This document shows, piece by piece, positions 1-64,000 of a stretch of 64,000 nucleotides of DNA. Position numbers and translations under genes: made by a program. The stretch covers positions 129,315 to 193,314 of the forward strand of contig DHVG01000013.1 in NCBI GenBank assembly GCA_002412545.1, written 5' to 3'. Every line of letters begins with the position of its first letter. The first letter of the stretch is position 1. This stretch comes from Elusimicrobia bacterium UBA5214. Lineage in GTDB: Bacteria; Elusimicrobiota; UBA5214. Below the pieces are notes generated by a model. The model ran no database searches. It was not told the DNA's origin and was given only the letters and a program-made list of their open reading frames with translations.

Positions 1-1528
1 AATACAAACCTTTAGATATGAATAACGCAATAATCCAATAATAAGGAACAATTTCTACTGCCCGATAGAAACGGTCCATCCCTGGATTCAATGGCCATAA
101 GAAATAGAGTAACAGAGGATTGACAAAAATGAATAGGACAACTGCTGCGATTGAAAAACAATACAGTGCGCCTGGTTCTTTGCGGAAGAAACAGAACAAA
201 AAAGGTAAAAGCAAATAAGCAAGTGTACGCGGGAAGTTTGTCCATAGTGCCTTAAATGGGTCAATTAACGGGTACGTACCTCCAAGCTTAACGACCGGTT
301 TAAACTCAATAGCCATTGCCTCGGGAGTCAGATAGCATTTATTCACCAAGGGCAGATTAATCTTTGCTGTATAATAAGTAACATAGAAAAATGCCGGAAC
401 TGCAATGAATATTATCGCCAAAAGTATTTTTTTGGGTAGGTTTTCTATCTTGTTTGGTATGAATAAGGAAAACAAAAAGAAACAACCTAAAACAAAAAGT
501 AACATATAAAAATAATAGAAATGGGTCAGTGCTATAACTACTCCTAAAAGGGGAAGAATAAATAGGTATCGTTTGTTCCCTTGATAAATGAATTTGAAGA
601 CAAAAAATAGGATTACCAAGAGAATAATATCCCGGGCTATACTGGCCGGATACTGACTGGTGCTCCAGACCCAAAAAAAGGAAGTAAACTTCCCATCCAG
701 GGTGGAATAACTCATTATCCCATCAAAAAAGACAAAAATTGAAGTTGCCACTGTTGCATAGTTAGCTGAATCAAATACTACACGAGAAACCAACCAGAAA
801 GCAAGAACCATCAAGGAAGTTAAAAAAACCGGTGATAATACCCAAAATTCAACCGGGTCAAGGTGCGTGATTTTACTACCCATTGAAAAAAACAAATACC
901 AAATATTATGTCCGTAGATAGGCCTCGGTAAATCTTTAAGAATATAGTGTCCAAATATTATTTTAGGCAATTCAACTAATTTTCTTATTGCGGTCATATG
1001 ATGGATATAATCTCCAGAAGTGAAACCACCAAAATGAGCGCTGAGCAAAACAACAATTACTAAGAGAAATACAAGCACAAGGATTTGTTTTTTATTTTCC
1101 CATTTTTTCTGATTATTTATTTTTACTTTTTTCTTTTCTTTAGGAGATACGGGAGATTGGAAAGAACCTTTTGAAGAAACTGCAAGATTCACCAAACCAA
1201 ACAAAATGCTTAGAAGCAAATAACCACCAGTCAATTGATTCAAAGTTAGACCTCGCAAGTAGGCAAACAATCCTAAAGGAGTAAATAGTAACAACGAGAA
1301 AACAAATGATAAAGGCCACACTTCAAGTAAGTTAATTTTTTCCTTCGGATAAAAGAGTGCCAGGAGAAAGAATCCTGGTACCAGCGTAATCACTAAATTC
1401 ACAAACACAAAGTTAAACCAAAACAATTCACCCAGAATATTTTTGGCGAATTGCCAATAAATGACTATCAAACTAATCAGACCAAAAACAATTTTTACAG
1501 TTTTATTTTCCACTTTATTAAATTCATT
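1..1528 (-). CDS. polytopic integral membrane protein, 3' end beyond window (partial)
   Basis: Manual minus-strand translation: ATG at 1528..1526 (MNLIKWKIKLVKIVFGLISL...) stays open to position 1, >500 codons with many hydrophobic helices. Not in ORF track because no in-window stop; track ORFs 12..245 and 357..674 are wrong-frame pieces inside it. Confidence 0.6.
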
Positions 1529-1591
1529 AATTTTGTAAAATAAAAAAATTCACTAAACTGTGGGAAAAAGAAACCAAAAATTTTTTTACTA

Positions 1592-2449
1592 TTATTTTGA
1601 ACATTTGAATGTAGTATGCATTCCTGGCCCTGGCACTTTTGCTAATAATTTACCTTCCCAATAAATTATAAAATCTACAGTTAAAATAATGCTAAACCAC
1701 AATATATTTTTTCTTTTACTCACTATTAGAAGATTGGATGTAATTTGAGACAAACCAAAAATATTTGTTAGAAAATCAATGAATAAAAATAGGAGGAGAT
1801 CTGCAATTTGTCCCAACAAATGAAGACTATATTTCCTCTCTCTAGGAATTTCTATAAAACCATACTTCCTAAATATTTTGAGTACCTGTTTTCTACTAAA
1901 AGAGTGGATGTGTCCACCGTATATATTTTTTAAGTTTCTGTAAGGCATGAAATTCCCAATAAACTTCCAAATCGATAAAGAGTCACCTTCACAAGGAACA
2001 AATATATGGAGTTTACCTCCTCGTTTTAGCACACGTCTGCATTCAAAAATGAATTTTTCTGTATCTTTAACATGTTCTAATACATCGAAAAAAATAACAT
2101 AGTCAAAAAAATTATCCGGATAAGGAAATAGGTATTCTCCACATACTGTATAGCTAATGTTGCTCTTGTAATTTTGAGCGATACGAATTCCTGAATGAGA
2201 AATATCACAACCATATGCTTCAATTCTGGGTTTGTTTCTTACAATTGCCCGGATAAATCTTCCCGCGCCACAACCTACCTCGAGTACCCTCCCATTATCA
2301 GAATTAATAGCAGTAAGACAGCGTTCTAATCGCAATTTGGCTATACTATATTCTGAATTAGTAATTTTACCTTGTCCATATATATGAGATTCATAAAAAT
2401 TAGGATTACATATCTCTTTTGGTTTTAATATTTGTGAATTCCCTTCCAT
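1592..2449 (-). CDS. class I SAM-dependent methyltransferase with C-terminal hydrophobic tail
   Basis: Motif I LEVGCGAGRF, post-motif FDVLEHVKD...RVLKRGGKLHIFVP typical of class I methyltransferases. Confidence 0.8.
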   Translation of the reverse strand: MEGNSQILKPKEICNPNFYESHIYGQGKITNSEYSIAKLRLERCLTAINSDNGRVLEVGCGAGRFIRAIVRNKPRIEAYGCDISHSGIRIAQNYKSNISYTVCGEYLFPYPDNFFDYVIFFDVLEHVKDTEKFIFECRRVLKRGGKLHIFVPCEGDSLSIWKFIGNFMPYRNLKNIYGGHIHSFSRKQVLKIFRKYGFIEIPRERKYSLHLLGQIADLLLFLFIDFLTNIFGLSQITSNLLIVSKRKNILWFSIILTVDFIIYWEGKLLAKVPGPGMHTTFKCSK

Positions 2450-2481
2450 ATTAGTTCATATTACCGACATAATAATTTTTT

Positions 2482-3894
2482 TTACACTTTACTTATCCCC
2501 TTTGTTTTAATCATATATATTGCACTGACTCCGCTTAATGTATATCTCAAATTTCTAATGTTTGTTAATTTTCTTACACGTTTCAGAATATACTTGGGTC
2601 TGAAATAAAATTGTGTGTAAGCAATGGTAATCAACTTTTCTAATTCCATTTTCGTCATTGTATAGGGAACAAAAACTATCTCCATTCCTTGAAATTTACT
2701 CAAATCATCACAGACTAATTTACCATAGTCATTTAACTTTTCAGCAAGGTCACCGTAAGGAGTAAGTGGAAAAAAGCGAGCATAATCAATGTCAAGTTTT
2801 TTTACAAGTTTAATCGTTTTTAAACCATCCTCAAATGTTTCTCTTGGAATTCCAAAAATAAAAGACGCTTCTACTTCCATTTTGGCTTCTTTAGTCCACT
2901 TTACAGCGTTGAAATTTTGTTCTACAGTGGTACCTTTTCTTAACATATCCAAATTTTTCTGTAACATTGATTCTAAACCATAATGTATTTTCCAACACCC
3001 AGCCGATGCCATCTCTTTTAGTAACTCTTTATCAACTAGGTTGGCTCTTGCTTGAGCAGACCAGAGAATATCCAATTTATTTTTTTTAAGTAATTTTATG
3101 ATTTCTAATAATCTCTTTCTGTTGAGGGTAAGGGTATCGTCCCAGAATGCTATGTCTTTTATTCCATATTCAACCTTTAAATATTTAATTTCTTCAATAA
3201 CCGCTTCCGGACTTCTATAGCGTATTCTTTTTCCTAATACATCGGGAATACAAAAAATACATTGGTACGGACATCCTCGGGTAGTAAAAATATTTGTAAC
3301 CGGTAATTTCTTATATTGGGAAAAAGCCGGCACATAATCCAAAATGTTTACCAGACTCCGGTCAGGAAAAGAAAGTTCATCTACATTTTCAATAACATTC
3401 CGTGAGGGATTTTCAACAATAAACGAATTATCTCGGAAGATTAATCCTTTAATCTTATTTAAATCTCCTCCGTTTTCAATATAATTAACTAATTCTAAAA
3501 GTGTGTACTCACCTTCACCGTATACTAAAGCATCCAATTGAGCAGATTCCTGAAGACATTTCTTTTTAGAGATGGTAGCGTGAACACCACCAATAACAAT
3601 AAATGTTTCTGGGAATTTGTCTTTCAACATAGCGATCATTTCTTTTACTTTTGGCCAAGTAAAGGTCATCACCGAAATACCAATAATCTTTGGTTTTTCT
3701 TCAAAAATTATTCTTAACATTGAAGGAAAGTCAGTCCTACTTCCATCAAGTATGATTACTTGATGACTTGCTCTTTTTAATATTGTGCCCAAAGAGAGCA
3801 ATCCAAGTGGAGGAAGAGTCCCACCCACCTTTGCTATCGCTTTTCCATATCTTTCTTCCAAGGATATTGGCGGTAAAACTAATGCTATTTTCAT
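2482..3894 (-). CDS. B12-binding domain radical SAM protein
   Basis: N-terminal Rossmann-like B12-binding region followed by CxxxCxxC cluster motif (RGCPYQCIFC); 470 aa. Confidence 0.8.
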   Translation of the reverse strand: MKIALVLPPISLEERYGKAIAKVGGTLPPLGLLSLGTILKRASHQVIILDGSRTDFPSMLRIIFEEKPKIIGISVMTFTWPKVKEMIAMLKDKFPETFIVIGGVHATISKKKCLQESAQLDALVYGEGEYTLLELVNYIENGGDLNKIKGLIFRDNSFIVENPSRNVIENVDELSFPDRSLVNILDYVPAFSQYKKLPVTNIFTTRGCPYQCIFCIPDVLGKRIRYRSPEAVIEEIKYLKVEYGIKDIAFWDDTLTLNRKRLLEIIKLLKKNKLDILWSAQARANLVDKELLKEMASAGCWKIHYGLESMLQKNLDMLRKGTTVEQNFNAVKWTKEAKMEVEASFIFGIPRETFEDGLKTIKLVKKLDIDYARFFPLTPYGDLAEKLNDYGKLVCDDLSKFQGMEIVFVPYTMTKMELEKLITIAYTQFYFRPKYILKRVRKLTNIRNLRYTLSGVSAIYMIKTKGISKV

Positions 3895-4207
3895 TTTGTA
3901 CTTTATAATTGTATTTAGCAGTTCTTAACTTTTTTCCCAATTACTAACATTTCTCCACAAGAACTCCAGAACATTATCCAGCTTATTCGTCGTGGCATTA
4001 CCCTAAACAAGCAATTCACAAATGGTGTAAAAAAATAATTTTAACGTCTCTTTGTATTAAGAACTGCATGTACGTAAAATAAATTAAAGAATTTTCTTAC
4101 TGTTCCTTTATAAATCATTCAAAAACCTGTCTTTTCCAAAAGTTTATCTATGGTAAGTGCTGAAAAATAGTAATAACGCTTTGATATAAAAATATACCTA
4201 TTTTTCT

Positions 4208-4572
4208 TTAAAAAATTTTTGCCCTTAGGGAATCAATATCAGAAGTAACAATTATACAAGGACATTCTTTCTTAATAATTTTGTTTATCTCTTTTAACAA
4301 AGTAGTAGAATCAATTACATACTCAACAAGATCAAACATTGTAACCACATTAAAAAAATTGTCATTATATTTCATTTCTTCTAAAGTTCCAGTAGAAATT
4401 CTATCGTTGAATTTTCTCTTTGCTATTAAAATTGATTCAATTCTTCTTTTCTAGGTTGTGGATACTGTCTGATTAACCCACAGGAGGTGCATTGCACGAT
4501 TTTAAATTTATCTCTCTGAAAAAGTCCTTTATAATTATTTGAACCACAAAGATTACAACCGGTATTTTTCAT
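4208..4572 (-). pseudogene. remnant of a zinc-ribbon class I methyltransferase (internal deletion/frameshift)
   Basis: ATG at 4572..4570 overlaps the TGA stop of the upstream radical SAM gene (ATGA). Frame A gives MKNTGCNLCGSNNYKGLFQRDKFKIVQCTSCGLIRQYPQPRKEELNQF then TAA at 4428..4426; a second frame continues to a stop at 4210..4208 with ...FNVVTMFDLVEYVIDSTTLLKEINKIIKKECPCIIVTSD, resembling the C-terminal half of the 1592..2449 methyltransferase. The SAM-binding motif I region is missing. Confidence 0.5.
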
Positions 4573-5975
4573 CTTCCAGAAAAATATTTTATGCCTACTC
4601 TAATAAAGTATAAAGTCCGTTTTAAAGGAAATATCATTTTTATATAGTAAAAGATTATTTTAGGTCTTAAATAGAATTGAATCATAATCATTTGTTGAAT
4701 CCTTTTCAATTTCTTTATGGATATTGAATCCGGAGAATATACGGGAATAGCAAGGGAACCTTTTGATAGATGAAGAGAGGAATATTCTATTTTTTTTTCA
4801 CTCTTAAGCTGTTCTGTTATTTCAGAACCGGGTAGGGGGCAAAACAAAGAAAAAGTTGCTCCGACGAGATCCAGTTCTAGTGCAAGTTGTTTGGTTTTCA
4901 TAATGTCCTCAATAGTTTCATCAGGATATCCTAAAATAAAAAAAGCATGAATAGGTAAACTGCATCGCCTTACCAACGATACTTTTTCTCTTATCAAATT
5001 TAGGTTTAATCCTTTCTTCATATTGTTAAGAATCTTTTGAGAGCCGGATTCAATACCAAGAACAATCGAGTGACATCCTGATTTCTTCATCCAAGGCAAT
5101 ATTTCTTCGGTTAATGAATTTAACCTAATTCCGTTGTGCATTGTCCACTTTATTTTTATATTATTCTCAATTAGAGATTTACAAAATTCTATTACAAATG
5201 AAGAGTTGTGTATAAAATTGTCATCGGTAATTAAAATTTCTTCTACTTTAAATTTGTAATATAATAATTTAATTTCTGAGATTACACTCTCAAGGGAACG
5301 CGAACGCATTTTTCTCCCTGATATTTTATAACCGACACAGAAAGTACATCTGTATGGACATCCTCTGGTAACCACTATGGGTGCTGATTTCATTGTTCTT
5401 GCCTGAAAAGTCGGCATAAATTTATGATAAAGTGACAAATCCAAAACTGTTCCCCAAGGAGGATGCCCAAAAGAGTCAACATTCTCATAAAATATTGGTT
5501 CATTGCATATAATTCCTTTTTCTGTCCTATAGATTAAACCTGGTATTTTGTTTGCCCATCCAGTGATATCTTTCTTTGATGTAAGGCAATCTATGAACTT
5601 CGGTACACTAATTTCTCCTTCCCCTTGGAAAGCATAATCAATCCATTTTAATTGGTTTAATACTTCATAGGGAGCTGATGAAGGATGGGGTCCTCCTGCA
5701 AGAGTTATGGTATTCGGCCTGTTTCTTTTTATAATTTCTGATATTTTATCTACTACGGAAACATCGGTAGAAAACATCGTAATTCCTAATACATCGGGAT
5801 CGACTTCGTTAATTCGCTTTATTACCGATTGCATATCCAATCTTTCCGCATGAGCATCAAGAATTACAACCTCATACCCTCTTTTCAATAAAGCAGTAGC
5901 AAGATAACCTAATCCTAAAGGAGGCATTACCCAAAAAGAACTTTTTTTTATGGGGACCAATAGAAAAATACGCAT
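4569..5975 (-). CDS. B12-binding domain radical SAM protein (paralog of 2482..3894)
   Basis: CxxxCxxC motif RGCPYRCTFC and N-terminal B12-binding-like domain; same architecture as the neighbouring gene. Confidence 0.8.
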   Translation of the reverse strand: MRIFLLVPIKKSSFWVMPPLGLGYLATALLKRGYEVVILDAHAERLDMQSVIKRINEVDPDVLGITMFSTDVSVVDKISEIIKRNRPNTITLAGGPHPSSAPYEVLNQLKWIDYAFQGEGEISVPKFIDCLTSKKDITGWANKIPGLIYRTEKGIICNEPIFYENVDSFGHPPWGTVLDLSLYHKFMPTFQARTMKSAPIVVTRGCPYRCTFCVGYKISGRKMRSRSLESVISEIKLLYYKFKVEEILITDDNFIHNSSFVIEFCKSLIENNIKIKWTMHNGIRLNSLTEEILPWMKKSGCHSIVLGIESGSQKILNNMKKGLNLNLIREKVSLVRRCSLPIHAFFILGYPDETIEDIMKTKQLALELDLVGATFSLFCPLPGSEITEQLKSEKKIEYSSLHLSKGSLAIPVYSPDSISIKKLKRIQQMIMIQFYLRPKIIFYYIKMIFPLKRTLYFIRVGIKYFSGR

Positions 5976-6026
5976 AAATTTTAAATTCTAGAAAATTTAA
6001 TTTAAGATATTTTTAATAAGCGCTTT

Positions 6027-7181
6027 TTATTTGTTAATTTCCTTTTTGACTGCTTCAAATACTTCGTCAACTTCTATCGCCTGTAAACATTTTGGTTCAT
6101 TATACCGGCAACGACCTGTTTTCTGGTCATACACATGAATACAAGGACTACAAGAAATGTTCTTAAAGAACACTTTATGTCTATTACCTCTCGGACCATA
6201 AATTACTGGTGTTTCCGGACCAAAAAATGAAATGGTTGAAATATCAAGGGCATAAGCAATATGTAAAGGACCAGCGTCATTAGAAATAAATAATCTTACT
6301 TTTGAGATAAAACTTACCAATTGCTTTAAGTCAAGTTTACCTGCAAGATTTATTATTTTGTTTAAACTATTAGTTGCATTAATTATCTCTCCTACATAAT
6401 GTCTTTCATCTTCTGCCCCAATCAAAACAATTTTTACTTTGTTACTAAGATTAGCGATCCTGTCAATTAAACTAACAAATTTTTCTTTTGGCCATCTTCT
6501 TTGAAGACCAAGTGGACCAGCATTCACATTTATTCCAATTATATTATCCGATTTGTTAATTTCATATTCTTGCAATAAATTTTTTATGGTTTCATCAGAG
6601 GGAGTTTTTATTTCTGGATGGTATATTTGGTTAATAGTAGTCACTCCCACTGCGGCATTAATAAAATTTTCAGAAACATGCCAGTAATAATTAAAGGGAA
6701 TGTTAACATCATGAAAATTTCCTCTCCATATATCCCATGCATGAAAACCTACCCTTTTTTTTGCTCCGGCAAGGAAACTGAAAATTGCAGAAAATCGTGT
6801 AAAGAATTCAAAATCAAATAATATGTCATATTTCATTTTTCTTATTTTTATAAGTAGTTTTAGAACGTTTAATATAAAGGGAGTAAAATTTTTTTCTAAT
6901 CTTAATACTAATACATTGTCCAATTCTGGAATTAGTTCACATATTCCTTTATTCTGATGGAAGGTAAGAAAATCAATTCTTACTTCGGGATACCTTTGTC
7001 TCAACAACTTTATAGCAGGTGTAGTTTCTATAATACTTCCAACTCCCCAGAATTTTATTATAAGAATCTTTCCCACTTTTTCTATATTTACTCTTTTCCG
7101 TAGCCAGTTAAATGGCTGCAAAATAAGGCATAACAATTTGCCAACCCATAAATCTATTCTACGCATTGTCCATAATGTCAT
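6027..7181 (-). CDS. glycosyltransferase family 9 (heptosyltransferase-like)
   Basis: GT9 C-terminal signature NDAGPLHIAYALDISTISFFGPETP; 384 aa. Confidence 0.75.
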   Translation of the reverse strand: MTLWTMRRIDLWVGKLLCLILQPFNWLRKRVNIEKVGKILIIKFWGVGSIIETTPAIKLLRQRYPEVRIDFLTFHQNKGICELIPELDNVLVLRLEKNFTPFILNVLKLLIKIRKMKYDILFDFEFFTRFSAIFSFLAGAKKRVGFHAWDIWRGNFHDVNIPFNYYWHVSENFINAAVGVTTINQIYHPEIKTPSDETIKNLLQEYEINKSDNIIGINVNAGPLGLQRRWPKEKFVSLIDRIANLSNKVKIVLIGAEDERHYVGEIINATNSLNKIINLAGKLDLKQLVSFISKVRLFISNDAGPLHIAYALDISTISFFGPETPVIYGPRGNRHKVFFKNISCSPCIHVYDQKTGRCRYNEPKCLQAIEVDEVFEAVKKEINK

Positions 7182-7890
7182 TTCTATTTTTCTCCTTAGA
7201 ACCGAGGTAGAGATAAATGTAAAATTAATCCCATATTTTAAGTATCTTGCTGACCGTTATTGTCCAAGTTAACAAAGTAACCCCAATATTTGGACAGCAA
7301 GGTGTTTTTGGGAACTAGCAATGAAGATTTAAACTTTAAGTTGTTGATTAATAAATCAAAAAATAACTAAACTCGCCAATATTATTTGTAAATCGGGTAC
7401 AGTAGAAATAGAGGAAACTATTAGTAAAAAGTCGTACCACCCTGTCTATTTTGGAATCTTTTGAGTAAATACGGTGCGGTTTGCTTAAAAATTTCTGTTT
7501 AGAATAAAATCCTCTGTTTACGGTGTTAGCGAATAGATGTCCTTTATTATAAAGTTATAAAATTATCCTTAATTATTATTTTAACAAAAATATTGGGAAA
7601 AAACAAGGTTTTAGGTAGGAATTTAATTCAGAAAACTTGTTAAGACCACTCAAAGATTAGGACATAAGTTAGAATTGGTAATTAAAAGTTAAGGTTCTAT
7701 TTGAAAGAAATAAGCAATGATATTCTTTTCGTTCACTTACAGGCAAAATTTTTGTTTATCCGAATATTTATAGGACAAATTGATAACTGTTATTTTTTTA
7801 TTCTTTTTTCAATTTAATCTCTTTTGAATTAAACTTTATACGTCATTTCAGTACAATCATCTTTTTTGTATCCACAAAACTACGGCTTCA

Positions 7891-7937
7891 CCCTCACCTT
7901 TTTCCTCTCCCCTCGGAGGGAGAGGGTCGGGTGAGGG
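7891..7937. repeat. GC-rich nested inverted repeat (two-stem hairpin) just past the stop of the LamG/T9SS gene
   Basis: Outer stem ccctcacc (7891..7898) pairs with ggtgaggg (7930..7937); inner stem cctctccc (7904..7911) pairs with gggagagg (7918..7925). Strongly GC-rich against an AT-rich background; no U-tract follows on the minus strand. Confidence 0.8.
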
Positions 7938-7945
7938 GCAATCTT

Positions 7946-8952
7946 TTACTTCAATACTACCATTTTCTTAGTGTCAACAAAACTACCGGCTTTCACCTGG
8001 TAGTAGTAGATTCCTCTTGAGAGTTCGTCACTTTGATTAAATACAACTTTATGCGGACCAGCCGTTTGCCACTCGTCAACCAAGGTTGCTACTTCCTCTC
8101 CACCAACATTGTATAACTTTATGGTTACCTGACAATCCTGAGCAACGGAATACTCAATTGTTGTTGCTGGATTAAACGGATTTGGATAATTTTGTCCCAG
8201 AGAGTTGACATCTGCAGTTGCTGATGGACTAACTACGATTGTCCGTGGCTTACCGGGTTTCACATTTCCTTCGTAATGTGCTTTAATTTCTTCAGCACTT
8301 AAAGCACGGTTGTAAACCCGAGATTCATCGATTGTTCCTTTGAACCAATTGTAATCTCCGGAAAGACAGTGTGCTCCAATTTGTAAAGGAACATCATTAG
8401 TCACTATATGACCTGAAATTAGTCTGTTGCCTGTTTCAACACCGTTTACATATATTCGCTCAACAGAACCATCGTATGTCCCAACGATATGCGCCCACTC
8501 ACCAAAGGTAAGATTAACTGACGAAACTATGTAATTCCAAGTATTAGTATAAAGTACTAACTGAGGAGTTATTCCATTAGGTTGCAACTCCAGTACATAA
8601 CCACTTCATCCTCCCCACTTTGAACGATTATTTGATGATCTCCCGTTGTTTTAATAGGCTTAATCCACGCTTCAATTGTAATTGCATCTGTAATATCGAA
8701 ATTACTCGAATCATTCACACGTACATAATCATCCACTCCATCAAAACTTAGTGCTTTGCCAACTTTACCATCTACCCAGGTCGCACCGTAGATTGTTCCA
8801 TCATTACTATTTCCTGAATAGTCATGGGCGATTGTTCCTTCCCCTTCATCAAAACTCCAGTAACCAACTAAACCTTCTTCTGCTTTAAGCCGCTGTGTAA
8901 GAAGAAATAGTCCAAATTCTACCATAACCAAAAATCCAAAAATTTTTTTCAT
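7946..8952 (-). pseudogene. secreted LamG (concanavalin-like) domain protein with T9SS C-terminal sorting domain, split by an apparent frameshift
   Basis: Track ORFs 8569..8952 (signal peptide, LamG N-half GLVGYWSFDEGEG...IEAWIKP) and 7946..8587 (LamG C-half ...GEWAHIVGTYDGS..., then NYPNPFNPATTIEY...YYYQV T9SS-type tail) overlap by 19 nt in different frames. The downstream ORF starts at TTG. Frame switch near 8587..8625 beside a C-rich run; could be a real pseudogene or an assembly indel. Confidence 0.55.
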
Positions 8953-9130
8953 CGGTTTCTCTCCCTCCTTTTTTAGAATTTAGCGACTTGAAAGTCAACA
9001 CTTCTTTGGCTTGTCCCGATGAATCGGAACGCTACCTCCCTTTGCGGACTAAAGTCCGCCATTACGGAAAGATAATAAATCTCAAAATGTCGACTTTCAG
9101 AAAATTTCCTTAAACAAAAAACAGATGAGA

Positions 9131-9183
9131 CCCTCCCCCCACCGCTTTGCTTCGCAAAGCGAAGCAGTGAGGATCAGGGTGAC
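9131..9183. repeat. GC-rich palindromic element, degenerate relative of 7891..7937, containing a perfect hairpin
   Basis: ccctccccccacc ... gtgagg...cagggtgac flanks; internal perfect hairpin gcttcgc-aaa-gcgaagc at 9149..9165. Another perfect hairpin gcggac-taaa-gtccgc sits at 9044..9059. Confidence 0.6.
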
Positions 9184-9393
9184 ACACTCAAGGATGGACA
9201 CCTAGCACTTTACCGCTTAACGCTGACAACTGTCTTTATTATACCCCCCCAGAAAATTTGCCAAGAGTTTTTTGAGAATCTTTTAGATTTGAAAAAATCA
9301 GTTGATGAGGTCTACTGAAAGGAAAACTAAGATGTGAGTCAGGTTGGCAAAGAAATTTTTAGACAGGTAAAGGACGAACATAAAGGATTAAAA

Positions 9394-10218
9394 CTATTCG
9401 GATAACCCACTTTTAATTTCTTGAAGAGAGATGCTTTCTTTAAGAATAAAGAAAAGTCCAAGGAGAGTAACTAAAAGAAAATTAAAGAAATGGTGAGTTA
9501 AAGTAAAACTTAAGGCAAGTTCTTTGTTAATTTTATAAAAACTTAAAGCCAACACACCAAAAAATTCCCATGTCCCGATGTAACCCGGAGAAGAAGGAAT
9601 AGTTACACTTACTCCTACAATTCCTAAAAAAAACATCGCCGCGCTAAAAGGTAACTTCATATTGAAAGCGAAAAACATTACATAAACGCCTGAAATGTAA
9701 ATAAACCAAAGAATAAACGAAATAAAAAAAATCTTTAATAGAAGGTGCCCTTGTCGTAAAACTTTAAATCCGCTCACAAAAGAATTAAAAAGTTGGACAG
9801 ATCTCTCAGCAAGTTTTACGGAAAAAAAAGAAATTATTTTCTTCCCTAATTTCTCAGTTTGTTTCTCAAACTTAAGCAAAAAAGTAAAAAAAACTGCTAA
9901 ACCAAAAATAACAATAACCAAAGCAAAAATATTTATCTCTTTAGGAAGGACAAAAAAAAATGAAATGATAAAAAAAATAGAAATTAAGAAAATTAGGTCA
10001 GTCAGCCGCTCTAAAACTACAGTAGAAAAGACCGTACTTTTACTAATTTTTTCTTTTCGTCCTAAAAAATATGCCTGGACTAAATCACCAAAACGAAAAG
10101 GAAAAAGATTATTTGCTGCCTGACCAACACAGGTTGCGGAAACTAAACTAAATAAAGGTACCTTTTTTTGGGGAAGAAGCAAGTAACACCAACGAATACT
10201 ACGGACAAATAAACCCAA
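9394..10218 (-). CDS. flippase-like membrane protein (lysylphosphatidylglycerol synthase TM-region family, UPF0104-like); true start probably upstream
   Basis: Multi-TM protein with FGDLVQAYFL and PSSPGYIGTWE motifs. Track start is TTG; the frame stays open ~50 codons further upstream (..KKALWFGLLISVFFLVLVFYKIDFKEFF..) with no ATG/GTG/TTG. Confidence 0.6.
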   Translation of the reverse strand: MGLFVRSIRWCYLLLPQKKVPLFSLVSATCVGQAANNLFPFRFGDLVQAYFLGRKEKISKSTVFSTVVLERLTDLIFLISIFFIISFFFVLPKEINIFALVIVIFGLAVFFTFLLKFEKQTEKLGKKIISFFSVKLAERSVQLFNSFVSGFKVLRQGHLLLKIFFISFILWFIYISGVYVMFFAFNMKLPFSAAMFFLGIVGVSVTIPSSPGYIGTWEFFGVLALSFYKINKELALSFTLTHHFFNFLLVTLLGLFFILKESISLQEIKSGLSE

Positions 10219-10361
10219 AACACCGATTAGTAAAGCAAAAATTACATAAAAAAAATTGACTTTTTTTAAAGTAGAGAAAAATTCTTTGAAATCAATTTTA
10301 TAAAAAACTAAAACTAAAAAAAATACACTAATCAGTAGTCCAAACCATAAAGCTTTTTTCT

Positions 10362-11270
10362 TTATTTTTTTTCTCCTTCTTTTGAGACAATTTTATCTTT
10401 CTCTTTGAATAATTCAGCAATACCGGAAATCGCTCCTAAAACACCGCTTGTTTCTAAAGGTAAAAATATTTTTGTTGCCTGTCCTTCAGCAATTTTACCT
10501 AATGCCTCAAGATATTTAATCGCAATTAGGTCATTAGTTGGTCTACCTGAATGAATCGCATTAAAAACAGTTTCAATTTGATATTTTTCTGCTTCAGCAA
10601 CTTTTTTAATCGCTTCGGCTTTACCTTCGGCACTGAGAATCGCTGCTTGTTTTTCGCCTTCAGCTTTAGTAATTGCCGCTTGACGAAAACCTTCAGCTTC
10701 TAAAATTACTGCTCGTTTTTCGCGTTCTGCTTTCATCTGTTTAGACATCGCATCAGTTATATCTTTCGGTGGTTCAATTTTTTGGATTTCCACCCGGGTA
10801 ACCTTCACACCCCATTTGTCGGTTGCTTCGTCAAGGACACGGCGCAGTTGGTCATTAATCCTTTCTCTTGAAGTTAAGGTTTGGTCAAGTTCCATATCTC
10901 CAATTACATTGCGTAAATTTGTTTGGGCTAATTTAAGTGCGGCTAAAGCAAAATTGGCTACATTATAAATTACTTTAAAGGGGTCAGTCACCTGAAAATA
11001 AATTACCGCGTCAACCGTAACTAAAACATTATCTCTGGTAATCACATCCTGTGGTGGAACATCAATTACCTGTTCTCTAATGTCTACTTTTCTTATCGTC
11101 TCCAGCATCGGAATAATGAAAGCCAAACCCGATTCTTCGGTACGATTGTATTTACCTAATCTTTCTACTAACCCCTTTTCATAAGGACGAATAATTCTTA
11201 ATGCAGTTCTTGCGAAAATAAGTAAAAAAATTATTGCTAAAAATAAAAATGGCACCGGTAACCCTTCCAT
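10362..11270 (-). CDS. SPFH/band 7 (stomatin/prohibitin-like) membrane protein
   Basis: N-terminal TM helix, SPFH core (RTEESGLAFIIPMLETIRKVDIREQVIDVPPQDVITRDN...), repetitive AEGxxQAAI C-terminal coiled region. Confidence 0.85.
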   Translation of the reverse strand: MEGLPVPFLFLAIIFLLIFARTALRIIRPYEKGLVERLGKYNRTEESGLAFIIPMLETIRKVDIREQVIDVPPQDVITRDNVLVTVDAVIYFQVTDPFKVIYNVANFALAALKLAQTNLRNVIGDMELDQTLTSRERINDQLRRVLDEATDKWGVKVTRVEIQKIEPPKDITDAMSKQMKAEREKRAVILEAEGFRQAAITKAEGEKQAAILSAEGKAEAIKKVAEAEKYQIETVFNAIHSGRPTNDLIAIKYLEALGKIAEGQATKIFLPLETSGVLGAISGIAELFKEKDKIVSKEGEKK

Positions 11271-11290
11271 CTTTTTTCCTCCTTTTTAAC

Positions 11291-12466
11291 CTATAAAATT
11301 TTTTGGGCTGCTTTGTGGAATGTTTCAATAATTCGGTTAATTGTTTCTTCAGACATAATTACTGAAATTGAAATTGCTACACTCTTTTTAAGAATTTCAT
11401 CAGAGTGTGGAAATAATTCTTCTATCTTTTTATATTTTTTATAGCGACTAATCTTTTTGTATATTTGTGGCCAATTAGGAAAATAATGCCAGCCTAAAGC
11501 GGAAGGTAAAATTTTGAGTGGAACTTTTTCTTGATTGAGAAACTGTGCGAATTCTTTTGCTTGTTCAGGGGTCGGTAAAAATACTACCAAAGTGTCTCCG
11601 CCATCACCATCCGGGTCAGGTCGTTCTCTGAATTTAAGCCCTTTAATATTTTTTATCCCATTTTTTATTTTTTCTTTGTTCTTTCTTTGTTCTTGAATTA
11701 CATAATCTAACCGTGAAAGTTGCACTAAACCGATTGCACTTTGTAATTCATTCATCCGATAATTAAAACCGGCGATACTCTTTGTGTCTTCCCCACGAGG
11801 AATATCTGGTTTATGCTCGTGCCCATGGTCAGCATACCAAGAACTTCTTAAATAGAAATCTTTATTATTTGTCACCACCATCCCACCTTCACCGGTAGTG
11901 ATTGTTTTCACAAAGTCAAAACTGTAACAACCAAGATTACCAAGTGTGCCGACTTTTTTGCCAAAATAAGAAGAACCGCAGGACTGACAAGCATCTTCAA
12001 TTATAAACAAATTATACTTGCGGGCAATTTCCATAATTTCTTTCATTTCTGCCGGTACACCTAACATATGTATCGGAATAATCGCTTTTGTTCTTTTAGT
12101 AATTTTTTTCTCTATATCTTCCGGGAGAATATTTAATGTTTCATTAATCTCACAGATTACTGGCTCGGCTCCTGCTTCCAAGATTGCTTCTACCGTAGCA
12201 ACAAAAGTGAAACACGAAGTAATTACTTCATCATCTTTGCCGATATCTAAAGCCGCAAGAGCTACCCTTAATGCCGCTGTCCCTGAACTTACCGCTTGAG
12301 CATATTTTACACTCATATATTGGGCAAATTTTTCTTCAAATTCTTTAACTTTATAGATACCTTTCCTTTCTTTATCAAAACCATAGCGGAAAAATATCCC
12401 ACTCCGATTAATTACATCAAGTAAAGCACTTTTTTCTTCTTCACCGATTAACTCATATCCAGGCAT
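11291..12466 (-). CDS. DegT/DnrJ/EryC1/StrS-family PLP-dependent aminotransferase
   Basis: Fold-type I sugar-aminotransferase pattern with PLP-lysine region SFDFVKTITTGEGG; 391 aa. Confidence 0.8.
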   Translation of the reverse strand: MPGYELIGEEEKSALLDVINRSGIFFRYGFDKERKGIYKVKEFEEKFAQYMSVKYAQAVSSGTAALRVALAALDIGKDDEVITSCFTFVATVEAILEAGAEPVICEINETLNILPEDIEKKITKRTKAIIPIHMLGVPAEMKEIMEIARKYNLFIIEDACQSCGSSYFGKKVGTLGNLGCYSFDFVKTITTGEGGMVVTNNKDFYLRSSWYADHGHEHKPDIPRGEDTKSIAGFNYRMNELQSAIGLVQLSRLDYVIQEQRKNKEKIKNGIKNIKGLKFRERPDPDGDGGDTLVVFLPTPEQAKEFAQFLNQEKVPLKILPSALGWHYFPNWPQIYKKISRYKKYKKIEELFPHSDEILKKSVAISISVIMSEETINRIIETFHKAAQKIL

Positions 12467-12480
12467 TTTTTTATCTCCTC

Positions 12481-13665
12481 TTAACTATGTGCACTAATCA
12501 ATTCTTCAAGAATTTCTCTTGCTGTTTTTTCATCAAAAGGATGAGGATTATTTTCAATTACCGGCTTAAGTAAAAAAGTATTTTCTACTAATCCCGGGAT
12601 TGCAGATTCAGGAATATTGAATTTACTTAAATCTTTTGGTATTCCAATTTTTTCATTTAATTCGACCACTCTCTCCCAAACAAAAGAAACAGCCTTTTCT
12701 TCACTTTCTTCAAGGATGCTCATTTTTTGTGCGAGATGTGCAAACTTTTCTGGTCTATCTGGTCTATTTTTATAGTTATATCTCATTATATAAGGAATTA
12801 AAATACCATTCGCTAAACCATGAGGTATTTTAAAAAAAACACTTAAAGGGTAAGATAAAGCATGTGCTGCACCTACCCCGGCATTAGCAATTGCAATACC
12901 TGCTAAACAACTACCTAAAAGAAGGTTGGTCCGGGCTTGAACATCTTGACCATTTTTTACAGCCAGGGGAAGGTTGTTCCAAATCAACTCAAAAGCTTCT
13001 AAAGCAAACATATCTGAGATTGGTGAACTACGTTTAGCAACATAAGATTCAATGGCATGAGTTAAAGCATCCATACCAGTAGAAGCAGTAATTTCTTTTG
13101 GTAAACTTAAAGTCAATTCTGGGTCAAGTAAAACCAAATCAGTAAAAAGATAAGAACTATTTATACCTAATTTTATCTTTTTTCTACGGTTAATAAAAAC
13201 TGCTGTGGGGGTAACTTCACTACCTGTCCCGGCAGTGGTCGGAACTAAAATTGTCTTTACACCGGGGGCTTTAATTTTACTCCCAAATCCTTGATACTCT
13301 TCCGCTTTACCTTCATTAGTAATCAATATCGCCGCTGCTTTGGCTACATCTAAGACACTCCCTCCCCCGATACCAATAATTAAGTCGCATTTTTCTTTTT
13401 TTCCTAACTGCGCACAAGAATCGGCAATTTCTAATTCTGGCTCCGAACTGACTCCGTCGTAAAGAATAGTCTTCAGATTTTCATTTTTAAGTATTGTTTC
13501 AATTCTATTTATTAATCCCAAACTTTTTAGATTTTTGTCTGTAACAAGCAAAACTGTTTTTGCAGCAAAATTTTTTGCTTCTTTACCTAAATTACTAATT
13601 TTACCGTAACCAAAACTTATTCGTTTTACCGTATGAAAATTAAACTCCATTTGAGTTGACTGCAT
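12481..13665 (-). CDS. iron-containing alcohol dehydrogenase family protein
   Basis: GGGS dinucleotide-binding motif (IGIGGGSVLDVAKA) and metal-binding His region (AHALSYPL...HG) typical of Fe-ADH / DHQS-like superfamily. Confidence 0.8.
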   Translation of the reverse strand: MQSTQMEFNFHTVKRISFGYGKISNLGKEAKNFAAKTVLLVTDKNLKSLGLINRIETILKNENLKTILYDGVSSEPELEIADSCAQLGKKEKCDLIIGIGGGSVLDVAKAAAILITNEGKAEEYQGFGSKIKAPGVKTILVPTTAGTGSEVTPTAVFINRRKKIKLGINSSYLFTDLVLLDPELTLSLPKEITASTGMDALTHAIESYVAKRSSPISDMFALEAFELIWNNLPLAVKNGQDVQARTNLLLGSCLAGIAIANAGVGAAHALSYPLSVFFKIPHGLANGILIPYIMRYNYKNRPDRPEKFAHLAQKMSILEESEEKAVSFVWERVVELNEKIGIPKDLSKFNIPESAIPGLVENTFLLKPVIENNPHPFDEKTAREILEELISAHS

Positions 13666-13666
13666 C

Positions 13667-14143
13667 TCATTTACTTTCCAAAATTTTCTTTACCAATAAT
13701 TTTGTCCCTTCAATTCCGATTATTTCCACCCATTCGTCCCGTAGAATACTTTTACGGGATTCATTTGAGGTAATTATTTCTTTTTCGTCCAATAAAAAGG
13801 CAAGCCATTCTTCTCCTTCTACTTTAACTCTACCTTTCTTATCTACTGGGTTGAAAGATTCTACTACTAACGCTTTTTTGCCAATTAAAGAATCAACTGC
13901 CACTCGGGTAACACCTTTTTTCGTTAATCTTTTTGCTAAAGGACGAGTCAAAATTACAAGCAACAAAGAAGCAAAGAAAAAAATTAGCCAGAGGAAAAAG
14001 TTTTCCTTAACAAATAAAGAAAAAATAAAAGTAATTAAAGCCGCAGTTCCAATGGAAGCAAGAAAAAAAATGGAAGGAGTAAGAATTTCAAGCAGATAAC
14101 AAAGTATGGCAAAAATTAACCAAAAAAAATGTATGTCAATCAT
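13667..14143 (-). CDS. NfeD-family membrane protein (OB-fold C-terminus)
   Basis: Three N-terminal TM helices plus short C-terminal beta-rich domain, 158 aa; ATGA overlap with lepB upstream. NfeD normally pairs with an SPFH gene. Confidence 0.65.
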   Translation of the reverse strand: MIDIHFFWLIFAILCYLLEILTPSIFFLASIGTAALITFIFSLFVKENFFLWLIFFFASLLLVILTRPLAKRLTKKGVTRVAVDSLIGKKALVVESFNPVDKKGRVKVEGEEWLAFLLDEKEIITSNESRKSILRDEWVEIIGIEGTKLLVKKILESK

Positions 14144-14910
14144 TTGATTATTTTTATTCTTTTTATTGGCCAGTAAAGAAATAAGGCACGACCCTTAAGA
14201 TATTTGTCTGCTAACGGTCCCCAAAAACGTGAATCAAAAGAACTATCCCGGTTATCTCCAAGGACAAGATAATATCCTTGGGGAACTTTTACTGGACCAA
14301 AATTATCTCTTACTGTCCCTCCAATCATCTGAGCAAATTTCCCTTCTTCCCAAGATTTCTGGTAATTTTCTGAATTAGGGAAAAAATGTGGTGCGGGATA
14401 AACAACCTCTTGATTATAGTAAGCATGCAATTCGTCTAAAAGTTTACCATTAATATAAATTTTCTTATTTCTAATTTCCACCATGTCACCCGGCAAACCA
14501 ATACACCGTTTGATAAAATCTTTTTGTACTTTTTTTTCTCTTTCTAACGGTGAAAGTGCTTCCGGCGGACAGGAGAAAATGATTATTTCTCCCCGTTTAA
14601 CTTTCTGCAAGGGAAAAATTCTTATTTCCGTAAAAGGTATCCGTAAACCATAGATAAACTTGTTTACAAATAAATGGTCACCTTCAATTAGTGTTGGACG
14701 CATTGAACCGGAAGGTATTTTGAATGCTTGAATAATAAAGTTCATAATTAAGGCAGCTAAAATTACTGCTGAAAATAGAGTATCGATCCAGTCTAAAACT
14801 TGACTAAAGAATTTTTCACTTTTTTTACTCTTTATTCTCGGACGGAAAAGACGTAAAAAAATAGTTAATAAACCAAGAATAACACCAAACCAGATAATTT
14901 TCGTTTCCAT
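14140..14910 (-). CDS. lepB: signal peptidase I
   Basis: Catalytic Ser box SGSMRPTL and conserved GDNRDSSFDSRFWG box. Confidence 0.9.
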   Translation of the reverse strand: METKIIWFGVILGLLTIFLRLFRPRIKSKKSEKFFSQVLDWIDTLFSAVILAALIMNFIIQAFKIPSGSMRPTLIEGDHLFVNKFIYGLRIPFTEIRIFPLQKVKRGEIIIFSCPPEALSPLEREKKVQKDFIKRCIGLPGDMVEIRNKKIYINGKLLDELHAYYNQEVVYPAPHFFPNSENYQKSWEEGKFAQMIGGTVRDNFGPVKVPQGYYLVLGDNRDSSFDSRFWGPLADKYLKGRALFLYWPIKRIKIIK

Positions 14911-14927
14911 TGAGATGATTACCCCTT

Positions 14928-16712
14928 TTATGTTTTGAATATAGAAAAAAATGCTTCCGGTGGAATATTCACTTCACCAAATTGTTGCATTTTCTTTTTA
15001 CCTTCCTTCTGTTTCTGCAATAGTTTTCTCTTCCTTGTAATATCCCCACCGTAACATTTCGCGGTAACATCTTTACGCAACGGTGGTATATTTTCACGAG
15101 CAATAATTTTGTTATTCACTCGTGCTTGTATTGGCACAGAGAAAAGATGCCGCGGGATAAGTTGAGAAAGTTTTTCTACTAATTTATTTCCTTTATTATA
15201 TGCATTATCCCGATGGATAAGAAAAGAAAAAGCATCAACTACTTGATGATTAACCAAAATTTCTAATTTCACAAGGTCACTTTTTCTAAACCCAATTATT
15301 TCGTAATCAAAAGAGGCATAACCTTGAGTAACTGATTTCAATTGGTCATAAAAATCATAAACAATTTCTGCAAGCGGTAATTCATAATAAAGAAGAACAC
15401 GTTCTGAAGAAATATAACGGAGTGTTTTAAATTTCGCTTGCCGATTATCAAGCATATTCATTACTGCACCAACATACTCTTTGGGAGTAACAATCATCGC
15501 TGAAACATAATTTTCTTCAATTTCTTTAATTTCATTTATTGGTGGTAATTGTATCGGATGATTAATTTCTATTACTTCACCATTTATTTTTCTTACCTGA
15601 TAAATAACATTGGGTGAAGTAACCAAAAGTTCTAATCTAAATTCACGTTTTAATCGTTCTTTAACTATTTCTAAATGCAAAACACCTAAAAAACCACAAC
15701 GAAATCCCGCACCAAGAATTTGTGAATTCTCCGGAATAAAGTAAAAAGAACTATCCGTAAGATGTAATTTTTCTAAAGCAAGTTGTAAATGTGGGTAATC
15801 CGCTGGATTTAGAGGATAAAATCCACTAAAAACATAGGGTTTAACTTCTCGGAATCCAGGATAAGTTTTTTTCCTTTCCGAATCTTTCTCTATCAGAAGG
15901 TCACCTATTTTTACTTGATGAATATCTTTAATTCCCGCAATACAATAACCCACTTCACCCGCAAAGAGACTTTTACTTTTTACCATTTTCAGTTGTAAAT
16001 ACCCCACTTCATTTACTTCATAAATTCCACCTGAGGAAATAAATTGTATCTTTTGTCCTTCGAAAATTTTTCCTTCTAAAATTTTTACATACAACACTAC
16101 ACCCCGGAATGGGTCATAAAAAGAATCAAAAACTAAAGCTTCTAAAGAAGTTTCTGTAGAACCATAAGGAGGTCGAATCTTTTTTACAATCGTTTCTAAA
16201 ATTTCTTCTGTTCCTAATCCTTGCTTTGCACTCGCCAAAAGTGGTTCTTCTTCAATTCCTAAGATTTCTTTTATTTGTTTTTTTGTTCCTTCAATATCTG
16301 TCTGCGGCAAGTCAATCTTGTTGACCACTGGAATGACTACCAAATTATTTTTTCTGGCTAACTCAAAATTGGCTAAGGTTTGCGCTTCTACACCTTGACT
16401 TGCATCAATTAATAAAAGACATCCTTCACAAGCGGCTAACGCACGAGAAACTTCATAAGTAAAATCTACATGTCCCGGGGTATCAATCAAGTTGAAAATA
16501 TAATTCTTTCCGTCAAGAGATACATAGTTCAAACGTACCGTTTTTGCCTTGATGGTAATACCTCGCTCCCGTTCTAATTCTAAACCATCAAGAATTTGTG
16601 GTTGATGACTTTTTTGCGAAATCAACCCGGTATATTCTAAAAAACGATCAGCAAGAGTCGATTTACCATGGTCAATATGAGCAATAATCGAAAAATTACG
16701 AATATTTTTCAT
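14928..16712 (-). CDS. lepA: elongation factor 4 (LepA)
   Basis: G-domain NFSIIAHIDHGKSTLADR, DTPGHVDF, NKID; 594 aa; classic lepA-lepB pairing. Confidence 0.95.
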   Translation of the reverse strand: MKNIRNFSIIAHIDHGKSTLADRFLEYTGLISQKSHQPQILDGLELERERGITIKAKTVRLNYVSLDGKNYIFNLIDTPGHVDFTYEVSRALAACEGCLLLIDASQGVEAQTLANFELARKNNLVVIPVVNKIDLPQTDIEGTKKQIKEILGIEEEPLLASAKQGLGTEEILETIVKKIRPPYGSTETSLEALVFDSFYDPFRGVVLYVKILEGKIFEGQKIQFISSGGIYEVNEVGYLQLKMVKSKSLFAGEVGYCIAGIKDIHQVKIGDLLIEKDSERKKTYPGFREVKPYVFSGFYPLNPADYPHLQLALEKLHLTDSSFYFIPENSQILGAGFRCGFLGVLHLEIVKERLKREFRLELLVTSPNVIYQVRKINGEVIEINHPIQLPPINEIKEIEENYVSAMIVTPKEYVGAVMNMLDNRQAKFKTLRYISSERVLLYYELPLAEIVYDFYDQLKSVTQGYASFDYEIIGFRKSDLVKLEILVNHQVVDAFSFLIHRDNAYNKGNKLVEKLSQLIPRHLFSVPIQARVNNKIIARENIPPLRKDVTAKCYGGDITRKRKLLQKQKEGKKKMQQFGEVNIPPEAFFSIFKT

Positions 16713-18435
16713 TTATTTTTTGGGCAATTTCTTCGATTGTTTTTTTATCTTCAGCTGAAGTAATTTCTTCGGCTAATTTCTCTGCTTCAGAATAAGAAAA
16801 TTCACGAATAATTTTTTTCACTTTTGGCACTACACTCGCCGGGACACTTAACCCATTTATTCCCATACCAACAAACATTATTGTAAAGACCGGGTCAGCA
16901 ACCATCTCTCCACAAGTGCCAATCCACTTACTTGCACGCTGTGCTGCAACGATAATCTGTTTAATCAAACGCAAAATTGAGGGATGAGCGGGGTCATATA
17001 AATTAGCAACATTTTCATTACCGCGGTCTACGGCTAATGTATATTGAATAAGGTCATTAGTGCCAATGGATAAAAAATCAACTTCCTCTGCAACCAAACT
17101 GGTGATGAGCGCGGCAGCTGGTACTTCAATCAATACCCCAATTTCAATTTTTTCATCAAAAGGTATATTTTCTTCTCTGAGAGACTGTTTCGTTTCTTCA
17201 AGAATCTTTTTCACCTGATGTAATTCTTCGATGCGACTAACCATCGGAAAAAGTATCTTCAATTTACCTTCCACCGAAGCACGCAAAATTGCCCGCAGTT
17301 GCACTTTTAAAATCTCCGGATAACGTAAACAAAAACGTATTGAGCGCAAACCAAGAAAAGGATTACGTTCTGTTAAAGATATTCCTTTAAGTTCGGCAAT
17401 TTGTGGAAAAAGTTTATCTCCCCCTAAATCTAAAGTACGAATTACTACCGAATGAGGATAGACATTTTTAGCTACTTTTAAATAATTTTCGTATTGTTCT
17501 TTTTCACTTGGCAAATCTATACGGTCAAGATAAAGAAACTCGGTACGGTATAAACCAATTCCTTCTGCACCATAATGAAGGACTAATTCAATCTCTTCTG
17601 GTCGTTCAATATTGGCCGCTAAATTGATTGAACGTCCATCAAGAGTTGTTGCTTTTAACTTAACTAATTTTTGTAATTCTTCTTTTTTATACAGATACTC
17701 CTTAAGTTTTTCTTGATAAATTTTAACTGTTTGGTCATCAGGATTAACAGTTACTACACCTTCATTACCGTCAATGATTAAGGTATCACCATTTCTTACC
17801 TGGCGAGTAATATTTTTCAGTCCAACCACTGCCGGAATTTCAAAAGATTGAGCCAGTAATGCTGTATGACTCGTTCTTCCACCGACATCGGTAGCAAAAC
17901 CAATTACTTTTTCTTCTTTAAGGTTTACGGTATCTCCGGGAGCAAGATTATGGGCAACAACTATTGCATTTCCTGGTAAATTAATTAAAAAAGTCTTTTC
18001 TTTACCTAAGAGATAACGAACAATCTTCCTCCGCAGCGCAAGAATATCCTCGGTTCTTTCCCGAAAATAACTATCTTCTACCGTTTCCAAAGTCTTTATT
18101 ACTTTTTCAGTAACTTCATAAACTACCCAGTCAGCATTAAGGGCGCTGGAGGTAATTTTTTTCGGCACATCACGGGTCAAAAGAGGGTCATCAAGAATTA
18201 AAAGATGAGCATCAATCAGTCGGCTATGTTCTTTTCCTAAAGACCGCAAAACTTTATCTTTTGTCTGGAGTATTTCTTGACGGACAGAACTTACTGCTTC
18301 TCGAAAACGACGTAATTCATTTTTTATTTCTTCCTGACTTAAACTTCGGGGATAAATAGATAAATCTTCTTCCTCAAGGAAGAGAAATACTTTACCAATT
18401 GCAATACCTGAAGATGCCGGTATACCTTTAAGCAT
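16696..18435 (-). CDS. ptsI: phosphoenolpyruvate-protein phosphotransferase (PTS enzyme I)
   Basis: Phospho-His region GGRTSHTALLAQSFEIPAVVG and PEP-utilising TIM-barrel domain; 579 aa. Confidence 0.9.
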   Translation of the reverse strand: MLKGIPASSGIAIGKVFLFLEEEDLSIYPRSLSQEEIKNELRRFREAVSSVRQEILQTKDKVLRSLGKEHSRLIDAHLLILDDPLLTRDVPKKITSSALNADWVVYEVTEKVIKTLETVEDSYFRERTEDILALRRKIVRYLLGKEKTFLINLPGNAIVVAHNLAPGDTVNLKEEKVIGFATDVGGRTSHTALLAQSFEIPAVVGLKNITRQVRNGDTLIIDGNEGVVTVNPDDQTVKIYQEKLKEYLYKKEELQKLVKLKATTLDGRSINLAANIERPEEIELVLHYGAEGIGLYRTEFLYLDRIDLPSEKEQYENYLKVAKNVYPHSVVIRTLDLGGDKLFPQIAELKGISLTERNPFLGLRSIRFCLRYPEILKVQLRAILRASVEGKLKILFPMVSRIEELHQVKKILEETKQSLREENIPFDEKIEIGVLIEVPAAALITSLVAEEVDFLSIGTNDLIQYTLAVDRGNENVANLYDPAHPSILRLIKQIIVAAQRASKWIGTCGEMVADPVFTIMFVGMGINGLSVPASVVPKVKKIIREFSYSEAEKLAEEITSAEDKKTIEEIAQKINEKYS

Positions 18436-18481
18436 TTTTATCTTTCAGTAATCTCAAGATAATTTCAAACCTATTGAAAAG

Positions 18482-18754
18482 CTATTCTTCGCCAAATTTG
18501 TTTTTAATTAGTTCGTCTATTTTATCCAAAAATTTATCTTCTTCTTCTTTTTCACCATCAACAATTACCTTTATCTTTGAACCATATTCCGCAGCTAAGG
18601 TTAACAATCCCATTATTGATTTACCATCAACCTGTTCGTTATCTTTAATTACCTGCACTTTGCCACCAAATTTATTTACCGTTTGAACAAAAAGTGCAGA
18701 CGGACGAGCATGCAGACCAAGTTTATTTTTTATGAGAAAGTTTCGCTCTTGCAT
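18482..18754 (-). CDS. ptsH: phosphocarrier protein HPr
   Basis: Active-site GLHARPSA (His15) and regulatory Ser region KSIMGL; 90 aa. Confidence 0.9.
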   Translation of the reverse strand: MQERNFLIKNKLGLHARPSALFVQTVNKFGGKVQVIKDNEQVDGKSIMGLLTLAAEYGSKIKVIVDGEKEEEDKFLDKIDELIKNKFGEE

Positions 18755-18761
18755 GGTTATC

Positions 18762-20906
18762 TTATTTAAAATGTTCTACCGTTATTGAAAAACTCGTTGA
18801 CCAAGTTTTATCTGGTTTGATGTTCAACTTCCAGTGAGGAAGAAAAATTGTCCCTTGATAGGTGCGTTCAAAACCAGATTCGGAAGAAGAAACTGTCTCC
18901 AAAGGATAATACCAAACATTTACTGGTTTAGGAAAGTCAAATCTTATTTTCATTTTTTGGTTTTCATCAATTCTTTCCCAAGAATTCTTTACTAAAAGTT
19001 CACCACCATCATCTATTTTTTCAGATAAAGCAAGATTAAATTCACAAGCAAACCAAATACCAATTACAGAGGTAGAAAAATTACCAAGACGATAATTAAC
19101 CTGAATTAAAGCCGAATTATCAACTACAATTTCTTTTTCTAAAGAAAGAGGGATTTTTTCTTCACCAGACCAAACTACACCCCGTCTGCGAAAATGAATC
19201 TTAATTTGATTTTTACCCTTTTTTACTTCCAAATTGTAAGATTGATTAACAAAATCACCTTGCTCACCGTATTGACATTTCCGAAAATCATCCCAAGAAG
19301 TATGCGGATGAAGAAAATGGTCAATTAGACAATTACGATTGTACCAATCGTAAAAAAGGTAATTTTCCAATCCTTCTTCTTTAACTTTTACCAGTTCATG
19401 AATAGTTTTTACTGTTTCACTCTCCTTTGGTCGTTCTTTCAAATATTCTTGTAAATGTTTATGATATACTTCTGACCGACGAGTAAGAACATTGACTAAA
19501 TTTACTCCCGCTGGAATAAAATCCCATTCAAAAAGTGTTCCTCCTTGAGCTAAATCAAAATATAAATTATAAGTTGAAGTTTCTACAATAAGTTCTTCTT
19601 TACCATCACAATTAAAATCAATTAAGTCAGAATGTATTTTTTCCTTTTTTATTAAGGAATTAACAATATCTTCGGCTTTAATTAAATTGCGATAAACTGC
19701 TTGTCGTAAATGGGGTAAATAAAGCCCACCAAATACACCGTGCCAATAAGCACAATTACATTGTCCTGCATAGAGCAAATCCAGCGCTTGCTGGATTTGC
19801 GGTGTAAGGTGTAAGGTATAAGGTGTAAGAGTACTTTCTTTACCTTTCACTTTACACTTTACACTTTCAACTGCTTTATTAACTTTTTCACTAACATAAA
19901 GCATTTTTTTATGAATATTATTTGCTTCTGGATATTTAACTAAAAAATTGCGCCAAAAACCACCCTTTAAAAAGGGACGTAATTTTTCTTTAACTACTCC
20001 CGGTAAAACATCTAAATTTTTTAATACTCGAGAAAAATCTTCTCCTATTCTTATATTTGGTATTGCCCATTCCGACATTTCAAAATATGCCGCTGTCGGA
20101 AGATATATCCTTCCACGTGGAGAAAACTGGTCTAAATACTCAGAAAAAGTCATTGAGATTAACCAATCAGCATTCGCTTCTAAAAGAGTAAAAAATTTAT
20201 CCAGCCATCCATCACCATACACATGTTTATGTGTCTCTGGCCAAATACCAAATTTTTCACCGTCATCAATAATAGTTAGACCAATATCTTCTTTTCTCTC
20301 ACTGTAAGAACGTAAATATTCAATTATTTCCTCTGGAATACCAAAAGGGATAAGGTAACGTAAACGTTGACTAATTGGAAAAATTCTTAAAGTTTCTCCT
20401 TCTTCTTCCGTAAGAAAATAACCGGTTAGGTCTTCGGGATGAATACCGGCAGAGAGAAAATGTGTGTCATCAACAATTGTATACTCAATTTTACTTTCGG
20501 CAAGTGATTTCGCTAAATGTGGTTCCCACACTCTTTCCGCTAACCAAACACCACTTGCAGTTATCCCAAATTCTTCCTTCAAGAATTTAGTTTGTTTAGC
20601 AATTTGTCCAAATTTATCTCGGTCAGGTATTACCGGAAGAATTGGCTCGTAATAACCACCGGTAAGTAGCTCAAGCCGTCTATCTTTAAGCAATTTTTTT
20701 ACCCGGTCAAGAAATTCGGGATGGTGTTCTTTTAGCCATTCCCAAAGTATACCACTACAATGAAAGTTAAGTTTAATCAACGGATGTCTGAGTAAAACTT
20801 CAATAAATGGTGCATATGCTTTTTGGTATGCTTTTTCAAAAATCTCCGGGAAATTACCTATTGGCTGATGATTATGAATTCCAAAAAGAAAATATATTTT
20901 TTTCAT
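18762..20906 (-). CDS. glycoside hydrolase family 57 protein (alpha-amylase / 4-alpha-glucanotransferase-like)
   Basis: GH57 hallmark GIHNHQPIGNF near N-terminus; 714 aa. Confidence 0.8.
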   Translation of the reverse strand: MKKIYFLFGIHNHQPIGNFPEIFEKAYQKAYAPFIEVLLRHPLIKLNFHCSGILWEWLKEHHPEFLDRVKKLLKDRRLELLTGGYYEPILPVIPDRDKFGQIAKQTKFLKEEFGITASGVWLAERVWEPHLAKSLAESKIEYTIVDDTHFLSAGIHPEDLTGYFLTEEEGETLRIFPISQRLRYLIPFGIPEEIIEYLRSYSERKEDIGLTIIDDGEKFGIWPETHKHVYGDGWLDKFFTLLEANADWLISMTFSEYLDQFSPRGRIYLPTAAYFEMSEWAIPNIRIGEDFSRVLKNLDVLPGVVKEKLRPFLKGGFWRNFLVKYPEANNIHKKMLYVSEKVNKAVESVKCKVKGKESTLTPYTLHLTPQIQQALDLLYAGQCNCAYWHGVFGGLYLPHLRQAVYRNLIKAEDIVNSLIKKEKIHSDLIDFNCDGKEELIVETSTYNLYFDLAQGGTLFEWDFIPAGVNLVNVLTRRSEVYHKHLQEYLKERPKESETVKTIHELVKVKEEGLENYLFYDWYNRNCLIDHFLHPHTSWDDFRKCQYGEQGDFVNQSYNLEVKKGKNQIKIHFRRRGVVWSGEEKIPLSLEKEIVVDNSALIQVNYRLGNFSTSVIGIWFACEFNLALSEKIDDGGELLVKNSWERIDENQKMKIRFDFPKPVNVWYYPLETVSSSESGFERTYQGTIFLPHWKLNIKPDKTWSTSFSITVEHFK
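19801..19871. repeat. inverted pair of heptamer arrays inside the GH57 CDS
   Basis: GTGTAAG x4 (19802..19829, one variant GTATAAG), 15-nt spacer, then TTTCAC/TTTACAC/TTTACAC/TTTCAAC (19845..19871) in inverted orientation. In-frame; encodes ...VKCKVKGKESTLTPYTLHLTP... Confidence 0.85.
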
Positions 20907-22573
20907 TCCTTCTCCTTTGAAGAAAATAGATAATAGTCAATCTCTGGGAATAGATTGTCAATATCTTCAATCTCTTGCAGATAATTTATTTCCTTTTGAC
21001 CAAATTCACTTTTTTCTAATATACCAATTAAATTACGGAATCTTTGATAATGCAAAAGGAAGCGTTGAGTTGCATATTCTTTCGCTTGTCCAGTAGTAAC
21101 TAAGAAAGGCCAGTCTGAGGATTGAAGAAGCAAAAGTTCACGGGCAGCTTGGTTAAGTAAACCACGGGACACACCTTTTGAATGAGTGTATTTTTTCACC
21201 GCTGATTCCATTAACTTTTCCGCTTCATAGATATATGGCCAGAACCACTCGGTTTCTGAATTATACCAGACATAATGTTTCCCACCATTACCCCAAGATG
21301 ATTCCGGTAAATCAATAACTTCTACTGGATTAGAACAAGTGAAATACTCACTTAAAGTCATCGCTTTAACATTGGGATTCAAATATATTTTTTTAACCAC
21401 TTCTTTTAACCAGAAAATTCCTTCAAACCACCAATGTCCAAAAAGTTCTGTATCATACGGTGAAACAACAATTCCGTATTGCCCATTTCTTTTTCTAAAA
21501 TTAAGAAGGAGGTCTTCTACTAAATGGTTGAAATGGTCAGCGTTCTCGTTAATTTTTAACACTGTATTTTCTGGGACATAGATTTGTTTAAGACCTAAAT
21601 CAATTTTTCGGTCAGTAATTCGCCAATACTGCAATCCAGAATCAGAATCTTTTTTATGAAATTCGCGATAGTTACCATCACCCGGATATCCCCATTCACC
21701 AGACCAAACTTGTAATCCAGTTTCTTTATTCCGGGAAAAAACTGCACAACCACTCTTCAAAAAATAAGGAAGAAAACTCGTCCCTCGACTTTTTCTTTCA
21801 CACTCAATTTTTGGTGCTTTTACTTCACCATACGGACCTATTCTTTTCTCTGCTGAATATGTCTCCATCCCTTCTAAAGCATGTGTATCACAGATAAAAT
21901 ATTCTACTCCTTGTTCAACAAGAAATTCATCCAAAGCTGGTTTATAATACTTTTTCCCTGCCTCTTCAAAATAGTATTCCGGCCGATAACCACATTCTGG
22001 TAACCAAAAACCACGTGGTCTTTTACCGAAATACTTACGATAAGTTTCTATTCCTATCTTAACCTGCGCATAAATTGAAGAATCACATTTTAATAACGGC
22101 AAATAACCATGAGTTGCTGTGCTACATAGAACCTCAATACAGTTCTCATTCTGCAGTTTACGGAAAGCACTAAGCAGATCGCGTTGATATCTTTCATAGT
22201 AACTCTTTTTAACTTTAGAAAAAATCGTTCTATAAAAAATTGCCAAACGTTCATAAGCGTAATCTTTACGAGAAGAAAACTTTCGCGCATCTCTATCTGC
22301 ACGTTCAATTTCTTTATCCATAAAATGTTCAAAACGACTCAGCAAATACTGGTCATTCAGTTGTTCCATAAGTACGGGAGTAATACTGATAGCGAACTTT
22401 GCTTTAATTCCCTCTTCAAGTAAATCATAAATAATATCTAAGAGAGGAATATAAGTTTCCATTAATCCTTCATAGAGCCATTCTTCACCAAAAGGCCATT
22501 CACCTGCCTTCCGGACAAAAGGAATATGACTATGCAACACCAAAGCAAATGCACCTACTGATTCGTTATTCAT
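20903..22573 (-). CDS. GH57-family 1,4-alpha-glucan branching enzyme-like protein
   Basis: GH57 branching-enzyme style N-terminus ALVLHSHIPFV. Track ORF extends to 22636; start preferred at internal ATG 22573..22571 (MNNESVGAF..., AGGAG-like RBS ~9 nt upstream), which removes the 70-nt overlap with the upstream gene. Confidence 0.75.
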   Translation of the reverse strand: MNNESVGAFALVLHSHIPFVRKAGEWPFGEEWLYEGLMETYIPLLDIIYDLLEEGIKAKFAISITPVLMEQLNDQYLLSRFEHFMDKEIERADRDARKFSSRKDYAYERLAIFYRTIFSKVKKSYYERYQRDLLSAFRKLQNENCIEVLCSTATHGYLPLLKCDSSIYAQVKIGIETYRKYFGKRPRGFWLPECGYRPEYYFEEAGKKYYKPALDEFLVEQGVEYFICDTHALEGMETYSAEKRIGPYGEVKAPKIECERKSRGTSFLPYFLKSGCAVFSRNKETGLQVWSGEWGYPGDGNYREFHKKDSDSGLQYWRITDRKIDLGLKQIYVPENTVLKINENADHFNHLVEDLLLNFRKRNGQYGIVVSPYDTELFGHWWFEGIFWLKEVVKKIYLNPNVKAMTLSEYFTCSNPVEVIDLPESSWGNGGKHYVWYNSETEWFWPYIYEAEKLMESAVKKYTHSKGVSRGLLNQAARELLLLQSSDWPFLVTTGQAKEYATQRFLLHYQRFRNLIGILEKSEFGQKEINYLQEIEDIDNLFPEIDYYLFSSKEKE

Positions 22574-23000
22574 TGCTGGGAACTCCTTTTTTAAGGAAGA
22601 AATCTTTAGCGTTGAGAATGTTTTTCCTTCCATCATTAATCACCTGTTCGATTAATTCTTCTAAAGATAAATTTACCCTTTTGCTTAAAACAGAAATAAG
22701 TAGATACAAGTTAAAACCGCTAACCAATCCACATTTAATATTCTTTTTTTCTATTTCTTTGACCACTGAAAGTGCAAGATTACATGGTGTTCCACCACAC
22801 ATGTCCGTCAAAATAAGCACCCCTTCCGGACAATTTAACTCATAGATTTTTTCAATAATTTGTTGTTTAAGTATCTCCGGGTCTTGGTCAGAAAAGAAAG
22901 AAAAGGAATAAGTCTTCTCCTGAGGACCAAGAATTTCTATTGCCGATTCCAACATTTTTTCACCAAAATTACCACGGGTGAGTATAATTACAGTTGTCAT
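22566..23000 (-). CDS. PTS EIIA-Man-family domain protein with His-to-Arg substitution at the expected phospho-acceptor position
   Basis: MTTVIILTRGNFGEKMLESAIEILG and LTDMCGGTPCN match the EIIA-Man fold pattern (IVIGTHG...; LVDTWGGSP), but TRG replaces THG. Confidence 0.55.
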   Translation of the reverse strand: MTTVIILTRGNFGEKMLESAIEILGPQEKTYSFSFFSDQDPEILKQQIIEKIYELNCPEGVLILTDMCGGTPCNLALSVVKEIEKKNIKCGLVSGFNLYLLISVLSKRVNLSLEELIEQVINDGRKNILNAKDFFLKKGVPSNE

Positions 23001-23015
23001 CTAATTAGACACTAT

Positions 23016-23867
23016 CTATTTATCTATATCTCGGTGCAAAAGTTTGAGAACAAATTTTTTCTTTTCTAAAAATTTTTTTAAAGCATTAGCCACTACTACC
23101 GAACGATGTTTACCTCCGGTGCAACCTATCCCAATCGTCAGATAAGATTTACCTTCCTTAATATACCAAGGAATAAGAAACTCAATTAAGGAAAAAAATT
23201 TTTTTAAAAAACTTTTTCCCACGGGGTTATCCAAAACATATCTTTGAATTTTTTCCTCATTACCATCAAGATTGCGTAATAAATTTTCATATTGTGGGTT
23301 AGGTAAAAATCGCACATCAAAAATTAAATCTACATCTGGTGGTAATCCATACTTGTAACCAAAAGATATAATTGACAGATTAAGAATTCCTTTTTCCATT
23401 GGTCTAAGAAATTTAGTAACTACTTCTTTTAACTCACCGGGAGTTAAATTACTTGTATCAATAATTTTATCAGCCCTTGCTTTAATTTCGGTTAATCTTT
23501 TCCTTTCTTCACGAATACCCTCAATAATGCTTTTACCCAGAGGATGTCTCCTGCGTGTCTCGGAATATCGACGAACCAAAATCCGCGTGTTCGCTTCAAG
23601 AAAAATAATTTTATAATTAAACCCTTGCCGTTTTAATTCATTCAAAAAATCAAAAAATGTATCCAAAAATTCACCTTCTCGAATGTCAATGCCTAATGCT
23701 ACTTTGCTTAATTTGCCTTCCGATTGATTTACAATTTCACCAAATTTTGGAATTAAAGTAGTAGGGAGATTATCAACACAAAAGAATCCCATATCTTCAA
23801 AAGATTTAAGTGCTTGACTTTTCCCGGCACCGGAAATACCGGTAATAATAAAAAAATTTGTGCTCAT
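23016..23867 (-). CDS. rapZ: RNase adapter protein RapZ (P-loop NTPase, UPF0042)
   Basis: Walker A GISGAGKS at N-terminus; 283 aa; next to hprK/ptsN. Confidence 0.85.
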   Translation of the reverse strand: MSTNFFIITGISGAGKSQALKSFEDMGFFCVDNLPTTLIPKFGEIVNQSEGKLSKVALGIDIREGEFLDTFFDFLNELKRQGFNYKIIFLEANTRILVRRYSETRRRHPLGKSIIEGIREERKRLTEIKARADKIIDTSNLTPGELKEVVTKFLRPMEKGILNLSIISFGYKYGLPPDVDLIFDVRFLPNPQYENLLRNLDGNEEKIQRYVLDNPVGKSFLKKFFSLIEFLIPWYIKEGKSYLTIGIGCTGGKHRSVVVANALKKFLEKKKFVLKLLHRDIDK

Positions 23868-24841
23868 TTTTGTTTCTTCTGCATTAATTTAATTAAGTAT
23901 TTATCTAATTCTCGGGCAGAATAATATCCTTTACTCTTCAACCGTTGATTCATCGCTGCTACTTCAATCAAAACAGCAATATTTCTTCCTGGGCGCACGG
24001 GAATAACCAATTCTGGTATTTTTACTCCCAAGATTTCTGTATAATTATCTTCCAAACCTAAACGCTCGTATTCTTTAGATTCATTCCATTCTTCTAAATG
24101 GACAACTAATTCAATTCGTGTAGATTCAAGTATCGCACCCATACCGAAAAGTGTGCGCACATCAATTATCCCTAAACCACGAATTTCCATATGATGGGAA
24201 ACAATCCCTTTCCCTGAACCAATAAGTACTCCACCAGGTTTTTGTCGTATTTCTACAACATCATCAGTGACAAGCATATGCCCGCGTTTAATTAACTCCA
24301 ATGCTGTTTCGCTTTTCCCAATTGCACTTTCACCAAGAATTAGAACACCTAGACCATATACGTTGGTCAAAGTTCCATGCATCGTAATAAGCGGAGCAAG
24401 TTTTTCTTCTAAATAAGCAATCAATTCAGTAATAAATGGTGGCGTCCCAAGAGAAGTTAAAAAGAGTGGGACATAGTATCGCTGAGCAATAGTAATTAAC
24501 TCCCTTAATGGTTGTACGTTACGAGTGATAATTGCACAGGGTGGCTCGTAAGAAAAAAATTTATCCAAAATTTCAATTCTTTTTTTCTTGGTTAAAAACT
24601 GTAGATAACTATGTTCACCACCACCAATAATTTGTATTCGTTCATACCGAAAATATTTAAAATAACCAGTTAAAGTCAACCCGGGACGATTTATCTCAGT
24701 CACTGTGATTTGACGATTCAAACCTTTTTCACCTGCTAACAGTTTTAAACATAAATCTTTACCTTTATCTCGGAACAATTCCTCAACAGTAAATTTGGCC
24801 ATTCTTATTGGATAATCCTTTCTAATATTTATCTTCTTCAT
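23864..24841 (-). CDS. hprK: HPr kinase/phosphorylase
   Basis: P-loop GESAIGKSETALELIKRGHMLVTDD and HprK C-terminal signature; 325 aa. Confidence 0.9.
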   Translation of the reverse strand: MKKINIRKDYPIRMAKFTVEELFRDKGKDLCLKLLAGEKGLNRQITVTEINRPGLTLTGYFKYFRYERIQIIGGGEHSYLQFLTKKKRIEILDKFFSYEPPCAIITRNVQPLRELITIAQRYYVPLFLTSLGTPPFITELIAYLEEKLAPLITMHGTLTNVYGLGVLILGESAIGKSETALELIKRGHMLVTDDVVEIRQKPGGVLIGSGKGIVSHHMEIRGLGIIDVRTLFGMGAILESTRIELVVHLEEWNESKEYERLGLEDNYTEILGVKIPELVIPVRPGRNIAVLIEVAAMNQRLKSKGYYSARELDKYLIKLMQKKQK

Positions 24842-25280
24842 TAATAATTCTGATTACCTCCTCAGGGTTTTTTGCCTCTTTTAAATTCTGTCGGAAAAAT
24901 TTATCTTTTAATAGACGTGAGATTTTTGCTAATGCTTTTAAATGTGTTCCAGCGGCTTCTACCGGGGCAAGGAGAAGAAAAATTAAATATACTGGTTCAC
25001 CATCTAAAGCGTCAAATTCAATACCTTTTTTCGAAATACCAAAAGCAGCAACAATTTCATTTACGATTTCGGTTTTACCATGCGGAATTGCTACACCTTG
25101 GCCAATACCAGTAGAACCAAGTTGTTCTCGTTCCATAAGGATTTTCACTATTTCTTCCGAATCTTTCACTTTTTTTGCTTTCACTAAGAGATTAACTAAT
25201 TCTGTAATTGCTTCTTTCTTCCCCCGAGTTTCTAAATCGGTAACAATTGCTTCCCGACAGAGAAAATCCAAAATTTTCAT
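24822..25280 (-). CDS. ptsN: PTS IIA-like nitrogen-regulatory protein (EIIA-Ntr)
   Basis: EIIA-Fru type fold with phospho-His box GQGVAIPHGK; 152 aa. Confidence 0.8.
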   Translation of the reverse strand: MKILDFLCREAIVTDLETRGKKEAITELVNLLVKAKKVKDSEEIVKILMEREQLGSTGIGQGVAIPHGKTEIVNEIVAAFGISKKGIEFDALDGEPVYLIFLLLAPVEAAGTHLKALAKISRLLKDKFFRQNLKEAKNPEEVIRIINEEDKY

Positions 25281-25297
25281 GTTTACTCCTTTTTCAA

Positions 25298-26017
25298 CTA
25301 AAGTTGAAACTTTTCTCCAAAATATAATTTCCTTGCTTCTTGATTAGCCAAAAGTTCTTCTGCACTACCTTGGAAAAGAATCCTACCTTGATGAATCAAA
25401 TAAGCACGAGCTGTAATTTTTAAAGTATCTCTTACATTATGGTCAGTGATTAATATTCCAATTCCTCTTTTTTTTAGAAATGCAATGATATCTTGGATTT
25501 CACTTACAGTAATTGGGTCAATACCGGTAAATGGTTCATCTAAGAGAAGAATTTTTGGTTCAATAACTAAAGAACGTGCTATTTCGCAGCGTCTTCTCTC
25601 ACCACCAGAAAGAAGAAATGCCTTCTGTTTAGCCAAATGAGTTAATCCAAATTCTTCCAGAAGAAGAGACAATCTTCTTTTTCGTTCTTGTCTCGTCAAC
25701 GGTAAAGTTTCAAGTACAGCCAGAATATTTTCTTCAACTGTTAATCCACGAAATATTGATGGTTCTTGAGGTAAGTAACCGATTCCTCTTTTTGCTTTTT
25801 GATAGGTGGGTAAATGAGTAATTTCTCTCTCTTCCAAATAAATCTTCCCTTCAAGTGGACGAACTAACCCGATAAGCATATGAAAAATTGTTGTTTTTCC
25901 GGCACCATTAGGTCCAAGAAGACCAACAATTTCTTTATCTGATAACTCTAAATTAACCCCATTGACAACACGTCTTGAGGAGTATTCTTTAATTAGATTT
26001 TCTGCCCAAAGTTTCAT
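25298..26017 (-). CDS. lptB: LPS export ABC transporter ATP-binding protein
   Basis: Walker A GPNGAGKTT, ABC signature LSGGERRR, Walker B LLLDEP; follows kdsD-kdsC-lptC/A-like genes. Confidence 0.9.
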   Translation of the reverse strand: MKLWAENLIKEYSSRRVVNGVNLELSDKEIVGLLGPNGAGKTTIFHMLIGLVRPLEGKIYLEEREITHLPTYQKAKRGIGYLPQEPSIFRGLTVEENILAVLETLPLTRQERKRRLSLLLEEFGLTHLAKQKAFLLSGGERRRCEIARSLVIEPKILLLDEPFTGIDPITVSEIQDIIAFLKKRGIGILITDHNVRDTLKITARAYLIHQGRILFQGSAEELLANQEARKLYFGEKFQL

Positions 26018-26028
26018 TACAAATATAA

Positions 26029-26991
26029 TTATTCCTCGGAATAAGTAATTGTACCCTGCACATTTTCTTCAAAAGATATACGTTTTTCTCTAAGATAAAA
26101 AATAACCTTTTCTGCTTGATATTCCCCTCTATGTTTCTCTTCATTCTGAAAAACTAAAGGTGGTCCTCCGACAAGAATTAATTTTTCATCTTTATCATAA
26201 TAGTAAGATTCATTACTAATTGCATAATTTTGCCCTTGTTCAATTTTTACATTTCCTTTTGCATATATTTGTTCATCCTTTTCGTAAAAAATAATCTTCC
26301 CCGCATTAATTTTTATCTTTTCACCGGTAGTATTCTCCAAGAGAAGTTCACTATTCCCCTCCGCTTCAGCGATTTGTTCCTTCTCATTATAAGAAAGATA
26401 GTCAGCATTAAGAATAAATTTTTCTTTAGTAAATTTTACCCTGTTTTTGAATTCAACGATTGCTTTATCTTGAAAAATTTCCATTTTTTCACTAGAAATA
26501 TTAAACTTTCTTACTGGATTAAAAGAAGAAGCGTTCTGTTTAATCGCAATATACGCAAAATTGGGTGTCGTCTCTAATCCTTCCCCTTTAATTAAAGTTT
26601 CATTTCTTTTTACATCCACAAACGAGGAAGAAAAAAATTTCTTTTCTTGACTTGAGTATCTAATTTCATCAGTATTTATTTTTATTTTTTCTTTTAATGA
26701 TTCCATCTGGACGTTGTTTCTACCTTCCATTTGTTTATTTCTTTCATCAATTTTGCCATGCTCAGCGGTTAAACGTGAAATTGCTTCATTCCCTTCATAA
26801 AATTTAACTAAAAAATTTTTTAAATAAATTTCATTTTTTTCTTTATTCATCTCCACTTTTTCTGCATTCATTTCCCAAGATTTCTTTCCTTCTTCAAAAT
26901 GAGCAAATTGAAAAGAAGTAATTATCTCTTTCTGCGAAAATACCAAAGTTGTACTTAAAAGAAGCAAGAAAGTAAATATAATTTTTCTCAT
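26029..26991 (-). CDS. LptA/LptC-like (OstA-family) periplasmic LPS-transport protein
   Basis: Signal/anchor N-terminus, beta-rich Lys/Glu-rich body, positioned between kdsC and lptB where lptC-lptA normally sit; one 320-aa ORF in place of two. Confidence 0.5.
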   Translation of the reverse strand: MRKIIFTFLLLLSTTLVFSQKEIITSFQFAHFEEGKKSWEMNAEKVEMNKEKNEIYLKNFLVKFYEGNEAISRLTAEHGKIDERNKQMEGRNNVQMESLKEKIKINTDEIRYSSQEKKFFSSSFVDVKRNETLIKGEGLETTPNFAYIAIKQNASSFNPVRKFNISSEKMEIFQDKAIVEFKNRVKFTKEKFILNADYLSYNEKEQIAEAEGNSELLLENTTGEKIKINAGKIIFYEKDEQIYAKGNVKIEQGQNYAISNESYYYDKDEKLILVGGPPLVFQNEEKHRGEYQAEKVIFYLREKRISFEENVQGTITYSEE

Positions 26992-27521
26992 CGTAAATAG
27001 TCACTTACCGTTTTACGCCACAAACCTTTTGCTTTGAGGATTATTTCAATAACTTCACGGAATACACCTTTCCCACCCGGAAAAGGAGATACATAATCAA
27101 CTATTTTCTTTAAGTCCTCCGGTGCATCATTAGGACAGACGGAGAAACCTACTCGTTTTAACACTGGCAAATCCATCAAGTCATCACCAATATAAACAAC
27201 TTCATCTTGTTTTAAAGAAAAATTCTTTAAAACTTCTTTATATGCTACTAATTTATCATAGCAATTCTGATATACACAATCAATACCAATTTCTTTTGCT
27301 TGTCTTTCTATCTCTTTAGATTCTCTCCCGGTAATCCAGACGAATTTTATTCCACTACCCGATTTACGTGCTAAAACAAAACCAAAACGGTCTTTCACAT
27401 TCCAAAATTTTATTTCTTCCTCTGAATTTAAAACTACTATTTCTCCCTTTGTAAGTACACCGTCAATATCCATACCAACTAGTTTTATTTTTTTTGCTTT
27501 TTCTAATATCTTTTTATTCAT
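26988..27521 (-). CDS. kdsC: 3-deoxy-D-manno-octulosonate 8-phosphate phosphatase (HAD family)
   Basis: HAD motif I VGMDIDGVLT, motif IV YIGDDLMDLP; 177 aa; adjacent to kdsD. Confidence 0.85.
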   Translation of the reverse strand: MNKKILEKAKKIKLVGMDIDGVLTKGEIVVLNSEEEIKFWNVKDRFGFVLARKSGSGIKFVWITGRESKEIERQAKEIGIDCVYQNCYDKLVAYKEVLKNFSLKQDEVVYIGDDLMDLPVLKRVGFSVCPNDAPEDLKKIVDYVSPFPGGKGVFREVIEIILKAKGLWRKTVSDYLR

Positions 27522-27567
27522 TCTCGTATTTCTTCAATACTTCTTTCTATCAACTTCAATATTTACT

Positions 27568-28527
27568 TTACACTATCCCTTCAGCTAAAAGGTCACCTTC
27601 GTCAATTATACCTATTACTTTACCTTTTTTATCTACTACTGGTAAATTATCACAACTTTTTTCTTTAAGAAGCCTCGCTGCTTCAACAGCTAATTTATCG
27701 GGAGTTGTCACCAGTGGTTTTTTTGTCATTACTAAAGAAATCCTTTTCTTTAGTAAATTTCCATCACTTTGCAATCCCCGTCGTAAATCACCATCGGTAA
27801 AATAACCAACCAATTTACCGTTTTTATCAACAACATTTACCGCGCCAAGACCTTTCTCGGTCATCACAAATAGTGCATCTTTTACAGTTTCATTCTCAAA
27901 AATAAGTGGGTTGTCTTCACCAGAACGCATTATATCTTTCACCTGTAAAAAAAGTTTCTTCCCAATTGTTCCCGCAGGGTGAAAATAAGCAAAGTCCTCT
28001 TTTTTTAGTTTTCTTTTTTCTAAAAGAGAAATTGCTAAACTATCACCGAGAGCAAGACAGGCAGTCGTAGAAGCAGTGGGAGCTAAATTATAAGGACAAG
28101 CTTCACGGTTCACTTGAATATCAAGAACAACATCACTAAATTTCGCCAAACGTGATTTTCTATTCCCGGTCATCGTAATTAGTTTCAAACCCATTTTCTT
28201 AACTAAAGGCAAAATTTGAGCTAACTCGGTTGTTTCTCCCGAATAAGAAATTGCTAAAAGGCAATCATCTTTCATTATCATTCCCAAATCACCATGTAAT
28301 CCTTCTGCTGGATGCAAATAGAATGCTGGTGTTCCAGTAGAAGCTAAAGTTGCCGCAATTTTCCTTCCTACTAATCCACTTTTACCCATGCCGGTAACAA
28401 TAACCCGACCACGACAAGAAAAAATTATTCCTACTGCTTTCTCAAAATTAGTATCAAGACGGGGAATTAAATTATAAATTGCCTCGGCTTCAATTTCTAA
28501 AACTTTTTTTGCTCGTTCAATTATCAT
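27568..28527 (-). CDS. kdsD: arabinose-5-phosphate isomerase (SIS + tandem CBS domains)
   Basis: SIS motif VIVTGMGKSGLVGRKIAATLASTG and C-terminal CBS pair; 319 aa. Confidence 0.9.
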   Translation of the reverse strand: MIIERAKKVLEIEAEAIYNLIPRLDTNFEKAVGIIFSCRGRVIVTGMGKSGLVGRKIAATLASTGTPAFYLHPAEGLHGDLGMIMKDDCLLAISYSGETTELAQILPLVKKMGLKLITMTGNRKSRLAKFSDVVLDIQVNREACPYNLAPTASTTACLALGDSLAISLLEKRKLKKEDFAYFHPAGTIGKKLFLQVKDIMRSGEDNPLIFENETVKDALFVMTEKGLGAVNVVDKNGKLVGYFTDGDLRRGLQSDGNLLKKRISLVMTKKPLVTTPDKLAVEAARLLKEKSCDNLPVVDKKGKVIGIIDEGDLLAEGIV

Positions 28528-28573
28528 TTGAGGTGATTATTTTCTTATTCTGTCCCAACGGTAACCGTCGGCG

Positions 28574-28801
28574 TTACCAGTTCTCTATAATTGGTCTGAC
28601 ATATGACTTTAAAAGTATCCTCAGGAGAAAAAAAAGAACAACCAAAATAATATATATAATCCCAAGTGCACGAAGATGCCACTTCCAAGTCGGCATCCAG
28701 AAAGGTAATACTGTTAAACTCGTCCCGCATTTAGAACAATATTTTGCGCTTTCTTTATTTTCCTGACCACATTTTGGACATTTCATTTTCTTCGCTCCCA
28801 A
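28574..28801 (-). CDS. small zinc-ribbon membrane protein
   Basis: CPKCG...CSKCG zinc ribbon followed by a single TM helix; 75 aa. Small ORF, modest support. Confidence 0.4.
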   Translation of the reverse strand: MGAKKMKCPKCGQENKESAKYCSKCGTSLTVLPFWMPTWKWHLRALGIIYIILVVLFFLLRILLKSYVRPIIENW

Positions 28802-28819
28802 TTACTATTTTTAAGTCAA

Positions 28820-29647
28820 CTATCTTTTTATCAATTGGTCAATTGCTTTTAAACTAGTCAAAAGGTTAAATAATTCTTCTAATTTTAGCATTGTCATTTG
28901 GTCAGATAAAGCTCTCTCGGGGTTAGGATGTACTTCCAAAAAAATACCATCTATACCACAAGCAACACCTGCCCGAGCAAGATATTCAATAAATTCACTT
29001 TCTCCACCACTACTTTTACCTTCTCCTCCCGGTAACTGTATACTATGGGTTACATCAAAGATTACCGGATAACCAAATGAACGGAGTATCGGCAAACTAC
29101 GAAAATCAACAACTAAGTTGTTATAACCAAAAAAACTGCCTCGTTCAGTTAAAATTATTTTTCTATTTTTTGTAGTCTCTACTTTCTCAATAACATTTTT
29201 CATTTCTTGTGGACTTAAGAATTGTCCTTTTTTAATATTTACTACTTTACCGGTATGTCCAACTGCCAATAGTAAATCTGTCTGCCGACAAAGAAAAGCG
29301 GGTATTTGAAGAATATCAACCACTTCTGCAACTGGTTTTACTTCCGAAATTTGATGCACATCAGTCAATACGGGGACAGCAAATATTTTTTTTACTTTTT
29401 TTAATATTCTTAGACCTTCTTTCAAACCTACTCCTCTAAATGATTTTATTGAAGAACGATTTGCTTTATCATAAGAAGATTTAAAAATAAACCCAATCCT
29501 AAGTCGCGAAGTAATTTCTTTTAACTTTTCAACAATGGAAAGAATCATCTTCTCCGAATCAATTACACATGGTCCGGCAATAAGAATAAAAGGTTCATTA
29601 CCACCAATGGTAAGATAATCAATTTTTATTTTCTTTGTTTTTAACAT
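28820..29647 (-). CDS. kdsA: 3-deoxy-8-phosphooctulonate (KDO-8-P) synthase
   Basis: DAHP/KDO8P synthase TIM-barrel pattern (FKSSYDKANRSS, GIDGIFLEVHPNP); 275 aa. Confidence 0.9.
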   Translation of the reverse strand: MLKTKKIKIDYLTIGGNEPFILIAGPCVIDSEKMILSIVEKLKEITSRLRIGFIFKSSYDKANRSSIKSFRGVGLKEGLRILKKVKKIFAVPVLTDVHQISEVKPVAEVVDILQIPAFLCRQTDLLLAVGHTGKVVNIKKGQFLSPQEMKNVIEKVETTKNRKIILTERGSFFGYNNLVVDFRSLPILRSFGYPVIFDVTHSIQLPGGEGKSSGGESEFIEYLARAGVACGIDGIFLEVHPNPERALSDQMTMLKLEELFNLLTSLKAIDQLIKR

Positions 29648-29681
29648 TTATGACTTTTTGAGGATTCATCCCGAAGGGTAA

Positions 29682-30413
29682 TTACCTCTCCTCTAATATT
29701 TTTTCTACTAAAGACAAATCAGCAGGTGTTTCTACACTATGGGTATCTTCTTTAACTAAAACAATTCTAATTTTAAAACCGTGTTCAAGTATACGTAACT
29801 GTTCCAAATTTTCAATTTTTTCCAAAGTACCTACCGGAAGAGTCACAAATTTGAGTAGCCGTTCCTTTGGATAAACAAAAATACCCATATGTTTATAAAA
29901 AGAATAATATTCAATTAACCCCCCTTGTGGGTAAGGTATTGGTGCACGAGAAAAATACAACGCATAACCATCGTAGCTGCATACTACTTTCACCATATTT
30001 TCGTCACGGAATTCGTCACGATTTCTTATTTTTACTGCCGCCGTAGTAAGAAATACATTCTTCTCTTTTCTGGCGATTTCAATAACTTTGTCAATTGTTT
30101 TAGCTAAAACTAATGGTTCATCACCTTGCAGATAAACAATTAAATCAGCAGATATTTTCCTTGCTACCTCAGCACAACGTTCGGTACCGCTTCTCCATTT
30201 CTTGGAAGTCATCATCACGTCTGCACCAAATTTCTCTGCCCTTTCTAAAATTTGTCGGTCATCAGTAGCAATAATTAAATCATTCAAAAATTTGACCTTT
30301 TTTGCCTCTTCCCAAACCCATTGTACCATTGGTTTTCCTAGAAGCAAAGCTAAAGGTTTACCCGGATAACGAGTTGAACCGTAACGGACGGGGATAATCC
30401 CGACAATCTTCAT
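29682..30413 (-). CDS. kdsB: 3-deoxy-manno-octulosonate cytidylyltransferase (CMP-KDO synthetase)
   Basis: IIPVRYGSTRYPGKPL N-terminal signature, QGDEPL motif; 243 aa. Confidence 0.9.
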   Translation of the reverse strand: MKIVGIIPVRYGSTRYPGKPLALLLGKPMVQWVWEEAKKVKFLNDLIIATDDRQILERAEKFGADVMMTSKKWRSGTERCAEVARKISADLIVYLQGDEPLVLAKTIDKVIEIARKEKNVFLTTAAVKIRNRDEFRDENMVKVVCSYDGYALYFSRAPIPYPQGGLIEYYSFYKHMGIFVYPKERLLKFVTLPVGTLEKIENLEQLRILEHGFKIRIVLVKEDTHSVETPADLSLVEKILEER

Positions 30414-31441
30414 TTGAAGTAAACACCTCTGGAAATAATTGTTTCTTTCAATTCTTGAGTTGTGACGGTTGCCGTGCCTAATTTGCCGACCACAATACCT
30501 GCTGCATAATTGGCTAGATACGCCGAATCGTGGATGTCCAATCCACTGGCGATACCTAAACTTAAAACACCTACAACAGTGTCTCCAGCACCGGTAACAT
30601 CATAAACTTCCTTTGCAGCTGTAGGTATCTTAGTAATCTGCAATTTAGAACCAGCAAAAGAATACTGGAAAAGAATCATTCCTTTTTCTCCAAGAGTAAT
30701 CAAAACTGCTAAACAATTTAGTTTTTTCAAAATTTTTTTACCCAATTCTTCAATATCTTTTTCTGAACTTATACGATGCCAATGCATTCCTGCCATCGCT
30801 TCCACAAGATTAGGTGTGACAATCGTTACTTTACGGTAACGAAGAAAATGTTCTACTTTGGGATCAACAATTATGACTTTAGAATAAGCATGGGTAAGAG
30901 AAATAATTTTACTAAGTAAAAAAGGATTAACTACACCTTTGCCATAATCAGAAATAATAATACAATCAACTTTGGAAATAATATTTTTTAGATAATTTAG
31001 AATCTTCTTATTTATGGAAAGAGAAAGATGGCTCCTATTTTCCCAATCACAACGAACGACCTGTTGATGATGGGCAATAATTCTTGTCTTCAATGTTGTT
31101 GGACGAGAATCATCTTCAAATATTCCTTCAATATTAATTCCTTGGTTTGATAATTCAGCAATTAACTCTTTCCCAAGATTATCTGTGCCCACCGTACCAC
31201 TTAAAAACACTTCACCACCTAAAGCAGCGATGTTGTTCGCTACATTACCTGCACCACCAGGCATTGTTTTTTCGTTGGTCACTTCAACTACCGGCACTGG
31301 TGCCTCCGGTGAAATACGAGACACTTTGCCGTATATATATTTATCTACCATTAAATCACCGAGAACAAAAATTTTCGTTTTAGAAAAACAGTCAATAGAT
31401 TCATAAAACTTAACTTTTGAGGCAATCATTTTTTTGGTCAT
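30410..31441 (-). CDS. hldE: D-glycero-beta-D-manno-heptose-7-phosphate kinase (HldE kinase domain, PfkB family)
   Basis: PfkB motifs GGAGNVA and DVTGAGDT; kinase domain only, no adenylyltransferase domain seen. Confidence 0.75.
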   Translation of the reverse strand: MTKKMIASKVKFYESIDCFSKTKIFVLGDLMVDKYIYGKVSRISPEAPVPVVEVTNEKTMPGGAGNVANNIAALGGEVFLSGTVGTDNLGKELIAELSNQGINIEGIFEDDSRPTTLKTRIIAHHQQVVRCDWENRSHLSLSINKKILNYLKNIISKVDCIIISDYGKGVVNPFLLSKIISLTHAYSKVIIVDPKVEHFLRYRKVTIVTPNLVEAMAGMHWHRISSEKDIEELGKKILKKLNCLAVLITLGEKGMILFQYSFAGSKLQITKIPTAAKEVYDVTGAGDTVVGVLSLGIASGLDIHDSAYLANYAAGIVVGKLGTATVTTQELKETIISRGVYFK

Positions 31442-31453
31442 TTCTTGAGGGAA

Positions 31454-32419
31454 TTACTTCTTCATTCTTTCAATTAAACAACGATATAACAAAGGTAACA
31501 GAATTTCATGATGTCCAATAAAAATGTATCCTTTACTATCCTTTGATTCACCGGGACGATGAATAATGTTTTCCCGAGGACGATAATGGTTATAGAGGTC
31601 AAAATTTGCGCGGGTAAAATTTTTCACCTCATATTCAAGATTGCGAGTTAAGTTAAACGCTTTAAGAAATATTTCCGGCAAAATTACCGCTGAACCAAAA
31701 TTAAGTACAACTCCACCATTGCCAAGATTGGTTATACTTTGAGTAAACTTTAAAAAATCAAGATAACTCGTTTTACCCCAGGCAGCACCATCACAACTCG
31801 GATGCTGATAAATTATATCTGTGCCAATGGCAATATGTACAGTCACGGGAATACCTAATTTTTTTGCTTGTGCCAAAAGGCTATACCTAGCGTAGGGCAA
31901 TTTTTTTTGCAATATTGCTTCCCCGACTGCTTCACCAAGACCAAGGTTATTTTTTGCCGCTTCAGATATTGTTTGATTTAAAAAAGTTGCTGTCTCTTCT
32001 GCCATACCAAATTTCCCATCTCTAAGGTTTTCCGCAACATCTTCGGAAGTTTCCCCATGATAGGCAATTTCAAAATCGTGAATCGGACCAGCACCGTTTA
32101 GAGCCAGTAAATTAACAAATCCCATCCTCATCAAATCAATAAGTAAAGGCGAAAGACCACACTTGATGACATGTGCACCACACATAAAAATTATTGGTTT
32201 TTTTTTCTTATAAGCTAAAAGAAGTAATTTTATCAAATTTTGCCAATCTTTTCCAGCAAGTATTCTTGGTAAAGAATCAACAATTCTACTCTCCTTTTTG
32301 AAAGGACGAACAAAATCTTCTATTTTCACTTTACTTTTTCTCTCTTTTAGGGAATAAATTTTAACTTTTGATAAATCAATTTTTTTCATTTCAAATTTTC
32401 CAAGAAGTAATTGCCTCAA
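31454..32419 (-). CDS. deoxyhypusine synthase-like (DHS-like NAD-binding fold) protein
   Basis: Pattern CGAHVIKCGLSPLLIDLMRMGFVNLLALNGAGPIHDFE and IPVTVHIAIGTDIIYQHP resembles DHS-family architecture; weak, by-eye assignment. Confidence 0.35.
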   Translation of the reverse strand: MRQLLLGKFEMKKIDLSKVKIYSLKERKSKVKIEDFVRPFKKESRIVDSLPRILAGKDWQNLIKLLLLAYKKKKPIIFMCGAHVIKCGLSPLLIDLMRMGFVNLLALNGAGPIHDFEIAYHGETSEDVAENLRDGKFGMAEETATFLNQTISEAAKNNLGLGEAVGEAILQKKLPYARYSLLAQAKKLGIPVTVHIAIGTDIIYQHPSCDGAAWGKTSYLDFLKFTQSITNLGNGGVVLNFGSAVILPEIFLKAFNLTRNLEYEVKNFTRANFDLYNHYRPRENIIHRPGESKDSKGYIFIGHHEILLPLLYRCLIERMKK

Positions 32420-33711
32420 TTTTTAATTTCAGTTAATTCAGTATCAATTGAGCCCAGCGGTATTTTTGTCCGCATTAGTACAGGTATTTTCTTTTCATCA
32501 GCAGTCAACCAAATAAGAATCCTTCCTTTGTGCTGGAATATTCCTTCATGTCTTAAAAATGGCTCAATTAGCCAGCAATCAAACTTACCGACGGGAACAC
32601 TCACCTCCTCACGATTCAAAATTTTCACTTCCAATTGCCAATTTTTTCCATTATTATTTACATCAAAAAAATAAGTTTTGCCAAGAGTAAAATTTTGTGT
32701 CCGTATAAAATAAAGTCCCGAGAGAACATCATGGGTGTAGGAATTGATCAAAATCCTTTCATTTTTACCTTCAACTAAGGCAAAACCTCCCTCTTGGTCA
32801 TAAATAACTTTTTCATCCTTACTATAATTGCCTTCTCTTAAATGCTTTTCATAACCAAGTGAACATAAACTTTCTGTATCCATCCAAGATTCATTATGAT
32901 CTCTTACTTTATAGAAAATATCAAAAAATGAATTTGTCCAAGCACGAGAAATAATCCGGTAAGCTTGGCGTCCATTGACTGTGACTTCTTGAGGAACTTC
33001 CAAGGTTGCCCAACCACCAGGAATTACCCCCCATTTGACAATAAAAAGCAATTTTTCACCAACTTGAAAACTTCTATTTTCTAATTTTCTCCAGGTAAAA
33101 TTTGACTGTGACTCCCTATATAATTCACCGAAAGCATAGCGCACACTTATAAATATGCCAACGAGCAAGAATCCAATTAAAGCGAGATATTCTTTATTTT
33201 TACGAAATAATTTAAAATCAAAAAAACTGACCTTTTGTCCATCAAATTTCGTTAAACACGGGAAAAAAAGTGGCACTGCTCGGCTATACTGGAGATAATC
33301 TTCCCCAAAAATTTTTTCTAATTTTTTTTCTTCAGCAAGAATCTGAAAAAAATAAATTATACCAAAACTAAATAAAAAAATTAACCAAATTATACTACTT
33401 CGTGCCCAATATTTAAAAGAACTGCCGGCTAAACAAAAACCAAAACCAAGCAAGAAACTACCTAAATATAAAGGATGACGTACATAAGCATATGGACCGG
33501 AGATACACAATTCTTCAGACTTCCGTAAATAACCCGCTGCCCAAAATCTTATAAGTAAACCAAAAAAGGCAATCTCAATACCAACTACTAATAGAAATAA
33601 TGAAGTCGGGCGGACTAACAAAACATATACTAAAGCAAACAAATAACCAAAACTTACCCGCCAATGGATTGTATATTTCTCTATGGAATTGATAATTCTT
33701 TGAGAATCCAT
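32416..33711 (-). CDS. fusion protein: N-terminal isoprenylcysteine-carboxyl/phospholipid methyltransferase-like membrane domain, C-terminal DUF3108-like domain
   Basis: N-terminal TM region with ICMT/PEMT-type motif ISGPYAYVRHPLYLGSFLLGFG; C-terminal ~250 aa beta-rich domain. Confidence 0.55.
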   Translation of the reverse strand: MDSQRIINSIEKYTIHWRVSFGYLFALVYVLLVRPTSLFLLVVGIEIAFFGLLIRFWAAGYLRKSEELCISGPYAYVRHPLYLGSFLLGFGFCLAGSSFKYWARSSIIWLIFLFSFGIIYFFQILAEEKKLEKIFGEDYLQYSRAVPLFFPCLTKFDGQKVSFFDFKLFRKNKEYLALIGFLLVGIFISVRYAFGELYRESQSNFTWRKLENRSFQVGEKLLFIVKWGVIPGGWATLEVPQEVTVNGRQAYRIISRAWTNSFFDIFYKVRDHNESWMDTESLCSLGYEKHLREGNYSKDEKVIYDQEGGFALVEGKNERILINSYTHDVLSGLYFIRTQNFTLGKTYFFDVNNNGKNWQLEVKILNREEVSVPVGKFDCWLIEPFLRHEGIFQHKGRILIWLTADEKKIPVLMRTKIPLGSIDTELTEIKN

Positions 33712-34247
33712 TCTACCGCCTCGTATAAACTGGGAACAATATATTCAGGTTCTTCCTTCCAAGTATGTCGCATATATTCATATTCACCTTTTCCATAACC
33801 AGTAAGGACTAAGATACCTTTCGCTTGCACACGGTGTGCCCATTCAATATCTTTAATCCGGTCACTTACAACATAACAATTTTTAAGGTCAAGATTAAAA
33901 TCCTTGGCTGCTTGTTCAAATATACCTGTTTTTGGTTTACGACAGGAACAATTATCTTCCGGATGATGCGGACAAAAGTATATTTTATCCAAATGTGCAC
34001 CTTTTTCAAGTAGTAATTTCCCCATTTTTTTATTAATTATTCCAATCATCTCCATAGGGAAAAAACCGCGTGCTACACCTGACTGGTTAGTCGTTACAAT
34101 TACCAGAATATTATTTTGATTCAGCCTTTTTATCGCTTCGGCAACATGCGGAAGTAGAAAGAAACGGTCCGGATGATTCAAATAGCCCATTTCTTCATTG
34201 ATTGTCCCATCCCGGTCTAAAAATACCGCAATTCTTTTTTTCACCAT
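33681..34247 (-). CDS. gmhB: D-glycero-D-manno-heptose 1,7-bisphosphate phosphatase (HAD-IIIA)
   Basis: FLDRDGTIN motif I and CxC Zn-site CSCRKPKTG; 188 aa. Confidence 0.85.
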   Translation of the reverse strand: MVKKRIAVFLDRDGTINEEMGYLNHPDRFFLLPHVAEAIKRLNQNNILVIVTTNQSGVARGFFPMEMIGIINKKMGKLLLEKGAHLDKIYFCPHHPEDNCSCRKPKTGIFEQAAKDFNLDLKNCYVVSDRIKDIEWAHRVQAKGILVLTGYGKGEYEYMRHTWKEEPEYIVPSLYEAVEWILKELSIP

Positions 34248-35134
34248 TATCCTCTTTTCCAGCGATTATGTACCCAAAACCAATAATGAGGGTATTTCTC
34301 AATCCAACCTTCTATAATTCTACTAAAAATAACTGTATTAAGCAAAGTATTTTCACGAATATTATTAACCATTTTTATTTTTAAAGGTTCCTCTACATAT
34401 ATTTCTATTATCCCGTCTTCTTTACGAACACTATAAATTGGAATAACCGCTGTTCCCGTTCTTCTTGCCAGCAGGGCAACTATTGGTGAAGTGGCCGCTG
34501 GACGATTAAGAAAATTAACATAAATATCACCCTCGGTTATCCGCTGGTCAAGTAAAACATAAAGTAAACGATTCGTTCTTAACCAGTTTAAAGCTTGTCC
34601 AATACTATTTTTAGCTGAGATAATTTTCGTCCCAAATGATTCACGAATAAGATTAACGAAACGGTCAACCAAAGGATTCTCTAAAGGACGAGCGATAGCT
34701 AAGATAGGATAACCTTTTAAAGAAAGGGCAGCATGCACAATTTCCCAATTACAAAAATGTGCCGAAAAAAGAATACCGCCTTTACCAGTGGCTAAACTTT
34801 CTTTCAAATATTCTTCACCCTGTATTTTTATATAATGCAATAAATTACCATGAGCCAGTTGTTGCATTTTAATAAATTCAGCTGCCGTTATTCCAATATT
34901 ATCCCATACTTTTTTTGCAATTTGTATTCTTTCCTGTTCCTTTTTTTCTGGAAATGCGTATTTAAGATTATCCGTAACTATTTTTCTTCTTCCGGGGAGA
35001 AAATGTCGTACCAACCATCCCAAAAGGAAACCGCCTCGCTGTGCCCAACGCCAAGATAAAACAAAAAAAATATTTTTCCCCAGCCAAGTAAGAAAATATT
35101 CTAACCACAAACTTGCTTTATTTTTTCTTCCCAA
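34247..35134 (-). CDS. lipid A biosynthesis late acyltransferase (LpxL/LpxM, HtrB/MsbB family)
   Basis: HFCNWE catalytic H-x4-E box; 295 aa. The 34-nt overlap with lpxK suggests the real start may be slightly internal. Confidence 0.75.
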   Translation of the reverse strand: MGRKNKASLWLEYFLTWLGKNIFFVLSWRWAQRGGFLLGWLVRHFLPGRRKIVTDNLKYAFPEKKEQERIQIAKKVWDNIGITAAEFIKMQQLAHGNLLHYIKIQGEEYLKESLATGKGGILFSAHFCNWEIVHAALSLKGYPILAIARPLENPLVDRFVNLIRESFGTKIISAKNSIGQALNWLRTNRLLYVLLDQRITEGDIYVNFLNRPAATSPIVALLARRTGTAVIPIYSVRKEDGIIEIYVEEPLKIKMVNNIRENTLLNTVIFSRIIEGWIEKYPHYWFWVHNRWKRG

Positions 35135-36159
35135 ATATTTTTACCTCGGATAATTTTTAATTCTATTTCCAGAATATAAACCCGTGCAAAAAGACTCTCA
35201 AATTCCGGAGAAATAAATTTTTTTAATTTCATTTCGTCTTTTTCTGTAGTTACTATTAACTCTTGTCTTTTAGATAAAAACAACAAATCTTTTTCCTGAT
35301 ACCAATGGTGGTCAGGAAAATTGTACCGATAAACAACTTCTGCTCCAAGTTTTTCTACCGTTTTTTCGAAAGCATATGGATTAGCAAGTGAAGAAAAGAT
35401 TACGACCCTTTCACCCTGCAAAAAATTTGAATCTACTACTAAAGAATTATCACTTAATAAATGCAAACTTAAAGGTTGATGAATACTTTCAACAATTGGC
35501 ACTTGTGGACAAATCTTTCTTAAATAGATATACCATCTTTCTAATTCTTCTAAATTAACTAAATTAACATTGGTTAAAAGAATTAAATGTGCCCGTTTCA
35601 ATGCCGATGCTGACTCACGCCGAGTGCCCAAAGGAAAAGATGGCTCATCTTCTAAAGAGGTCAAACTATCCAAACAGACAATATCTAAATCTCTTTTTAA
35701 AGACCAGTGTTGGAATCCATCGTCAAGAATTACTAATTCCGAATTAAATTTTTCTTTTGCTAAGAGTCCAGTCTTATATCTATCTTTACCAACAATTACC
35801 GGTACACCTTCCAATTTTTTTGTCAAAAGATAAGGTTCATCGCCGGATTCTTCAAGAGTAACTAAAATTTTTTTTCCATCGGAAACAATTACTACCCCTG
35901 ATACCTGATACTTGATACTTGATACTTGTCTTCTATAACCTCTACTTAATACGGTAATTTTCTTACCTTTATCTCTCAACTCTTTCGCGAGAACAATTAC
36001 AGCAGGTGTTTTACCTGCTCCTCCAAGTGTAATATTTCCAATACTAATCACTTTTATTTCTAATTTTTTACTTACCGTAAACAATCTCTTGATTTTTACT
36101 CCTAAAGAATAAAAAAATGAAAGAATATATAAAATAATTTTTAAAAAAGTGGTTCCCAT
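35101..36159 (-). CDS. lpxK: tetraacyldisaccharide 4'-kinase
   Basis: P-loop GNITLGGAGKTP and VLSRGY motif. Track start 36219 is 59 nt inside the upstream GT2 gene; start preferred at ATG 36159..36157 (MGTTFLKII...), 1 nt after the GT2 stop. Confidence 0.85.
   Translation of the reverse strand: MGTTFLKIILYILSFFYSLGVKIKRLFTVSKKLEIKVISIGNITLGGAGKTPAVIVLAKELRDKGKKITVLSRGYRRQVSSIKYQVSGVVIVSDGKKILVTLEESGDEPYLLTKKLEGVPVIVGKDRYKTGLLAKEKFNSELVILDDGFQHWSLKRDLDIVCLDSLTSLEDEPSFPLGTRRESASALKRAHLILLTNVNLVNLEELERWYIYLRKICPQVPIVESIHQPLSLHLLSDNSLVVDSNFLQGERVVIFSSLANPYAFEKTVEKLGAEVVYRYNFPDHHWYQEKDLLFLSKRQELIVTTEKDEMKLKKFISPEFESLFARVYILEIELKIIRGKNIWEEKIKQVCG
35899..35926. repeat. heptamer tandem array TGATAC(C/T) x4 inside lpxK
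   Basis: tgatacc tgatact tgatact tgatact; in frame, encodes ...RQVSSIKYQVSG... in the region after the SRGY motif. Confidence 0.85.
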
Positions 36160-36160
36160 T

Positions 36161-36925
36161 TTACTTTTTTCGTTTCTCCCAGAGTTTGAAATAGATAAAT
36201 ATCTCCGTGAGCAAATCATGAAGGCAAGCTAACAGACCCGGATAACCATCAAGAAAACCCAATTTTAAAAAATAACGACGGAAAAACCGTGTTCCGGGAC
36301 GCCAAAATAAATATCGCCAGGCAACGAATAAATTTGGTTTTACCCCTTTATTGCGGAGATAGCCAACTTGAAAATCAGTGTAGAAAACTAATTTTTTCAA
36401 TAACTCATTAATCGTTGAGTAGGGATAATGTTCAAGATAACCTTTTAGTGTAGCAATTTTGCCGTCAATTTGAATCCGTTCGTGGACATGTTCACAAAGA
36501 AATTTAGCTTTCCCTTTTTTAAATAGCCGCAGTTGCCGGTCAGGATACTGCCCCCCCCAACGTAGCCATTTACCAAGATAATGATTTTTCCGGGGGGTTA
36601 AGTACCCATTGATACTGGATGCCGGATGCTGGATACAGGACAAAATTTCTTCTTTTAATTCTTTACTTACTCTTTCATCAGGGTCAAGATATAAAATCCA
36701 ATCTCCCTTTGTTTGTCCGATGCCAAAAGATTTGTTCAGATTAAGATTAGGTAAATTAGGTCGAGAAAATATTTTATCAGTATACTTCCTTGCTACCTCA
36801 ACCGTATTATCATTACTTTCACAATCAACCACAATAATTTCATCTGCCCAAGAAATACTTTCCAAACATTTATCCAAGTGTTCTGCTTCGTTATGAGCAA
36901 TGATTGATACTGATAGTTTTTTCAT
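36161..36925 (-). CDS. glycosyltransferase family 2 (LPS core-type)
   Basis: GT2 N-terminus SVSIIAHNEAEHL...VVDCESND and DPDE (DxD-like) motif; 254 aa. Confidence 0.8.
   Translation of the reverse strand: MKKLSVSIIAHNEAEHLDKCLESISWADEIIVVDCESNDNTVEVARKYTDKIFSRPNLPNLNLNKSFGIGQTKGDWILYLDPDERVSKELKEEILSCIQHPASSINGYLTPRKNHYLGKWLRWGGQYPDRQLRLFKKGKAKFLCEHVHERIQIDGKIATLKGYLEHYPYSTINELLKKLVFYTDFQVGYLRNKGVKPNLFVAWRYLFWRPGTRFFRRYFLKLGFLDGYPGLLACLHDLLTEIFIYFKLWEKRKK
36610..36637. repeat. heptamer tandem array (TGATACT GGATGCC GGATGCT GGATACA) inside the GT2 gene
   Basis: Period-7 array sharing the TGATAC unit with the lpxK array ~700 bp away; in frame (..SCIQHPASSINGY..). Confidence 0.8.
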
Positions 36926-37018
36926 TTTTTTAGTTATATCTTAAAACAACATTTCGATTTAAATTGACAATTTTATCAGTTTTACTCAAAGGAAAATACA
37001 TACCGTTTTGTCTTTCAT

Positions 37019-38977
37019 CTATTTAATTCCCAAAATATAGTCAGACATCTGTAAGTAAGCTCTCAAATCAGTTTGTAGATTCTGGAGAACATTTTTTTTA
37101 GATAACGCTAAATCTTCAGTCGGATTTTTAGAGTTGTATTCATAAAGTGATGCGTTTACACCAATTCTATCGATGAGAAAAAATCTTTTATCAATCAAAC
37201 CGTTCAATTTACCCTCAGTGAATTGAGCGAATCCTTCGTCTTCTTTCAAAGCGAATAAATTTCTACCTAATGTGTTATCCATATAATTCAATTTCAAAAT
37301 ACCCATTACCGTAGGCAGCATATCTACTTGTCCACCAAATGTATTTATTCGTTTTTGCTTATTACCTAAAATATGAGGTGCATAGATTAAAAGTGGTATA
37401 TGAAATGCTGAAATATCCAAATCGTATTTAGGCTTATATAAAAGACCCGAATCAGCAGCAATAATAAAAATTGTATCCTTGAAATAATTTTGTTTTTGTG
37501 AAAGTTCAATAAACCTACCTAACGCCCAATCCGAATACTTAAAAGCATTAAATTTTTTTGCCTCTGGCAGTTGTGAATCTACTTTCCCAAAATCAACTTC
37601 AGGAACAAGCCAAGGTCCATGGTTAGTTGCGGTAAGGATAAATGCAAAAAACGGTTTATCCTTTATTTCAGATAACACATTTACCGCTTTTTCAAACATT
37701 ATATGGTCCGGTACACCCAGCGTACTTAGAACTAATTCCCGGCTATAATCTTCTTCACCAATAATTTTTTTAAATCCGTTATTTCTCAAAAAACCTGCCA
37801 TATTATCAAATACCGGGTCATGAGTGCAAAAAAATAATGTTTCATAACCATTGTTTCTTAGAATACTGCCAAGTCCCAAGAATTCTTTTTGCCCTGCCGT
37901 TCTTATCATAATCGATTTTCCAGGTGGTGTAGGCATTCCAATTATACTTGAAAATATACCCGTATAAGTATGCATACCATTGGAAAAAAAATTAGTAAAC
38001 AGTATTCCATTTTTACATAGTTTGTTGAAATTCGGGGTTAAATCTATTTCTCCACCCTGAGCACCGATGAAATTTGACCCAAAACTTTCCATTAGGATTA
38101 ATACTACATTATACTTTATGGAATTCTTTGGGTTGAAAATCACCTCTCTGGTAAGTGAGTAATTCGGACTTATCGCCGGTTTTATTTTTAATAATTCCTG
38201 CGTATGTTTAACTGCATCTGAGATACTGTAAAATTTCAACTCAATCCCTTTCTGGTTTTTGGTCTCAATATTTTCAATTATCGCATTCCCAAAAGTAAAA
38301 ACAGGATTCAAAGCCATCTGGTTTGCAAAATTATAGTCACTAAAATATGCATTACCCCAGCGAATAGGTGACTTGTGATGAATTCTACCTCTCATTCCTA
38401 AAAAAACTAAAAAACTAAATATGAAAAAGTATAGTGTTCTCAACATCAAATTAGGTTTATAATTAAACCGGTCTATCTTTTTGAGAATCTTTTTTACTAA
38501 TATTACAAAACCAATCATCGCTAAAGTAAAGAAAAATAAATACCAAACCACCGGATACATTTCCCAGATCATTTTAATAACAAAAAAAGGTGTGTCTAAC
38601 CAACTTACTGCGAAATAGTTCAATCTACTATTGAACTGTCTAAAAAATTCAATATCAACCAGAGTCAAAAAGTAGACAATAATAAATAGTGTTATCAACG
38701 GTATAAATAAAATATTACGGAATAATTTTCGGCTAAAGAGTTCAAATAGAGGCATATTACCAACAATAAAAAATGGAGCAATTACATAACATGTAATAAC
38801 CATGTCAAACCTCAACCCGACTAAAAATGATTCTACTAATACCCAAAAAGGAACTTCATCCGCAAGATTAAAATTTCTTAACAAAAACACCAACCTAAAA
38901 AACTCAAAAAAAACAATTCCAACAATACAAAGCAGTATAAAAAATATAATTTCTTTCTGTGGCCGGTAGTTTTTCAT
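37019..38977 (-). CDS. membrane-anchored sulfatase / LTA-synthase-family transferase (alkaline-phosphatase superfamily)
   Basis: Five N-terminal TM helices then extracytoplasmic domain with VVLILMESFGSNF and TNHGPW motifs; 652 aa. Confidence 0.7.
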   Translation of the reverse strand: MKNYRPQKEIIFFILLCIVGIVFFEFFRLVFLLRNFNLADEVPFWVLVESFLVGLRFDMVITCYVIAPFFIVGNMPLFELFSRKLFRNILFIPLITLFIIVYFLTLVDIEFFRQFNSRLNYFAVSWLDTPFFVIKMIWEMYPVVWYLFFFTLAMIGFVILVKKILKKIDRFNYKPNLMLRTLYFFIFSFLVFLGMRGRIHHKSPIRWGNAYFSDYNFANQMALNPVFTFGNAIIENIETKNQKGIELKFYSISDAVKHTQELLKIKPAISPNYSLTREVIFNPKNSIKYNVVLILMESFGSNFIGAQGGEIDLTPNFNKLCKNGILFTNFFSNGMHTYTGIFSSIIGMPTPPGKSIMIRTAGQKEFLGLGSILRNNGYETLFFCTHDPVFDNMAGFLRNNGFKKIIGEEDYSRELVLSTLGVPDHIMFEKAVNVLSEIKDKPFFAFILTATNHGPWLVPEVDFGKVDSQLPEAKKFNAFKYSDWALGRFIELSQKQNYFKDTIFIIAADSGLLYKPKYDLDISAFHIPLLIYAPHILGNKQKRINTFGGQVDMLPTVMGILKLNYMDNTLGRNLFALKEDEGFAQFTEGKLNGLIDKRFFLIDRIGVNASLYEYNSKNPTEDLALSKKNVLQNLQTDLRAYLQMSDYILGIK

Positions 38978-39016
38978 AATTTTTCTTTCAACAAGTAAAA
39001 CTATCCCATAAATTCG

Positions 39017-40129
39017 TTAGCAACTACTTTGATAAATCTTTTCAATTCCTTGAAGATGTTTTTCCAGAGAGAATTTTTTTTCTACCGTTTCTCGGGCATT
39101 TTGCGACAAGGTCCGGCATAAACTCCAGTCAGAGACCAAATTTCTAATTGCCCGGGCTAAATTCTTATAGTCCCTTGGTGGAACTAAAAGACCACTCTTA
39201 TTATGTTCGATTATCTCCGGTACACCACCAGCATCAGTGCCAATTACCGTTTTCTTCATTGCCATTGCTTCAACTAAAACTAAGCCAAATGCTTCACAAT
39301 AGGAAGCGAGAACAAAAATGTCAATTACAGAAAGCATTTCCGGAATATCATTTCGGAAACCAGTAAAAATTACTCTCTCTTTCAACAGAGGTTCATCAGC
39401 AATTTTTCTTAATTCGTTTTCATAACCAGTAAACCCCGGTTCGGTTGCACCAACAATGAGAAATTTTATTCCCGGGAAATCATTAGCTATTTCTTTTGCC
39501 GCAAGTAAGAATTCTTTTTGACCTTTTTTTGGTTCAATCCTTCCGATAATCCCGACCACCAGGGTGCTGTTTGAAATACCAAATTCCTCGCGTATTTTAT
39601 AGCGTTCATATTTATGAGGGGCAAATTTCTTCAAGTTAATACCATAATATATTGTTCTCGTTTTTTCCGGTAAAAGCGGACAAGAATCAAGCATTTTCTT
39701 TCGTCCGACTTCAGTGGTAGCAATCGCTAAATCTAGACGACGATAAAGAAGACGATGCAAGAAATCTCTTTTCGGATAAATTGAAGCCATATGGTCAGTG
39801 AAAATTATGCGTAGTTTTACTTGACTCAAAAATACCGATGGAATAACATACCAAATATCACCAGCGAGATGCAAATGAATTATTTCACTTTTTAAATGCT
39901 TAATTAGTATAAGAATTTTGCGAATTAGGAAAATATCCAAGTACTTAATTCTCACTACGAAACTAAAATATTCCAAATTTTCTTTTTTTGCCTCTCTCTC
40001 CAAACGGGAATTATGGGCAACTAAAAGAATTACCTGATGTCCCATTTTCTTAAGTTCCTTAACCAGCTCCAAAACATACATTTCCAGTCCACCCCAACTG
40101 TAAGAAAGACATACCTGTAAAATGTTCAT
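39017..40129 (-). CDS. glycosyltransferase family 4
   Basis: GT-B C-terminal motif EAFGLVLVEAMAMKKTVIGTDAGGVPEII; 370 aa. Confidence 0.85.
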   Translation of the reverse strand: MNILQVCLSYSWGGLEMYVLELVKELKKMGHQVILLVAHNSRLEREAKKENLEYFSFVVRIKYLDIFLIRKILILIKHLKSEIIHLHLAGDIWYVIPSVFLSQVKLRIIFTDHMASIYPKRDFLHRLLYRRLDLAIATTEVGRKKMLDSCPLLPEKTRTIYYGINLKKFAPHKYERYKIREEFGISNSTLVVGIIGRIEPKKGQKEFLLAAKEIANDFPGIKFLIVGATEPGFTGYENELRKIADEPLLKERVIFTGFRNDIPEMLSVIDIFVLASYCEAFGLVLVEAMAMKKTVIGTDAGGVPEIIEHNKSGLLVPPRDYKNLARAIRNLVSDWSLCRTLSQNARETVEKKFSLEKHLQGIEKIYQSSC

Positions 40130-40148
40130 CGGAATAATGCTCAGTCAG

Positions 40149-41198
40149 TTACTTGTTTAAAGTTTTATTTAAATTTTCAACGAAGACCCTTACTGCTGAA
40201 AAAACTTTTTCCGGGGTTAATTCAGTTAGACAACGATATTTTATTTTTTTATCGCAATCTCTCGCCTCACAAGGTTGACATTCTAATCCTTCTTGTGTCC
40301 AACCTACAAAAAGATTACCCACGGGTGACCAGTTAACCGGACTCCTTCCGCCATAAATTGTGAAACTTGGCGTCTTTTGAGCAATTGCTACATACACATG
40401 ACCTGAATTTGTCCCGATATGTAAATTTGCCCGCTTAAGCAAGGCAGCAAATTCCTTTAGGGAGAAAGGAGGCGAAAGATAATGTTTATTCTTGGTTAAA
40501 GATACTGTTTGTCTTACATATTCTTCTTCACCGGGACCGTAGGTAAAAACTATTTTTGCTTTAAATTCTTCCCCAAGCATATCAGCTAATCTAGCAAAAT
40601 ATTCTTTAGGCCAACGACAAACATTCCAAATTGATGTTACACTAAGAGTGATTAAGAAATTGTTTCTTTTTATTCCTATATTTGACAGAAAATCAAAAAC
40701 GTTTCTCTCAGCCCAATCTGGGACAGAAAAGAATAGGTTTGTATTTGGATCTTTTATTCCTAACGGTTCCAAAAGTTTAAAACGAACAAATACACTGTAA
40801 CCACGGTTTTCCCAAGGAATATTTAGATTATAAAAAATTTTCCTCAACGGATTATGGAAAGCGATTCTCCATTTTGCACCCGAAAAAAACACATAGTAAG
40901 CGGTACGCGGATTGTGAAGAATATCAATTACTACATCAAATTTATGTCGAGCAATCTCCTTCCAGAGTTTAATTTCTTCAAACAACGAACCCCGGGAATT
41001 TCTCACCAGAACCCCCTCCAGGAAGGGGTTATCTTCCACAACCTCAAGGTAGTCACTTTCTACCATAAAATATACTTTTGATTTCGGATATTTAATTTTT
41101 ATCGCTTCAATTAGCGGTGTGGAAAGAATTACATCACCAAGTTTGCGTAATTGAATTAAAAGAATTTTTTCCTCACCCTGCAATACAATTTGTTTCAT
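40149..41198 (-). CDS. glycosyltransferase family 9 (heptosyltransferase-like)
   Basis: GT9 N-terminus ILLIQLRKLGDVILSTP and C-terminal TNSGHVYVAIAQKTPSFTIYG; 349 aa. Confidence 0.8.
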   Translation of the reverse strand: MKQIVLQGEEKILLIQLRKLGDVILSTPLIEAIKIKYPKSKVYFMVESDYLEVVEDNPFLEGVLVRNSRGSLFEEIKLWKEIARHKFDVVIDILHNPRTAYYVFFSGAKWRIAFHNPLRKIFYNLNIPWENRGYSVFVRFKLLEPLGIKDPNTNLFFSVPDWAERNVFDFLSNIGIKRNNFLITLSVTSIWNVCRWPKEYFARLADMLGEEFKAKIVFTYGPGEEEYVRQTVSLTKNKHYLSPPFSLKEFAALLKRANLHIGTNSGHVYVAIAQKTPSFTIYGGRSPVNWSPVGNLFVGWTQEGLECQPCEARDCDKKIKYRCLTELTPEKVFSAVRVFVENLNKTLNK

Positions 41199-42253
41199 CA
41201 GCTTGAACTAATCTTTCTTTCTATTGTCCTGTATACCTCTTCCGGAATCACCAGTTTCATACAGTCAAAATATTTACATTTTCCAAATATACATTCTCTA
41301 CATTCTTTAATCTCGGGACGGAAGACCCGGTGTTTCTCTTTCTCCAAAGTATATGGACCCCAGCGAACCGGTGAAGTAACCAAAATCGGCGAAAAGAAGG
41401 AAATTGTCGGTATGCCTAAAGCAACCGCAAGATGCAAAGGACCGGTAGAATTAGTAATCAGCAATCGGTATTTGGAAATAAGCGCAACAAGTTCCCGTAA
41501 AGAAAGTTCACCGGCAAAAACAAAAGGTCGAGAAAGTTTATCTGCTATTTTTTGAATAATCCCTGACTCTTCACTGCTACCGGTAAGGAAAATTTTCGCT
41601 TTGAGGTTTTTCTCCAAACTTATCGCAAGCTGAGTAAAATATTCTTCCGGCCAGCGTGGTGCTGAACCTTTACCGCCGGGATGAATCCCAATGATTAAAT
41701 CGTTATTCTTTAAGCCCCGGTCAGAAAAGAAATTGTTTACCCGGTTTTTTTCTTCCGGAGAAATGAACAATCGTGTCTCTCTCGGTTTTGAAGAAGCACC
41801 TAAAGTTTCTACTAACTGAAGATTGTAATCGGCTTCATGCTTCTCAACTTTAGAACGATGTTGCCAAATACGCTGATTGAAAAAAATTGACTCTGGTTTT
41901 GATGCTGGACCAATGCGCAATGGTATTCCACTCAGGAAAACTGCCAAGGCGACTTTGGGATTAACAAAAAAAACTATCGCTGCATCAAACTTTCTTTCTT
42001 TTAATTTTCCAATTAAAGAAAATAATGAACCGTCAGCAGTAATAACTTTATCTATCGCCGGGTTATTTTCTAAGAGCGGTTTTGTATATTCGCGGGCTAA
42101 AAAACTTATTTTTGTTTCTGGGAAATGCTCCTTAATCACAGAAACTGCCGGCGTAGTTAAGATTACATCCCCGATTTTATCAGTTCGGCATAAAAGTATA
42201 TTTTTTATTTTTAACTTTTCATTTTCCATCTTTAGCGATTTATATATCCCCAT
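41198..42253 (-). CDS. glycosyltransferase family 9 (heptosyltransferase-like)
   Basis: ILLCRTDKIGDVILTTP and TNSTGPLHLAVALGIPTISFFSP motifs; 351 aa. Confidence 0.8.
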   Translation of the reverse strand: MGIYKSLKMENEKLKIKNILLCRTDKIGDVILTTPAVSVIKEHFPETKISFLAREYTKPLLENNPAIDKVITADGSLFSLIGKLKERKFDAAIVFFVNPKVALAVFLSGIPLRIGPASKPESIFFNQRIWQHRSKVEKHEADYNLQLVETLGASSKPRETRLFISPEEKNRVNNFFSDRGLKNNDLIIGIHPGGKGSAPRWPEEYFTQLAISLEKNLKAKIFLTGSSEESGIIQKIADKLSRPFVFAGELSLRELVALISKYRLLITNSTGPLHLAVALGIPTISFFSPILVTSPVRWGPYTLEKEKHRVFRPEIKECRECIFGKCKYFDCMKLVIPEEVYRTIERKISSS

Positions 42254-44682
42254 TCTTCAAGCATTGTTTTCAATTCCCGAGGAAGGAACGCTTGTTCTCC
42301 CCCAGAGACAACAATTTTAGATAATCGTCCGAGAAAAACCGTCAGTTCTTTTTCATGCGGCGAAATCCGGCCGATTCCTTTGAGGTAAGCAAAATCTTGC
42401 CTAGTAATTTTGTTTGTGTTACCATCCAACAGAGGTAATCCAAGACCGGAAACCAAAATTTCATTAAGCGGAATTCTGCGATTAACCGCTTTTAGATCTA
42501 AAGTAAATTCAGCGTTATTCGGTTCGGTCTCAAAAGTTAACTCGTCATCAGAAACAAATCTAAACTTAATCTCCGAGCCGGATAATTCCAGACGGTTATT
42601 TTCTGATTTCTTCTCACCGAATTTTACCTTACCGGAAATTTTTATTTCTCCTTCTATCGGACTCCCGAGCACATTTTGGAATACTAACTTATTCTGTTCA
42701 AAAAGAGGAATGAAACTCTCGTTTATCTTCCGCATTTGGAGTAGTCTTTCTTGGTTCATGCCCGCGAGATTATTGTTTTCCAGAGGGTCTTCCTTAAGGT
42801 TGTATAACTCTTCCCGGTCAATTAAACGCCGTTCCCTTTTTCGCGAGTAGGTCCCAAAATTGTAGATGTATTTATAACGGTCATCCACCCGGATTCCGTA
42901 GTTATTTCTCCCGTAAGTGAAGATAACTTTGGGGTGGATATTTTTCTCTCTCCGGAGTAGAGGATAGAGATTACAACCCTGGAAGAAACACTTATCTTCA
43001 ATTCCCAAAATTTCCAGTGCCGTAGGAACTACATCAAGTAACTGTACTGATTCTTGAATTGTCCTGCTTTCCGGTATTTTACCGGGCAAACTAAAAATCA
43101 AGGGAACTTTTATTTCATCATCAGTTAAAGAAACACCGTGGTCATAAAAAACACTTTTGCCTACTTTTTTGCTCTTCTTCTTTTCTACCAAATATTCTTT
43201 AAAAGTATCTCCGTGGTCGGAACAAAGAATCACCAAAGTAGTTCCAGTTAACTTAAGTTGTTCCAAGGTTTCTAATACTTTCCCAATATAATAATCGGTA
43301 TAGGCAACCTCTCCACGATAAAATATCTTGTACCAATCTTTAAAATTAGCAAGTTCACTCCGGTAGGTTTGTTTTAGGAAACGTAACGGTGGACGGTAAG
43401 GACCGTGAGCACCTCCGTAATAAAGTAAAAGGAAAAAGTTCTTTTTATAGTTTTCTTTTAGCCATTTAATTGCTGCATAAGTAGTTTGTGGTTGCTCGTA
43501 ATTCGCCTGTTCAACTATTGTTAAATCATCGAAACCCCAATCTACACCGAAACCGATACCGTCGGATAATAAGGACATACAACCAATCGCCTTAGTTAAA
43601 TACCCGTGATTACTAAGGATTGAAGCGAGTGTAGGAATTTTTTTCTGATAAAAATCATTTTTGGTTTCCTGACTACTGTGATATTCAAAAGCAATTTTTC
43701 CCAATTCTTGCGGATAGCGAGAAGTGAAAAATGAACTCATTGATTGTTCGGTCATATTCCCGTTAGCAAAACATTGCCGGAAATTGACTCCTTTTTTTGC
43801 CAGAGAATCAATGTTCGGACTAATTGTGCCCGGTGCACCATTGATACCCAAATGGTCACTACGCAAAGTATCAACAACAATGAGAACAAAATTGTGCGGT
43901 TGTTTATTTGCTAAATCACCGATTTGATAAAGACGCGGATTAGCCCAGAAAGCATGAGTAAGTTTATTTTCCGGATTAGAAGTGCAAAACTGGATTCTAA
44001 TTCTCTGCCCAGCAAAAGGACTTAAATCCAGAGCAGCCGGTTCCCATTTCCCTTCACGATTTTCGATGTTTACTTTCAAATACTTGTAGAAATTCTTATA
44101 GTAAGAATCGGAATAACGCCAGCGGTAGGGAGGTAGCGGCTTAACTTCTTTTTTGAAAACTGAATGAACTTCATTTTTCTCGTCAATAATTTTGATTTCA
44201 AAAACTGCTGATGCCTGAAGAACACCATTAATTGACGAAATAATCCCGCAGTCAAATTCCAGGATTGTCTCTCCGGGTAAGAAAAGATTATATTCAAAAA
44301 CAGTATTGACCGGTGCATAAAGTGCATTTTTATGTTCCGCAAATAGAGGGAACCAACCCAACGAAAGATGAACATTTTGCGGGTGCAAATGGTAGTCTGC
44401 ACTATTATTCAAAAAGGAATATCCTTTAAGTTCTTTCTGGGCTAAAGACAAATTGGCGATTTGAATCCTTGCTCTTTTTACATTTCTAATGAAATCGTAA
44501 ATAAGAGTTTCCCTCTTTAGGGAATATTCAGTCTTGATTTCTTCGGCTCGGATGCGTTTATCCCAAGGATAAACAAAGAAAATGTAGAAAAATAAAAATA
44601 GCAAAATTATACTCAGCAGAGTAAAAATACAATATTTCAGGAGTTTAAACATTTTAATAATACAATGGTAAAAAAAAGTCAT
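42232..44682 (-). CDS. membrane-anchored sulfatase-family protein (alkaline-phosphatase superfamily) with ~260-aa N-terminal extension
   Basis: NFVLIVVDTLRSDHLG metal-site motif and CSDHGD; 816 aa. Confidence 0.7.
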   Translation of the reverse strand: MTFFYHCIIKMFKLLKYCIFTLLSIILLFLFFYIFFVYPWDKRIRAEEIKTEYSLKRETLIYDFIRNVKRARIQIANLSLAQKELKGYSFLNNSADYHLHPQNVHLSLGWFPLFAEHKNALYAPVNTVFEYNLFLPGETILEFDCGIISSINGVLQASAVFEIKIIDEKNEVHSVFKKEVKPLPPYRWRYSDSYYKNFYKYLKVNIENREGKWEPAALDLSPFAGQRIRIQFCTSNPENKLTHAFWANPRLYQIGDLANKQPHNFVLIVVDTLRSDHLGINGAPGTISPNIDSLAKKGVNFRQCFANGNMTEQSMSSFFTSRYPQELGKIAFEYHSSQETKNDFYQKKIPTLASILSNHGYLTKAIGCMSLLSDGIGFGVDWGFDDLTIVEQANYEQPQTTYAAIKWLKENYKKNFFLLLYYGGAHGPYRPPLRFLKQTYRSELANFKDWYKIFYRGEVAYTDYYIGKVLETLEQLKLTGTTLVILCSDHGDTFKEYLVEKKKSKKVGKSVFYDHGVSLTDDEIKVPLIFSLPGKIPESRTIQESVQLLDVVPTALEILGIEDKCFFQGCNLYPLLRREKNIHPKVIFTYGRNNYGIRVDDRYKYIYNFGTYSRKRERRLIDREELYNLKEDPLENNNLAGMNQERLLQMRKINESFIPLFEQNKLVFQNVLGSPIEGEIKISGKVKFGEKKSENNRLELSGSEIKFRFVSDDELTFETEPNNAEFTLDLKAVNRRIPLNEILVSGLGLPLLDGNTNKITRQDFAYLKGIGRISPHEKELTVFLGRLSKIVVSGGEQAFLPRELKTMLEEWGYINR

Positions 44683-46741
44683 TTTTGAAAACTATGTTTT
44701 TGTCCTGTAATATCCAAACATAGAGTTGTTTTTTCAATTTTTCCATTATTTCTTTGTGCCTGTTGACGATATTTCTGGTTTCTGAAGGGTCATTTTTTAA
44801 ATCGTATAGTTCAAAAATTATACCTTTCGGTGTAGGCATATAAATCAACTTATAATCTTTTGTGCGTAACATCCGATGTTTAGCAGTAATAATTAAAGGA
44901 CGATATTCTTCTTTAATGACAACTTCATTATTATAGGAATTATCAATTTTACCTAAAGAGGTAATATCCGGATAATAAATCCTTTTTTCTTGATAAAATC
45001 CTTCCGCGGTATCACTGAACCAAATACCGGTTTCGGCAAAAGCACTGAGATTTAAAGTTTTATTTTTTCCTACCAGTAAAGGCAAGAGGCTAACTCCATC
45101 TATTTTTCCCGGTACCGGTAAATCCAACATTCCCAAAATTGTCGGCATCAGGTCAACATCACGAACAATTGTATCAACTTTCTTAAGCGGATAGATTCTC
45201 AGTGGATTACATACAATTAAAGGGATATTCACTACATAATCCCCGCGAAAATGCTCTCCATGACCAACATACCACTCATTTTCATATAGATTTTCACCAT
45301 GGTCACTAGTAACAATAATTATCGTTTTGTTTAAAAGTTCTTCTTTTTCTAAAAACCTAATAATCTCACCAAGAGCGTCATCTACACTTTTTACTGCTCC
45401 GTTATAAATACCCCGAATTTGTTTTGTTTCTAAATCACCAATGTTTTCTTTTTCATAAATTGAAGGTGGTTTATGATACTTATATCTTCCTTTATATCCG
45501 GGAACTGTATACATTTGGTAGTAAGGATAAGGTGCCGCATAAGGAAAATGTGGTGTAGAAAAAAAGAGAAAAAGAAAAAATTTTTTCTTTCTTTGGAATT
45601 TCTTCAATAAATCTTTTGTTTCGTCAGCCAGAAGAAAAGGGTCAGCATTATGCGCAAATTCTTTCAAAACTGGGAAAATTTTCCGTCCTAAAGAATTAGT
45701 AATATAGGGTAACAAAAAATAATGCATCTCTAATGAACGCTGTTTGAGAATAGTGTAAAAATTGAAGTAAGGTGCTTTTACTACATCAAATCCAATATTC
45801 ATCCTGCTGAATACATCACCAGCAAAATCGGAAACTACACCAGTAACATAACCTTGCTTACGCAAAATTTCCGGCAAAGAACCGTCGCGATGCTCACGTT
45901 CATCTTTAGAAGGAAACATATGTCTCACCCGATGATTGTGCGGATATTTACCCGTAAGCAAAGTTATAACTTCCGGAAATGTCCGGGGTAAGGAAACATA
46001 AGCGGAAGAAAAAATAATTCCCTCATCAGCTAACTGCTGTATGTGGGGAGTAAACCGAGAGTTTACTCGGTCCTTGCGCAAAGAATCAACACCAACAATT
46101 ATAAGATTTGGTCCTTGGTTATTATTTCTTCTATAAATCACACTTGAGAAGAAAATTACTAACCCAACAAAAATTATACTGCTAATATAAATTTTACCTT
46201 TTCTTTGTAATTTGAAAAAAGCATTAACCAAAGAGATAAGAAATAGAACAAAAAGAAATAGACCAGTAAGTTTCAAAACCATAAATGGAACTTTATCAGT
46301 AAAAAAAATCTGCAGATTTTGTCTCCACCCTGAACGGTCATAAAAGAATTCCGTATATAATTGTGGGTATTTTTTAAGATTGTAAATAAAAAAATATGAA
46401 TTGAGTAAAATTATACCTACTGGGATAGAAAGATATCTAAGCCATTTGAGGTGATTGTCTTTTTTTTCGGAGTAAAAAAAAGGAAAATATGTCCAAAAAA
46501 AATTTAGCACTATACCGAGAAATAAACCAAGGAAAAGGTAAGAAAAAAGTATCTTCAATTGAATAAAAAGAATGTTTTGCCAGAAATTTTTGAGAATCAT
46601 TTTCTCGGCCAGCGGATTTTTTACTCCCATCACTGAGAGACCACTTCTTTCTAAGAGACAGAATAGATAAAGCAAAAAGAAAAAAATCAAACCACTTAAT
46701 ACAGAAAATGAACATTTTTTAACTATTTTACTTATAGGCAT
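44654..46741 (-). CDS. polytopic membrane sulfatase-family transferase (alkaline-phosphatase superfamily)
   Basis: Multiple TM helices then LIIVGVDSLRKDR and VTSDHGE motifs; 695 aa. Confidence 0.7.
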   Translation of the reverse strand: MPISKIVKKCSFSVLSGLIFFFLLYLFCLLERSGLSVMGVKNPLAEKMILKNFWQNILFIQLKILFSYLFLGLFLGIVLNFFWTYFPFFYSEKKDNHLKWLRYLSIPVGIILLNSYFFIYNLKKYPQLYTEFFYDRSGWRQNLQIFFTDKVPFMVLKLTGLFLFVLFLISLVNAFFKLQRKGKIYISSIIFVGLVIFFSSVIYRRNNNQGPNLIIVGVDSLRKDRVNSRFTPHIQQLADEGIIFSSAYVSLPRTFPEVITLLTGKYPHNHRVRHMFPSKDEREHRDGSLPEILRKQGYVTGVVSDFAGDVFSRMNIGFDVVKAPYFNFYTILKQRSLEMHYFLLPYITNSLGRKIFPVLKEFAHNADPFLLADETKDLLKKFQRKKKFFLFLFFSTPHFPYAAPYPYYQMYTVPGYKGRYKYHKPPSIYEKENIGDLETKQIRGIYNGAVKSVDDALGEIIRFLEKEELLNKTIIIVTSDHGENLYENEWYVGHGEHFRGDYVVNIPLIVCNPLRIYPLKKVDTIVRDVDLMPTILGMLDLPVPGKIDGVSLLPLLVGKNKTLNLSAFAETGIWFSDTAEGFYQEKRIYYPDITSLGKIDNSYNNEVVIKEEYRPLIITAKHRMLRTKDYKLIYMPTPKGIIFELYDLKNDPSETRNIVNRHKEIMEKLKKQLYVWILQDKNIVFKNDFFLPLYY

Positions 46742-48185
46742 TTTTCGTTCTTAAAACCTCTTTTACTGTCGAATAAACCTGTTCCGCCGAAATCATCCGC
46801 ATACAATTAAAATGTCCCAAGGGACATTTCTTGCCCCCATGTAAACTGCAGGGACGGCAGGGTAAATCCACTTCTACTATCCGATGTTCTTCACCATAAG
46901 GATAAAAACCTAATTCTTTAGTTGTTGGACCAAAGATTGCTACTGTCGGTACTTTACTTGCTACCGCAATATGCATCGGACCAGAATCGTTGGTTAGAAA
47001 AATATTGCACCCGGAAATAAGTGCAATTAATTCTTTCAAATTAGTTTTCCCGGCTAAGTTAATTATTGGATAGTGAACTTTTTTTTCTATTTCTTCAGTT
47101 GAACCTGTATCTTCTTTCCCACCAAAAATAATGACTTTCACTTTATCTCTCTCAATCAGCAAATCAATCACTTCAGCAAACCTTTCCGGTAACCATCGTT
47201 TTGTTGGCCAGACCGAACCCGGATTGATTCCAACAATTAAATCCTTTTCGTCCAAATTATATTCATGGAGAAATTCCATTTTTGTATTTTCATCCACAGA
47301 TATGGATAATTCTCCGGAATGACCTAATCTTTTTACTCCCAAAGGTTTCAACAATTCTAAATTTCGTTCTGCATCGTGTATTCGCCAATCAAAAGGTACA
47401 AGGTCAGTAAGAAATATTTTCCCTTCACTAGAAATAAAACCAATCCGTCTGGGGATACCCGCTAACCAAACTAGTAATGCACTACGAAAAGAACGATGTG
47501 GTAAAATCGCAAGGTCAAAATTTTCTTTTTTAATTTTTTTTACTAACCGGAAAAAAGGTAATAGACCTTTTTCTTTGTTTCGTTTATCGTAAACAATTAA
47601 GTTATTTACTTCTGGTGATTGAGCAAAAATTTCTTTTATTTCTGGAGTAGAAAGAACAGTAAGAAGAGCATCCGGAAAATTTTCTTTAGTTTCTCTCAGG
47701 AGAAGTGTAGTCAAAACTGCATCACCAAGATACGCAGTTTGAATAATGAACACCCGTAAACCTGCTTTAACCGTGAGTTGGTTCAAAACATCTAAATAGC
47801 GTTCAACTGTATGTTTTTTTAATTCTTCCGTGCGTTTTTTACCATAGACCAAAAGATACCGCGCACGGATTGCTTTATTATATTTAATTTTCTTTTTCAC
47901 TTTAGAAAAGAAACGAATAAGATTACTCCGCAGATTATTATGTAAATCAATTAATAAATCATATTTTCCCGCATTTATCATTCGGATATAAAAAAGTAAT
48001 CCTTTATCCTGTTCAAAGGGTATAATTTCATCTAAATAAGGATTATTTTCAAAAAGAGGAACGAATTCTTTCTTCACCAAAAGAGTAATTCTTGCTTCCG
48101 GGAAGAGTTGTTTCAAATTTTGATAGACCGGGGTAGTTAATACTAAATCACCAAGTGAACTGAGACGAATAATTAATATTTTCAT
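46728..48185 (-). CDS. glycosyltransferase family 9 with an extra (duplicated) GT9 N-terminal half-domain
   Basis: Residues ~1-145 look like a GT9 N-domain (ILIIRLSSLGDLVLTTP...), followed by a complete GT9 (RVFIIQTAYLGDAVLTT ... TNDSGPMHIAVASKVPTVAIFGPT); 485 aa vs ~340 typical. Confidence 0.7.
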   Translation of the reverse strand: MKILIIRLSSLGDLVLTTPVYQNLKQLFPEARITLLVKKEFVPLFENNPYLDEIIPFEQDKGLLFYIRMINAGKYDLLIDLHNNLRSNLIRFFSKVKKKIKYNKAIRARYLLVYGKKRTEELKKHTVERYLDVLNQLTVKAGLRVFIIQTAYLGDAVLTTLLLRETKENFPDALLTVLSTPEIKEIFAQSPEVNNLIVYDKRNKEKGLLPFFRLVKKIKKENFDLAILPHRSFRSALLVWLAGIPRRIGFISSEGKIFLTDLVPFDWRIHDAERNLELLKPLGVKRLGHSGELSISVDENTKMEFLHEYNLDEKDLIVGINPGSVWPTKRWLPERFAEVIDLLIERDKVKVIIFGGKEDTGSTEEIEKKVHYPIINLAGKTNLKELIALISGCNIFLTNDSGPMHIAVASKVPTVAIFGPTTKELGFYPYGEEHRIVEVDLPCRPCSLHGGKKCPLGHFNCMRMISAEQVYSTVKEVLRTKNAYK

Positions 48186-48245
48186 CTAAATAAGATTACA
48201 GTAATTTAGAAAAACCGATTACAGCGATTAAACTTTATTGGTTTA

Positions 48246-49553
48246 TCATTGTAATCGTTGTTCACAATCGTTGTAATCAAGCAGTTTCTTAATTAATTCA
48301 ATATTTTTTTCTACTGCACTTTCTTCATTTCTTACTGCTTGTAAAGCGTTAATCCCAATTTTTTCTCGGAGAGCAGGAGAACCAAGTAAATTCAAAATTT
48401 GTAGTTTCAGTTCTTCACTATTTTTAACCTGTATTGCGGCTGAAGCAGAAAGCAATCTCTCAACTATTTCCTGGAAACTTTCCACATAAGGTCCAAAGAT
48501 TACTGGTTTGCCCAATGCGGCGGGTTCAAAGATATTATGTCCTCCTTGAGGAACTAAACTACCACCAATAAAAACAATAGTAGCTAAGGCATAAGCATTC
48601 ATTAGTTCACCGTAAGTATCCCATAAAATACAGTTTATAGTTGATAGTTCATAGTTAATAGTTAAACTGCTTTTACGGAGGAAAGAAATATTTCTTTGTT
48701 TAAGCAAGTTTTCAATTTCGGGAATCCGTTCTAAATGGCGGAGAGCGAGAATAAGTTTCAAATTCGGATATTTCTTTAAAACTTCTAAATAAACTTCAAG
48801 GATAATTTCTTCTTCACCTTCTCTTGTGCTTCCACAAACCCAGACCACCTCCTCAGGTTTAAAACCCAACCTCTTGAAATTGGTGACTGGGTGAATGGGT
48901 GACTGGGTGACTGCGTCATATTTCATATTCCCGGTTATTTTCACCTTCTCTCTCGGTGCACCTAAGGCAATAATCCTTTCTCCATCAGTATTCTCACGCA
49001 TAGCAAAAAAGTCAATGTATGACAAAACTTCACAAATAAAAGGATAAAAGATTTTATACCGTTGATAACTTTTATTTGAGATACGTCCATTAACTAAAAC
49101 AATTTTTGCTCCAAATATTTTTGTTTGCTGGATAAAATTAGGCCAAATTTCACTTTCAATCAGAATCAATAAAGCCGGTTTTATAAAAGACAATATCTTC
49201 CTTATCGCCCATTTAAAATCTAAAGGTAAATAAATTACCAAGTCAGTTAAATTTTCTTTTTTCGCTAATTCCCTACCCGTCGGAGTAACCGTAGAAAGAA
49301 GAATCATTTTTTCTGGAAAAATTTTTCGCAAACCGATAATTAAATTTGTTGCGGTTCTAACTTCACCTACTGAAGCAGCATGTATCCACAACCAATCTTT
49401 TGACTGATTAATTTTTTTCTTTATCTCTGAAGGAAAAAATCCCAAACGTTGGCTAAAATCAGAAAAGATTTGTCCTTTGTACTCAAAAAAATAAAAAAAG
49501 AAAATAAAAGGGAAACTGAGATAAAGCAGTAGTTTGTAAAACAAGTAATACAT
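48246..49553 (-). CDS. waaA: 3-deoxy-D-manno-octulosonic acid (KDO) transferase
   Basis: GT30 N-terminal signature WIHAASVGEV; 435 aa; adjacent DUF374 gene as is common for waaA. Confidence 0.85.
   Translation of the reverse strand: MYYLFYKLLLYLSFPFIFFFYFFEYKGQIFSDFSQRLGFFPSEIKKKINQSKDWLWIHAASVGEVRTATNLIIGLRKIFPEKMILLSTVTPTGRELAKKENLTDLVIYLPLDFKWAIRKILSFIKPALLILIESEIWPNFIQQTKIFGAKIVLVNGRISNKSYQRYKIFYPFICEVLSYIDFFAMRENTDGERIIALGAPREKVKITGNMKYDAVTQSPIHPVTNFKRLGFKPEEVVWVCGSTREGEEEIILEVYLEVLKKYPNLKLILALRHLERIPEIENLLKQRNISFLRKSSLTINYELSTINCILWDTYGELMNAYALATIVFIGGSLVPQGGHNIFEPAALGKPVIFGPYVESFQEIVERLLSASAAIQVKNSEELKLQILNLLGSPALREKIGINALQAVRNEESAVEKNIELIKKLLDYNDCEQRLQ
48637..48664. repeat. heptamer tandem array ATAGTT(G/C/A) x4 inside waaA
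   Basis: atagttg atagttc atagtta atagtta; in frame (..SLTINYELSTINCIL..). Confidence 0.85.
48882..48913. repeat. octamer tandem array GGTGA(C/A)TG x4 inside waaA
   Basis: ggtgactg ggtgaatg ggtgactg ggtgactg; in frame (..YDAVTQSPIHPVTNFKR..). Confidence 0.85.
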
Positions 49554-49555
49554 TC

Positions 49556-50293
49556 TTAGATAGGTAATTTTACTAAACGGTCAGCTTCCTGAGTAATTGA
49601 ATTAATTTCTTTTTCTAATTGGCTTATTTTATCTTTCCAACGATCCCCTTTTTTGACTTCAATCGGGTTGCCGTAAATTACTACTACACGATTAAAGGGG
49701 AAAGGCAATAGATATTCATCCCAACTGTGAGGAATAATCTTTTTATATCTTGCCGAACTACTTAAAGGCACAATCACGCTACCGGTTAACTGTGCTAAAT
49801 AGATTGCTCCTGGTTTTACTTCATAAACTGGACCTTGAGGGCCATCAACTGCAAAAGCTGCATCTCTACCTGTTTCAATCTTTTCTGCAATTTTTCTTGT
49901 TGCACTAAGCCAACCACGACTACTTGAACCTCGGATACAAAAATAACCAAACTTAGAAAGTATCCCCGTCTGGAGAGCACCGTCACGAGAAAGACTAGTC
50001 ATAATTGTAATTCCTTGGAGTCGGTGAGTGTAAACCAGAAGAAACTGTCGTCCATGCCAGAAACTGTAAATAACATTTTTTCCATTTTCTTTTATCCTTT
50101 TAACAATTTCGTAATTGATGGTTTTTATTCTTGATGTTTTTCCGACAAATTGAATAAACAACCAAGCTAACCAAGAAAGGATATATTCTTTAATCACTTT
50201 TTTTTGTTTTAATTTTTTTCTTAGATAACCAAGGAATAAATCCGCCACAGAAACCAATTTGCTCACCAATAATATTTTCTTTTCCCAAACCAA
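49556..50293 (-). CDS. DUF374-family protein (lysophospholipid-acyltransferase-like, commonly adjacent to waaA)
   Basis: FWHGRQ motif and 245-aa size; overlaps the next ORF by 104 nt, so the start may be internal. Confidence 0.65.
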   Translation of the reverse strand: MVWEKKILLVSKLVSVADLFLGYLRKKLKQKKVIKEYILSWLAWLFIQFVGKTSRIKTINYEIVKRIKENGKNVIYSFWHGRQFLLVYTHRLQGITIMTSLSRDGALQTGILSKFGYFCIRGSSSRGWLSATRKIAEKIETGRDAAFAVDGPQGPVYEVKPGAIYLAQLTGSVIVPLSSSARYKKIIPHSWDEYLLPFPFNRVVVIYGNPIEVKKGDRWKDKISQLEKEINSITQEADRLVKLPI

Positions 50294-50768
50294 GTCGATT
50301 AAAATCTATTAACTTAAAAATTTTTCTTGTTTTTTCATCTATCGGTAAATCTACATTCATACCAAGTAGATAATTTTCTTTTTTTGCCTCTTCATTAACC
50401 AAACGATAAACAAAACGTCTTGCCTGTTCTTGAGCACTTTCAATGATTGCTTGATAAATTTCTGCTTGGTCTCCTTTCATAAATTTTGTTTTTTCACCTA
50501 AAACTATTACATAAATAGTTAAAGATACACAATTATCTTTCTCACTATCATCAGAAAAAAATCCTTTTGGGCTTAACCGAGGAAAGATTTGTTCAGGCTT
50601 AAATGTTTCGTAGACAGTTGCGGGAAGGAGTAATTTCTCTACTTCTTCAATTTTTTCGCTAATTATCTTTTTAATTTCTGGAAGAATTTCCGCATAACTT
50701 TTTTCTTTCAGTTTCTTCTCTACCAAGTACGGACTTATCTTTAATTTGAATTTTTTTATCTTTTTCAC
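50190..50768 (-). CDS. hypothetical protein
   Basis: 192-aa ORF, Lys/Glu-rich, ATGA-coupled to secF stop; no recognisable motif; overlaps 49556..50293. Confidence 0.4.
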   Translation of the reverse strand: MKKIKKFKLKISPYLVEKKLKEKSYAEILPEIKKIISEKIEEVEKLLLPATVYETFKPEQIFPRLSPKGFFSDDSEKDNCVSLTIYVIVLGEKTKFMKGDQAEIYQAIIESAQEQARRFVYRLVNEEAKKENYLLGMNVDLPIDEKTRKIFKLIDFNRLGLGKENIIGEQIGFCGGFIPWLSKKKIKTKKSD

Positions 50769-51673
50769 TTTTTATTCATTGTCTTTTTTCTTATTTCCCA
50801 TTCGTAGACTAAAGGTGCAGCAACAAAAATAGTTGAATAACTACCGACAACCACACCAAATAGTAACGCAAAAGAAAAATCATGAATTACTTTACCACCG
50901 AAAAAGAAAAGTGCCAAAAGAATAAGAAATACAGTCAAAGAAGTAATAACTGTCCGAGAAAGTGTTTCGTTAACACTAAAATTAATTAATTCCCCTAAAG
51001 AAAGATTGCGTCGTAAATGTAAATTTTCTCTCATTCGGTCAAAGATTACTATGGTATCATTTATAGAATATCCGGCTAAAGTTAAAAGTGCAGAAATTAC
51101 TAATATTGTTACTTCTCTATTAAGTAGAGAAAAAATACCTAAAGTAACAAATACATCATGTGCCAAAGCAAGAACTCCAGCGGTACCCCAAACACCAGAT
51201 TTGAATCGGAAAGCGACATAAATAACTATTCCTAATAAAGAGAACAGGATTGCTAAACCAGCACGTTTGACTAAGTGTCTGCCAATAGCTGGACCCACAT
51301 ATTCACTACGTTCGATTTCAAAATATTTCTCATCAAAATTTTGAATGAGCGATTCCCGCAATTTTCCAATTATTTCTGCTTCATCCTGACTGGTTAATTT
51401 TGTTCTAATGAGTATACTGTGATGATAGGGAAAACTCTGCAATTCGGAGATACTTATCCCTTGGTCAGCAAATATTTTTCGTAATTGTTCCAAAGGAGGA
51501 AGTTCTTTAAATTTTATCTCAGTCAATGTACCTCCAGTAAAATCAATACCTAAACGCGGTCCTCCCTTAAGAATTAGAGAAAGAGCGCCCAGGAGAATCG
51601 CTCCCCCGGAAATAGCAAAGAAAATGTATCTTTTACCTATAAAATCAATTTTGGTCTGCTTAAAAAATTTCAT
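50765..51673 (-). CDS. secF: protein translocase subunit SecF
   Basis: SecF signature GIDFTGGT and 6-TM topology; 302 aa; follows secD. Confidence 0.9.
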   Translation of the reverse strand: MKFFKQTKIDFIGKRYIFFAISGGAILLGALSLILKGGPRLGIDFTGGTLTEIKFKELPPLEQLRKIFADQGISISELQSFPYHHSILIRTKLTSQDEAEIIGKLRESLIQNFDEKYFEIERSEYVGPAIGRHLVKRAGLAILFSLLGIVIYVAFRFKSGVWGTAGVLALAHDVFVTLGIFSLLNREVTILVISALLTLAGYSINDTIVIFDRMRENLHLRRNLSLGELINFSVNETLSRTVITSLTVFLILLALFFFGGKVIHDFSFALLFGVVVGSYSTIFVAAPLVYEWEIRKKTMNKK

Positions 51674-51680
51674 TTCCTTC

Positions 51681-53105
51681 TCAAATACTTAAATGTTTAA
51701 TTGTCCTCTCCGTAAGTGTATATTCATAAATGGTCCTGGTTACCACAATGGCAGTAAACATACTAATGACGATTCCTAAAGTAAGCGTTACCGCAAAACC
51801 TCTAACCGGTCCAGTCCCAAATTGAAAAAGAAAGAGAGCCGCAATCAAAGTAGTGAGATTAGAATCAACGATTGCTGAAAAAGCTTTTGAGTATCCCAAA
51901 TCTATCGCTACCCGTACAGTTTTACCCAGTTCCAATTCTTCACGGATACGCTCAAAAATCAGTACATTGGCATCTACCGCCATACCCAAGGAAAGAATAA
52001 TTCCCGCAATTCCCGGCAGAGTCAAAGTTGCTCGTAAATATGCCATTGCTCCTAAAAGTAAAATAAAATTCATTAAAAGTGCGATATCAGCAATTAGCCC
52101 GGAAAGATGGTAATAAACAACAATGAAAACGAATACAAACAAACATCCAAGAATTGATGCTTGTATTCCCTGTTGGATAGAATCTTCACCTAAAGAAGGA
52201 CCAATAGTTCGCTCTTCAATAATTTTTAAAGGTGCGGGTAAAGCGCCACTTCGCAGAACAATCGCTAAATTTTTAGCTTCTTCCAGAGTAAAATTTCCTT
52301 CAATAATGGCGTTCCCATCAGGTATTCTTGTCCGAATTACTGGTGCTGATTGAACAATATTATCAAGAACAATGGCTAAATTCCTTCCTACATTCAAACC
52401 AGTAGTTTGGGCAAAAATTTTTGCCCCCTCTTTATTAAACTTTAATCCCACATAAGGAAACCCGTATTCACCACCAATTTCCACTTTCACCTTATCACCA
52501 ATTAAGTAAGCACCGCTAATTTCCGGTGTCGATTTCAATAAATAATAACTTCCCTTACCGGGTAATAGAACATAGCCGGTAGGAATTAGTGTTTTCAATT
52601 CTTCTTGTATCCTAGGTAGTTCTTCCCAAGAAAGATTAAGTTCCCTTATCTTTTCGGCAATTTTGCTAATTGCACCACTATTATCCACAAGACGAAATTC
52701 TAAAAGTGCTGTTTTCCCAATTATTTCTTTCACTCGTTCTGGTTCCCTTACTCCTGGCAGTTGTAAAGCAATCCATTTCTCACCCTGTCGGACAATCATC
52801 GGTTCGGCTACACCAAACTGGTCAATTCGGTTACGAATAACCTCTAAAGCACGGTCAACCGCATCAGAAACGGATGTTCCCGGCTCCAGTTTCATTGTAT
52901 CTACTTCCAAAACTAAATGCATACCACCACGCAAATCTAAACCTAAATTCAAAATTTTATTTAATATTTTATCTTTACTCTTTTCACGCTGAATCCGTTC
53001 ACTTAAAGGTAAACGATACCAAGTATAAGTGGGATAAAGGAGATAAACCGATAACGCTAAAATACCTAAAATAAGAAATATTTTTATTTTTAATGAAGTG
53101 GACAT
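51681..53105 (-). CDS. secD: protein translocase subunit SecD
   Basis: Large periplasmic domain then SecD/F TM bundle (LGLDLRGGMHLVLEVD...); 474 aa. Confidence 0.9.
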   Translation of the reverse strand: MSTSLKIKIFLILGILALSVYLLYPTYTWYRLPLSERIQREKSKDKILNKILNLGLDLRGGMHLVLEVDTMKLEPGTSVSDAVDRALEVIRNRIDQFGVAEPMIVRQGEKWIALQLPGVREPERVKEIIGKTALLEFRLVDNSGAISKIAEKIRELNLSWEELPRIQEELKTLIPTGYVLLPGKGSYYLLKSTPEISGAYLIGDKVKVEIGGEYGFPYVGLKFNKEGAKIFAQTTGLNVGRNLAIVLDNIVQSAPVIRTRIPDGNAIIEGNFTLEEAKNLAIVLRSGALPAPLKIIEERTIGPSLGEDSIQQGIQASILGCLFVFVFIVVYYHLSGLIADIALLMNFILLLGAMAYLRATLTLPGIAGIILSLGMAVDANVLIFERIREELELGKTVRVAIDLGYSKAFSAIVDSNLTTLIAALFLFQFGTGPVRGFAVTLTLGIVISMFTAIVVTRTIYEYTLTERTIKHLSI

Positions 53106-53122
53106 CTTAGTTAATTTGGTGA

Positions 53123-53455
53123 TTAAGTGGTTGCCTGTTCCTCTGAACCGATAACTTCCGCTACTGCCGAACGGGTAAGTTCTATTTTTATTTCTTCAGC
53201 AATTTTTACTTCTAAAATATTCCCTTTAAGATTAACAATTGTCCCGTATATTCCGCCATTAGTCAGAATACGGTCACCTTTTTTCAACTCCCGTAACAGT
53301 TTTTGATGTTCGCGCATCTTTTTCTGCTGTGGACGGATAAGTAAAAAATAAAAAATAACAAAAATCAAAATCAAAGGAAAAAAACTGGTAAACATTCCGG
53401 CACCGGGTGAAACCGGTTGACTACCCTGGGCAAAAAGAAAATTAAACATTGACAA
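53123..53455 (-). CDS. yajC: preprotein translocase subunit YajC
   Basis: Single TM then conserved IRPQQKKMREHQ...LKKGDRILTNGGIYGTIV; 110 aa. Confidence 0.9.
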   Translation of the reverse strand: MSMFNFLFAQGSQPVSPGAGMFTSFFPLILIFVIFYFLLIRPQQKKMREHQKLLRELKKGDRILTNGGIYGTIVNLKGNILEVKIAEEIKIELTRSAVAEVIGSEEQATT

Positions 53456-53464
53456 CCTCCTCTT

Positions 53465-54697
<1,233 letters not shown>

Positions 54698-54729
54698 TTA
54701 ACTATCCACTATAAACTATCAACCATCAA

Positions 54730-55806
54730 CTAAATTATAAGCATCGCATCGCCGTAACTGTAGAAACGATATTTTTCTTTCTTCGCTTCCTCATAAAGTT
54801 GTAATATTTTTTCTCGTCCAGCAAAAGCAGAAACTAAAATTAAATTCGTTGATTTCGGTAAATGAAAATTGGTAATCAGCGTATCCACAAGTTGAAATTG
54901 ATAACCGGGGTAAATATAAGCATCAGTATATCCTTCACCCGGGTTAAGAATCCCATTTTTAACCTGCAATTCCAACACTCTTACCACTGAAGTACCACAA
55001 GCAATAATCTTTTTCTTCTTTTTTTTAGCCGAATTGATTTCTTTTGTGGTATCCGTAGGAAGAAAAAAGTATTCTTTCTCCAAATTATGTTCACGGATAT
55101 CCGCACTTTTTACCGGTTGAAAAGTTGCTGGACCAATATGCAAAACAAGATAAACAATTTTCACTCCCCGGGCAGATAACTTTTCTAAAAGTTCTTTCGT
55201 AAAATGTAAACCGGCAGTCGGTGCCGCTACCGCTCCTTCTTCTTTAGCATATACGGTCTGGTATCTCTCCCTATCCAACATCCTCTCCGTTCTCCGTTCT
55301 CCCTGCCTCGCCGGCAGGCAGGCGTTTTCCGTTTCTTGCGCATTTCTCTTTATGTAGGGTGGTAAAGGCATTTCACCGATTTCTTTCCAATAAGCACGTG
55401 GTGTTGAACTAAACTCTAAAATTGAATAGTTTTTTTCTTTCCCTTTGAGTACTGCTTTCAAACTATGAGAAAAAAAAATTTCTTTGTTCACTGCAACCTG
55501 AGAATTAACCAACCCTTTCCATAATTTAGGACTGATTTCTTCTAAAAGTAAAACTTCCACTTTACCACCGGTATCCTTTTTACCTTGTAATCTTGCCGGA
55601 ATAACCTTGGTCCGGTTAAGCATTAAACAATCTCCCGGAGAAAAAAAATTAACTATTTCCGAAAAAATTCTATGCTCAATTCTATTTTCTTTCCGGTGAT
55701 AAACCAAAAGCCGTGATTTATCTCTTTCGGCTGAAGGATACTGGGCAATCATTTCTTTCGGCAAAAAATAATCATAACTCTCTAATCTAAAATCTATTTT
55801 CCCCAT
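54730..55806 (-). CDS. queA: S-adenosylmethionine:tRNA ribosyltransferase-isomerase
   Basis: PLPPYI box, ERYQTVYA, AAPTAGLHFT signatures; 358 aa. Confidence 0.95.
   Translation of the reverse strand: MGKIDFRLESYDYFLPKEMIAQYPSAERDKSRLLVYHRKENRIEHRIFSEIVNFFSPGDCLMLNRTKVIPARLQGKKDTGGKVEVLLLEEISPKLWKGLVNSQVAVNKEIFFSHSLKAVLKGKEKNYSILEFSSTPRAYWKEIGEMPLPPYIKRNAQETENACLPARQGERRTERMLDRERYQTVYAKEEGAVAAPTAGLHFTKELLEKLSARGVKIVYLVLHIGPATFQPVKSADIREHNLEKEYFFLPTDTTKEINSAKKKKKKIIACGTSVVRVLELQVKNGILNPGEGYTDAYIYPGYQFQLVDTLITNFHLPKSTNLILVSAFAGREKILQLYEEAKKEKYRFYSYGDAMLII
55284..55322. repeat. heptamer array TCTCCGT x3 plus GC hairpin inside queA
   Basis: tctccgt tctccgt tctccct (55284..55304) then hairpin cctgcc-tcgcc-ggcagg (55302..55318); encodes the extra segment ..ETENACLPARQGERRTERM.. 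between PPYI and ERYQTVY. Confidence 0.8.
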
Positions 55807-55949
55807 TATTTTTTAAATTCGCAATAATTCAGTTCTACTGAGAAATTGATTTTTGAGCGATTTTGATATTTTTAGTAAAAACAAATGAAGAAATCGTTTT
55901 CGCCAGAGGCGAATCTGCCTTGGACAGAAAAAAATTGTCCTGTCTGAAG

Positions 55950-55964
55950 CCGATGTCACATCGG
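55950..55964. promoter_or_regulatory. perfect 7-1-7 palindrome CCGATGTcACATCGG (candidate operator) in the queA upstream / SpoIID downstream spacer
   Basis: Exact dyad symmetry; neighbouring hairpins ttcgcc-aga-ggcgaa (55899..55913) and ccccg-ttctgag-cgggg (55987..56003). Confidence 0.4.
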
Positions 55965-56115
55965 ATGAGTTTGACAATTATACCTGCCCCGTTCTGAGCG
56001 GGGGATTTCCGAATGCAGTTTTTGCGTTAAAAAAATATCACTGAGCGAAAAAATCTAATTTCTCAGGAAACTTACCTTTTTTCCAAACCCACGAATAAAC
56101 CACTTGACTATAAAA

Positions 56116-57282
56116 CTAATCCACTCTCTTTAATTTCGTCCCCGGATAATAATACTTGAGAATTTCCTTGTAATCATGTCCTTTCAAACCCATACCCCGT
56201 GCACCCCACTGGCATAAACCTACCCCGTGTCCCCATCCTTTACCTTTAAACTGGTAAGCATCACTATAAATTTTCATTTCCACAAAAGTACTGCGTTGAT
56301 TTTCCGGATTAAAAAATATCCGGAATTGGTTAGCCAGAATGATGTGTTTCTTTCCCTTTCCATCAATAATTCTCAACTTGCTTACTCTGCCGCCATTTCC
56401 CCTTTTGTCAATTTCCAATTTTTCAACTTCGTCTATCGGGTATCCTTTCTTTTTTAAAACCGCAGCAATTCTTCTTTTACTTAAACTATGTTCCCAATAA
56501 TATCGTGGGTCATCTTCACAGAATTTACATTTTACACCTTCCAAATATTCCGGGTCATTAGCACTACCCCAGACATTGCTTGGTTTATCCGTACAACCTC
56601 CACAGGTGGAATGAAAAAAAGCATTAATCGGTTCACCGTCATAAATAAGAATTTCTCCCCTTGTTGCATCCACTGCTTGATTCGTCAGCACACTTTCACC
56701 CGATAAACCAGCATAAACCTGACAATGAACACGATTACAGAGATTAAAACCGTCACCGGTATGTTTAGTCAAATTCTTCAAAGCATAAGTGCGGGAAATG
56801 ACCGCTTGTGCTTTCAAGGTTTCCTCGGGCCAATTTGGTGAAATTTCCGGCTTCATTACCCCGTAAAGATATTGTTCTAACTCAACCCGATTAACTACAG
56901 TAAACCTATTTTTTGATTTTTTTATTAAAATCAAAGAACCACGATAACCACGTCGATTAACTTTGAGATAGCCGGAAGAAATAATTTCTACCCGGGAAGT
57001 AAAATTTTTCTTTCCAATTTTTAATCCATCTTCAACAGCAGTAACTGAGTAGTCCCCGGCAGAAAAATTCACCGTTTTATCTTTACTTATAATCTTTAAT
57101 TCTTTTTCCCCACTGATACTTACCCGATTTACCCCGGACAAAATACCTATCTCTACCATAACTTCGGGATTAACCGCTAAAGTTTCCCTAAAAGGAAATA
57201 AAATTACCAAATAAAAAATCAGAGATCCCGCTAAAGCGGTGAAAAGAAAATACCAACTTCTCGGTTTAATTTTATGATTCAT
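56116..57282 (-). CDS. SpoIID/LytB-domain protein (amidase enhancer / lytic transglycosylase-like)
   Basis: SpoIID motifs AQAVISRTYA, HCQVY, AFFHSTCGG. Track start is TTG at 57294; ATG at 57282..57280 (MNHKIKPR...) preferred. Confidence 0.75.
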   Translation of the reverse strand: MNHKIKPRSWYFLFTALAGSLIFYLVILFPFRETLAVNPEVMVEIGILSGVNRVSISGEKELKIISKDKTVNFSAGDYSVTAVEDGLKIGKKNFTSRVEIISSGYLKVNRRGYRGSLILIKKSKNRFTVVNRVELEQYLYGVMKPEISPNWPEETLKAQAVISRTYALKNLTKHTGDGFNLCNRVHCQVYAGLSGESVLTNQAVDATRGEILIYDGEPINAFFHSTCGGCTDKPSNVWGSANDPEYLEGVKCKFCEDDPRYYWEHSLSKRRIAAVLKKKGYPIDEVEKLEIDKRGNGGRVSKLRIIDGKGKKHIILANQFRIFFNPENQRSTFVEMKIYSDAYQFKGKGWGHGVGLCQWGARGMGLKGHDYKEILKYYYPGTKLKRVD

Positions 57283-57311
57283 CTTTATCCACAAATCTTC
57301 CCGAATGATAA

Positions 57312-57386
57312 CACGAATTTACACTAATTAAGTCCAAGGAAATTATTCGTGAACATTCGTGTGACTTAAATTCGTGCTCATTCGTG
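57312..57386. promoter_or_regulatory. phased direct repeats ATTCGTG (x4, one inverted copy) upstream of the SpoIID/LytB gene
   Basis: ATTCGTG at 57345, 57355, 57370, 57380 (10-15-10 bp spacing) and inverted CACGAAT at 57312..57318; 60-100 bp upstream of the ATG at 57282. Confidence 0.5.
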
Positions 57387-57391
57387 CATAT

Positions 57392-57625
57392 TTATTTTCG
57401 TCCAAAAAGTTTAAAAAGTAGAGTTAGAATTATACTGATAATAATACAAGTAGTCAACGGAAAATAGAAACGAAAATTTTCTTTCTCAATCCGGATATCC
57501 CCGGGTAATTTTCCCAACTTGTTCAAAAAAGGTATATTAGATATCTTTTCCCCGAAAAGCATAAATATACCAATCAAAACAAATAATAAACCAAGAAAAA
57601 TAAAAATTCTACCCATGTAATTCAT
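57392..57625 (-). CDS. DUF2905-family small membrane protein
   Basis: KLPGDIRIEKENFRFYFPLTTCIIISIILTLL matches the DUF2905 LPGDI...FYFPL pattern; 77 aa. Confidence 0.65.
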   Translation of the reverse strand: MNYMGRIFIFLGLLFVLIGIFMLFGEKISNIPFLNKLGKLPGDIRIEKENFRFYFPLTTCIIISIILTLLFKLFGRK

Positions 57626-57635
57626 TTTCTAATAC

Positions 57636-57731
57636 GATTCAAACAGATAAAATCTCCGATTCAAACGAGATAACAACCAAAATTTAGTCAGGTCTTCCGT
57701 CTGTTCGAATCCGTTTGAATCTGTATGAATC
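57636..57731. repeat. iteron-like array: two direct CGATTCAAAC copies (22-bp period) and three tandem inverted GTWYGAATC copies (10-bp period)
   Basis: cgattcaaac at 57635 and 57657; gttcgaatcc / gtttgaatct / gtatgaatcg at 57703..57731; followed by hairpin gtcgcc-tcttc-ggcgac (57772..57788). Lies between queH stop and DUF2905 start. Confidence 0.8.
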
Positions 57732-57817
57732 GTCTTTTGGATTATCTGTCTGCATCTCGCCTTTTTTATCTGTCGCCTCTTCGGCGACCTGCCGACGAGG
57801 CATGGCGGCAATCTGCG

Positions 57818-58396
57818 TTATTTCTTCTCTGCGTAATCAGCGCTTCTTTTCTGCGTAATCTGCGTTATACTATAGAGACAGCCACAATATTTTTGTGAAT
57901 ATAAACCTAATTCTTTGGCTTTCTTTTTCTCTGGATAATAACTATTCCGCAAATCCTGATAACAAAATTTTACTCCGTTTTTTTCTTCTAATTCTTTACC
58001 AATTCTTTTAATCTCTTCGTGCTTTTGCTGCGGACTGGAAAGAAGCGAACTGCTGAAATAAGTAAAACCATTTCCCCGGGCATATTTTGCCGTCTTCTCT
58101 AAACGCAAACGGTAACAAAAAAGATGTCGTTTTTCCGCATCATCGGCGAAATCTTTCACCGCCTTCAGCCATGCTTCCTGACTATATCCGTCATCATAAA
58201 TCACCGGGAATCCGATTTTTTCACTCAACTGCTTCACTGCTTCCCGCCGTTTCCGGTATTCTTCTTCGGGATGGACATTTGGATTAAACCAGAATACCGT
58301 AACCAATCCCGCCCTTTCAATGAAAGAACGGGATAATTCTTCATAAATTCCTAATCCGCAAATCGCACAACAAAAATGCAAGAGTAATTTTTCCAT
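57818..58396 (-). CDS. queH: epoxyqueuosine reductase QueH (DUF208)
   Basis: LLLHFCCAICG, FWFNPNVHPEEEY, YSQKYCGCLYS Cys motifs; 192 aa. Last ~40 nt hold a ~20-nt direct duplication (GATTACGCAGARAAGAA). Confidence 0.85.
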   Translation of the reverse strand: MEKLLLHFCCAICGLGIYEELSRSFIERAGLVTVFWFNPNVHPEEEYRKRREAVKQLSEKIGFPVIYDDGYSQEAWLKAVKDFADDAEKRHLFCYRLRLEKTAKYARGNGFTYFSSSLLSSPQQKHEEIKRIGKELEEKNGVKFCYQDLRNSYYPEKKKAKELGLYSQKYCGCLYSITQITQKRSADYAEKK

Positions 58397-58405
58397 CAGT
58401 ATATT

Positions 58406-58735
58406 TTACCGCTTTATTCTTGCCGCGTAGCAAAAAACATAAAAATATTTTCGCCAGAATTGGTCAGAGGAAGAGAATTGATTATCAGAATAAAAATAAT
58501 CAACTAATGTTTCGCGTAATCGTGTTAATTCTTTTAAGTGGGATTTGTTTTTTGGATTAGAAATTGTTAAATCCAAAAGTTCCAAGGCGCGTTCAACGGC
58601 TTTGCTGCTGTAATTATTATTCTTGTTTCTCCAGTTGATTGCCCGCTCAACCTCACTCCCGATGTTTGCCATCTGCTCAAAAAAAGTTAACTCAAACCAC
58701 CTGCCGGACGATAGTTGTTTATGCTGATAGTTCAT
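58406..58735 (-). CDS. hypothetical protein (downstream member of overlapping two-gene module)
   Basis: 109 aa, predicted helical; ATGA overlap with the upstream 113-aa ORF; no motif I can name. Confidence 0.5.
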   Translation of the reverse strand: MNYQHKQLSSGRWFELTFFEQMANIGSEVERAINWRNKNNNYSSKAVERALELLDLTISNPKNKSHLKELTRLRETLVDYFYSDNQFSSSDQFWRKYFYVFCYAARIKR

Positions 58736-59073
58736 TGTTTAATTAAGTTGTTTACGATTTCAATTATTTTTTCCCTGATTTCGGGATTATCAATTCCACG
58801 ACTACGGTTCCCTTGCGATGGTCGCAGATTTATCAATGCGTCAAATTCAATCCAACTTTCATCCTTTATTTCAGGATATAGATTAATCCCCCAGAGAGTT
58901 TGTTGATTTGAACCGTTTTCAATTAATAGAGCTTCCTCATCCGAGTGAAGTTCACCGCCAACAACCAAGATTCCTTTTTCCACATCAACCACTGCTTTAA
59001 CCAGGTCGCCAAACATTTCTTCTGCCATTTTCTTTAGCTCAGCAATAGAAATTTTATCCTTAATAATTTTCAT
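58732..59073 (-). CDS. hypothetical protein (upstream member of overlapping two-gene module)
   Basis: 113 aa, contains GILVVGGELHSDEEALLIENG; translationally coupled to 58406..58735; unknown family. Confidence 0.5.
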   Translation of the reverse strand: MKIIKDKISIAELKKMAEEMFGDLVKAVVDVEKGILVVGGELHSDEEALLIENGSNQQTLWGINLYPEIKDESWIEFDALINLRPSQGNRSRGIDNPEIREKIIEIVNNLIKQ

Positions 59074-59114
59074 AAATGTAATTTTTTTCTTTTGGCTTTC
59101 TTTTTGATTTTCTA

Positions 59115-59145
59115 AACTTCTTCTCCTACCCGCAATGAGCAGATA
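59115..59145. promoter_or_regulatory. conserved ~31-bp motif, copy 1, upstream of the two-gene module
   Basis: cttcttctcctacccgcaatgagcagataac; 28/31 identical to the copy at 60424..60454; minus-strand core GTTATCTGCTCATTGCGG lies ~45 nt upstream of the ATG at 59073. Confidence 0.6.
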
Positions 59146-59333
59146 ACATGTTCAGGGAAAAAATAAAACTGCCCCCTTTTTCGTCAAATGCTTAAGTCCC
59201 CATTCTTAGTTTTGCTTATAAATCCCTGCGGTTAGATTTATTTTAATAAATCTGCAGGGATGCAAAACTATGGGGGTCAAGGTTTTACACCTATTTCTAT
59301 TCCTATTTCACCCATTTATTTGAGCCCCGTAAA

Positions 59334-60404
59334 CTAAGTACCATTTGTCAATAATTTCTCCGGTAGTTTAATTCTTTCTAATCGTTGTTGGATAAGTTTT
59401 TTATCCGGCAATTTAGTTTGATAAACTGAAATTTTTATCGGTTTGTGTGTCTTACTTAAGGTCAAACGGACAATACTGTCTCTCTTAGAGCGACATAGAA
59501 TTAAACCGACCGATGGACTTTCCTCTGGTAATTTTATTTGTTCGTCAAGAGCAGCAAGATAAAACTGCATCTTACCCACATATTCCGTTCTAAATTCGCC
59601 TATTTTAAGTTCAACCGGGATAAGACATTTCAGTTCCCGATGAAAAAAGAGCAGGTCAATTCTAAATTCTTCACCATCTATCACCAGAGGATATTCTTCT
59701 CCAACAAAAGATAAGTTTTTACCAAATTCCAGAAAGAAATCTCTGAGATTGTCAAGAATTGCCTTGCGTAGTTCTTTTTCCGAGAAAGTTTTTGTTAAGT
59801 CTAAGAATTCTAAAACATATTCATCTTTTAAATGACGATGAATATCATCAAGCGGTATAGCAAGTTTCCCCTGAGTGGAACGAAGGGTCTCCTTTTCTAT
59901 CTCCATCAGTTTATCTGGTTTTTTAGAGAGAGCAAATCTTTCAAAATAAGCAGAATCAATCTGACGCTGTAATTCCCTCTTACTCCATCGTTCTTTTAAG
60001 CACATTTTGATATAAAACTCTTTTTCTTCAATGGTTCTTGTATGGTCTAAGATAATCACATTGTTTGTCCAGCTAATTTCTCCAGCCAGTGGCTGGAGAA
60101 TTGTTTTGTCTCTGTAAGTTAAATAAAATTTCTTCATATACCATAAATTCTGGACTGAAAATCCGCTCATTTCCGGATACTTCATCCTCAAATCCTGTGA
60201 TAGTTTCTCAACCACCCCATCACCCCATTCGCTCTTCTCTTGAAGACTTACAATACGCTCACCAATAAACCAGTAAAGGTCAATCAGCAGTTTATTTACA
60301 GTAGTGATTGCCTTATGTTTATTTTCTTCAACCTTTTTTATGATAGCTGAAAGTGATTCTCCGTAATCTTGAGTTTGTTTTTTTACAATATTAATTTTTC
60401 CCAT
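59334..60404 (-). CDS. YhcG-family (DUF1016) PD-(D/E)xK nuclease-domain protein
   Basis: N-terminal DUF1016 pattern (LIDLYWFIGERIV...WGDGVVEKLSQDL...GFSVQNLWYMKKFY...WSKRELQRQI) and C-terminal PD-(D/E)xK core (IDLLFFHRELKCLIPVELKIGEF); 356 aa. Confidence 0.8.
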   Translation of the reverse strand: MGKINIVKKQTQDYGESLSAIIKKVEENKHKAITTVNKLLIDLYWFIGERIVSLQEKSEWGDGVVEKLSQDLRMKYPEMSGFSVQNLWYMKKFYLTYRDKTILQPLAGEISWTNNVIILDHTRTIEEKEFYIKMCLKERWSKRELQRQIDSAYFERFALSKKPDKLMEIEKETLRSTQGKLAIPLDDIHRHLKDEYVLEFLDLTKTFSEKELRKAILDNLRDFFLEFGKNLSFVGEEYPLVIDGEEFRIDLLFFHRELKCLIPVELKIGEFRTEYVGKMQFYLAALDEQIKLPEESPSVGLILCRSKRDSIVRLTLSKTHKPIKISVYQTKLPDKKLIQQRLERIKLPEKLLTNGT

Positions 60405-60423
60405 AGGTACATTTTAAATTCTA

Positions 60424-60454
60424 TTTCTTCCCCTATCCGCAATGAGCAGATAAC
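60424..60454. promoter_or_regulatory. conserved ~31-bp motif, copy 2, immediately upstream of the YhcG-family gene
   Basis: tttcttcccctatccgcaatgagcagataac; ends ~20 nt from the YhcG ATG; TAGAAT-like hexamer follows the core on the minus strand. Confidence 0.6.
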
Positions 60455-60537
60455 GATCTCTGGATAAAAGAAGTTGCTGGAGGCAATTTGGGAAAATCTT
60501 TGATTTCCCTTTTGTCCGCTGTTAGGCGATGTGAAAA

Positions 60538-61110
60538 TTATAGTGTTGGCAAAATAACAAGAGCAACAAAAAGAAACAATGAAATTCCATAGATAAAAAG
60601 AACATATTTAGGCATAAGTAAAAATAATCCTCGTTCTTTTCTTTGTTCTGGCGAAAGTTTCAGGCTATATATACAGAAAAAAATAACAGGAATTATTCCA
60701 AATATCGCAATTGCAAAAATTATCTCCAAGACAAATAATATCCATATAGACCATAGCGGACGTTTAACTACCATTTCCTTTATGCCGAATAATGCTGAAT
60801 AGATTCCATAACCTATTGTGCACCAAAATAACCATTTACCAACAAAGTAATAATCTCTCTTTTTGATTGCTTGCTTTAACTTCTTCTCTCCAAATATATC
60901 TCTATCGTTTTTTTGCAATTCTTTTATTTGCATTTTATAGTTTTTAGCCTGCTGCAAAATCTCATTTGAAGGTTGACTTAACCTTCTTTCATCTAAAATT
61001 GATTTAGCAATTTCAATCGCTTCTTCAATATAATCTGAACTGTCAAAATATACCATAACTAAGAGTTCATTATCGCTAAGTTTTGAATACTGATCTTTTA
61101 GTTCATTCAT
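60538..61110 (-). CDS. hypothetical membrane protein (soluble N-terminal domain plus 3-4 TM helices)
   Basis: 190 aa; Lys/Glu-rich N-terminal ~90 aa, then hydrophobic helices; no known motif. Confidence 0.5.
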   Translation of the reverse strand: MNELKDQYSKLSDNELLVMVYFDSSDYIEEAIEIAKSILDERRLSQPSNEILQQAKNYKMQIKELQKNDRDIFGEKKLKQAIKKRDYYFVGKWLFWCTIGYGIYSALFGIKEMVVKRPLWSIWILFVLEIIFAIAIFGIIPVIFFCIYSLKLSPEQRKERGLFLLMPKYVLFIYGISLFLFVALVILPTL

Positions 61111-61183
61111 TATTTGACCTCTTTATATTTTTATGTAGCTTAACTTTTTTGTTTCCAAGCAGGTTTGGATACTTTTCCGGTTT

Positions 61184-62209
61184 TTAGAATAGTTCTTTGT
61201 TTTTTGGTGGAAGTAGCCCTAAATGACGATAGGCGTTTTCGGTAGCGATACGTCCACGGGCAGTGCGAGAAAGGAAACCGACTTGAATCAGATAAGGTTC
61301 ATAGACATCGGTGAGCGTATCCACTTCTTCGGAAACGGCGACTGCCAAAGTTTCTATCCCGACCGGACCACCGGAAAATTTTTCCATTATCGTCAATAAG
61401 ATTTTTCTATCCATTGAATCCAACCCGGCAGTATCTACTTCTAACGAACTTAACGAATCTTCGGCAATCTTACGGGTAATTATTCCTTGTCCTTTGACTT
61501 CGGCAAAATCACGGATTCTCCGTAAAAGACGGTTGGCTACCCGCGGGGTTGCTCGGGAACGGGAAGCAATAATTTCTGCACCGTCATCTTCAATTTTTAT
61601 CTCTAATAGTTTCGCTGAACGGAGAACAATCTTTTTCAATTCATCAAAGGTATAAAAGTTTAAATGTCCGATAATCCCGAATCTTTCTCTTAAGGGACTG
61701 GTGAGCAGACCGGCACGGGTAGTCGCTCCGACTATGGTAAAACGCGGTAAAGGGAGACGCATATTCCGTGCACTTGCTCCTTCACCAATAATGATGTCTA
61801 ATTTGAACTCTTCCATTGCCGGATATAATGCTTCTTCAACTAAACGATTCAGCCGATGAATTTCGTCAATAAAGAAGACATCACCGTCAGTTAAATTGGA
61901 AAGAATTGCCGCAAGGTCACCGACCCGTTCTAAAGCCGGTCCGGAGGTGGGACGAATATTTACATTTAATTCGTGGGCAATAATGTAGGCAAGAGTGGTT
62001 TTGCCTAATCCGGGAGGACTGTAAAATAAACAATGGTCTAAAGGTTCTTTTCTTTGTTTTGCCGCCTGGATAAAGATACGCAGGTTATCCTTTAATTTAT
62101 CCTGCCCGACAAATTCGTCTAATGTCTTCGGACGCAAGGTAATATCAATTTTTTCTTCTTCCGGAGTAATCTCGGTAGTAAGTATACCCCGCACCTTTTC
62201 ATTCTGCAT
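61184..62209 (-). CDS. ruvB: Holliday junction branch-migration ATPase RuvB
   Basis: AAA+ Walker [12 protein letters not shown], Walker B DEIHRL, sensor regions; 341 aa. Confidence 0.95.
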
Positions 62210-62334
62210 TTTGTTTATTTTCCTTCTTTAGTAGTCTTGACGCTAAGCAAACCCCACACTAATAAAGATGCGGGGTAAGCGGTCTTTCAAAGGTGTTCAC
62301 CTTTAAGGGTTAAGTGATTCCACAAAAATGGCTA

Positions 62335-62444
62335 GGCAATTTGTTGAGGGGTTCCTCTTTGAACGACATCAGAGTTTTTGACGACCTTCGATTTTGGTCA
62401 AAAAATCATAAAGTGAAAAGAGGGTTCCCGAGACAAAAATTGCC
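62335..62444. other. structured element in the unusual 327-bp ruvA-ruvB spacer
   Basis: Closing helix ggcaattt (62335..62342) with aaattgcc (62437..62444); internal hairpin tttttgac...gtcaaaaa (62375..62404); direct repeat gagggGTTCC; separate hairpins aaaggt-gttc-accttt (~62290..62305) and gccgagc-aa-gctcggc (62484..62499). No ORF of 60 aa or more. Confidence 0.45.
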
Positions 62445-62536
62445 TACTCAAAACTCTGCTTTAACAAATTCTATTATTTTTTAGCCGAGCAAGCTCGGCA
62501 ACTACAATTGCGATACAACCTCTTAGATAAAGTTAC

Positions 62537-63145
62537 TTAGCGGTTAAATTTTTTTAATGCCTGAGTAACTAAATCTTCAGCCGATAATTTACTTTTCTGC
62601 TGGCTACTTGCGGCACTAAGCACTTCTTCTACTGCTTCCCGTGCCTGGAATTCCCGGTAACCGAGTGCAACTAAACCAGCAATCGCATCCAGTATTTCTT
62701 TTTCTTCGGTGGCTATTTCTCCCTTTTCTTCAGAAATTATCCATTCTTTAATTTTTTCTTTTAATTCCAGAATAATCTTTTCGGCAGTTTTCTTACCAAT
62801 ACCAGGAATAGTGGTGAGATAAGAGATTTCTTTACTGGAGACGGTTTTTTTAAATCTTACCGGCGGGCAATGGGAGACAACCGAAAGGGCAATCTTCGGA
62901 CCGACATCCGGAACATCTAAAAGATAACCGAAGAGTTGTCTTTCTTCCCGGGTAAAAAAACCGTAAATCTGTTGAATATTTTCCCGCACATGAAAGTAAG
63001 TATAAAGTTTCAATGGTTGATTTATTTTCGGTAATTTTTCGTAAGTAGTCAGCGGGACAAAAATCTGGTAACCAATACCGTTCACGGCTAAAGTAACTTC
63101 TTCTCTACTTTTATCGGCTAAAGTGCCTTCTAAAAAATTATACAT
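62537..63145 (-). CDS. ruvA: Holliday junction DNA helicase RuvA
   Basis: RuvA domain I (GIGYQIFVP), helix-hairpin-helix domain II (LLDVPDVGPKIALSVVS, IPGIGKKTAEKI), C-terminal RuvB-binding domain; 202 aa. Confidence 0.9.
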   Translation of the reverse strand: MYNFLEGTLADKSREEVTLAVNGIGYQIFVPLTTYEKLPKINQPLKLYTYFHVRENIQQIYGFFTREERQLFGYLLDVPDVGPKIALSVVSHCPPVRFKKTVSSKEISYLTTIPGIGKKTAEKIILELKEKIKEWIISEEKGEIATEEKEILDAIAGLVALGYREFQAREAVEEVLSAASSQQKSKLSAEDLVTQALKKFNR

Positions 63146-63152
63146 TTGTTAA

Positions 63153-63677
63153 TCACAAATCTAATTTATTCGCTTGAACTTGTTTATTATATTTTGCGTT
63201 ATAAAGGTGACAGAGGGCTACGGCTAAAGCATCACTGACATCATCCGGTCCCTGAATCTGATTACCGCTAACCGGCAAATTAAGACAGAGTTTTACCATT
63301 TTTAGCACTTGCGATTTTACTGCTCTCCCCTGCCCGGTAAGCGCTTGTTTAACTTGTAAAGGGGTATATTCAAATACCGGAATCCCTGCCTCGGCAGCGG
63401 CAAGCATGATAATTCCTTGACTCTGGCCAACTACAATTGCGGTTTTTACATTCTGAGCAAAAAAAAGTTTCTCCATCACTAAACAGGAAGGTTTATCCTG
63501 CTGAATAATTTTTTTTAATTCAGAATAAATCTTTTTTAATCTCTCCGCTGTAGAACTCTTTGTTTCTGTTTCAATACAACCGTAATTTTGAACTCTTAGC
63601 TCCTTGCTCTTTGCTATTTGCTCTATTGTTCCCCACCCACATCGGGCAATACCCGGGTCTATTCCAAGAATTGTCAT
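63153..63677 (-). CDS. ruvC: crossover junction endodeoxyribonuclease RuvC
   Basis: RNase H-like N-terminus ILGIDPGIARCGWG with catalytic Asp. Track start is TTG at 63686; ATG at 63677..63675 (MTILGIDPG) preferred. Confidence 0.9.
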   Translation of the reverse strand: MTILGIDPGIARCGWGTIEQIAKSKELRVQNYGCIETETKSSTAERLKKIYSELKKIIQQDKPSCLVMEKLFFAQNVKTAIVVGQSQGIIMLAAAEAGIPVFEYTPLQVKQALTGQGRAVKSQVLKMVKLCLNLPVSGNQIQGPDDVSDALAVALCHLYNAKYNKQVQANKLDL

Positions 63678-63685
63678 TTTGTTCA

Positions 63686-63775
63686 ACTTATAACTTATGA
63701 CCTATAACTTATAACTATTAGTTGTTGTATGTTATCGGTTATTGGTCATCGGTTATCAGTCATCAGTTATTAGTC
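63686..63775. repeat. two adjacent heptamer arrays filling the ruvC-yebC spacer
   Basis: AACTTAT-type x5 (63686..63720) then ATCGGTT-type x6 (63734..63775: atcggtt attggtc atcggtt atcagtc atcagtt attagtc), ending at the yebC stop codon; TGATAC periodicity continues into the yebC 3' end (63779..63792). Confidence 0.85.
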
Positions 63776-64000
63776 CTACGATACTGATACTACCTTCTCC
63801 ATCACTGCCTTCGGAATATCAAAATTAGCATAAACATTCTTTACATCTTCGTGTTCTTCCAAAGCATTCATTAAGGCAAGCATCGTTTCCGCTTTTTTCT
63901 CATCCAATTTTATGTAGGTCTGCGGGAAAAAAGTTATTTCGGCGCTGCTTAAAGGAATTTTCTTCTCTTCCAGTATCTTTTTTACTTTTTCATATTCTTC
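63776..64000 (-). CDS. yebC: YebC/PmpR-family transcriptional regulator, C-terminal 74 codons (5' end beyond window)
   Basis: Manual minus-strand translation from the window edge: ...MLALMNALEEHEDVKNVYANFDIPKAVMEKVVSVS then TAG at 63778..63776; matches the conserved YebC C-terminal box; yebC-ruvC-ruvA-ruvB is a classic arrangement. Absent from ORF track (edge-truncated). Confidence 0.8.
   Translation of the reverse strand, partial: EEYEKVKKILEEKKIPLSSAEITFFPQTYIKLDEKKAETMLALMNALEEHEDVKNVYANFDIPKAVMEKVVSVS

Follow-up and report, generated by a model that had tools for sequence, protein, structure and literature searches.

Why does a block of about 31 nucleotides stand twice, in the same orientation, around a nuclease gene in an Elusimicrobia genome? 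The window, by which we mean the whole 64,000-nucleotide stretch of contig DHVG01000013.1 analysed here, comes from Elusimicrobia bacterium UBA5214. The first-pass annotation had noticed the two copies on either side of a gene of the YhcG family. Both are present as quoted on the plus strand, and the second lies exactly where it had been placed, but the first begins two nucleotides further on (59117..59147, not 59115..59145) and the measured spacing is 1307 nt, not 1309. Read on the minus strand, which is the strand of the genes, the block is GTTATCTGCTCATTGCGG[G/A]TAGG[A/G]GAAGAA. The elements concerned are:

60424..60454, minus strand: motif copy 2, reading GTTATCTGCTCATTGCGGATAGGGGAAGAAA; proposed GTTATCT R' core site of the hairpin attC(a), followed by the YhcG unit's conserved 5' leader.
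59334..60404, minus strand: open reading frame (ORF) of 356 aa for a YhcG/DUF1016 PD-(D/E)XK nuclease (Pfam DUF1016_N and YhcG_C).
59117..59147, minus strand: motif copy 1, reading GTTATCTGCTCATTGCGGGTAGGAGAAGAAG; heads the unit of DUF5674 and a 109-aa ORF.
58406..59073, minus strand: DUF5674 gene (58732-59073) and the overlapping 109-aa ORF (58406-58735), behind motif copy 1.

The two 31-nt blocks differ at three positions, and an 18-nt core (CCGCAATGAGCAGATAAC on the plus strand) is identical in both. Beyond the blocks the likeness fades, with nothing convincing past ~31-45 nt. The window holds no third copy of the core, even with 3 mismatches allowed, and none of 100 dinucleotide-preserving shuffles contained two matches.

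A shared promoter or operator of this genome, controlling both YhcG and DUF5674, was one of two explanations offered at the outset. The copies do lie upstream of minus-strand starts at the distances described (20-50 nt), namely 20 nt from the YhcG ATG (60404) and 44 nt from the DUF5674 ATG (59073), and each is followed by a TAGAAW hexamer, TAGAAT or TAGAAA. However, the hexamers lie at unequal offsets from TTGCGG (13 and 15 nt), are missing from the family consensus and are not conserved in ~55 related loci; the hexamer is therefore not part of the element. The ATG distances also differ, the motif has no strong dyad symmetry or palindromic operator, and no sigma-70-like match lies in it. Promoter-like sites in the region number 7, against 9.5 expected from shuffles, and none overlaps either copy. 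With two copies only in 64 kb, and with the same 18-mer heading unrelated genes at integron sites in more than 50 genomes of other phyla, we regard this explanation as largely refuted and very improbable. A terminator reading was discarded as well, the terminator-like hits being on the wrong strand.

The distribution of the core in other genomes points to a different kind of element. The exact 18-mer occurs in 75 other genomes, against ~17 expected by chance (an estimate, 596 Gb x 2 strands / 4^18). Most carriers are metagenome-assembled genomes (MAGs) of Nitrospirota, Thermodesulfovibrionia and Desulfobacterota, and two are labelled archaeal. In ~55 of the 75 the first bases of the 18-mer are the GTT of an integron recombination site; some of these sites are attC hairpins that separate co-oriented cassettes, the others are attI-like and adjoin a recombinase gene. 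From there the motif runs on into the ribosome-binding site and start of an unrelated gene. Same-strand arrays of the motif occur as well. These 18 junction bases are invariant across many phyla. In 56 instances the core is followed by a purine-rich, Shine-Dalgarno-like stretch (consensus continuation GCAGGgAAAGgAgg), with an ORF starting 16-25 nt past the core in about half; most family members carry the ribosome-binding site within ..GGGAAAGGAGG and an ATG 6-9 nt later. Occurrence at many unrelated positions had been named beforehand as the mark of a generic repeat. The motif is indeed found at many positions in other genomes, but they all share one specific context, and we thus take it to be a feature of a defined mobile element. 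The 18-mer is absent from viral contigs, plasmids gave no match to the junction, and the exact motif was found neither in a text search of 8 million papers nor in the supplements of the archaeal-integron paper (PMC9668308).

We propose that the motif copies are integron cassette junctions, and that the window probably contains a short, integrase-less, CALIN-like cassette cluster between ruvB and queH. The proposal follows from the junction motif in combination with a well-supported attC site, attC(a), and a recurring cassette for a 190-aa protein, which lie immediately upstream of motif copy 2:

60448..60527, minus strand: attC(a) hairpin, with R'' GCCTAAC, L'' GCGGACAAAAG, a tip with CCAAAT, L' CTTCTTTTATCC, a spacer and R' GTTATCT.
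60538..61110, minus strand: ORF of a 190-aa membrane protein, cargo of the first cassette.
61138..61144, minus strand: GTTAAGC, a canonical GTTRRRY core site and 5' boundary of the 190-aa cassette, 39 nt past the ruvB stop codon.

The attC assignment is based on a covariance model (R1) with a structure derived from 18 aligned sites. In this structure 10 of the 11 stem pairs covary, with changes on both sides; 88% of the alignment cells are paired, compared with 36-51% in slid controls, and none of 500 shuffles reached the observed covariation. TAAC/GTTA is invariant in all 18 sites. Matches to R1 reveal 4-5 co-oriented attC sites per locus in six related loci (L011, L056, L062, L065, L084 and L087). 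The motif stands directly after 19 of 59 attC sites, and GTTATCT is the commonest R' box among them (23/59). A complementary conserved 5' arm (GCCCGCA..AGATAAC) accompanies 12 of the 23 AGATAAC-type sites under a strict definition and ~17 under a loose one, and full extended hairpins occur in loci L013 and L065. Canonical attC sites have an unpaired central spacer of ~5 nt per side and an extrahelical G in the bottom strand; the spacer here is asymmetric, a single 5' nucleotide facing five 3' nucleotides, and CTT before the L' stem is unpaired.

attC(a) matches R1 with 77.3 bits (E = 2.4e-12). The match ends at 60448, so that it takes in the GTTATCT of motif copy 2, which directly follows a strong attC hairpin of the upstream 190-aa gene. 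Both terminal boxes, R'' and R', are present, the L''/L' stem is conserved as structure and not as sequence, and the bottom-strand DNA folds with z = -2.3. The ATCT of the R' box deviates from the RRRY consensus, as expected because those bases come from the neighbouring cassette. Near-identical attC sites follow homologous genes in loci L084, L088, L047 and L065, and sites of this type lie 3' of genes that form co-oriented arrays, where the homology between cassettes stops at G|TT.

Homologues of the 190-aa protein (62-71% identity) are encoded in unrelated contexts in L047 and L084-L089, and in L047, L084, L087 and L088 the gene is again followed by an attC of the attC(a) type. The homologous cassettes part from the window sequence right after GTTAT. 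At the other end, the alignment of their 5' ends begins with the TTA of the R' box before them: the sequence after GTTAAGC in the window, CTACATAAAAATA, is homologous to the 5' ends of the 190-aa cassettes in L084 and L087, which directly follow the attC R' boxes GTTATAC and GTTACGC. Judged by these sequence boundaries, the 190-aa gene is a cassette. Two other placements of the recombination point were rejected. The outer helix (CCGCAAC / ATTGCGG) is not the true crossover, as the homologous cassettes diverge earlier, between GTTAT and ATT, and a dif/Xer-like double-stranded core site inside the motif has arms that, on inspection of the sequence, are not convincingly inverted.

In the proposed mechanism, the first 7 nt of the motif (GTTATCT) would be the R' core site, at which integron-type tyrosine recombinases exchange strands (G|TT), and the next ~24 nt would belong to the downstream cassette as its conserved 5' leader. 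In the native attC type this leader would serve as the 3' strand of an extended R helix: in the circular form of the cassette, the leader GTTATCTG-ctca-TTGCGGGCA would pair with the conserved 5' arm TGCCCGCAA-cgg-CAGATAAC at the cassette's other end. The leader may be recognised by the recombinase, act as a translation initiation region, or both. The genes are ordered ruvB, 190-aa cassette, YhcG unit, DUF5674 unit and queH, inside the conserved ruvCAB-que-tgt-secDF neighbourhood of the genome, with three GTT boundaries (61144, 60454 and 59147). The cluster would accordingly be read as GTTAAGC; the 190-aa gene with attC(a); the motif with YhcG and a degenerate site, attC(b); and the motif with DUF5674 and the 109-aa ORF. 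YhcG probably entered in cassette form, through site-specific recombination at G|TT. Its excision would join attC(a) to the DUF5674 leader, with ...CCAGAGATCG|TTATCTGCTCATTGCGGGTAGGAG as the scar, and would create the circular cassette junction ...CCCTGAACATG|TTATCTGCTCATTGCGGATAGGGG.

The YhcG unit spans the interval between two consecutive junctions (60453 to 59147, 1307 nt). Two structures at its 3' end come into question as its attC site:

59141..59237, minus strand: putative degenerate attC(b), ATCTAAC-cg-CAGGGA ... TCCCTG-aacat-GTTATCT, at the 3' end of the YhcG unit.
59198..59275, no strand assigned: imperfect palindrome of 78 nt downstream of YhcG, partly overlapping attC(b).

attC(b) has a fitting geometry and is the best local alignment of model R1, yet it scores 10.1 bits and folds no better than shuffles (z = +1.0), so that it is unproven as a solid attC; we consider it at best a tentative, decayed one. 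The palindrome folds well as DNA (z = -5.1; 0 of 200 shuffles fold as well), but it has no AAC/GTT boxes and no relatives were found among the fetched loci, and it was rejected as the attC of the YhcG unit.

The second explanation offered at the outset, direct repeats left by insertion of a YhcG cassette, stands in so far as the YhcG unit does lie between the two repeats. What does not stand is an origin of the repeats as a transposon target-site duplication: they are 31 nt long with 3 mismatches, and the same sequence pre-exists at integron junctions in ~55 other genomes. In a broader form of this explanation, a self-mobile YhcG module would have split the junction of attC(a), motif and DUF5674 and duplicated ~31 nt, as a long target-site duplication or a copy of the leader. 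In keeping with such an event, attC(b) lacks statistical support, and YhcG homologues elsewhere are single genes in tight intergenic gaps, devoid of attC sites; at one of these loci (L093) the YhcG insertion is flanked by a 12-nt direct repeat. The window copies are also mutual nearest neighbours in the variable 14-nt tail, with 3 differences compared with at least 4 for all other instances, but ~6% of random instance pairs are equally alike there. The event would not, moreover, predict a block whose first bases coincide with the GTT crossover of an integron site, and 31 nt is far above known lengths of target-site duplications. While 3 of 31 positions differ between the copies, the 18 nt that are invariant across phyla stayed identical, as expected under independent constraint, and the sequence that immediately precedes copy 1, TTTTTTCCCTG-AACAT-GTTATCT, looks like the L' arm of an attC with a 5-nt spacer. 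We therefore consider insertion with duplication unlikely, and retain the reading as cassette junctions. The nearest-neighbour relation could nevertheless mean that the copies are related by local duplication or conversion instead of heading two cassettes independently.

Neither gene behind the motif accounts for it. The YhcG protein has homologues of 75-87% identity in Nitrospirota, Bacteroidetes, Desantisbacteria and Altiarchaeales, and none of 85 loci encoding YhcG homologues contains the motif or an attC, which excludes the motif as a YhcG feature. The DUF5674 loci L175-L178 likewise exclude it as a DUF5674 feature: the same two-gene module of DUF5674 and the 109-aa ORF lies there between unrelated housekeeping genes, with motif or attC at none of the four. 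These genes thus normally move by other routes. Identities of 70-87% across phyla for the YhcG and DUF5674 homologues are consistent with mobile cargo. A site emptied of YhcG was not found in close strains, as all contigs encoding identical flank proteins carry the gene.

A CALIN comprises two or more attC sites, with no integron integrase nearby. The window provides attC(a) with 77 bits and the degenerate attC(b) with 10 bits (fold z = +1.0), and no attC was found after the 109-aa gene, which ends 9 nt before the start of queH. No integrase was detected in the 64 kb by tblastn with the recombinase from locus L013, a query that picks up the true IntI genes of L019 and L055 as well (33% identity). 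The YhcG unit without a convincing attC, the DUF5674 unit without any and the lack of an integrase in 64 kb count against the cassette reading. The same holds for the asymmetric attC spacer, for the YhcG and DUF5674 homologue loci devoid of motif and attC, for the distance of the motif's purine-rich tail from the start codons in the window and for the failure to find an empty site in close strains. ARAGORN found no tRNA or tmRNA, so that a tRNA-derived att site was rejected. We found no report of integron cassettes from the phylum Elusimicrobia in the literature searched.

The conserved block could also serve mainly at the RNA level, as a portable 5'-UTR or translation-initiation module for promoterless cassette genes, possibly with a stabilising hairpin, the link to recombination being secondary. 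AAAGGAGG closes the consensus, and in about half of the loci, as noted above, an ORF starts 16-25 nt past the core. L019 has a perfect TATAAT 5 nt upstream of GTTATCT, and the motif would then stand at the very 5' end of the first cassette's mRNA. On inspection, a CUGCUC/GGGCAG hairpin can form just 5' of the Shine-Dalgarno sequence. However, this pairing is not kept in motif variants and was rejected as the cause of conservation, and Rfam 15 yielded no gathering-level hits in the window and chance-level hits only in the region and four related loci. A Shine-Dalgarno sequence needs no 18 invariant bases upstream of it, and the motif begins exactly at the R' box, and a complementary DNA arm is conserved at the opposite side of the attC. 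In the window, the purine-rich tail ends 20 and 44 nt from the start codons, unlike at most loci, and this is too far for a role as ribosome-binding site there. A predominantly RNA-level function is for these reasons quite improbable, and we return to the junction reading.

The recombinases beside the motif in related loci are of two kinds. True IntI genes adjoin the motif in L019 and L055, with TIGR02249 scores of 368 and 373 bits (cutoff 265), full-length alignment to IntI4 (2A3V) and the IntI-specific additional domain; intI is divergent in L019, the classical layout, and co-oriented in L055. By association with these two genes, attC(a) may be a substrate of an integron integrase. Many motif arrays are headed by a recombinase of the L013/L052 type, which passes NF040815 (XerA/integron integrase) but reaches 227 and 199 bits with TIGR02249, each in two stretches and under the cutoff. 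Its alignment to IntI4 (2A3V) skips IntI4 residues ~206-240, and the IntI-specific domain, which lies around patch III (Messier & Roy 2001, as cited in PMC9668308), is lacking. In this respect it resembles Xer/XerA enzymes and the I2-helix-deleted IntI (Escudero et al. 2016, PMC4792948). Unlike Xer at dif, it heads co-oriented attC-type arrays beside an attI-like region with direct repeats, and is not located at a chromosome dimer-resolution site.

The sites resemble canonical integron attC sites (2016, PMC4889954) in the following respects: they are hairpins 3' of promoterless genes whose arrays are co-oriented; they have AAC/GTT boxes (inverse core and core), an inner stem that covaries, a spacer left unpaired and a variable tip; and cassette homology breaks at G|TT. 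The small, diverse cargo, including toxin-antitoxin pairs, and the presence of a true IntI in some loci and of integrase-less clusters in others are also shared with canonical integrons (2016, PMC4889954). Ghaly et al. 2022 (PMC9668308) reported attC types common to bacterial phyla and MAGs of archaea, and the types found here likewise span both. In contrast to canonical sites, where only GTTRRRY is conserved, ~24 nt outside R' and ~13 nt outside R'' are conserved, with 18 nt invariant across phyla, R' is GTTATCT and the spacer is 1 x 5 nt, compared with roughly 5 x 5-6. The window also departs from canonical arrays in having one solid attC, a degenerate second and a third unit without one. 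The element is of a known kind; the invariant extension of its R' box is unusually long.

Long conserved stretches in both arms are also found in the Vibrio cholerae repeats (VCRs) and other species-specific attC families of sedentary chromosomal integrons, which are highly homogeneous within arrays; VCR-type sites have lineage-specific conserved arms, placed internal to the R boxes. The arms described here are external to the R boxes, on the side of the crossover that belongs to the neighbouring cassette, and are common to distant phyla. A further parallel is the attI1 site of class 1 integrons, which carries translation-assisting signals (ORF-11 / Shine-Dalgarno in attI; reviewed in PMC8876359). 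In both cases sequence beside the recombination point gives translation signals to cassette genes that have none of their own, but attI1 is a fixed platform that serves the first cassette only, whereas the leader travels with individual cassettes and occurs at internal junctions.

We speculate that the motif might be the specific recognition element of a distinct, previously undescribed integron-like branch, with a short IntI/Xer-like recombinase, three-helix attC sites and a leader-borne ribosome-binding site; this is a tentative possibility. The recombinase, without the IntI-specific domain, would point the same way as its array, next to an attI-like site that carries TATCCGAAC direct repeats. 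The extended conserved R helix (TGCCCGCAA.CGG.CAGATAAC / GTTATCTG.CTCA.TTGCGGGCA) would replace the extrahelical-base recognition of classical IntI, and the leader would supply every cassette with a ready-made ribosome-binding site. Cassettes of such a branch would pass among Nitrospirota, Desulfobacterota, Elusimicrobia, CPR bacteria and archaea.

An odd repeat in the window would thus be explained as the footprint of integron-type gene capture, and the mobile-cassette cluster in a conserved Elusimicrobia neighbourhood would consist of a membrane-protein gene, the gene of a PD-(D/E)XK nuclease and a putative module of two genes. In canonical attC sites only ~7 nt are conserved at the crossover, whereas here the 18 invariant nucleotides and their mirrored arm point to an additional layer of site recognition, or to a built-in expression signal, of which integron models and attC-finding tools make no use. 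The co-occurring recombinase without the IntI-specific domain bears on the evolution of integron integrases from Xer-like ancestors, and the exact 18-mer is a practical probe that retrieves cassette arrays from uncultivated lineages.

The two copies of the 31-nt motif that bracket the YhcG gene form a real, non-random repeat. Both sequences quoted in the first-pass annotation are present, copy 2 at 60424..60454 as given there and copy 1 at 59117..59147, 2 nt from the position claimed; the spacing had also been misjudged, and is 1307 nt from start to start. The copies are alike over ~31 nt with 3 differences, the likeness fading on both sides, and their 18-nt core (plus strand CCGCAATGAGCAGATAAC) is identical; read on the minus strand, the motif is GTTATCTGCTCATTGCGG[G/A]TAGG[A/G]GAAGAA[G/A]. 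No further copy of the core was found in the 64-kb window with up to 3 mismatches permitted, and none of 100 dinucleotide-preserving shuffles contained two matches. The surrounding genes all lie on the minus strand, in the order ruvC-ruvA-ruvB, 190-aa membrane protein, copy 2, YhcG/DUF1016 nuclease, 186 nt, copy 1, DUF5674 with an overlapping 109-aa ORF, queH, DUF2905 and spoIID:

61144-60538, minus strand: cassette of the 190-aa membrane protein
60527-60448, minus strand: attC(a), hairpin site after the 190-aa gene
60453 to 59147, minus strand: YhcG unit of 1307 nt, motif head plus YhcG ORF
59198-59275: 78-nt imperfect palindrome downstream of YhcG, bulges on one arm, DNA fold z = -5.1
59073-58406, minus strand: DUF5674 with its overlapping ~110-aa partner

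In a scan of one genome per species, the exact 18-mer occurred in 75 loci, against a chance expectation of ~17 (our own estimate: 596 Gb x 2 strands / 4^18). The core is thus found at many positions, as had been anticipated for a generic repeat, but 56 instances share a purine-rich, Shine-Dalgarno-like continuation (consensus GCAGGgAAAGgAgg), and ~20 of the 75 loci look like chance matches within coding regions (Streptomyces, Faecalibacterium, others). About half of these 56 instances are followed by an ORF (50 aa or longer) that begins 16-25 nt past the core. In the window the purine-rich tails lie 20 and 44 nt from the start codons, in both cases too distant for a role as ribosome-binding site. 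Each window copy has the other as its nearest neighbour (3 differences in the variable 14-nt tail), a closeness reached in that tail by ~6% of random pairs of instances. Among the genes after the motif, which are mutually unrelated, many encode lipoproteins and secreted proteins; others are toxin-antitoxin genes or unknowns. We reject the proposal that the repeats are a shared promoter or operator.

The hosts of the motif are mostly MAGs of Nitrospirota, Thermodesulfovibrionia, Desulfobacterota and Nitrospinota, with Dadabacteria, one Patescibacteria MAG and two archaeal-labelled MAGs in addition; the window genome itself is labelled Elusimicrobia by NCBI. The element has no Rfam family, and its sequence was not found in the literature searched. 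Its absence from viral contigs and plasmid records is consistent with sedentary chromosomal arrays of uncultivated lineages. The window's own species is missing among the genomes with the exact 18-mer, yet two NCBI MAGs of the species hold both copies; possibly the representative assembly lacks the region, which could lead to an empty site, or the species lies outside the collection. The near-identical strains all have the same arrangement, and no empty site was found among them.

Within single loci fetched for comparison (L013, L065), a motif profile detects several same-strand copies 0.5-3 kb apart. Between them lie cassette-like genes: some unknowns, together with ParE toxin pairs, an HHH protein and an IS200-type Y1 transposase. 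The IS200-like transposase (223 aa; L065 991-1662) belongs to a Nitrospirae array, where it is carried by a cassette with the motif at its head. The segments between genes fold as a long imperfect hairpin with the motif at its end. The 5' part consists of the R'' box (nnnTAAC), 1 nt, an 11-bp L stem and a variable tip, often with CCAAAT; the 3' part comprises the L' arm (CTTCTTTT..), a 5-nt unpaired spacer and the R' box (GTTAnnn). In an alignment of 18 sequences the TAAC/GTTA pairs are invariant, 10 of the 11 L-stem pairs show compensatory two-sided changes, and 88% of the cells are paired, against 36-51% with the partner slid; none of 500 shuffles reached the observed covariation. The covariance model of this hairpin identified 59 sites in 62 loci, with co-oriented arrays of 4-5 sites each in L011, L056, L062, L065, L084 and L087. 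In anatomy, these sites and arrays correspond to integron attC sites and arrays of cassettes. The motif start coincides exactly with the R' box, most commonly GTTATCT (23 of 59 sites), and the full motif directly follows 19 of the 59 sites. The motif consists of the R' core and an adjoining conserved leader, located at integron attC and attI junctions.

The only strong match to the model in the 64 kb is attC(a) (77.3 bits, E ~2e-12), a covariation-supported hairpin of this motif-linked family. Its start lies 10 nt past the 190-aa gene's stop codon; the GTTATCT of copy 2 forms its final 7 nt. Homologues of the 190-aa protein (62-71% identity) occur in unrelated contexts: beside a UDG gene in L084-L086, in a cassette array in L087, in L088/L089, and in a Patescibacteria MAG in L047. 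An attC of the same type follows the gene in L047 (cassette 1404-2068), L084 (5001-5702), L087 (3204-3914) and L088 (546-1208). The likeness to the window extends through ...AAC-GTTAT and ends there, the sequence continuing with CTGCTCATTGCGG in the window, ATGAAATTGC in L084, AACCATTTCC in L088 and ACGCCATTACC in L087. In L047, too, the motif comes after the cassette, and the gene downstream is a different one. The 5' end in the window is a canonical GTTAAGC, 39 nt past the ruvB stop codon, behind which the sequence is homologous to the cassette 5' end in L084 and L087. Given the flanking GTT boundaries, attC(a) and the homologue breakpoints, the 190-aa gene with attC(a) is a true cassette, bounded in homology at GTTAT, and copy 2 is its junction to the next unit. 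The G+C content is 0.31 for the cassette, 0.43 for ruvB and 0.35 for the whole window. The membrane protein has no Pfam family; its gene is a widespread integron cassette, present together with its attC in a Patescibacteria MAG and several metagenome contigs, with differing neighbours. The cluster breaks an otherwise conserved housekeeping stretch (56116-64000), yebC-ruvC-ruvA-ruvB ... queH-DUF2905-spoIID-queA-tgt-yajC-secD.

The R'' box reads AGATAAC in 23 of 60 attC sites, preceded by ..TGCCCGCAACGGC in 12 of the 23 strictly and in ~17 loosely, and TGCCCGCAA-CGG-CAGATAAC matches almost exactly the reverse complement of the motif's GTTATCTG-CTCA-TTGCGGGCA. With such outer arms, full sites (for example L013 6740-6850 and L065 4925-5030) fold as three helices: an outer helix of 7-8 bp; past a small internal loop, an R helix of 8-10 bp whose inner end holds the G|TT crossover; and, behind an asymmetric spacer, the L stem. 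Because strands are exchanged at G|TT, the 3' strand of the extended R helix moves with the following cassette, at its 5' end, so that the motif heads cassettes even behind an attC of another type without the complementary arm. Such hybrid junctions are present in the window, L017, L047, L065b and L070. Many other junctions carry a looser extension, [R'] G-m-m-ATTGC and GCAAC-nnn-[R'']. Those without the full motif (L011, L016, L017, L056, L057, L064, L083, L084, L087) have a weakly conserved pattern beyond the canonical boxes, GCAAC-nnn(n) ahead of R'' and G-[ac]-[ac]-ATTGC behind R', with the second AAC/ATT element set off from the first by roughly one turn of the helix. This hints that the attC family in general has an outer helix.

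No integrase was found in the 64-kb window. True integron integrases accompany the motif in L019 (368 bits) and L055 (373 bits; TIGR02249, cutoff 265 bits), the latter aligning over its full length to Vibrio IntI4 (PDB 2A3V), including the IntI-specific segment. In L019, which has the classical integron layout, the first cassette with its motif head lies ~480 bp from the integrase gene and diverges from it. A perfect TATAAT stands 5 nt before GTTATCT in its intI-proximal attI region (L019 1847-1880, minus strand), which would set the predicted transcription start of the first cassette at the motif or just within it. A different, shorter IntI-like recombinase is encoded in about ten other loci, whole or as fragments at locus edges:

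L013 4451-5392: recombinase gene
L052 869-1765: recombinase gene of the same type
L011, L026, L035, L036, L041, L065, L080, L083: fragments

This gene is co-oriented with the attC cassette array, stands at its head and ends 100-125 nt ahead of the motif. The gap resembles an attI site, with direct repeats of TATCCGAAC near -69 and -29. The best PDB match of the enzyme is IntI4, with IntI4 residues ~206-240 skipped; the TIGR02249 scores, 227 and 199 bits, stay below the cutoff, and NF040815 (XerA/integron-integrase) is passed. Since the IntI4 segment is skipped and TIGR02249 fails, these enzymes, a clade of IntI-like tyrosine recombinases, lack the IntI-defining feature.

Copy 1 and the YhcG unit are the weak part of the cassette case. 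A 97-nt segment at the 3' end of the unit has attC geometry (ATCTAAC-cg-CAGGGA...TCCCTG-aacat-GTTATCT; putative degenerate site attC(b)), and its 3' arm resembles the L' arm and 5-nt spacer of the family. It is the best local alignment to the covariance model, yet scores only 10 bits, and folds no better than shuffled sequence (z = +1.0, both strands). The 78-nt palindrome has no AAC/GTT boxes, no terminator-typical T-tract and no relatives among the fetched loci. No attC lies behind the DUF5674 unit, 9 nt after which queH starts.

YhcG homologues with 75-87% identity occur in MAGs labelled Nitrospirota, Bacteroidetes, Desantisbacteria and Altiarchaeales, and none of 85 fetched homologue loci has the motif or an attC. 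The closest homologues lie mostly between mod and res of type III restriction-modification systems, others being wedged in operons. Relatives at 77-82% include those in L095-L103 (metagenome contigs), L092, L090, L093/L094 and P0101 (Altiarchaeales); copies at 75-80% extend across bacterial phyla and archaeal MAGs. Single-gene insertions between mod and res, with gaps of sometimes 2 nt, and in T2SS and RND efflux operons suggest a selfish or restriction-modification-accessory mobile nuclease gene. In L093 a 12-nt direct repeat, AGCAAAAACGAA, stands right before the YhcG start codon (~3989-4000) and before that of the next gene (~5064-5075), an arrangement like that in the window, but A-rich and possibly due to chance. 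The two-gene DUF5674 module, whose ~110-aa partner has no Pfam family and which may be a toxin-antitoxin-like or defence pair, is likewise found without the motif between unrelated housekeeping genes in other phyla (L175-L178, ~3001-3677); copies 70-82% identical occur in WOR-3, Patescibacteria, Omnitrophica, Actinobacteria and others, with different flanking genes each time. Homologues in unrelated contexts without the motif indicate that both cargoes are mobile in their own right. Their placement behind motif heads could reflect integration as cassettes followed by decay of attC(b), the replacement of cargo that earlier cassettes carried, or local duplication.

In integrons, folded attC strands recombine at G|TT, cassettes pass through circular intermediates, and integrase-less attC clusters are termed CALINs (PMC4889954, PMC5027507, PMC9668308). 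By analogy, the YhcG unit would have been integrated, or at least delimited, by recombination at two GTT points, in a cluster either built in trans or inherited from a lost platform, and the leader would pair with the conserved 5' arm in circular cassettes. The earlier suggestion of direct repeats left by insertion was right in outline, but the insertion did not duplicate the sequence; both copies are conserved junction sequences of integrons. We regard it as highly probable that the motif is an integron junction element, whereas the balance tips only slightly towards YhcG itself having been integrated as a cassette at these points.

In function the element resembles integron cassettes in a CALIN-like cluster, and for the most part it can be classed as such, so that its kind is known. 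It departs from the standard integron description in a ~24-nt sequence-conserved extension outside R' (18 nt invariant across phyla) with its mirror outside R'', in an asymmetric 1 x 5 spacer, and in its association with a co-oriented recombinase without the IntI-specific domain. None of these was found in the part of the literature covered. We speculate that the sequence is invariant because a recombinase, especially of the type without the IntI domain, recognises it specifically, because it serves as a portable translation-initiation region, or for both reasons. The element is ordinary in kind; its peculiarity lies in the invariant extended R arm and the short recombinase.

Follow-up and report, generated by a model that had tools for sequence, protein, structure and literature searches.

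Nested palindromic insertion elements very probably make up the structured DNA that separates ruvA from ruvB in an uncultivated Elusimicrobia lineage

Why ruvA and ruvB should be separated by a long stretch of structured non-coding DNA is the question raised by the ruv locus of Elusimicrobia bacterium UBA5214. The locus lies in a 64,000-nt stretch of contig DHVG01000013.1 (assembly GCA_002412545.1; hereafter the window), where the ruv genes are encoded on the minus strand (Table 1). A preliminary description of this DNA had reported a gap of 327 nt between ruvA and ruvB and had proposed that it holds a small RNA, a regulatory element controlling ruvB, or the scar of an excised insertion. The extent of the gap was borne out to the nucleotide, and all helices and repeats named in that description were found in it: a long-range helix, an inner hairpin flanked by A/U, a direct repeat containing GGTTCC, and a perfect hairpin with GCCGAGC stems. 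An additional 14-nt inverted repeat, absent from that description, was also found, the second arm of which falls within ruvB codons 5-9. The minus strand of the spacer contains no ORF of at least 25 aa. The single ORF in the spacer lies on the plus strand (62314-62484, 56 aa, GTG start) and gave no Pfam match.

Table 1. Features of the ruvA-ruvB locus, in positions of the window.
Feature	Position	Strand	Details
ruvB	61184-62209	minus	341 aa
14-nt inverted repeat	62264-62277 and 62185-62198		TACCCCGCATCTTT / AAAGGTGCGGGGTA
B unit	62186-62278	minus	93 nt; TTACCCCGC...GCGGGGT; arms are the 14-nt inverted repeat
Present ruvB translation start, within B unit	62207-62228	minus	SD AAGAAGGA at 62221-62228; ATG at 62207-62209
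ruvA-ruvB spacer	62210-62536	minus	327 nt
Relic of earlier ruvA/ruvB junction	62279-62310	minus	ACCCTTAAAGGTGAACACCTTTGAAAGACCGC
MITE-like unit	62311-62539	+	229 nt, TA to TA; canonical orientation, antisense to ruvAB
Terminal inverted repeat	62311-62331	+	TAAGTGATTCCACAAAAATGG; 2 mismatches in 17 to consensus TAAGTAATTTCACAAAA
Nested palindromic module A	62333-62446	+	114 nt; TA-GGCAATTT...AAATTGCC-TA
Long-range helix	62333-62342 and 62437-62446		TAGGCAATTT / AAATTGCCTA; 10/10 complementary
Direct repeat containing GGTTCC	within arms 62340-62360 and 62417-62437		GAGGGGTTCC / GAGGGTTCCC
Inner A/U-flanked hairpin	62372-62382 and 62397-62407		GAGTTTTTGAC / GTCAAAAAATC
Segment interrupting the second terminal repeat	62482-62525	.	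44 nt; TA at start and end; holds the GCCGAGC hairpin
Perfect hairpin	62484-62499		GCCGAGC-AA-GCTCGGC
Degenerate second terminal repeat	62526-62539	+	GATAAAGTTACTTA; last three bases are the ruvA stop
ruvA	62537-63145	minus	202 aa; Pfam RuvA_N, HHH_5, RuvA_C
ruvC	63153-63686	minus

The folding of the spacer was compared with that of shuffled sequences. The minus strand had a predicted folding energy of -87 kcal/mol (z -3.1) and the plus strand one of -84 kcal/mol (z -2.9), and on each strand none of 100 shuffles folded as well, so the structure of the spacer goes beyond chance. That both strands fold equally well is a hint of palindromic DNA and not of a strand-specific RNA. The Rfam scan that the preliminary description had suggested yielded no relevant family: there was no match at the gathering threshold in the whole window, only noise at E values up to 10 in the region 61900-62900, and no match to the element in canonical copies of the repeat family described below. 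A c-di-GMP-I riboswitch was detected in contig L099 (2131-2223, 79.5 bits), about 500 nt from a copy of this family, which by chance provided the Rfam scans of this lineage with a positive control. When the spacer was compared by BLAST with collections of plasmids and phages, the outcome was nothing or a 29-nt chance match. No intrinsic terminator was predicted in a terminator scan. The GCCGAGC hairpin was considered as a terminator in either direction and rejected, because none was predicted there and the T-run is on the wrong side: an A-run follows the hairpin on the sense strand, and the T-run precedes it on the other strand.

The junction was then compared among relatives retrieved by protein look-up, as the nearest species-representative genome has a RuvB identity of only 70% and is too distant for spacer comparison. 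That ruvA and ruvB normally adjoin or overlap, as the preliminary description had it, was confirmed: the genes overlap (TAATG or ATGA) in L083 (88.4% nucleotide identity to the window in ruvB; CGCTAATGAAAG), L094 (79%), L084-86 (78%), and L087 (68%). Spacers were found in L090 (93.5%, 124 nt), L092 (91.9%, 376 nt), L089 (91.4%, 319 nt), and L093 (88.7%, 143 nt), and the sequences of these four filled junctions are largely unrelated. Relatives with one shared spacing and unconserved sequence, the pattern that the preliminary description had set against its own proposal, were not seen; the spacings were 0, 124, 143, 319, and 376 nt, the inserts were mostly unrelated, and at the orthologous junction the sequence is not conserved. 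Because the more distant relatives show the overlap, we take it as the ancestral state. On that reading, the junction was filled independently and differently in sibling lineages.

Other observations were made at this junction and near it. In the UBA4817 genome (Elusimicrobia), ruvA and ruvB are separated by a type II toxin-antitoxin pair (Pfam Unstab_antitox and ParE_toxin; L001 2045-2595), which together with flanking non-coding sequence makes up a gap of ~950 nt. This case, too, indicates that insertions are tolerated at the junction. In a long intergenic region of the window (7890-7941), a GC-rich palindromic repeat, CACCCTCACC...CCTCTCCCCTCGGAGGGAGAGG...GGTGAGGGG, shares 85% identity over 52 nt with the insert in the ruvA-ruvB junction of L093; it is also present in L088, L094, L102, and L111 and thus represents a third dispersed repeat family of the lineage. 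Between ruvC and the upstream gene (yebC in the syntenic L081), the window carries two short tandem arrays with 7-nt units at 63685-63775, AACTTAT repeated 4.6 times and GTTATCG repeated 5.7 times (alternatively, a 14-nt unit repeated three times).

The central palindrome of the spacer is common to the window and L092, where it has the opposite orientation, with a 20-nt exact block GTTCCCGAGACAAAAATTGC. A 20-mer of module A matched at least 20 stretches on 17 metagenome contigs from three samples, a count that is a lower bound, since none of the matches came from the window's own JGI sample. All of these matches run into the same end, ...AAATTGCTTRATTATTTTTGTGAAATTACTTA / ...TTRATTATTTTTGTGAAATTACTTA, followed by unrelated flanks, and at its opposite end the repeat carries the inverted complement TAAGTAATTTCACAAAATAATA. 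With the 17-nt consensus TAAGTAATTTCACAAAA as the family terminal repeat, a fuzzy search delimited at least 16 bounded copies of 154-469 nt, in which the ends correspond to this consensus and its complement with 0-2 mismatches. Nearly all copies have TA at both termini, two have one variant end, and the flanks diverge directly after the terminal TA. In the 64-kb window, self-BLAST and fuzzy search revealed no second copy of the terminal repeat. The family is modular, with module A itself bounded by TA and other palindromic cassettes located at hairpin tips.

Filled and empty sites were compared for the copy in L092. The filled site reads AAATT[TA]GGTAATTTCAC...GAAATTACT[TA]ACCGCTAA and the corresponding empty site of relatives AAATTTAACCGCTAA; in short form, AAATT[TA]GG...ACT[TA]ACCGC is opposed to AAATTTAACCGC in L083 and L090. 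As far as the sequences go, this comparison shows a duplication of TA, which is formally indistinguishable from an element that simply ends in TA. When the flanks were joined, CTAG (6 loci) or TTAA (5 loci) was rebuilt at 11 of the 16 distinct loci. IS630 itself prefers CTAG, and judged by these motifs the target sites of the family look like those of IS630-type elements. The copies occupy otherwise tiny gaps, almost always between co-directional genes, and in about half of them, the window copy included, the terminal TAAGTAA overlaps the stop codon of the upstream gene. Relative to the flanking genes, seven copies have the same and seven the opposite orientation. The copy in L100 lies between ordinary housekeeping genes (a radical SAM enzyme and an alanine-racemase-fold protein); these two genes were looked at, and no transposase with matching ends was found.

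The family thus combines small size and a lack of coding capacity, as in the 229-nt window unit and the 154-469-nt copies, with terminal inverted repeats and dispersed copies in unrelated flanks, as observed in metagenome contigs. IS630/Tc1-mariner elements duplicate a TA target (PMC2170065). In their sequence organization, the copies are built like a MITE family of this TA-duplicating IS630/Tc1-mariner type. Literature search gave no description of such a MITE family for Elusimicrobia, only one passing mention of both terms, and this TA-flanked modular family of an uncultivated Elusimicrobia lineage appears to be undescribed.

The unit in the window departs from the canonical copies in several respects. 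A match to the terminal repeat as good as that of its first end is expected by chance ~0.01 times in 64 kb, by our estimate. Module A, with the ends TA-AGCAATTT...AAATTGCT-TA, holds the long-range helix, the inner hairpin, and the GGTTCC direct repeat, and shares 92-93% identity over 111 nt with copies at the unrelated locus L095/L113. It is followed by a linker and by the inner part of the second repeat (TATTATTTTTT), which is interrupted by the 44-nt segment; no other copy of this segment was found. The sense-strand sequence of the second terminal repeat is TAAGTAACTTTATC; its first 13 nt agree exactly with the beginning of the L089 spacer, not with the canonical consensus. At its very end, the ruvA stop TAA (62537-62539) doubles as the terminal TA(A) of the inserted element. 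Relative to the neighboring repeat, module A is inverted in comparison with all 20 other copies. The L089-like end and the inverted module A suggest that the unit may be a hybrid of two related elements or a rearranged copy, and several insertion histories fit the data, involving a hybrid of L089-type and canonical ends, the ACCCT-TA remnant described below, and an inversion of module A. An exact 14-nt match, AACTACAATTGCGA on the plus strand, connects ruvC coding sequence (63428-63441) with that part of the spacer (62500-62513; E ~0.07) in which the 44-nt segment with the GCCGAGC hairpin lies. This match could be due to chance or to locally templated filler DNA.

Adjacent to the MITE-like unit lies a relic of an earlier ruvA/ruvB junction, the homologous counterpart of which in L092 is the ruvB start region still in use there (CCCTTAAAGGGGAATACCTTTGAAAGAACG). 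Three components of the former start can be recognized in the relic: the SD AAAGGTG (within 62295-62304), the TTG initiation codon (62288-62290), and the opening four codons of the former ruvB frame, TTG AAA GAC CGC. At ~62304-62310, a few bases (ACCCT-TA) resemble the remnant of an excised insertion, which is one possible origin for them. The relic is followed by the 93-nt B unit, which is a clean insertion in ruvB codon 5 (after the fourth or fifth codon). Deletion of the 93 nt restores TTG AAA GAC CGC TTA CTT ACT ACC GAG ATT ACT CCG GAA, the N-terminus of the relatives; with the unit in place, the old frame meets TAG after 15 codons. The first eight RuvB codons (MQNEKVRG) consist of B unit sequence. 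This start is present only in the window, and the ten nearest homologues begin with MK[DE]R[IL]LT. From the reading frames, we conclude that the old ruvB start is disabled and that the predicted new start lies within the B unit. Both the minimum-free-energy and the centroid folds form a 14-bp helix around the SD and the ATG (z -2.3), with a loop of ~65 nt.

The B unit belongs to a second repeat family. Its ends are conserved inverted repeats of 11-14 nt (ACCCCGCACCTTT / AAAGGTGCGGGGT), and the interiors are unrelated. From start to start, the repeats lie 70-76 nt apart in most copies; in two copies the distance is 85-89 nt. B units were found nested inside one MITE subfamily and as solo units at five other loci (~257 kb examined); fuzzy search detected no second copy of the B repeat in the 64-kb window. 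One of the solo units, 102 nt long, forms a clean insertion near the 3' terminus of ruvB in L090 and L092 (3482-3583 in both), where no target duplication was seen; it alters the C-terminus of RuvB to HLGLPRPSQNTLPFT and its length to 339 aa, compared with 337 aa. Both clean insertions can be accommodated by one boundary only, TTACCCCGC...GCGGGGT. At 93 and 102 nt, both are multiples of three, which may be a coincidence with only two cases.

A solo B-type unit was also observed ~35 nt upstream of the yebC start in L107 (3105-3190, equal to L092 24-104), at the head of the row yebC-ruvC-ruvA-ruvB, and its interior contains a perfect TATAAT. Downstream of ruvB in L090, at a distance of 1.4 kb, a gene (4944-5894) has a predicted product that joins an IS200-like Y1 transposase domain to a DnaA C-terminal helix-turn-helix. 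Inverted repeats of 22 nt, GGGGTCGTGTCTTGACATTTGA, border the gene and bear no relation to the MITE and B elements. For this gene, the one available case, an association between the B unit and a RAYT/Y1 transposase was rejected, since the repeat that flanks the Y1_Tnp gene is not the B repeat.

In sequence terms, the spacer is made of inserted repeat elements. We consider it highly probable that it is mobile-DNA debris, in which nested non-coding palindromic insertions accumulated at an originally overlapping ruvA-stop/ruvB-start junction (TAATG). Three layers can be proposed. The layer next to ruvA (62311-62539) would be a copy, possibly a hybrid, of the TA-flanked MITE family with terminal inverted repeats of ~20 nt, most likely mobilized in trans by an IS630/Tc1-mariner-type transposase that duplicates the TA target, and the palindromic module A within it would give rise to the long-range helix. 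The middle layer (62279-62310) would be the stranded remnant of the previous ruvB SD and TTG start. The third layer (62186-62278) would be a hairpin-ended element of the second repeat family, 93 nt long and with no detectable target duplication, the insertion of which presumably put an in-frame stop behind the old ruvB start. The gene would have survived because the B interior supplies an SD and an in-frame ATG, so that RuvB now begins with MQNEKVRG- instead of MKDR-. The elements are probably fixed passengers today. As no terminator is predicted, ruvA and ruvB are likely still co-transcribed through the insert; their translational coupling would be lost, and ruvB would be translated from a start in the ~65-nt loop of the predicted 14-bp helix. 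Incidental effects on mRNA stability, decay, or translation may arise from this helix and from the module-A hairpin of 114 nt.

Several other explanations were weighed against mobile-DNA debris. Regions built of repeats are badly handled by assemblers, and a repeat-induced misjoin in this metagenome-assembled genome could have brought unrelated sequences together. However, the spacer is 100% identical in L081 and L082, two independent assemblies (Logan run SRR1573578 and JGI sample 3300014686), the identity with the window extends across 366 nt, and the ruvA and ruvB reading frames are intact. The spacer is therefore no assembly artefact, and a chimera deserves practically no credence. A dedicated cis-regulatory RNA or an sRNA gene would explain why the spacer folds significantly more stably than its shuffles, and the position between two genes of one operon would suit it. 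Such an RNA is nevertheless very unlikely, given that Rfam offered no match even at E values up to 10, that the plus strand folds equally well, that the element is absent from the orthologous junction of relatives, and that the same sequences occur as dispersed repeats with terminal inverted repeats in both orientations. With no Rfam match, no conservation at the orthologous junction, and a repeat dispersed in both orientations, neither the small RNA nor the regulatory element controlling ruvB that had been proposed in the preliminary description finds support. Its third proposal, the scar of an excised insertion, was right about an origin by insertion, but the insertions still appear to be resident as nested mobile-element copies. 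Module A (62333-62446) might also be imagined as an invertible DNA switch, flipping by site-specific recombination at its perfect 10-bp inverted repeats and bearing a promoter-like TTGACG-17-AAAAAT on the plus strand (62378-62406), and its inversion against the adjacent terminal repeat, compared with all 20 other copies, would be in keeping with this. We find such a switch scarcely credible: all three assemblies of the species have one orientation and all other copies the other, the interior is itself a near-palindrome, a feature typical of MITEs and not of invertons, the promoter-like sequence matches poorly (9/12) and has a -35 hexamer that belongs to the hairpin apex, and no recombinase was identified.

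A regulatory role acquired after insertion is unlikely on the whole. The B hairpin, the module-A hairpin, or both would in this case now control ruvB expression, either by limiting translation initiation or through RNase III/E processing that uncouples the levels of ruvA and ruvB, as in Correia/ERIC elements. The 14-bp helix that both folds close around the SD and the ATG (z -2.3) is consistent with this, as are a G-U pair of the helix on the sense strand that becomes an A-C mismatch on the other strand, the fixation of an insert identical in three assemblies, and the precedent of the Correia and ERIC elements (PMC2229807). Against it, the helix arms are the conserved terminal repeats of the B family, which are present wherever B occurs, sibling lineages have no spacer or unrelated inserts, the MITE family shows no orientation bias (7:7), and the single sequence variant of the locus offers no covariation to read. 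The location of B units at ruvB codon 5 in the window, at the ruvB 3' end in L090 and L092, and ~35 nt upstream of yebC would fit a bolder proposal, which we regard as distinctly improbable. According to it, the B unit would represent an undescribed mobile class, hairpin-ended and without target duplication, inserting at the extreme 5' or 3' ends of genes in multiple-of-three lengths and with variable interiors able to carry translation signals; at this locus, it would have been taken over as a structured region for translation initiation, by which the output of RuvB is set independently of that of RuvA.

Taken as mobile-DNA debris, the elements can be compared with known systems. Correia/NEMIS elements of Neisseria, RUP of S. 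pneumoniae (linked to IS630-Spn1), and ERIC of enterobacteria are likewise small and non-coding, with terminal inverted repeats and 5'-TA-3' termini (PMC2229807). The MITE family described here can further be likened to them in that they would form long stem-loops in transcripts, lie in intergenic regions, are co-transcribed, and have size variants that arise through internal segments (PMC2229807). Correia and ERIC elements affect translation or mRNA decay (PMC2229807). The likeness is one of layout, with no sequence similarity seen, and the present family is larger and more modular (154-469 nt, with palindromes nested in palindromes). It differs further in its location between co-directional genes, with an end that overlaps the upstream stop in about half of the copies, and in its host, an uncultivated Elusimicrobia lineage.

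The nearest analogue of the 93-nt B unit is the REPIN, an inverted REP doublet mobilized by RAYT transposases. As REPINs are outlined in PMC3337134, both have two short conserved inverted repeats around a less-conserved spacer of near-constant length. The B unit shows no evident target duplication in this comparison. Unlike in REPINs, its 13-nt repeat ACCCCGCACCTTT is not itself a palindrome and has no internal self-complementarity, the one Y1 transposase gene encountered (L090) has a different repeat, GGGGTCGTGTCTTGACATTTGA, on either side, and the unit inserts inside coding ends. Rickettsia palindromic elements and other coding-fused MITEs are palindromes inserted in frame and translated within a protein (PMC2229807). 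The clean B insertions of 93 and 102 nt are multiples of three as well, but the B unit in ruvB adds no internal peptide; it breaks the old frame with a stop and replaces the translation start.

For this lineage, the analysis removes a false lead, as a well-folding, ORF-free stretch in a DNA-repair operon is accounted for by mobile-element debris and not by a riboswitch or sRNA. Although elements of this kind are known, those of the spacer apparently represent a new family. More unusual are the details, namely the recurrent and different insertions at one junction, the nested modular architecture, and the rebuilt start of a gene. A single gene junction that has been struck repeatedly and differently in sibling lineages provides a natural marker for strain typing. 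The locus is also a clean example of a gene in which the start codon, the ribosome-binding site, and the first eight residues have been replaced by the sequence of an inserted element, and the B unit that supplied them is the least understood and most interesting piece.
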